Notes under the pieces: model-generated
What the model saw: only the letters and a program-made list of their open reading frames with translations
Told to the model about the DNA's origin: nothing
Database searches by the model: none
In this document: piece by piece, positions 1 to 23,003 of the stretch
Position numbering within the stretch: the first letter of the stretch is position 1
Layout: each line of letters begins with the position of its first letter
Assembly: GCA_002255045.1 (NCBI GenBank)
Contig: NJEE01000007.1
Coordinates: 1-23,003, forward strand
Direction: 5' to 3'
Source: Candidatus Bathyarchaeota archaeon ex4484_205
GTDB lineage: Archaea; Thermoproteota; EX4484-205
DNA length: 23,003 nt
Made by a program: the position numbers and the translations under genes

Positions 1-70
1 CATTACATTGTTTTACGGCGTACGCAACGGCATCATCGCCTCTTAGACCTATTACTTTCGCAGTAGTCAT
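1..70 (-). CDS. porA: 2-oxoacid:ferredoxin oxidoreductase alpha subunit (POR/VOR type), N-terminal fragment running off the window
   Basis: The minus strand reads ATG at 70-68, then MTTAKVIGLRGDDAVAYAVKQCN. It starts 2 nt after the delta-subunit stop, giving the gamma-delta-alpha order typical of archaeal por/vor operons. Only 23 codons are visible. Confidence 0.55.
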   Translation of the reverse strand, partial: MTTAKVIGLRGDDAVAYAVKQCN

Positions 71-72
71 TT

Positions 73-348
73 TCACAACGCCTCCATAGTAATCGCTTTA
101 ACAGGACAGACGTTTGCACATATACCACATCCTTTGCAATAATCTAAGTCTATAGTGACATTGTTTTCCTCATCTCTTGTTATTGCTGGTTCAGGGCAAT
201 AAATCCAGCAGAAGAGACATCGAATACATTTGTTGTAATCTATTTTCGGTGTGGAACTCCTCCAGCTGCCTGTTTTATATTTTAAGGAAGTTCTAGGCTC
301 CAGAATTATGCCACCCAATGGAATCTCTTTCCAGCTGGCTATACCCAA
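73..348 (-). CDS. porD: 2-oxoacid:ferredoxin oxidoreductase delta subunit (2x[4Fe-4S] ferredoxin-like)
   Basis: 91 aa with two cysteine clusters (CIRCLFCWIYCP and CKGCGICANVCP). It sits between the gamma and alpha genes. Confidence 0.85.
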   Translation of the reverse strand: MGIASWKEIPLGGIILEPRTSLKYKTGSWRSSTPKIDYNKCIRCLFCWIYCPEPAITRDEENNVTIDLDYCKGCGICANVCPVKAITMEAL

Positions 349-350
349 AT

Positions 351-917
351 TTATTTCACCTCTTCATAGCCTCTTTCAAGAGCCTTAATATTTTTCTCCA
401 ACATAGCATCTGTGAAGCGATTCCCCATCGCTTTCTTTAGCGACTCCATCTGCACCAACTCCGTTATTTTTGAAAGAGCACCCATCATTGGAGTATTATA
501 GAATGGTCTTCCAAATATCTCTTGAGCTATATGCACAGCATCAAGGACGTAAAGTCGAGTACTTTCGGCTATCCCCAGAAACTTCTTTACTTCTTTCTTC
601 TCCTTGGTGGAGTTTACTATTACACATCCATTGGGCTTCAGACCATCCACAATCATTGGGGAATTGGAGAGAGCAGGATCGATGCAGAGAATTATGTCAG
701 GTTCATAAATTTGTTGATGTAGATCTATGGGACCATCGGATACTCGTAGGAAGCCTTTGACCGGTGCACCACTCCTTTCTGGACCAAACTCTGGGAAGGC
801 TTGAACATACTTCCCCTCCAATATGAGGGCATTTGCGAGGAGCATGTTTGCAGAGACGACTCCTTGGCCGCCTCGGCCATGCCACCTCAACTCTATGAGA
901 GAGGACAAATTCGCCAC
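351..917 (-). CDS. porG: 2-oxoacid:ferredoxin oxidoreductase gamma subunit
   Basis: Contains ELRWHGRGGQGVVSANMLLA and FPEFGPERSGAP, typical of the gamma subunit. The ORF is open to a GTG at 941, but a TATA-like TTATTATATA (minus strand, 942-951) abuts that codon. The GTG at 917 or TTG at 908 is therefore a more plausible, leaderless-type start. Confidence 0.85.
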   Translation of the reverse strand: MANLSSLIELRWHGRGGQGVVSANMLLANALILEGKYVQAFPEFGPERSGAPVKGFLRVSDGPIDLHQQIYEPDIILCIDPALSNSPMIVDGLKPNGCVIVNSTKEKKEVKKFLGIAESTRLYVLDAVHIAQEIFGRPFYNTPMMGALSKITELVQMESLKKAMGNRFTDAMLEKNIKALERGYEEVK

Positions 918-941
918 CGACAATAGGAGGGTAACAATCAC

Positions 942-1000
942 TATATAATAATTGTTTAAGGGAGTGGCTGAACAGAAAATTTTTCAGACAAGTTATATTT
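942..1000. promoter_or_regulatory. Divergent promoter region with TATA-like boxes for the por operon (minus, 942-951) and the SPOUT gene (plus, TTATATTT 993-1000)
   Basis: AT-rich 82-bp divergent spacer. Each TATA-like element lies about 24-31 nt upstream of a candidate start codon (917 on minus, 1024 on plus). Confidence 0.35.
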
Positions 1001-1023
1001 CACAAATGATTTCATGAAAATAG

Positions 1024-1881
1024 ATGAAAGGCATACCTCCGAGGAGAAGGAGAAAACGTTGGGAAATCCTTATTCCCGAGAGTATAGTGACTGGTGGAGA
1101 TAGCCTTGTAGAAAAAACAATGAGAGTTGGGTGGATAGGAAGGGCAGCTGCCATTTTCAGGGTGGAGAAAGTGACAATATATATGGAGGAAAGAAACCGT
1201 AGGGCTCAGTTATTCATCGCAAGAGTATTGGATTATATGGCAACACCACAATATGCGCGTAAAATAAGATTTGGGATAGAGAGAGAATTGAGATATGTAG
1301 GTATGTTACCCCCCCTCCGGACACCCAATCACCCAGTTGCAAGGGAAGTTTATGAAGGAGATTTTAGAGAGGGGGTGGTTAGAGAGAGAAAGGAAGGTAA
1401 ACTTGTGATAGATGTAGGTTTGGAGAGGTTGGTAACAATGAAGGGAAAAACAAGACCTGGAAAGCTGATTAATTTAAGGCTGGAGAATAAAGAGAAGTGG
1501 GTTTGGAGACAGGTAGATAGAGGAGAAATACCATGGTATTGGGGTTTCAAGGTTACCACATTTAATGGGACATTAGGGAAATATCTAGAAAAAAGAAGGA
1601 ATAGAGAGACATATATTATAGCAACCTCTAAGTATGGAAAACCAATTACCAGTATGTGGAGAGAACTGAAGAGAGAAGTTAAGGATTATACCAACATCAT
1701 TTTATTATTTGGAGGGCCGAAGAGAGGATTACGGGAGATACTTCTCTCGGAAGAAGTCGATTTGGAGGAGGTATCTGACGTAGTAATAAATACATTGCCA
1801 AGTCAGGGGGTTGAGACAGTGAGAACAGAGGAGGCTGTGCTAGCTACATTAGCTGTATTAAATTTCATCATGATAGATTAA
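1024..1881 (+). CDS. Putative SPOUT-class RNA methyltransferase (MTH1 / DUF171 / COG2106-like)
   Basis: 285 aa. The C-terminal region (ILLFGGPKRGL...VINTLPSQGVETVRTEEAVLATLAVLN) looks like a SPOUT knot. It sits immediately upstream of rpl3, as the MTH1 family does in other archaea (synteny recalled from memory). Confidence 0.6.
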   Translation: MKGIPPRRRRKRWEILIPESIVTGGDSLVEKTMRVGWIGRAAAIFRVEKVTIYMEERNRRAQLFIARVLDYMATPQYARKIRFGIERELRYVGMLPPLRTPNHPVAREVYEGDFREGVVRERKEGKLVIDVGLERLVTMKGKTRPGKLINLRLENKEKWVWRQVDRGEIPWYWGFKVTTFNGTLGKYLEKRRNRETYIIATSKYGKPITSMWRELKREVKDYTNIILLFGGPKRGLREILLSEEVDLEEVSDVVINTLPSQGVETVRTEEAVLATLAVLNFIMID

Positions 1882-1924
1882 AGGGGGCATGTGATACGAG
1901 AAACACTGAAGAATATTAGCAAGT

Positions 1925-1966
1925 CTTTTATAGAAGGAGTAGAGGAGAAGTTACTAAATAAAAAAT
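1925..1966 (+). promoter_or_regulatory. Candidate promoter region for the rpl3 operon
   Basis: Two TATA-like elements are present: CTTTTATAGA (1925-1934) and TAAATAAAAAA (about 1954-1965). The second lies about 27 nt before ATG 1985, consistent with a leaderless transcript. Confidence 0.3.
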
Positions 1967-1984
1967 TCATGGAGTGACCTAGGG

Positions 1985-2980
1985 ATGGGACATAGAAAGA
2001 AGTCGGCACCGAGGAGAGGGTCCTTAGGATTCAGACCTAGGGCTAGAAAGAAGTATCCAGTTCCACGAATCAAATTTTGGCCAGAGGTAGATGGAGCTCC
2101 ACGGCCTCTCGGATTTGCAGGATACAAGGCAGGCATGGCACATATGTATGTGTTAGAGGATAACGAGGATTCAAGGTGGTATGGCAAGGAAGTGTTCGTA
2201 CCAATTACGATAATCGATACACCCCCTTTAACTGTTCTCGCCATAAGAGCCTATGAAAAAACTCCCGAAGGACTTAGGAGCCTTTGTGAAGTGTGGGCAA
2301 AGGACATACCGGAGGATGTGAAAAGGAGACATAGGACGGCATCCACCTCAAAGATTAAACCCGAAGATATGAAGAAATTAATCGATAGGATAAGTGTGAT
2401 ACGGGCTATAGTATCCACAAATTCAAGGAAAGCGGGTATCCGAAAGAAGAAACCTGAGATTTTTGAAATAGAAATAGGGGGAGGAACGGTGGAGGAGAGA
2501 GTTAACTATGCTTTGGACATACTTGGGAAGGAGGTAAATGTAGATGAAGTGTTTAAGGAGGGAGAGTATGTTGATGTATTCTCCATCACGAAGGGAAAGG
2601 GTTTCGCTGGCGCAGTGAAAAGGTTTCATGTAAAGATATTAGATAGGAAATCAAATAAAACAAGAAGAGGAGTGGCTTGCATCGGGCCTTGGAAGCCCAC
2701 AGCAGTAATGTATACAGTACCTCGTCCAGGCCAACTTGGATACTGGCAGAGAATGGTGAGGAACTTGAGGGTCATGAAGATAGGTGACAATGGGAAGGAA
2801 GAGGCTACTGTGAAGGGTGGATTCCTTAGGTATGGAGTGGTTCCAGGAAAGTATGTGATGATTTCAGGAAGTGTACCGGGGCCTGCCAAGAGACTTGTGA
2901 AAATAAGGGTTTCAGCCAGAAAACTGGGAGTAGTTAAACCACCCCAAATAACAGGCATTGTTTTGGCAAGTCAGCAGTAA
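1985..2980 (+). CDS. rpl3: 50S ribosomal protein uL3
   Basis: 331 aa. The N-terminus MGHRKKSAPRRGSLGFRPRARK and the motif FAGAVKRFH...GPWKP are characteristic of archaeal L3. Confidence 0.97.
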   Translation: MGHRKKSAPRRGSLGFRPRARKKYPVPRIKFWPEVDGAPRPLGFAGYKAGMAHMYVLEDNEDSRWYGKEVFVPITIIDTPPLTVLAIRAYEKTPEGLRSLCEVWAKDIPEDVKRRHRTASTSKIKPEDMKKLIDRISVIRAIVSTNSRKAGIRKKKPEIFEIEIGGGTVEERVNYALDILGKEVNVDEVFKEGEYVDVFSITKGKGFAGAVKRFHVKILDRKSNKTRRGVACIGPWKPTAVMYTVPRPGQLGYWQRMVRNLRVMKIGDNGKEEATVKGGFLRYGVVPGKYVMISGSVPGPAKRLVKIRVSARKLGVVKPPQITGIVLASQQ

Positions 2981-2989
2981 GGGGGTGAG

Positions 2990-3760
2990 TTGATGAGAGT
3001 ACTTGGGCTAAATGGCAGAAAAATCAGAGAGATAGAAGAACCTTGGTTCTTTAAGGGAGAAGTCAGAGAGGACCTAATAAAAAGGGTTGTAGTTGCCATG
3101 GAGGCTAATCGTAAACAACCTCAAGGAAGGGATGTTATGGCAGGAAAGAGAACAACAGCAGAATCTTGGGGAGTAGGATATGGAAGGGCAAGAGTACCCA
3201 GAGATGAAAGAGGGAGAGGAAGATTGATCACAGGTGCTGTGGGAGGGAGGAGGGCACATCCACCGAGAGCTGAAAAGAAAATAGAGAGAAAAGTAAATAA
3301 AAAAGAGAAGAAACTGGCGTTAATTTCAGCTCTCATAGCTACTGCACGAGAGGACTATGTTAGAGGAAGAGGGCATAAAATAAACGATAAAGTGAATCTC
3401 CCTATAATTATTACGAATAAAATAGAAAAAATAGAAAAAACACAGAAACTAATAGAGGTGTTGCAGAGACTTGGATTAAAAGATGAATTGGAAAGATGTA
3501 AGAAGGGAATCAAAAAAAGAAGTGGAAAAAGTAGAATGAGAAATAGAACAAAACGCAAACCGAGAGGACCCTTAATTGTCGTGGAAGATGGGATAAATCT
3601 CTATAGAGCAGCTAGAAATATACCCGGTGTTGAAGTAATGAGGGCGAGGGAATTGAATGTTGAGCATTTGGCTCCTGGAGGACAACCAGGTAGGCTCGTT
3701 ATATGGACTCCTCAGAGCTTAAAGGTTATAGAGGAGAGATTAGGAGGGATAAAGGAGTGA
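2990..3760 (+). CDS. rpl4: 50S ribosomal protein uL4
   Basis: 256 aa with GRARVPR...GGRRAHPP, typical of L4. Follows rpl3. The start is TTG 2990 or ATG 2993, after a GGGGGTGA Shine-Dalgarno-like sequence. Confidence 0.95.
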   Translation: MMRVLGLNGRKIREIEEPWFFKGEVREDLIKRVVVAMEANRKQPQGRDVMAGKRTTAESWGVGYGRARVPRDERGRGRLITGAVGGRRAHPPRAEKKIERKVNKKEKKLALISALIATAREDYVRGRGHKINDKVNLPIIITNKIEKIEKTQKLIEVLQRLGLKDELERCKKGIKKRSGKSRMRNRTKRKPRGPLIVVEDGINLYRAARNIPGVEVMRARELNVEHLAPGGQPGRLVIWTPQSLKVIEERLGGIKE

Positions 3761-4035
3761 GCAGTGAGGAAGAATTGAGATATGAGAGGATAATTCTATA
3801 CCCTTTGGTTACTGAGAAAACTATGCAAATGATTGAGAAGGAGAATAAACTTGTATTCATAGTAGATAGAAAAGCAAATAAGAAACTTGTGAAAAAAGCT
3901 GTAGAGAATTTATATAACGTGAAAGTTGAGAGAGTAAACATAATGATTGGATCAAGGGGCAAGAAGAAAGCCTTTGTGAAGTTAACGCCTCAATATAGTG
4001 CTACAGAACTTTCTATGAAGTTGAAGATACTATAA
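3757..4035 (+). CDS. rpl23: 50S ribosomal protein uL23
   Basis: ILYPLVTEKTMQMIEKENKLVFIVDRKANKKLVKKAVENLYNVKVERVN is typical of L23. The likely start is GTG 3757, which overlaps the rpl4 TGA stop (GTGA). The ORF track's ATG 3703 would overlap rpl4 by 58 nt. Confidence 0.9.
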   Translation: MSSEEELRYERIILYPLVTEKTMQMIEKENKLVFIVDRKANKKLVKKAVENLYNVKVERVNIMIGSRGKKKAFVKLTPQYSATELSMKLKIL

Positions 4036-4046
4036 GGGGTGTTAAA

Positions 4047-4781
4047 ATGGGGAAGAGACCAATTGTAAGAAGAAGAGGAAGAAGCCCTCTATTTGAGGCA
4101 CCGACGCATAGGAGAGTAGCACCTGCAAAATATCCTGAACCTTCTGTTAGGGGGAAAGGAGTAGTAGTTGCATTACACCACGATCCTGGAAGAGGAACAC
4201 CTCTTGCAGAGATATTGCTTGAAGACAACACTAGATATTTTACAATTCCTTCAGAAGGCATGTACGTTGGTCAAGAGATAGAAATAGGGGAAGGAGCAAA
4301 GCTGGATATTGGTTCAACTCTCCCATTAAGGGAAATACCTGAAGGAGTTATGGTGTATAATGTAGAAAGAAGGCCTGGAGATGGAGGAAGTTTATTTAGA
4401 GCAAGTGGAAATTATGCAACAGTAGTAGGCAGAACTGAAGAGAAGATCATCTTGAAGACAACTCGAGGAACGCAAATGACATTACATCCGAACTGTAGAG
4501 GGAGTATTGGGGTGGCTGCGGGTGGTGGACGTACGGAGAAACCATTCCTAAAGGCAGGGAAAAGAAGGGCCTTAATGTACAGCAGAGGAAGATTATATCC
4601 AAGGGTTAGAGGTGTGGCAATGGATGCAGTATATCATCCATTCGGTGGAGGAAGACATGAACATACGGGTAAACCAACAACTGTAAGTAGAAAAGCACCT
4701 CCAGGGAGGAAAGTTGGCTTAATTTCAGCTAGGAGAACTGGAAGGGGCGGAAAGAAGAGAGTTTCTAAGAGAGAGAAATAA
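4047..4781 (+). CDS. rpl2: 50S ribosomal protein uL2
   Basis: 244 aa with GRG...RGVAMDAVYHPFGGGRHEHTGKPTTVSR, the L2 signature. Confidence 0.97.
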   Translation: MGKRPIVRRRGRSPLFEAPTHRRVAPAKYPEPSVRGKGVVVALHHDPGRGTPLAEILLEDNTRYFTIPSEGMYVGQEIEIGEGAKLDIGSTLPLREIPEGVMVYNVERRPGDGGSLFRASGNYATVVGRTEEKIILKTTRGTQMTLHPNCRGSIGVAAGGGRTEKPFLKAGKRRALMYSRGRLYPRVRGVAMDAVYHPFGGGRHEHTGKPTTVSRKAPPGRKVGLISARRTGRGGKKRVSKREK

Positions 4782-4786
4782 AGAGG

Positions 4787-5041
4787 TTACTCTATTATTT
4801 TGTATACTTTATCGCCTTCTCTGACTCTTTCAACAACCTTTAACCCGATCGATTGGCCTGGGGTTGCTTCTTGGATGGGTTCATGCTCTACTTGCATAGA
4901 TTCTACCAGCTGAGTGAAGTCAGTAGTATGCCCACGGATATGTATTTTATCACCAACTTTCAAGGAACCTCTCTCGATTTTAACAACAGCAACTCCGATT
5001 TTCGTGAAATAGTGCATAACCACACCTATTTCTTCTTCCAT
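4787..5041 (-). CDS. Small beta-barrel protein resembling domain II of translational GTPases (EF-Tu_D2-only protein)
   Basis: Starts at MEEEIGVV (ATG 5041). The pattern GSLKVGDKIHIRG...VESMQVEHEPIQEATPGQSIGLKV..VREGDKVY matches the EF-Tu domain-2 barrel. It lies antisense between rpl2 and rps19. Confidence 0.5.
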   Translation of the reverse strand: MEEEIGVVMHYFTKIGVAVVKIERGSLKVGDKIHIRGHTTDFTQLVESMQVEHEPIQEATPGQSIGLKVVERVREGDKVYKIIE

Positions 5042-5133
5042 TTTATGGAAATATAAGGAGACATAAAATAGATAAATCCTTCCTTTAAGAGACAAGTTTA
5101 AAAACTAGGAAAGGAAAAAGGAATAAAGGAAAG

Positions 5134-5544
5134 ATGTCTGTGGCGAAGTTTAGGTACAAAGGATACGCGTTGGAAGAGCTTAGAAAAATGAGTATGGATG
5201 AGATAATTAAGTTACTTCCAGCTAGAGCAAGAAGAAGTTTGCGGAGACAGCCACCAGAGGAACATGTGATCCTTTTAAGAAACATAAGAAGAGCATGGAA
5301 AATTCTAGAGGAAACAGGAAAACAACCAGTAATAAGGACGCATGCACGCTCTATGATAGTTCTACCAGAGATGGTTGGACTCACGATTCATGTACATAAT
5401 GGGAAGGAATTCGTTCCTGTGGAGATATTTCCAGAGATGATCGGACATTATTTAGGAGAGTTTGCAATCACAAATAAGAGAGTGGTGCATGGGACACCAG
5501 GGGTAGGAGCCTCTCGATCGTCGATGTATGTACCATTGAAGTAG
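5134..5544 (+). CDS. rps19: 30S ribosomal protein uS19
   Basis: 136 aa with [36 protein letters not shown], the S19 signature. TTTAAAAA (5097-5104) upstream is a candidate TATA box. Confidence 0.95.
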
Positions 5545-5552
5545 GAAAAACC

Positions 5553-5575
5553 TTTAATTTTTTCAAAAATTTTCC
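5553..5575 (+). promoter_or_regulatory. T-rich tract after rps19, a possible archaeal terminator and/or TATA element for the aminotransferase gene
   Basis: TTTAATTTTTTCAAAAATTTTCC lies directly after the rps19 stop and about 28 nt before TTG 5586. Confidence 0.3.
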
Positions 5576-5585
5576 ATTCTCAGAG

Positions 5586-6752
5586 TTGAGTTGGATAGCT
5601 AAGAGAATGAATAGAATAGGTACAGAATCTGCCTTTGAGATTCTCGCAATGGCTAGAGAGCTAGAAAGAAGAGGGAAGAAAATAATCCATCTAGAAGTTG
5701 GTGAACCAGACTTTGATACACCACAACACATAGTAGAGGCAGGTGTGAGAGCACTCAGAGAGGGATATACCCATTATACAACAGCCAGGGGACTCTATGA
5801 GCTAAGGGGAGCTATAGCGAATAGGATTAAAGAAAGGTATGGAGTAGATGTATCCCCAGATTGGGAAGTAATCCCGATGCCAGGAGCTAAGCCTTGTCTT
5901 TTCGCCGCTATAATGGTCACTATCAATGAAGGAGAGGAGGTAATCATTCCGAACCCTGCATATCCGGTATATAGATCGGTAGTTGAATTTGTTGGAGGGA
6001 AAGTTGTAGATGTGGAGTTGAAGGAAGAAAACAAATTTAGAATGACCTATGAAGATGTGGAGAGAAAAATAACTGAGAGGACGAAGATGATAGTCGTTAA
6101 TACGCCACATAATCCCTGTGGGTCGGTGATGGATGAGAGGGACATAAAAGCTCTAGTCGAATTAGCGGAAAGGAAGAATATACTCATTCTTTCAGATGAG
6201 ATTTATTCTGAGATAACTTATGATAAGAACCATTACTCCTTTCTTCAGGTTGATGGGATAGAGAATGTGATAATGGTGGATGGGTTCTCAAAGACTTATG
6301 CTATGACTGGTTGGAGATTGGGATATGCAGTGGGACCTAGGGAGGTAATTGATAAAATGGTTAAACTTCAGATAAATATGACGACATGCCCTGCAGCATT
6401 TGTACAGAAGGCTGGAATAGCGGCATTAAATGGACCTAAAGAGCCGATTAACAAGATGGTTGATGAATATAGGAGTAGAAGGGAAGTGGTCTATAAAAAA
6501 CTGAGGGAAATTGAAGAATTCTCTGTTGTAAAACCGGAAGGGGCATTTTATATATTCCCTAATGTGAAAAAACTTGGAGTTGACTCTAAGGAACTTGTCA
6601 TGAAGTTGCTTAAAGAGGCGGGAGTTGCCCTTCTTCATGGGACAGCATTTGGAAAGAAGGGAGAAGGATACATCAGAATCTCCTATGCAAACTCTATAAG
6701 CAATCTAGAGAAGGGTATATCCAGAATAAAGAAATTTATAGAAAAAGTATAG
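5586..6752 (+). CDS. PLP-dependent class I aminotransferase (aspartate/aromatic aminotransferase-like)
   Basis: 388 aa with EVGEPDFDTP, NTPHNPCG, and SKTYAMTGWRLGY (the PLP lysine context). The start is TTG 5586 or ATG 5607. Confidence 0.88.
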   Translation: MSWIAKRMNRIGTESAFEILAMARELERRGKKIIHLEVGEPDFDTPQHIVEAGVRALREGYTHYTTARGLYELRGAIANRIKERYGVDVSPDWEVIPMPGAKPCLFAAIMVTINEGEEVIIPNPAYPVYRSVVEFVGGKVVDVELKEENKFRMTYEDVERKITERTKMIVVNTPHNPCGSVMDERDIKALVELAERKNILILSDEIYSEITYDKNHYSFLQVDGIENVIMVDGFSKTYAMTGWRLGYAVGPREVIDKMVKLQINMTTCPAAFVQKAGIAALNGPKEPINKMVDEYRSRREVVYKKLREIEEFSVVKPEGAFYIFPNVKKLGVDSKELVMKLLKEAGVALLHGTAFGKKGEGYIRISYANSISNLEKGISRIKKFIEKV

Positions 6753-6769
6753 TGGTGGGGCCGCCCGGA

Positions 6770-6780
6770 CTTCCACAGTT
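6770..6780 (-). other. tRNA intron in the T-loop (59/60; 11 nt, AACTGTGGAAG)
   Basis: The central helix is TTCA/TGGA (one G.U pair), the bulges are AAA and AGT, and the outer helix is the T stem. Excision restores the canonical T-loop UUCAAAU. Confidence 0.65.
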
Positions 6781-6794
6781 TTTGAACCGGGGAT

Positions 6795-6810
6795 TTCACG
6801 GCTGAAAGCT
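6795..6810 (-). other. tRNA intron in the variable loop (45/46; 16 nt, AGCTTTCAGCCGTGAA)
   Basis: The central helix is CACG/CGTG, the bulges are TGA and AAA, and the inner helix is GCT/AGC. Excision leaves a 5-nt variable loop, UGAUC. Confidence 0.6.
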
Positions 6811-6818
6811 CACGTGGG

Positions 6819-6830
6819 CTCTCGATACCT
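6819..6830 (-). other. tRNA intron at the canonical 37/38 position (12 nt, AGGTATCGAGAG)
   Basis: The central 4-bp helix is CTCG/CGAG. The 3' bulge is AGC and the outer helix is the anticodon stem. Cutting 2 nt 3' of each central-helix strand leaves a 7-nt anticodon loop. Confidence 0.75.
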
Positions 6831-6847
6831 CCCGAGCCACGCAGCCT

Positions 6848-6881
6848 ATCTGAGGTTATAGACCAGATTGACCGAATTTCT
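6848..6881 (-). other. Two tentative D-loop introns (6868-6881, 14 nt, AGAAATTCGGTCAA; 6848-6860, 13 nt, TATAACCTCAGAT)
   Basis: The 5' quarter of the gene is 27 nt too long. Removing these two segments gives a standard D-loop, AGUCUGGUCA, with G18, G19 and A21. The helices are weak (GGCT/GGTC with two G.U pairs, and CTGG/TCAG), so the boundaries are uncertain. Confidence 0.4.
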
Positions 6882-6902
6882 CTAGCCCACGGCCCCAAAA
6901 CA

Positions 6903-7628
6903 TCAGACATAATACTCACTCTTAAGTTTTCCATCTGTTGAGACTATCTCGGGGATTTCACCCCAAGTGACAATATAGGAGCCATGCATTATCATTATTC
7001 CCTTGACACCATATATATTCCTTCCATATTCTATTGCCTTCCTTATGAGGGAAGGAGATGGTTTTTCAGATATAGTGTTCAAGATGGAGGTTGCTGCAGC
7101 ATCTGCTATAGATGCATTTTTCCCAAACACCGTTACACCCTCAGCATTTCCAAAGCTGAGGGCATGAGAGAATCTTCCTGAACTTGTTGAGATACCCCAT
7201 AGACGCCCTTTAGTCGGAGGAATTCTAAAAGCAAACTTTCCGGAGATAGGAGTGTCACCAAGAAGGACTCCTACGAATGTTTCTCTATCTGAAATAATTG
7301 CAACTTCACCACCATTCTCTACCGCTATGCTTTTACACCCCTTTCCACGTGCATAGCATGCCACTACATCTGAGAAAGCCCCTGGAACTGCTGCTAAGAT
7401 ACCGACATTTGCCTGACGAGCGGCGAAGAAGGCGAGTTTGATAATGGAAGGGGAATTTGCTGGCAGGTGGGAAGGAGGATGAAGAGAGAGTTTTTCTATT
7501 GGATATTGCTGGAAAAAACGATCAATTAAAGATCTCTGGTATCTAACAAAGGACTCTAACTTAGAAGGAGGATTGTCTACAACGATATTAAGATGAGATT
7601 CTTTGAGCTCGAAACGTAAGCGGGGCAT
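6903..7628 (-). CDS. UPF0280 family protein (ApbE-like superfamily, COG2122)
   Basis: 241 aa. AAVPGAFSDVV, TSSGRFSHALSFGNAEGVTV and SIADAAATSI resemble UPF0280/ApbE-like motifs (from memory). Confidence 0.55.
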   Translation of the reverse strand: MPRLRFELKESHLNIVVDNPPSKLESFVRYQRSLIDRFFQQYPIEKLSLHPPSHLPANSPSIIKLAFFAARQANVGILAAVPGAFSDVVACYARGKGCKSIAVENGGEVAIISDRETFVGVLLGDTPISGKFAFRIPPTKGRLWGISTSSGRFSHALSFGNAEGVTVFGKNASIADAAATSILNTISEKPSPSLIRKAIEYGRNIYGVKGIMIMHGSYIVTWGEIPEIVSTDGKLKSEYYV

Positions 7629-7745
7629 TTAAATATTATATAACTCTGAAGCATCTTATCAGTTATTTGTAAATATACAGAGAGGTTTTTATAAAAAGTC
7701 CATCATCTATTCGACAGTTGTCTAACTACTTATCGACTAAATAGG

Positions 7746-7758
7746 AAATATTATATAG
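7746..7758 (+). promoter_or_regulatory. TATA-like box for iorA
   Basis: AAATATTATATAG lies about 24-36 nt upstream of ATG 7782. Confidence 0.35.
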
Positions 7759-7781
7759 AAAACGAATAGGAAAAATCGACA

Positions 7782-9662
7782 ATGGCAAGTAAAGAAGTAT
7801 TACTATCTGACGATGGAACAACAGAGATCCTAATGGGGAATGAAGCCGTGGCTCGAGGAGCATTAGAAGCAGGGGTACAGTTAGTGGCTTCTTATCCTGG
7901 GACACCATCTACAGAGATAACTATCGCTCTATCTAGAGTTGCGAAGAAACTCGGAATATATGTGGAGTGGTCGATAAATGAGATGGTGGCTTTTGAAGTA
8001 GCCTATGGAGCAGCCTTAACAGGATTGCGAAGTATGTGCGGGACAAAACATTTAGGACTCAACTGGAAGCTTGATCCCTTAGTAGTATCTGCATATACAG
8101 GGGTAAATGGAAGCCTAGTGATAGCTGTGGCAGATGATACACATCCACACAGTAGTCAGAATGCGGCAGACACCAGATATCTAGCCAAGTATGCAAACGT
8201 ACCATGCATAGAGCCCACATCACCTATGGATGCAAAGGAAATTACAAAAAGAGCTTTCGAGCTCTCTGAGAAGGTTTCACTTCCTGTAATTGTCAGATTG
8301 ACACCTAGGGTTGCACATGGAAGAGGCATAGTAAAAATGGGAAAACTACCTTATCCTGAGGCCTTTAGAGAGGCAAAATTCGAGAAAGACCCTCGGAGAT
8401 ATGTTGTTATCGCATCCACTGCACGAAGAAGAAAACCTTGGTTAAATGAAAGGATAGATAAGGTTAAGGAAATTTTTTCAGAAGGCTGGAATGAAACTAT
8501 CGAGAATGGGGGGGAATTCGGGGTCATAGCTTCAGGCGTAACCTATCTTTATGCAACAGAGGCTGTAAGAAATAGCAAGCTGAAAGATATAGATCTCCTT
8601 AAACTGATAACAGTGAACCCTCTTCCAGAAAAACCTATTGTGGAATTTCTAAGAGATCATAAAAAAGTTCTCGTACTTGAGGAAAACGAGCCGATTCTAG
8701 AGAGGGAGATCAGATCGTTAGCACAAATGAAGGGATTTAATACAAGAATATATGGGAGGGATAGTGGACACATACCAAGGGCTTATGAACTTAACGGAGA
8801 TATTGTAAATGAAGCGTTACTTAATATAATGGGTATTACCAACCCAATAGTTGTACACAATCCCGGAGATGTAAATAGAAGAATACCTTATCTATGTGCA
8901 GGATGCCCACATAGGGCGAGTTATTATGCGATAAAGAGGGTGCTGAAGAAGAGAGGTGGAGGAATAGTTTTAGGGGATAGAGGATGCTATAATCAGGGAG
9001 TACATCCACCTATAAGAGGAATAGATACATGTATATGTATGGGGGCCAGCATAGGGTTAGCAAATGGGTTCTCACATGCAGGGATAAAGGAGCCTATAAT
9101 AGCAGTTATAGGAGACTCAACATTTATGCATGCAGGTATACCTCCACTTATCAATGCATTATACAATAAAGCCAAGTTTCTAGCAGTCATATTCAACAAT
9201 TCGATCACAGCTATGACGGGACATGAACCTTCTCCACTTACTGGAATTACAGCCTTGGGGGAGGAAACCAGAAAGATAGATCTTCACAGACTTTTGAAGG
9301 GAATTGGTATAGAGTATGTGAAGATTTTAAATCCATTTTACATCAAAGAAGCAGAAGAGGCGATAGAGGAAGGACTGAAATATATAGAGAAAGAGTCTAA
9401 ACCCGCGGTTGTGGTGTTTGAATATCCTTGTGCAATATTGGAGAGAAGAGAGAGACGTGCAAAGGGAATAAAGATAGAGAAACCACAAATAGATTGGAAC
9501 AAATGTGTAAATTGCAGAATTTGCATAAATCAGACTGGATGTCCAGCGTTGGAAATAGATGAGGAGACAGGGAAGCCGTACATTATTAAGGAAGAATGTA
9601 ATGCCTGTGACTTATGTGTGAAAATATGCCCAACAAAGGCTATAGGATATAGAGGTGAATAA
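7782..9662 (+). CDS. iorA: Indolepyruvate:ferredoxin oxidoreductase alpha subunit
   Basis: 626 aa. N-terminal GNEAVARGALEAGVQLVASYPGTPSTEI, a TPP-binding region (GDSTFMHAG...N), and C-terminal 2x[4Fe-4S] motifs (CVNCRICINQTGCP and CNACDLCVKICP). Confidence 0.88.
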   Translation: MASKEVLLSDDGTTEILMGNEAVARGALEAGVQLVASYPGTPSTEITIALSRVAKKLGIYVEWSINEMVAFEVAYGAALTGLRSMCGTKHLGLNWKLDPLVVSAYTGVNGSLVIAVADDTHPHSSQNAADTRYLAKYANVPCIEPTSPMDAKEITKRAFELSEKVSLPVIVRLTPRVAHGRGIVKMGKLPYPEAFREAKFEKDPRRYVVIASTARRRKPWLNERIDKVKEIFSEGWNETIENGGEFGVIASGVTYLYATEAVRNSKLKDIDLLKLITVNPLPEKPIVEFLRDHKKVLVLEENEPILEREIRSLAQMKGFNTRIYGRDSGHIPRAYELNGDIVNEALLNIMGITNPIVVHNPGDVNRRIPYLCAGCPHRASYYAIKRVLKKRGGGIVLGDRGCYNQGVHPPIRGIDTCICMGASIGLANGFSHAGIKEPIIAVIGDSTFMHAGIPPLINALYNKAKFLAVIFNNSITAMTGHEPSPLTGITALGEETRKIDLHRLLKGIGIEYVKILNPFYIKEAEEAIEEGLKYIEKESKPAVVVFEYPCAILERRERRAKGIKIEKPQIDWNKCVNCRICINQTGCPALEIDEETGKPYIIKEECNACDLCVKICPTKAIGYRGE

Positions 9663-9663
9663 G

Positions 9664-10299
9664 ATGGAGAAGTTCTCTCGACGGCTTATATTTATTGGTG
9701 TGGGAGGTCAGGGAGTAGTTTTAGTTACTCGCATAATCTCACAATCGGTAGTTGAAGAGGGATACAGAGTGGTTATTGGAGAAACACATGGACAGGCGAT
9801 AAGAGGGGGAACTACACTTACACATATGCTTTATGGCGAAGAGGAGATATACAGCCCACTTATAATGAAGGGAACTGCAGATGCAATTATTGGGTTTGAG
9901 CCCATGGAGACGGTTAGGGCATTACCATATTTGAGAAGAGGAGGAGTAGTTGTATATAATAGGCATCCGGTGCATCCAGTAACTGTGAAAATAGGAGAGG
10001 AGGAATATCCTACTCCAGGAGAACTTTTCTCTAAAATTAATTCAATAGACGGAAGAGTATATGGGTTAGATGCTACTAAGATTGCAGAGGAGTTAGGAAG
10101 CAGAAGAGTAGCTAATATTTTACTTCTAGGGGTAATGACAGGAGCGTTCGATTTAGGTATACAGCTGGATACTATTAGAGAATCAATAATGAGGAATGTT
10201 CCTCCAGGCACAGTGGAGGCGAATCTTAAAGCCTTCAACAAAGGGATAGAATACGCGAAAAGAGAACAGCCATCAAGAAAACATAAAAACTTTTTATGA
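9664..10299 (+). CDS. iorB: Indolepyruvate:ferredoxin oxidoreductase beta subunit
   Basis: IGVGGQGVVLVTRIISQ...IGETHGQAIRGG is a gamma-like domain. It follows iorA directly. The start is ATG 9664, or GTG 9655 overlapping the iorA stop. Confidence 0.85.
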   Translation: MEKFSRRLIFIGVGGQGVVLVTRIISQSVVEEGYRVVIGETHGQAIRGGTTLTHMLYGEEEIYSPLIMKGTADAIIGFEPMETVRALPYLRRGGVVVYNRHPVHPVTVKIGEEEYPTPGELFSKINSIDGRVYGLDATKIAEELGSRRVANILLLGVMTGAFDLGIQLDTIRESIMRNVPPGTVEANLKAFNKGIEYAKREQPSRKHKNFL

Positions 10300-10315
10300 G
10301 TAATAGAAGTCGCAT

Positions 10316-12262
10316 ATGAGGAAAGCAAGCAGCGAGATGGCACTCCTAGTGGTTTCTGCCCTATCGGATCCACTTAGGTTGAGGGTTATCAGATTACTAC
10401 AGGAGAAAAAACTGAGATATAAAGAGTTAATGAAGGAAGTGGGATTACAGCAGGATAAATCTGGGAAATTCAATTATCATATAGAGAAACTTAAGGAAGG
10501 AGGATTAATTGTGAAGGAGGAAAAGACAGGGAAGTATAAGCTTACTGACCTAGGAGCGAAAGCCCTTGAGGCTTATAGAGAGATAGAAAGAGCAACCTTC
10601 ATGAAAAGTGAAGGATTGAAGGTTAGAAAATCAGAATTAAGAATTGAAAGTTTTGATAAAAATAAAATTAGAGATTATTTGGTTACAGAGGCGGAGATGG
10701 ATGGAGAACTAGCTATGGATATAGCAGATGAAGTTGAGGAAAGACTTTTGTCAGTTCCAGTGAGGTATCTTACAGCGCCCCTAATTCGCGAATTTCTAAA
10801 TGCAATACTAATCGAGAGAGGACTAGAGAGATACAGGCATAAACTTACAAGATTGGGGCTCCCAGTCTATGACGTAAGCAAGAGACTGGAAGAGACAGGC
10901 CATAATCTTGAGGTTAAGACGGAGTCAGGAAATTCTGTCCTAGAGCAATATGTGCTTCTTTCAGTACTACCTAGGGAGGGAGCTGCAGATGCCCATCTAG
11001 CAGGATATATACATTTGAATAGATGTTGGGAATGGTGCATAAGACCTGAAGAAATAGTGCATTATGCCCCACAACTCCTCTCAATGGAACATATTCCGGA
11101 GAAGTGGTTAGTGAACAGTTCCTTTAAGGGAGATGGAATAGGGTGGAATATAAGCCTTCTCTCCGCCGCATTGCAACGAGCGGCATATGAAGTTTCAGTA
11201 GGCCAACTCATAACAGGCTTTAATGAAATTCTTCCGAATGAAATGTCTTCAAAGGACATGGAAGAGCTTAGAAGAGGGCTTTGGAGTCTAATAGTAGGAG
11301 AGAACTCCATTGTACTGAGCATCGGAGAAATCGGAGATAAAAGGACGGAAAATATACTACGTGTACTTAACGAATTAAGAAACAAAATTTTCCTCTCTAA
11401 TGTTAAAATTAACATACATATAAAGGAGGGAGATAATATTGAATCTTTAATTGAGTTAGGTAAAAAAATAGGAAATATTAGAATAATAATGGAGAGAACT
11501 GGTGAAATATCTTGGGGAGGCAGAATTTTAACTCCAAAAAGCGGAGGCTCCTTCACTCTCGATGTAGCAAGAGGAGGAATAGGCGGTAGTGTAGCTATAA
11601 ACCTAGAGAAGATCTTTGAATATGCGGAGAGGAGAGAAACCAGATTCTATCCACGATTTATGAAATTTATAAGAATGGGGGCGCAGGCATTGAAAATCAA
11701 ATCAAAATGCGATAGAGACAATGTCTTGAAAAGAAAACTACCTTTTCTCTCTATGCTCGTAAAGGGAGAGCCTTACCTTCGAATTGAGAATATAAAGTAT
11801 GAAATCCAAATGATTGGATTTCGGAGAATTATGAGTGAGAGTAGGATAGATGTGAAGAAGGTGATCAACTCAGTTAAGGATGGAATAAAAAGATGGCGAA
11901 TGAAGGGGATAGAAATTATCACTTCAAATAAGACATTAGATGAACCCATACATAGATTTAGGAGAATGGAAGAAAGATTCAAGGAATGGGATACGTTTTA
12001 TACTGGAACAGGCGATATACCTCACCTAAGGGAGATATTAGAAGCACATAAGGGAGATGTCCTAGTATATACTAATGCCAGAAATATGGACAAAAATAAA
12101 ATATACGAACTTTTTGATGAGGGAGTGAAGTACATAGAAATGGGTGTAAAAAGAAAGATATGTACAAACTGTGGAGAAATAATGGAGGCGAGTGAAGTGA
12201 TTTGCCCCAACTGTAAAACAAAAACCACATTTTATGCTGGAAGAAAAAACAGATTTTTTTAA
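10316..12262 (+). CDS. Fusion protein with an ArsR-like winged HTH, an ATP-cone, a class III ribonucleotide reductase (NrdD)-like core, and a C-terminal zinc ribbon. It is probably non-catalytic.
   Basis: - wHTH: LSDPLRLRVIRLLQEKKLRYKELMKEV...FNYHIEKLKEGGLI.
- ATP-cone: LKVRKSELRIESFDKNKIRDYL...LTAPLIREFLNAILIERGL.
- NrdD-like blocks: AHLAGYIHLN (compare T4 NrdD AHESGIIHVHD) and WGGRILTP...GGSVAINLEKIF (compare MGCRSFLS...GVVTLNLPRIA).
- Zinc ribbon: CTNCGE...CPNC.
- The T4 sequence is recalled from memory. Confidence 0.7.
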   Translation: MRKASSEMALLVVSALSDPLRLRVIRLLQEKKLRYKELMKEVGLQQDKSGKFNYHIEKLKEGGLIVKEEKTGKYKLTDLGAKALEAYREIERATFMKSEGLKVRKSELRIESFDKNKIRDYLVTEAEMDGELAMDIADEVEERLLSVPVRYLTAPLIREFLNAILIERGLERYRHKLTRLGLPVYDVSKRLEETGHNLEVKTESGNSVLEQYVLLSVLPREGAADAHLAGYIHLNRCWEWCIRPEEIVHYAPQLLSMEHIPEKWLVNSSFKGDGIGWNISLLSAALQRAAYEVSVGQLITGFNEILPNEMSSKDMEELRRGLWSLIVGENSIVLSIGEIGDKRTENILRVLNELRNKIFLSNVKINIHIKEGDNIESLIELGKKIGNIRIIMERTGEISWGGRILTPKSGGSFTLDVARGGIGGSVAINLEKIFEYAERRETRFYPRFMKFIRMGAQALKIKSKCDRDNVLKRKLPFLSMLVKGEPYLRIENIKYEIQMIGFRRIMSESRIDVKKVINSVKDGIKRWRMKGIEIITSNKTLDEPIHRFRRMEERFKEWDTFYTGTGDIPHLREILEAHKGDVLVYTNARNMDKNKIYELFDEGVKYIEMGVKRKICTNCGEIMEASEVICPNCKTKTTFYAGRKNRFF

Positions 12263-13176
12263 AGAGCTCGAAGAATAGAGATGAGTATCGCCATTCTGAC
12301 AGGAACACCAAAGGAAGCTTGCTGAAAATACTTTGCCTGAGGAAGGGAGTCAATTGAAGGAGGAAGCTCCCATGTTCTAGGTAAAGGAGCCAGAATTAAT
12401 AGATCTTCTTTACACTTTTTTAGAATTTCCGGTGAAATAGAATAAGAACTTATGTATTTTTCATAATTCTCTTTAAATCTCTCTTTTTGTAGTCTAACAA
12501 TATAAAGTACATCAAGTTCTGAAATTATACTTCTAATATCAGATATCTCTTCCAAAACAATTTCAGATTCAATACTTTTCCTGAATGGTTCATCTAGTTC
12601 TAGGCCTTTAGGCGATATTAGTTTAAGCTTCACATTATCAAATTTAGTGAGTAGCATAATCAGTGAATGAACCGCCCTACTGTGTTTCAAGTCACCCATT
12701 ATTCCAAAGGTCAAACCATCAGGATTCCCTCTAAATTTATACACGGTATAAATATCGATCAGACTCTGTGTAGGGTGTTCCACACTTCCCGAACCTGCGT
12801 TTATAACGGGCACACCAGCATATCGAATAGCTTTCCGAATAGTCTTTGGATCTTTATGCCTTAAAATCAAGATATCACAGTAATTACCTAGAATTCTTAA
12901 GGTATCCTCCATACTTTCACCCTTGGATATAGAGAGAGTAGAGGGGTCATGGACAACAAGAGGGTAAGCACCGATTTTATGAGCAGCTACTTCAAAGCTC
13001 AGTCTGGTGCGTGTACTTGGTTCAAAAAATAGCAATCCGATCACACGTCCCAATCCTATTTTTTCATACTTTCCTTTTATACAATTATCCACCAATTTGA
13101 ACAACTTTAGAACATCCGTCCTATCCAAGTCGGAGATGGAAGTAAGACCCCCAGACCAGTCGTGGGTCATGACCAT
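12259..13176 (-). CDS. pyrB: Aspartate carbamoyltransferase catalytic subunit
   Basis: 305 aa with FFEPSTRTRLSFE, HPTQSLID, GDLKHSRAVHS and LAPLPR, which are ATCase motifs. Confidence 0.9.
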   Translation of the reverse strand: MVMTHDWSGGLTSISDLDRTDVLKLFKLVDNCIKGKYEKIGLGRVIGLLFFEPSTRTRLSFEVAAHKIGAYPLVVHDPSTLSISKGESMEDTLRILGNYCDILILRHKDPKTIRKAIRYAGVPVINAGSGSVEHPTQSLIDIYTVYKFRGNPDGLTFGIMGDLKHSRAVHSLIMLLTKFDNVKLKLISPKGLELDEPFRKSIESEIVLEEISDIRSIISELDVLYIVRLQKERFKENYEKYISSYSISPEILKKCKEDLLILAPLPRTWELPPSIDSLPQAKYFQQASFGVPVRMAILISILRAL

Positions 13177-13253
13177 AATAGGAATTTTTCAGAATTTTAA
13201 TTTAGAGGTTTTCATTCGAGGAGAGAAAAATCCAGCGAGAAATTAGAAAAGCT

Positions 13254-13260
13254 AATATTG
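13254..13260 (+). promoter_or_regulatory. TATA-like box for the 5S rRNA gene
   Basis: TAATATT is preceded by the purine-rich AGAAAAG (BRE-like) and centred about 26 nt before the predicted 5S 5' end. Confidence 0.35.
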
Positions 13261-13282
13261 GAGGTATCCATTTACTCATAAT

Positions 13283-13403
13283 GGCTGCCGGCCAAAGGGC
13301 TGTGGAACCACCCGTACCCATTCCGAACACGGAAGTTAAACACAGCTCCGTCCTAGGTGGTAGTGAGGTCTTCGGCCTCGCGAAGCCTAGGAAGCTGGCA
13401 GCT
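13283..13403 (+). rRNA. rrf: 5S ribosomal RNA, stand-alone gene
   Basis: Contains the universal 5S core CCCGUACCCAUUCCGAACACGGAAGUUAA. The terminal helix is GCUGCCGGC/GCUGGCAGC. It forms a GC-rich island in AT-rich DNA. The ends are approximate to +/-3 nt. Confidence 0.93.
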
Positions 13404-13476
13404 ATCTCCTTCTGCACTAACGATATAGATCAATCAAGGAAAGGATATAAAGGGGAATTTCATTTATAAAGAGGAA

Positions 13477-14601
13477 TTGAAGCTCGCCACATTAATCCTT
13501 ATAGCACAAGGAAGGGAGGAGGACCCATTTGCATTCATATTTAATCTACTTCTAATAATGATGTTCCTCGTCATTGCTATATGGGGGCAAAAAATTCAAC
13601 TTTCAATGATCCTTAGGGAGATAGAATATGCATTAACCAAAATTAAGGTGATGAGAGATGAGGCTAAAAGGCTTGCGATGAATAAACTTACAAAGATGGG
13701 ATGCGAAAGAGAGGTTGCAGAGAAGTATGCAAATAAGTTCATGGAATACGTAGTAATAGAACCGGTAGATTTGGATCCCACAGGAATAATACCAAAACTA
13801 GATCACTTAATTTCTGTTAGTGACACTAGAGTAAGGGAGGAAATAGCTACCCTTACTCCAGAAGTGGGAGAGAGGGAAAGGAGAAATGTAGAGCATTTAT
13901 TAGAAGCTGCAAAGGAACTTCATACAATATATAGAACAGTGAGGCATTACTACATATTTAGTAAAAGAACCTCAAATTATCTAATTGCTCTTCAGATCCA
14001 TGCACTTTTACCTCAGATCATGCAATCAGCAGAGGCATTGATGGGTGCAGCACATGCATTTAACTTCGGTCACCCAATAGGAGATGGAATAGGAGCCCTT
14101 GTTGCTGCAAGATTAATGTATGGAAAGGAGCAAAGAGAGGTAGCGAGAGATACTTTATTTACGGAGTATAGGGAGGGAAATGTCAGATACTTGGTTATAA
14201 AATCTAAAGGGCCAGGAGGGAACGTTGGAAAGCCTGGTGATGCTGTGAGTGATGTTCTGAAAAAGTATAGAAAAGTCGATCTAGTGATAATGGTGGATGC
14301 AGGGCTGAAACTAGAGGGAGAGAAGACTGGAGAAATTTTTGAGGGGATAGGTGCGGCAATTGGAGGAATCGGTGTGGAGAAATATAAAATAGAAGAGGAG
14401 GTCACAAAAAGAAAGATCCCCATTTATGGAATTATAATAAAAATGTCAATTAAGGAGGCAATAAGCCCTATGACAAAAGAAATAGCGAACACAGCCGATA
14501 AAGTTGTAGAGAGGATAAGAGAGATAGTAAAGGAGAGAATGGGGGAGAAGGGTACAGTACTAGTAGTAGGAGTGGGAAACACTATTGGAGTGGGACAATG
14601 A
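13477..14601 (+). CDS. DUF1512-family archaeal membrane-anchored protein
   Basis: 374 aa with an N-terminal TM segment (FIFNLLLIMMFLVIAIW). The conserved-looking blocks GHPIGDGIGALVAARL, GPGGNVGKPGDAV and GIGAAIGGIGVEK match my recollection of DUF1512. The start is TTG 13477 and is uncertain. Confidence 0.5.
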   Translation: MKLATLILIAQGREEDPFAFIFNLLLIMMFLVIAIWGQKIQLSMILREIEYALTKIKVMRDEAKRLAMNKLTKMGCEREVAEKYANKFMEYVVIEPVDLDPTGIIPKLDHLISVSDTRVREEIATLTPEVGERERRNVEHLLEAAKELHTIYRTVRHYYIFSKRTSNYLIALQIHALLPQIMQSAEALMGAAHAFNFGHPIGDGIGALVAARLMYGKEQREVARDTLFTEYREGNVRYLVIKSKGPGGNVGKPGDAVSDVLKKYRKVDLVIMVDAGLKLEGEKTGEIFEGIGAAIGGIGVEKYKIEEEVTKRKIPIYGIIIKMSIKEAISPMTKEIANTADKVVERIREIVKERMGEKGTVLVVGVGNTIGVGQ

Positions 14602-14613
14602 GGTGAGGGAAGA

Positions 14614-15012
14614 ATGAGTGGAAAAGGAAAGGAATATTCCTTTCTATTGCCTCTATATTTCATGCTATTAGGGGTGATAATAGTTCTTTCAGGAGCATTA
14701 TTGATAATGGGATTAAAAGCAAGTGGAGAAAATACTTTGGATGCAACTATATATACCACTTTAGGTGTTGCAGGTTTTTTCTTCGCTTTTTATAGCATAC
14801 AAGAGGCAAGAAAGAGAATGAAATTGCTAAAGAAGAAGAAAGGGAGAATAATGACAGTGATAAAATGCAAGAAATGTAATCATGTATATGAAAGAGAGTT
14901 TAAGGAGGGAGATTATGTATATAAGAATGCTGGAGATTGCCCACAGTGTGGAGGGAATTCTTTCATATTTTTGATTTATGCCTTTCGTGAGGATAAAAAG
15001 GGAATCACTTAG
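14614..15012 (+). CDS. Small membrane protein with two TM helices and a C-terminal zinc ribbon
   Basis: 132 aa. Hydrophobic segments are LLPLYFMLLGVIIVLSGALLIMGL and IYTTLGVAGFFFAFYSI, followed by CKKC...(17 aa)...CPQC. A GAGGTGAGG Shine-Dalgarno-like sequence lies 12 nt after the DUF1512 stop, so co-transcription is likely. Confidence 0.5.
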   Translation: MSGKGKEYSFLLPLYFMLLGVIIVLSGALLIMGLKASGENTLDATIYTTLGVAGFFFAFYSIQEARKRMKLLKKKKGRIMTVIKCKKCNHVYEREFKEGDYVYKNAGDCPQCGGNSFIFLIYAFREDKKGIT

Positions 15013-15892
15013 TAAGAATCACTACTTTCTCAGGAAGAACTAATATAGTTTCCTCTGCTTGTGAAACCGGTTTATTAGAGGCTTCTACTAATACAGGATA
15101 TGAATGAACTAAATTTATTTCTATAAGATCCTTAAAGTACCTTCTTTCGGAGGAAGATAGCCAACGTATAGTAAATGGAAGGCCATTAAATTTTCTATAT
15201 AATATCAACCATGATTTACGATATTTCGCAGGGGGTTTAAGTCCCTTAATTCTAAATATATAAGAATCATTTCTTTCGACTACATATCCAGCAGCTTCTG
15301 AGTATGTTGCAAATGGCTCCAATGCATATACATTATAAGCTCTAAAACTCCCTCTATTTGTCCATTCAGGGATATTGGGTATGGAATCACCAGTATGAAG
15401 AGTGAATCTCTCTATTCTGTGACCTGTGAGGTTTTGAATCACCTTAAAACCTTTATCAGTAATTTCTCGAGAGACACATTTAGCATAGGAATTAAAGGAG
15501 GACCCTGCATGAATAGTAGAAATGGCTCTATTAAGTGCCATCCTATTGGTTTCGACTATCCTTTTAAATCCCTTACTGAGGGGAAAACTGATGGCAGTAT
15601 CCACTATATAACCATCAATAGAGACCCCGAAGTCTATTTTAACAATGGAATCTGGAGGTAAAAACTCCTTAGATGTGAGGGAGGGAGTGAAGTGAGCTGC
15701 AATTTCATTGATACCGATATTAACGGGAAAGGCAGGTATGGCTCCTTGCTCAATTATGTATCTTTCTATCACTTCACATACTTCTTTTAGCGAGGTTCCC
15801 ACTTTCACAACGTTGGGAAGTATCTTCCTCTTTATTTTGGAAGCTATCTTTCCTGCCTCTTTATATTTCTCTATTGTGTAAGAATTAGACAC
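15005..15892 (-). CDS. map: Methionine aminopeptidase, type 2 (archaeal)
   Basis: YKEAGKIASK...AFPVNIGINEIAAHFTP...DFGVSIDGYIVDTA...GHRIERFTLHTG. A GTG start at 15892 gives 295 aa. The longer ORF to 16063 would overlap the divergent PPAT gene. Confidence 0.88.
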   Translation of the reverse strand: MSNSYTIEKYKEAGKIASKIKRKILPNVVKVGTSLKEVCEVIERYIIEQGAIPAFPVNIGINEIAAHFTPSLTSKEFLPPDSIVKIDFGVSIDGYIVDTAISFPLSKGFKRIVETNRMALNRAISTIHAGSSFNSYAKCVSREITDKGFKVIQNLTGHRIERFTLHTGDSIPNIPEWTNRGSFRAYNVYALEPFATYSEAAGYVVERNDSYIFRIKGLKPPAKYRKSWLILYRKFNGLPFTIRWLSSSERRYFKDLIEINLVHSYPVLVEASNKPVSQAEETILVLPEKVVILTK

Positions 15893-15911
15893 AAAAAAAT
15901 ATTCAAGAGAG

Positions 15912-23003: not shown

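Follow-up and report, generated by a model that had tools for sequence, protein, structure and literature searches.

A tRNA-Pro(CGG) gene with five putative introns in a Bathyarchaeota-named archaeon

The minus strand of the DNA analysed here, a stretch of 23,003 nucleotides from Candidatus Bathyarchaeota archaeon ex4484_205 that is referred to as the window, carries a tRNA-Pro(CGG) gene of 144 nt, which runs from its 5' end at position 6896 to an encoded CCA ending at 6753. The gene is best explained as a functional one whose five short inserts are all introns removed by splicing. This reading is considered clearly probable, although in the absence of RNA data the transcription of the gene, the cleavage of its introns and the ligation of its exons are inferred; that it contains at least three introns is hardly in doubt. 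The exon/intron anatomy itself is shown by the sequence analysis and consists of six exons of 15, 7, 17, 8, 14 and 17 nt, separated by inserts at positions 15/16, 20a/21 or 22/23, 37/38, 45/46 and 59/60 of the tRNA (Table 1). A first-pass annotation of the same DNA, made from the letters alone, had already located a gene of 144 nt at 6753-6896, and both its position and its length are borne out on the minus strand.

Upstream, an ApbE-like (UPF0280) gene on the minus strand (6903-7628) terminates with its stop codon 6 nt before the 5' end of the tRNA gene; at the other side, a convergent aminotransferase gene on the plus strand (5607-6752) ends with its stop codon directly against the 3' end. 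A run of five T residues, of the type typical of archaeal terminators, is found 3' of the CCA at 6740-6744. The five inserts cause standard tRNA finders to miss the gene. ARAGORN calls no tRNA in the whole window, nor in the gene itself as long as all five inserts are kept, and Rfam is also blind to the unspliced gene, since a search of the window at the gathering threshold returns only a 5S rRNA and a search at E<=10 returns nothing tRNA-like at the 6753-6896 locus.

Table 1. Exons and putative introns of the tRNA-Pro(CGG) gene, in window coordinates
Feature	Position	Strand	Length (nt)	Description
Whole tRNA-Pro(CGG) gene	6753..6896	-	144	six exons, five putative introns, encoded CCA
Exon 1	6882..6896	-	15	acceptor 5' strand GGGGCCG, U8 G9, D-stem GGCU, A14 G15
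Intron 1	6868..6881	-	14	AGAAATTCGGTCAA, at 15/16
Exon 2	6861..6867	-	7	micro-exon TCTGGTC, bears G18 G19
Intron 2	6848..6860	-	13	TATAACCTCAGAT, at 20a/21, helix CTGG/TCAG
Intron 2, alternative register	6846-6857	-	12	AACCTCAGATAG, at 22/23, helix GTCT/AGAT
Exon 3	6831..6847	-	17	A21, D-stem 3' strand, G26, CGTGG (anticodon stem 5' strand), loop CTCGGG with anticodon CGG and G37
Intron 3	6819..6830	-	12	AGGTATCGAGAG, at the canonical 37/38 site
Exon 4	6811..6818	-	8	micro-exon CCCACGTG; C38, anticodon stem 3' strand, U44 G45
Intron 4	6795..6810	-	16	AGCTTTCAGCCGTGAA, at 45/46
Exon 5	6781..6794	-	14	A46 U47 C48, T-stem CCCGG, T-loop TTCAAA
Intron 5	6770..6780	-	11	AACTGTGGAAG, at 59/60
Exon 6	6753..6769	-	17	U60, T-stem 3' strand, acceptor 3' strand CGGCCCC, A73, CCA

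Removal of the five inserts (14, 13 or 12, 12, 16 and 11 nt) leaves a 78-nt sequence, GGGGCCGTGGGCTAGTCTGGTCAGGCTGCGTGGCTCGGGCCCACGTGATCCCCGGTTCAAATCCGGGCGGCCCCACCA, which ARAGORN calls as tRNA-Pro(cgg) with a canonical cloverleaf, in favour of the excisions proposed in the first-pass annotation. When only the anticodon-loop insert is kept, the program still calls a tRNA-Pro, with a 12-nt intron, and when the D-region or T-loop inserts are kept, the tRNA is missed or mis-called. The acceptor (GGGGCCG/CGGCCCC), anticodon (CGTGG/CCACG) and T (CCCGG/CCGGG) stems, which had been described as intact, are all perfect, and every exon stem pair and conserved position is preserved in the exons (U8, A14, G18, G19, A21, U33, G37, U54-U55-C56, A58, A73 and the CCA). 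The product also meets the identity criteria of a tRNA-Pro(CGG), namely the anticodon CGG, U33, G37, the discriminator A73, the pair G1-C72 and a class I variable loop. A split or permuted tRNA gene is ruled out, as all six exons are colinear within the 144 nt and the criterion for such genes is not met.

The placement of the inserts was examined with the BHB rule, in which exon nucleotides -6 to -3 pair with intron nucleotides n-5 to n-2, and each strand of the resulting 4-bp helix ends 2 nt before a cut. This register is fixed by the 37/38 introns, where the first two anticodon bases lie in the central helix of the BHB, as described in PMC4090602. A central helix with four of four pairs is observed in the exact register for all five inserts: introns 1, 2, 3 and 5 satisfy the rule without any adjustment, and intron 4 does so with a 1-nt boundary shift. 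The background is low, with 2.1-2.7% of arbitrary choices of position and length meeting the rule. Among 200,000 in-place shuffles of the introns, in which equivalent 1-nt boundary shifts were permitted, five of five was reached in none and four of five in three. None of the five introns forms the strict hBHBh' motif (0/5), and most are relaxed hBH or HBh' forms in which one flanking helix is missing.

The inserts at 37/38 (12 nt) and 59/60 (11 nt) had both been recognised as introns in the first-pass annotation, and their helices are found complete and in register. In intron 3, the central helix CTCG(32-35)/CGAG consists of four Watson-Crick pairs, the bulges are GG↓A and AG↓C (the arrow marks the predicted cut), and the outer helix is provided by the anticodon stem. 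In intron 5, the central helix TTCA(54-57)/TGGA is made of three Watson-Crick pairs and one GU pair, the bulges are AA↓A and AG↓T, and the outer helix is the T-stem. Both introns combine an outer with a central helix and have their 5' site in a hairpin loop.

Pattern scans revealed tRNA-Pro genes at six loci of other archaea that each hold one intron, exactly at 59/60 (L004-L008 and L010; the copies in L006 and L008 are nearly identical). Each of these introns closes with TGAA-NN↓T, with TGAA pairing to TTCA(54-57), which independently confirms the BHB register. These genes share with the window gene the acceptor, the T arm, the 59/60 site and the TTCA/TGRA helix, but hold that intron only, at a length of 20-30 nt, whereas the window gene has four more and the shortest T-loop intron, of 11 nt. 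ARAGORN missed all six of these single-intron genes as well (Rfam was not run on them).

Once spliced, the sequence closely resembles known tRNA-Pro genes. Aligned with those of L010 (CGG), L007 (TGG), L004 (TGG) and L005 (GGG), it shows a mean column identity of 88%, and no loop has more than one 1-nt gap; compared to L010 the anticodon stem of the window gene carries a compensatory U-A to A-U change. A covariance model built from the four foreign spliced tRNA-Pro sequences finds its best match in the window at this locus, the only one that it hits (17.8 bits, E about 0.05); the match covers the 3' part only, with an extra insertion in the T-loop, and therefore does not independently place the introns of the 5' part. 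When the unspliced gene was aligned with its homologues in MAFFT, the gaps fell in the wrong places, and that alignment was set aside.

The variable-loop insert required a correction of its boundaries. The product and the 45/46 site given in the first-pass annotation stand, but the cuts it proposed, TGA↓...↓TC, allow only three of four pairs. Shifting the cuts by one ambiguous A, to TG↓A...AA↓A, gives four of four Watson-Crick pairs (CACG(40-43)/CGTG) at the true 45/46 site and leaves the product unchanged. The resulting motif has both bulges, of 3 nt each, and an inner helix GCT/AGC, and lacks an outer helix; its central helix forms at the expense of the anticodon stem. In folding predictions, a single conformer of -37.7 kcal/mol would display the helices of introns 1, 2, 3 and 5 together, and intron 4 would need a second conformer (-31.5 kcal/mol) in which CACG(40-43) leaves the anticodon stem. 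Both lie far above the predicted minimum free energy of -60.7 kcal/mol at 37 C, and the predicted probabilities of the BHB helices are low. Since the canonical 37/38 intron scores equally low (0.04-0.25), thermodynamic folding was judged uninformative either way.

It is at this insert, and in the D region, that a functional tRNA-Pro(CGG) with only three or four introns could be envisaged, where the 16 nt would be kept as a long variable arm, or the D inserts would be processed otherwise or kept as an expanded D-loop. If intron 4 is left in, ARAGORN does accept the resulting 94-nt sequence as a tRNA-Pro whose variable arm is long, and the intron 4 helix, which has to displace the anticodon stem, has a predicted probability near zero. 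This alternative is nonetheless regarded as unlikely. The motif of intron 4 is the most canonical of the five and sits exactly at a known hot spot, and tRNA-Pro belongs to class I, with 4-nt variable loops and 10-11-nt D-loops in all six homologues. Long variable arms are a feature of the Leu and Ser tRNAs (and of bacterial Tyr). In addition, the GC content of the inserts is 42.4%, against 71.8% in the exons and about 40% in the surrounding region, as expected for sequence that is removed from the RNA of a thermophile.

The D region is the weakest part of the case for five introns. A search for excisions that restore a canonical D-arm, permitting any D-stem and a permissive D-loop pattern, returned one solution with a single excision, which breaks the BHB rule, so that a single intron in this region was rejected. 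Among the 250 solutions with two excisions, only two satisfy the rule for both introns. A further parse into 6 and 21 nt, with the D-loop TTCGGTCA, fails it too. Both compatible solutions use the same 14-nt intron 1 at 15/16, whose central helix GGCT(10-13)/GGTC comprises two GC and two GU pairs, with bulges AG↓A and AA↓T and an inner helix GA/TC of 2 bp. They differ in intron 2, where each register gives four of four pairs, three of them Watson-Crick, and where the helix can be extended to 6 bp. The 20a/21 register (TATAACCTCAGAT) leaves the D-loop AGTCTGGTCA, that is AGUCUGGUCA, and the stem strand GGCT, for a GGCU/GGCU stem. The 22/23 register (AACCTCAGATAG) leaves the D-loop AGTCTGGTCTA, that is AGUCUGGUCUA, and TGCT, for a GGCU/UGCU stem with a U13-U22 mismatch; the TGGTCTA part of this D-loop matches the tRNA-Pro(CGG) of L010 exactly. 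The two D introns tentatively put forward in the first-pass annotation are thus retained in part: the 14-nt one is the sole compatible first intron, and the 13-nt one is possible, but the 12-nt register is equally good.

Two introns in the D-loop are the only reading that yields a normal tRNA, and their own statistical support is modest, as 8.7% of trials with randomised inserts still produce some BHB-compatible D-arm (p about 0.09). This figure, the two G-U pairs in the helix of intron 1 and the two competing registers of intron 2 all leave room for a gene with fewer introns. Retention of the D inserts, however, would produce a D-loop of 37 nt, for which, to our knowledge, there is no precedent.

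Besides the window, seven contigs carry the gene (L001, L002, L003, L009, L015, L016 and L017); they come from assemblies by ENA, JGI and Logan and represent at least five samples. The label DOMB18 in the ENA contig names presumably refers to the Guaymas Basin hydrothermal-sediment MAG study, and the flanking proteins carry the name 'Candidatus Bathyarchaeota archaeon ex4484_205' at NCBI. The gene is identical in L001, L002, L003, L009 and L016. In L015 and L017, whose flanks diverge by 1.1-1.9% from the window, it differs by one SNP each, a G-to-A change at the second nucleotide of intron 3, in its loop and outside the helix and all exons. The idea of an assembly artefact, or of a chance resemblance to a tRNA, could draw on the metagenomic source of the DNA and on the failure of standard tools to call a gene, but is effectively refuted. 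The observed presence of the same gene in eight sequences, counting the window, rules out an artefact, and a perfect 78-nt cloverleaf with a Pro anticodon that aligns closely with real tRNA-Pro genes is incompatible with chance.

The same strains bear on whether the gene is instead an incipient pseudogene, decaying or non-essential, in which insertions would have piled up as tRNA-Pro(UGG) can read the rare codon CCG. This codon is the rarest of the proline codons and accounts for 10% of them in the window, so the tRNA might be dispensable. There is no evidence of expression, the only upstream signal is a weak TATA-like element (CTTAAG) at about -27, within the 3' end of the preceding ORF, and a second copy may lie in the unexamined remainder of the genome. 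Such decay is nevertheless quite improbable. Random insertions would not each bear a BHB helix in register, as the shuffles indicate, every stem pair and conserved position of the exons is intact, and the gene is unchanged in strains that diverge by up to 1.9%, save for the one substitution in an intron loop. The invariance of the exons among strains is consistent with constraint on a functional gene, although the sampled variation is too sparse to prove it.

No relatives with a different set of introns could be brought to bear on this question. Besides strain variants (at least 99% identity), the best homologues of the flanking proteins reach 57% (aminotransferase) and 42% (ApbE-like) and are not syntenic, and no orthologous tRNA-Pro with a different intron set was found through the neighbouring genes in the databases searched. 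A scan with a DNA pattern for a T arm with its intron likewise detected no such variant; it returned one more copy of this gene, in a metagenome collection, and by this pattern the organism is absent from the genome collection. A scan for an acceptor stem and T arm in the window and in L001, L002, L015, L021 and L022 gave no other tRNA, and extension of a 56-kb contig of this organism yielded short contigs only.

The splicing mechanism proposed for the tRNA-Pro(CGG) gene with five introns is that of other archaeal BHB introns. The tetranucleotide located 2 nt before the 3' end of each intron would pair with the four exon nucleotides found 2 nt upstream of the 5' site, each BHB would be cut in its two bulges by EndA, the splicing endonuclease of archaea, and a ligase of the RtcB type would join the exons, one intron at a time. 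The type of enzyme is inferred only: EndA would presumably be of the broad-specificity form, as in other TACK archaea, since relaxed motifs at non-canonical sites call for an endonuclease of the (alpha-beta)2 or epsilon2 type, and the enzyme of this organism was not located, with no EndA gene in the approximately 25 kb of its sequence that were examined. The order of splicing is also an inference. Removal is inferred to be necessarily stepwise because nucleotides 40-43 of the anticodon stem are needed both for the intron 4 helix and for the outer helix of intron 3, because the helix of intron 1 uses the 5' strand of the D-stem, and because simultaneous cuts would lose the 7-nt and 8-nt micro-exons.

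Multiple BHB introns in one tRNA gene are well known from the Thermoproteales (PMC4033280, PMC4090602). One example is the tRNA-Pro(UGG) of Pyrobaculum islandicum, which is interrupted at 25/26, 37/38 and 56/57 (Sugahara et al. 2007, 2008, cited by PMC4090602 and PMC4033280). The window gene resembles the multi-intron genes of this order in its short, presumably protein-spliced introns at canonical and non-canonical sites, in its BHB motifs (strict or relaxed in that order, mostly relaxed here), in introns so close together that splicing must be sequential, and in the failure of ordinary tRNA finders. It also uses known hot spots (37/38, 45/46, 59/60 and 20/21 or 22/23). All of these are among the archaeal intron positions listed in PMC4090602, and 15/16 remains unconfirmed as one of them. 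Sequential removal of introns is needed in the known genes with two or three introns too (tRNAscan-SE 2.0, PMC8450103).

The differences lie in number, arrangement and host. Three introns are the stated maximum per tRNA gene (tRNAscan-SE 2.0, PMC8450103; Fujishima & Kanai 2014, PMC4033280), in line with the first-pass annotation, and full-text literature searches found no archaeal tRNA with four or five. The window gene, by contrast, appears to have five, all of 11-16 nt, two of them in one D-loop with a 7-nt exon in between, and comes from a Bathyarchaeota-named lineage of the Guaymas sediments. Searches of the literature for tRNA introns in Bathyarchaeota returned nothing relevant. Outside the archaea, the nuclear tRNAs of the red alga Cyanidioschyzon merolae carry up to three BHB introns per gene, including sites in the D-loop and T-loop, and their removal has been shown by RT-PCR to be ordered and sequential (PMC3728597). 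The window gene shares with them the BHB introns, here putative, in the D-loop and T-loop and, by inference, their sequential removal, and differs in being archaeal, colinear and interrupted five times.

The case thus amounts to an established mechanism at a density without precedent, in a lineage from which it had not been known. It appears likely, in the absence of a genome-wide survey of introns, that the gene holds the record for intron number among all tRNA genes (five, with two in one D-loop and micro-exons of 7 and 8 nt) and that it belongs to an isolated Bathyarchaeota-named lineage in which BHB introns are widespread, including in dnaG. If this is true, the splicing machinery copes with dense, mutually exclusive and relaxed BHB motifs in an obligatory order, and the tRNA sets of such MAGs are systematically under-called. 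Five introns would exceed the published limit of three, which holds for archaea and eukaryotes, and would point to a wider tolerance of the EndA/RtcB pathway. Its exons are as short as 7 nt, and at least two of its BHB helices clash with helices needed for other steps. The gene offers a natural test substrate for ordered splicing and for the limits of relaxed-motif recognition. The genes missed by current tools may also bias the tRNA complements, completeness estimates and codon-reading inferences made for such uncultured archaea.

A further predicted BHB intron, relevant here as context for the tRNA gene, lies in the same window, within the protein-coding gene dnaG. This gene is interrupted at 21436-21458 by an insert of 23 nt that forms a canonical hBHBh' motif, with the helix GTGG/CCAC, the inner helix GAACC/GGTTC and an outer helix of 3 bp. 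Its removal recovers the reading frame and the conserved N-terminus of DnaG (...LFEVEGVVE-RS-DIIGAVFGQTEGL...), so the dnaG intron reported in the first-pass annotation is real in silico, and the restored frame gives another independent confirmation of the BHB register. A BHB intron in a protein-coding gene is also present in the cbf5 pre-mRNA of Crenarchaeota, although the host gene is different here. The canonical motif in dnaG suggests that, in this organism, mRNA is probably a substrate of the same splicing enzyme too. Together, the introns of tRNA-Pro and dnaG mark a lineage outside the Thermoproteales in which BHB introns may have proliferated, and such a spread in a second intron-rich lineage would bear on how such introns arise and move.

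The tRNA-Pro(CGG) gene, compared among strains whose flanks are 98.1-99.5% identical, carries a single polymorphism across its 144 nt: a G-to-A substitution at gene position 68 (window 6829), found in two other contigs that hold the same gene (L015 and L017). This site corresponds to nucleotide 2 of the proposed intron 3, the 12-nt insert at 37/38, and lies within its loop. The neighboring ApbE-like gene shows a short indel or replacement between the window (about 7024-7059) and the JGI assembly L002 (9254-9278), and is called as 241 aa in the former versus 219 aa in the latter.

The tRNA-Pro genes of six loci from other archaea (L004, L005, L006, L007, L008, and L010) hold one intron of 20-30 nt at 59/60, in the T-loop, whose 3' end reads TGAA-NN|T in every case. 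None of these six genes was called by ARAGORN. One of the archaeal metagenome-assembled genomes with such a gene bears the label Methanosarcinales. The genes of L007 and L010, which are two isoacceptors from the same metagenome (Ga0209080), have a D-stem GGCT/GACT that, in the standard register, implies a C12-A23 mismatch.

Bulge-helix-bulge (BHB) introns are rare in protein-coding genes. An intron with the strict form of this motif, hBHBh', is found inside dnaG, with a GTGG/CCAC helix, a GAACC/GGTTC inner helix, and cut sites at AA|T and TG|A. Excising the insert in silico brings the coding sequence back into frame, and the conserved N-terminal stretch ...LFEVEGVVE-RS-DIIGAVFGQTEGL is regained.

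In region 1985-6752 of the window, the ribosomal protein cluster L3-L4-L23-L2-S19 stops after S19, a point past which L22-S3 is the usual continuation; downstream are found an aminotransferase gene and then the tRNA-Pro(CGG) gene, with no L22-S3 there. The antisense ORF between L2 and S19 is present as a gene call in all assemblies covering that locus. The 5S rRNA gene stands alone, with no other rRNA genes adjoining.

Coordinates of the features described
Feature	Location	Strand	Remarks
84-aa ORF	window 4787-5041	-	antisense, between L2 and S19 genes; GTP_EFTU_D2/EF-G_D2 domain match
5S rRNA gene	window 13284-13403	+	Rfam 82 bits; 60% GC
Canonical hBHBh' intron, 23 nt	window 21436-21458	+	inside dnaG (Toprim primase) coding sequence, about 21370-22535
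tRNA-Pro gene	L004 4721-4823		single 59/60 intron
tRNA-Pro gene	L005 7498-7600		single 59/60 intron

Follow-up and report, generated by a model that had tools for sequence, protein, structure and literature searches.

Whether a protein built on the scaffold of an anaerobic (class III) ribonucleotide reductase (RNR) is still an enzyme is the question raised by the open reading frame at positions 10316..12262 of the DNA analyzed here, a 23,003-nucleotide stretch of a Candidatus Bathyarchaeota archaeon ex4484_205 contig (hereafter, the window; coordinates are on the + strand unless stated otherwise). The frame encodes 648 aa and is identical to B6U74_01340, a hypothetical protein of this archaeon, comprising a winged helix-turn-helix (wHTH) domain, an ATP-cone, a catalytically dead barrel of the class III RNR catalytic subunit (NrdD), and a zinc ribbon. 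To our knowledge, the control of RNR transcription and dNTP supply in archaea is largely unknown, and the RNR-operon repressor NrdR is essentially bacterial. A first-pass annotation suggested that this NrdD-like protein had gained a DNA-binding domain, lost catalysis, and become a nucleotide-sensing regulator. Our analysis favors, with modest confidence, the interpretation of B6U74_01340 as a pseudoenzyme that is paralogous to the catalytic subunit of archaeal class III RNR and acts as a nucleotide-sensing DNA-binding regulator.

Domain architecture of B6U74_01340

The four-part architecture initially read from the translation was borne out by Pfam for the wHTH and ATP-cone, by Foldseek for the NrdD barrel, and by the presence of a four-cysteine zinc ribbon. 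The ArsR/SmtB-type wHTH spans residues 8–95 (10337..10600). Its residues 14–86 matched the Pfam family DUF7347 with 41.5 bits (E-value 1.6e-10; gathering cut-off 27.6), and HTH_20 was also detected (27.9 bits at a cut-off of 27), so the N-terminus scores as a winged helix, as the first-pass annotation had supposed. A profile of 48 family members searched against PDB matched wHTH structures of the ArsR/HlyU type with E-values of 3.5e-4 to 9e-3. In the AlphaFold2 model of B6U74_01340, this domain has the secondary structure a1-a2-a3-aR-b-b-a5, with helices at residues 2–16, 19–30, 35–41, and 46–61, strands at 65–67 and 74–76, and the last helix at 78–99. The predicted recognition helix DKSGKFNYHIEKLK (residues 47–60, 10454-10495) contains G50, F52, Y54, and H55, which are invariant across the family.

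The ATP-cone (PF03477) occupies residues 100–175 (10613..10840) and was recognized at residues 102–173 with 28.0 bits against a cut-off of 25.8. Textbook ATP-cones carry the signature V-x-K-R-D-G, from which the V-R-x-S of B6U74_01340 differs; its pattern V103-R104-x-S106...F113...I118 is common to the ATP-cones of the neighboring catalytic archaeal NrdDs. This is the most conserved domain of the family, with a mean pairwise identity of 66% and dN/dS of about 0.05. The copy in B6U74_01340 is 56% identical to those of the family and, taken together with the linker, about 40% identical to the corresponding region of a catalytic NrdD. From this conservation, binding of ATP/dATP is presumed.

The NrdD-type alpha/beta barrel follows at residues 216–605 (10961..12130) and is shortened by internal deletions; alignment showed that about 33 residues are gone near residue 336. 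The model was confident overall (mean pLDDT 81.9), except for residues 643–648 with pLDDT <50, and all of its top 36 PDB matches found by Foldseek were class III RNRs (E-values 8e-17 to 4e-10). The profile of 48 family members likewise matched solved NrdD structures with E-values of 5e-33 to 4e-20. At the sequence level the barrel is only 22–24% identical to other family members and about 23% identical to catalytic NrdD. The Pfam NRDD model matched just the zinc-ribbon end (residues 595–637) with 25.6 bits, below its cut-off of 26.2, and the NCBIfam NrdD model TIGR02487 gave 20.9 bits, far below its cut-off of 326.35. The region expected to hold the allosteric specificity site aligns poorly and is partly deleted in B6U74_01340. 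The CxxC...CxxC zinc ribbon (12149..12235) is formed by C616, C619, C630, and C633, all invariant in a 48-sequence alignment (A1) and kept in 118–119 of 120 family members.

Catalytic residues of the NrdD scaffold

Catalytic positions were compared in L-INS-i alignments of 120 family members, 61 catalytic archaeal NrdDs, and Escherichia coli NrdD. The alignment with the E. coli protein, that with the 61 archaeal enzymes, and the HMM comparison against PDB were in agreement. The T4 NrdD motifs quoted in the first-pass annotation proved correct, since structure 1h78 reads VSPMGC(290)RSFLS...GRNN(311)LGVVTLNLPRIA. At the position of the thiyl-radical cysteine (C290 in T4, C384 in E. coli), B6U74_01340 has ISWGGRI (residues 398–404), part of the finger-loop remnant ISWGGRILTP (11507..11536), in which glycine replaces the cysteine and no other cysteine lies nearby. 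The concordant alignments effectively exclude a misplacement of this residue in the original manual alignment. Cysteine is present here in 61/61 catalytic archaeal NrdDs, and the family column (C27/S25/T22/G8/L7) is, judging from its composition, unconstrained.

Several further losses extend the list made at first pass. The lower active-site cysteine (C175 in E. coli, C79 in T4), found in all 61 catalytic archaeal enzymes, is replaced by Glu246 (11039..11059), and 86 of the 120 family members also have glutamate at this position. The HxHD motif of NrdD binds the substrate triphosphate, and the NxN motif forms the substrate flap (PMC11226230). The former has degenerated to IHLNR (11009..11023; H233-L-N-R). 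Its second histidine, conserved in 61/61 catalytic NrdDs, corresponds to N235, and the residues listed for this column in the 120 family members (N63/S19/C13/K10/D6) include no histidine. The NxN flap is gone from the region 10841..10960: its last asparagine (N119 in E. coli), present in 60/61 catalytic archaeal NrdDs, is G, S, or E in the family and G195 in B6U74_01340. In the block ARGGIGGSVAINLEKIF (11567..11617), R419, invariant in alignment A1, is retained, and the NLPR motif has become NLEK. NLPR is invariant in catalytic NrdDs, and both its proline and its arginine are kept in 118/120 family members. Loss of the asparagine equivalent to T4 N311 had also been listed as evidence; it turned out to be uninformative, as the closest catalytic archaeal NrdDs have alanine or serine there as well.

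The absence of a glycyl-radical motif was confirmed. No RxxG[YF] occurs in B6U74_01340, whose chain stops 15 residues past C633 with the tail GRKNRFF and the stop codon (12239..12262), with no glycyl-radical loop. The glycine is present in 26/26 of those catalytic archaeal NrdDs that have a C-terminal radical domain (26 of the 61), while in the family it is changed to alanine or serine and most members have R-V-S-A-K-Y in place of the motif. B6U74_01340 combines all family losses with the absence of the whole C-terminal radical domain. None of the requirements of radical chemistry or of canonical substrate binding are left in its sequence, and computation supports the view that the barrel is incapable of glycyl-radical ribonucleotide reduction.

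The wHTH-containing family and its genomic neighborhood

Phyletic profiling, proposed at first pass, revealed that the architecture recurs in a family that comprises some 200 clusters (50% identity), mainly from Bathyarchaeia, and is spread over hundreds of Thermoproteota genomes, with complete Bathyarchaeia genomes such as CP070835.1 and OY970280.1 among the carriers. B6U74_01340 matched its members with E-values of 3e-101 to 1e-62. In a neighbor-joining tree the family was monophyletic (120/120), with no catalytic NrdD within it, and B6U74_01340 was placed inside this clade as a sister to members P0002–P0010; within this wHTH + ATP-cone + dead-NrdD family it stands out as divergent and shortened. 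All sampled members carry the wHTH, and a protein combining it with the full catalytic set was not found in samples of 120, 146, and 83 members. Neither the acquisition of the wHTH nor the loss of catalysis is an event particular to B6U74_01340, both being ancient and shared by the whole family; Glu246 and Asn235, for instance, represent the common substitutions of Cys to Glu and of HxHD to HxN. An architecture consisting of the wHTH and ATP-cone alone was considered and rejected, since the short matches of the representative search, which stop within the barrel or run into tails that seem to be out of frame, look like fragments. No phage relatives were found by tblastn against a phage collection. 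The first-pass annotation knew of no characterized member, and full-text searches, including two key RNR papers, returned no description of the family.

Many members are named "anaerobic ribonucleoside-triphosphate reductase" in databases. A reconstruction of Bathyarchaeia metabolism in which these proteins stand for a functional class III RNR would be in error.

The barrel of the family evolves about twice as fast as that of catalytic NrdDs, with a mean distance of 0.90 versus 0.42. B6U74_01340, of all sampled members the fastest to evolve and the most reduced, has the longest branch of the family (root-to-tip 1.25 versus a median of 0.56). The NLPR motif, the YYT block, and the RVSAKY tail, which the rest of the family has kept, are lost in it, and together with the long branch this indicates that its function may have drifted. 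Other lineages also have comparably short members: L015 is 648 aa long and L076 is 637 aa, and many clusters fall at 580–670 aa. Purifying selection acts on every domain; dN/dS is about 0.04–0.05 for the wHTH and ATP-cone, where constraint on the protein is strongest, and about 0.11–0.12 for the barrel (12–16 usable pairs per domain out of 20 independent pairs). Such low values imply that the protein is functional and that its sensor and DNA-binding modules matter most.

The only conserved neighbor of the family gene is pyrB, encoding aspartate carbamoyltransferase, which in 39 of 68 informative loci lies directly tail-to-tail with it at a median gap of 8 nt. In the window, pyrB (12259..13176, - strand; Pfam OTCace_N/OTCace) is convergent with B6U74_01340, the stop codons of the two genes overlapping; this layout does not suggest a shared promoter. 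A T-run is present at the stop codon of B6U74_01340. Upstream, a TATA-like sequence CTTTTTATGA (10290..10299) was read within the end of iorB, 17–26 nt 5' of the ATG. This element may serve B6U74_01340 as a promoter, in which case the mRNA would be leaderless or have a short leader; family genes in other genomes have BRE/TATA (TTTAAAC) promoters of their own.

In 11/68 loci the family gene is immediately followed, on the same strand, by a catalytic nrdD gene, and in several of these loci a glutaredoxin/thioredoxin-like gene adjoins it. A radical-SAM activase gene was detected at three of these nrdD-linked loci (L003, L005, and L010). In most loci (39/68), including that of B6U74_01340, no RNR gene is adjacent. 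The lack of a neighboring nrdG, pointed out at first pass, holds for the whole window, since the domain search of its ORFs found no gene for a radical-SAM activase; it is, however, the common state of the family and not specific to this locus. A specific loss of nrdDG here was rejected, because the family gene followed by convergent pyrB is the majority arrangement. Querying with the neighboring-type catalytic NrdD yielded 120 listed close relatives, none of them labeled as originating from ex4484_205.

Possible operators were searched for by seed-based motif discovery and palindromic dyad enrichment in the upstream regions of 76 family genes (36 non-redundant). In the 36 non-redundant regions, no palindrome was enriched above shuffled controls. 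An autoregulatory operator was rejected, as the motif search returned only the generic BRE/TATA element TTTAAAC and a divergent tRNA-Pro gene. Six intergenic regions preceding a downstream nrdD have three conserved blocks in common, including the near-palindrome GTAYAAAATTTTRTAC; the nrdD promoter fragment carries GTGTTAATTT...GTACAAAATTTTATAC...TCTAAAAATTTAAGTA. This candidate palindrome could simply be a BRE/TATA element. In the 23-kb window, no match to GTAYAAAATTTTRTAC occurred even when 3 mismatches were allowed.

Possible functions and relation to known systems

These data are best read as indicating a nucleotide-sensing DNA-binding regulator, whose binding to DNA, response to nucleotides, and targets are all inferred. 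Dimerization through the NrdD-like barrel would bring two wHTH domains together, enabling DNA binding, and the expression of nucleotide-metabolism genes could thereby be coupled to the dNTP/ATP state. The likely ancestral target would be the catalytic nrdD operon, which still follows the family gene directly in some genomes but not at the B6U74_01340 locus. Switching of the oligomeric state or DNA binding by an ATP-cone has precedents in NrdR (PMC9110341) and in the NrdD of P. copri (PMC11226230).

The dead barrel could instead serve as a non-catalytic partner or scaffold that forms heterodimers with a catalytic NrdD or a different nucleotide enzyme, or modulates it in another way; the wHTH would then make protein-protein or non-specific nucleic-acid contacts. 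Such a role would suit the obligate dimerization of NrdD, whose fold the paralogue has kept, the catalytic nrdD gene adjoining 11 of the 68 loci, and the negative operator search. It is nevertheless unlikely, considering that most loci have no adjacent catalytic nrdD, that the barrel retains so little identity to catalytic NrdD, and that no other part of the protein is as invariant as the recognition helix, a pattern typical of a conserved nucleic-acid target. It is also rather improbable that the family is functional and only the ex4484_205 copy is a decaying relic, having lost its function along with a neighboring nrdD operon and now drifting. Although the longest branch, the low barrel identity to the family, the internal deletions, and the lost NLPR, YYT, and C-terminal tail motifs fit decay, the frame is intact over 648 codons without a frameshift, the family-invariant N-terminal residues are kept along with a well-conserved ATP-cone, and the structural model is confident. 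The short members L015 and L076 point to repeated streamlining instead, and a family gene followed by convergent pyrB is the common arrangement.

Continued enzymatic activity, either in a different, non-radical nucleotide chemistry or with a radical received in trans from a separate glycyl-radical polypeptide, would explain the purifying selection on the barrel (dN/dS about 0.11). The sister clade P0002–P0010 has a conserved cysteine displaced by one position from the thiyl site (TWNC[GA]RI), and a stand-alone glycyl-radical mini-ORF lies beside a split catalytic NrdD at its loci L003 (P0002) and L005/L006 (P0009). B6U74_01340 itself has no finger-loop cysteine, the HxHD motif, NxN flap, and lower cysteine are all missing, the thiyl position is unconstrained family-wide, and the window contains no activase gene; we regard an enzymatic role as very improbable. 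As for an ordinary catalytic NrdD with key residues misplaced by alignment, which the database names of many family entries would imply, it is effectively refuted by the agreement of the L-INS-i and HMM alignments on the losses, the end of the chain 15 residues past the zinc ribbon, and the TIGR02487 score.

The preferred reading, a nucleotide-sensing regulator, makes the family a concrete, testable candidate for RNR/dNTP control in a major uncultured archaeal class and, if true, a clear case of an enzyme that became a regulator and kept its own allosteric domain. A broader proposal, possible but tentative, is that Bathyarchaeia and related Thermoproteota possess an unrecognized master sensor of dNTP/ATP, in which a dead class III RNR binds DNA through the wHTH, is switched by ATP/dATP at the ATP-cone, and controls RNR and possibly pyrimidine (pyrBI) genes. 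Such a protein would be an archaeal counterpart of NrdR with an independent origin, in a duplicated and disabled copy of the enzyme under its control.

The closest known system is the ATP-cone-bearing archaeal type of NrdD (e.g., L003 11391-13367 and L007 10821-13061). From the ATP-cone through the linker and 10-stranded barrel to the four-cysteine zinc ribbon at the C-terminus, its parts are arranged as in the family, most of which also keeps its NLPR motif and YYT block. Unlike NrdD, the family has an extra N-terminal wHTH, and B6U74_01340 lacks the thiyl and lower cysteines, the glycyl-radical loop, and the NxN flap, has a degenerate HxHD, and scores below the curated NrdD cut-offs. The N-terminal 95 residues resemble the ArsR/SmtB repressors HlyU, NolR, and ArsR in their a1-a2-a3-aR-wing-a5 arrangement and HTH_20/DUF7347 scores. 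ArsR/SmtB proteins are stand-alone dimers of about 100 residues, whereas the wHTH here continues into about 550 residues of sensor and scaffold and reaches only 29 bits against the NCBIfam metalloregulator cut-off of 55.

With bacterial NrdR the family shares the fusion of a DNA-binding module to an ATP-cone, the expected reading of ATP/dATP, and, in a subset of genomes, linkage to RNR genes, and it would be a functional analogue built from different parts. NrdR consists of an N-terminal zinc ribbon and ATP-cone in about 150 aa and acts at paired NrdR boxes, while the archaeal family (Bathyarchaeia and relatives) uses an ArsR-type wHTH and has in addition some 450 residues of dead NrdD barrel. 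No NrdR model matched B6U74_01340 in the NCBIfam or Pfam results, and no NrdR-box-like pair was identified; the protein is at most an analogue and not a member of that group. Betaherpesvirus UL45/M45 proteins are homologues of the class I RNR large subunit (R1) that have lost catalytic residues and are kept for a non-enzymatic role, the control of host cell death, without a DNA-binding domain. Unrelated to B6U74_01340 in lineage and role, they provide a precedent for the retention of a dead RNR subunit.

Domain architecture and catalytic residues

The ORF at positions 10316-12262 (+), reported in the first-pass annotation as encoding a 648-aa protein, is real, and its product matches 'hypothetical protein B6U74_01340' of Candidatus Bathyarchaeota archaeon ex4484_205 at 100% identity. 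Pfam models DUF7347/HTH_20 (residues 14-86) and ATP-cone (residues 102-173) matched above the gathering cut-offs, the match to NRDD was confined to the zinc-ribbon end and fell just below the cut-off, and the NCBIfam NrdD equivalog scored 20.9 bits versus a cut-off of 326. A profile built from 48 family sequences matched solved NrdD structures of P. copri (8p23, E 5e-33), S. thermophilus (9d3x, 1e-30), T. maritima (3e-22), and T4 (4e-20), as well as winged helix-turn-helix (wHTH) proteins of the ArsR/HlyU type (E 3.5e-4 to 9e-3). In the AlphaFold2 model (mean pLDDT 81.9), the N-terminal domain is arranged as a1-a2-a3-aR-wing-a5, and the top 36 PDB matches of the whole model were all class III ribonucleotide reductases (RNRs). 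Therefore, all parts of the proposed architecture (wHTH, ATP-cone, class III RNR-like core, and zinc ribbon) were confirmed.

The T4 NrdD motifs given in the first-pass annotation agreed with 1h78, including the placement of C290 and N311. For a residue survey, 120 family members were aligned with E. coli NrdD, whose numbering is used here, and 61 catalytic archaeal NrdDs, among them the type whose genes adjoin those of family members. The thiyl Cys (C384), conserved in 61/61 catalytic enzymes, is C27/S25/T22/G8/L7 in the family and, as had been claimed, Gly in the studied protein (ISWGGRI). The Cys neighboring it (61/61) is Gly in 109 family members and in the studied protein, and the lower Cys (C175, 61/61) is replaced by Glu (86), Ser (11), or Asp (10), here Glu246. 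The second His of HxHD (61/61) became N63/S19/C13/K10/D6, here Asn235 (HLNR), and the last Asn of the NxN flap (60/61) became G70/S21/E13, here Gly195. The glycyl-radical Gly, found in all 26 catalytic NrdDs carrying the domain, is A65/S17/T8 within an R-V-S-A-K-Y motif; as previously suggested, it is absent from the studied protein, which ends 15 residues past C633. Functional roles for HxHD and the NxN flap, as well as for Cys416 and Gly711, follow the work on P. copri NrdD (PMC11226230). Loss of the Asn corresponding to T4 N311, also proposed as a sign of dead catalysis, proved uninformative, since catalytic archaeal NrdDs have Ala/Ser there too. The protein is almost certainly unable to function as a class III RNR.

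A few members carry an RxxGY-like string past the zinc ribbon: P0299 (764 aa, RRLGY), P0017 (746 aa, RERTGY), and P0261 (739 aa, RAEGY). The finger-loop Cys is also missing from P0299 and P0261. These strings may be glycyl-loop remnants, which could help to date the loss of catalysis.

Extent, origin, and selection of the family

The first search yielded 799 clusters (90% identity) at E < 1e-3, nearly all of 710-780 aa and with precomputed wHTH, ATP-cone, and NRDD domains, while a profile of the wHTH, ATP-cone, and linker retrieved 207 clusters (50% identity) at E <= 1e-30. At least 582 of the 600 pattern-matched stretches listed (one genome per GTDB species) encode a relative, which means that the family numbers in the hundreds of genes. 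Bathyarchaeia account for nearly all of the 80 best loci, with a few from Brockarchaeota, Hecatellales, Culexmicrobium, and 'Nitrososphaerota' bins.

In the neighbor-joining tree, the 120 members group in a single clade that contains no catalytic NrdD, and none of the sampled members combines a wHTH with the complete catalytic set. The loss of catalysis noted at first holds in the alignment, but together with the wHTH gain it is shared by the whole clade rather than being a trait of one protein. Identity to same-lineage catalytic NrdDs is about 40% in the ATP-cone and linker and about 23% in the barrel, so a putative origin by duplication of such an NrdD fits the sequences.

Twenty independent pairs with 70-92% protein identity (12-16 usable per domain) gave dN/dS of about 0.04 for the wHTH, 0.05 for the ATP-cone, and 0.11-0.12 for the linker, barrel, and zinc ribbon, values that are rough because dS is near saturation. 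Invariant residues of the 48-sequence alignment are concentrated in residues 21-184. Therefore, the protein is under purifying selection throughout, with the tightest constraint on its DNA-binding and ATP-cone modules. The barrel is relaxed versus catalytic NrdDs (mean distance 0.90 versus 0.42).

Gene neighborhoods

The ORF is surrounded by archaeal housekeeping genes, among them rpl3/4/23/2, rps19, and an aminotransferase gene. Directly upstream are iorA (7782-9662, +) and iorB (9655-10299, +); iorAB likewise directly precede the family gene at locus L003 from another genome. The window contains two indolepyruvate/2-oxoacid:ferredoxin oxidoreductase-like gene sets (73-941, -; 7782-10299, +), the former including a POR-gamma-like ORF (351-941, -) immediately preceded, at the window edge, by an iorA-like ORF. 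Downstream lies convergent pyrB (12259-13176, -), the two stop codons overlapping tail-to-tail at 12259-12262, followed by genes for DUF1512, M24 peptidase, NMNAT, a class I (Trp/Tyr-type) aminoacyl-tRNA synthetase, PheRS alpha and beta, and Toprim proteins. The latter comprise two divergently oriented ORFs, for a 147-aa Toprim-only protein (20821-21264, -) and a 319-aa DnaG-like protein (21576-22535, +). A 241-aa ORF (6903-7628, -) had no Pfam match even at E 0.01. No window ORF has a radical-SAM domain, consistent with the earlier remark that no nrdG activase gene is adjacent, and no tRNA genes were found in the window.

Among 68 loci whose downstream sequence extends for at least 1.5 kb, convergent pyrB directly follows the family gene in 39 (median 3'-end gap 8 nt, range -4 to 238), so the window arrangement is the common one. 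Catalytic nrdD lies directly downstream on the same strand in 11 loci, pyrB is farther downstream behind other genes in one, and neither was found downstream in 17. The same convergent pyrB follows nrdD in 7 of the 11 nrdD-bearing loci; a glutaredoxin/thioredoxin-like gene adjoins nrdD in several, and three yielded a radical-SAM activase gene. Beyond pyrB there is usually pyrI. Transcripts of the family gene and of pyrB must either overlap at their 3' ends or stop at a common terminator. Family genes are preceded by BRE/TATA promoters of their own, and their upstream neighbors are not conserved except for a divergent tRNA-Pro(CGG) gene about 100 nt upstream of the promoter in 21/76 loci (L085 9784-9860, L034 9784-9861, L019 565-642, L073 9784-9859, and 17 further loci). 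In the simplest scenario, an ancestor had the dead paralogue, nrdD, (trx), nrdG, and convergent pyrB in one cluster, and most lineages then lost or relocated the catalytic operon but kept the paralogue.

The catalytic NrdD adjoining family members at L003 (11391-13367 and 13316-13543) and L006 (8430-10355 and 10355-10528), as well as at L004 and L005, is split inside the zinc ribbon. The first ORF (641-658 aa) ends in ...CLDCGRRSQMEV(T/K)KQ and a stop; the second (57-75 aa) carries the glycyl-radical loop (CPxCGS...RVTGFF). Unrelated assemblies share this split, and many NrdD clusters of 640-650 aa (Hydrothermarchaeales, Methanobacteriota, Pyrohabitans) suggest that it is widespread.

Possible function and comparison with known systems

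The studied protein is a dead NrdD paralogue with constrained wHTH and ATP-cone. We moderately favor its being a nucleotide-switched DNA-binding regulator of nucleotide-metabolism genes. NrdD-type dimerization would position two wHTH domains on DNA, and binding of ATP or dATP at the ATP-cone would alter wHTH geometry or oligomeric state, the output being transcription of nucleotide-metabolism genes. Sensing would be expected at the ATP-cone rather than the old active site, since HxHD and the flap are gone. Precedents for switching are NrdR (PMC9110341) and the dimer-tetramer transition of P. copri NrdD (PMC11226230).

No palindromic dyad was enriched over shuffles in 36 non-redundant regions upstream of family genes. 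Six intergenic regions between family genes and full-length catalytic nrdD (alignment A3: L007 10254-10480, L070 12248-12363, L083 2640-2791, L040 4704-4942, L043 3202-3456, and L057 12065-12298) share three conserved blocks spaced over about 70 nt, the rest of the sequence having diverged: GTGT[TC]AATT, (G)TACA[AG][AG]ATTTTATAC (near-palindrome GTAYAAAATTTTRTAC), and TCTAAAAATTTAAGTA. In the catalytic nrdD promoter region they were also noted as GTGTYAATT, the near-palindromic TACARRATTTTATAC, and TCTAAAAATTTAAGTA. The outer blocks also occur in L030 and L037 (truncated contigs). With up to two mismatches, the near-palindrome has 13 matches in 1.16 Mb of loci, seven of them inside these six regions; it is absent from the window. 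The blocks could be a candidate operator or could merely be promoter (BRE/TATA) elements.

No other sequence in the tree has as long a root-to-tip distance as the studied protein (1.25; median 0.56), and the group in which it falls, the Brockarchaeota-like P0002-P0010, is only 33-38% identical to it. Compared with typical members it lacks about 100 residues, owing to deletions inside the barrel and the absent C-terminal tail, and its identity to the family is 56% in the ATP-cone and 22-24% in the barrel. Members of similar length are found in other lineages (L015, 648 aa; L076, 637 aa; many clusters of 580-670 aa). Structural motifs persist in the family, namely the four zinc Cys, the YYT block, and NLPR (118/120), which is NLEK in the studied protein. 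Of the rival readings, a partner or scaffold without DNA binding and a drifting relic in the ex4484_205 genome are equally unlikely, and altered enzymology is less probable still. The residue survey included a second, independent alignment, and misalignment of the catalytic residues is hardly conceivable.

No published description of this family was found in the literature, and database entries name its members variously, from 'hypothetical protein' or 'helix-turn-helix domain-containing protein' to 'anaerobic ribonucleoside-triphosphate reductase'. The family should clearly interest specialists in RNR and in archaeal regulation, its members being putative ATP-cone-based or enzyme-derived pseudoenzyme regulators. 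The studied protein might work like NrdR, but it is not an NrdR member, since a wHTH stands where NrdR has its zinc ribbon, a large barrel is added, and no NrdR model matched. By fold and descent it belongs to the NrdD superfamily, but it fails the defining catalytic features and curated cut-offs, and therefore should not be filed as an RNR.
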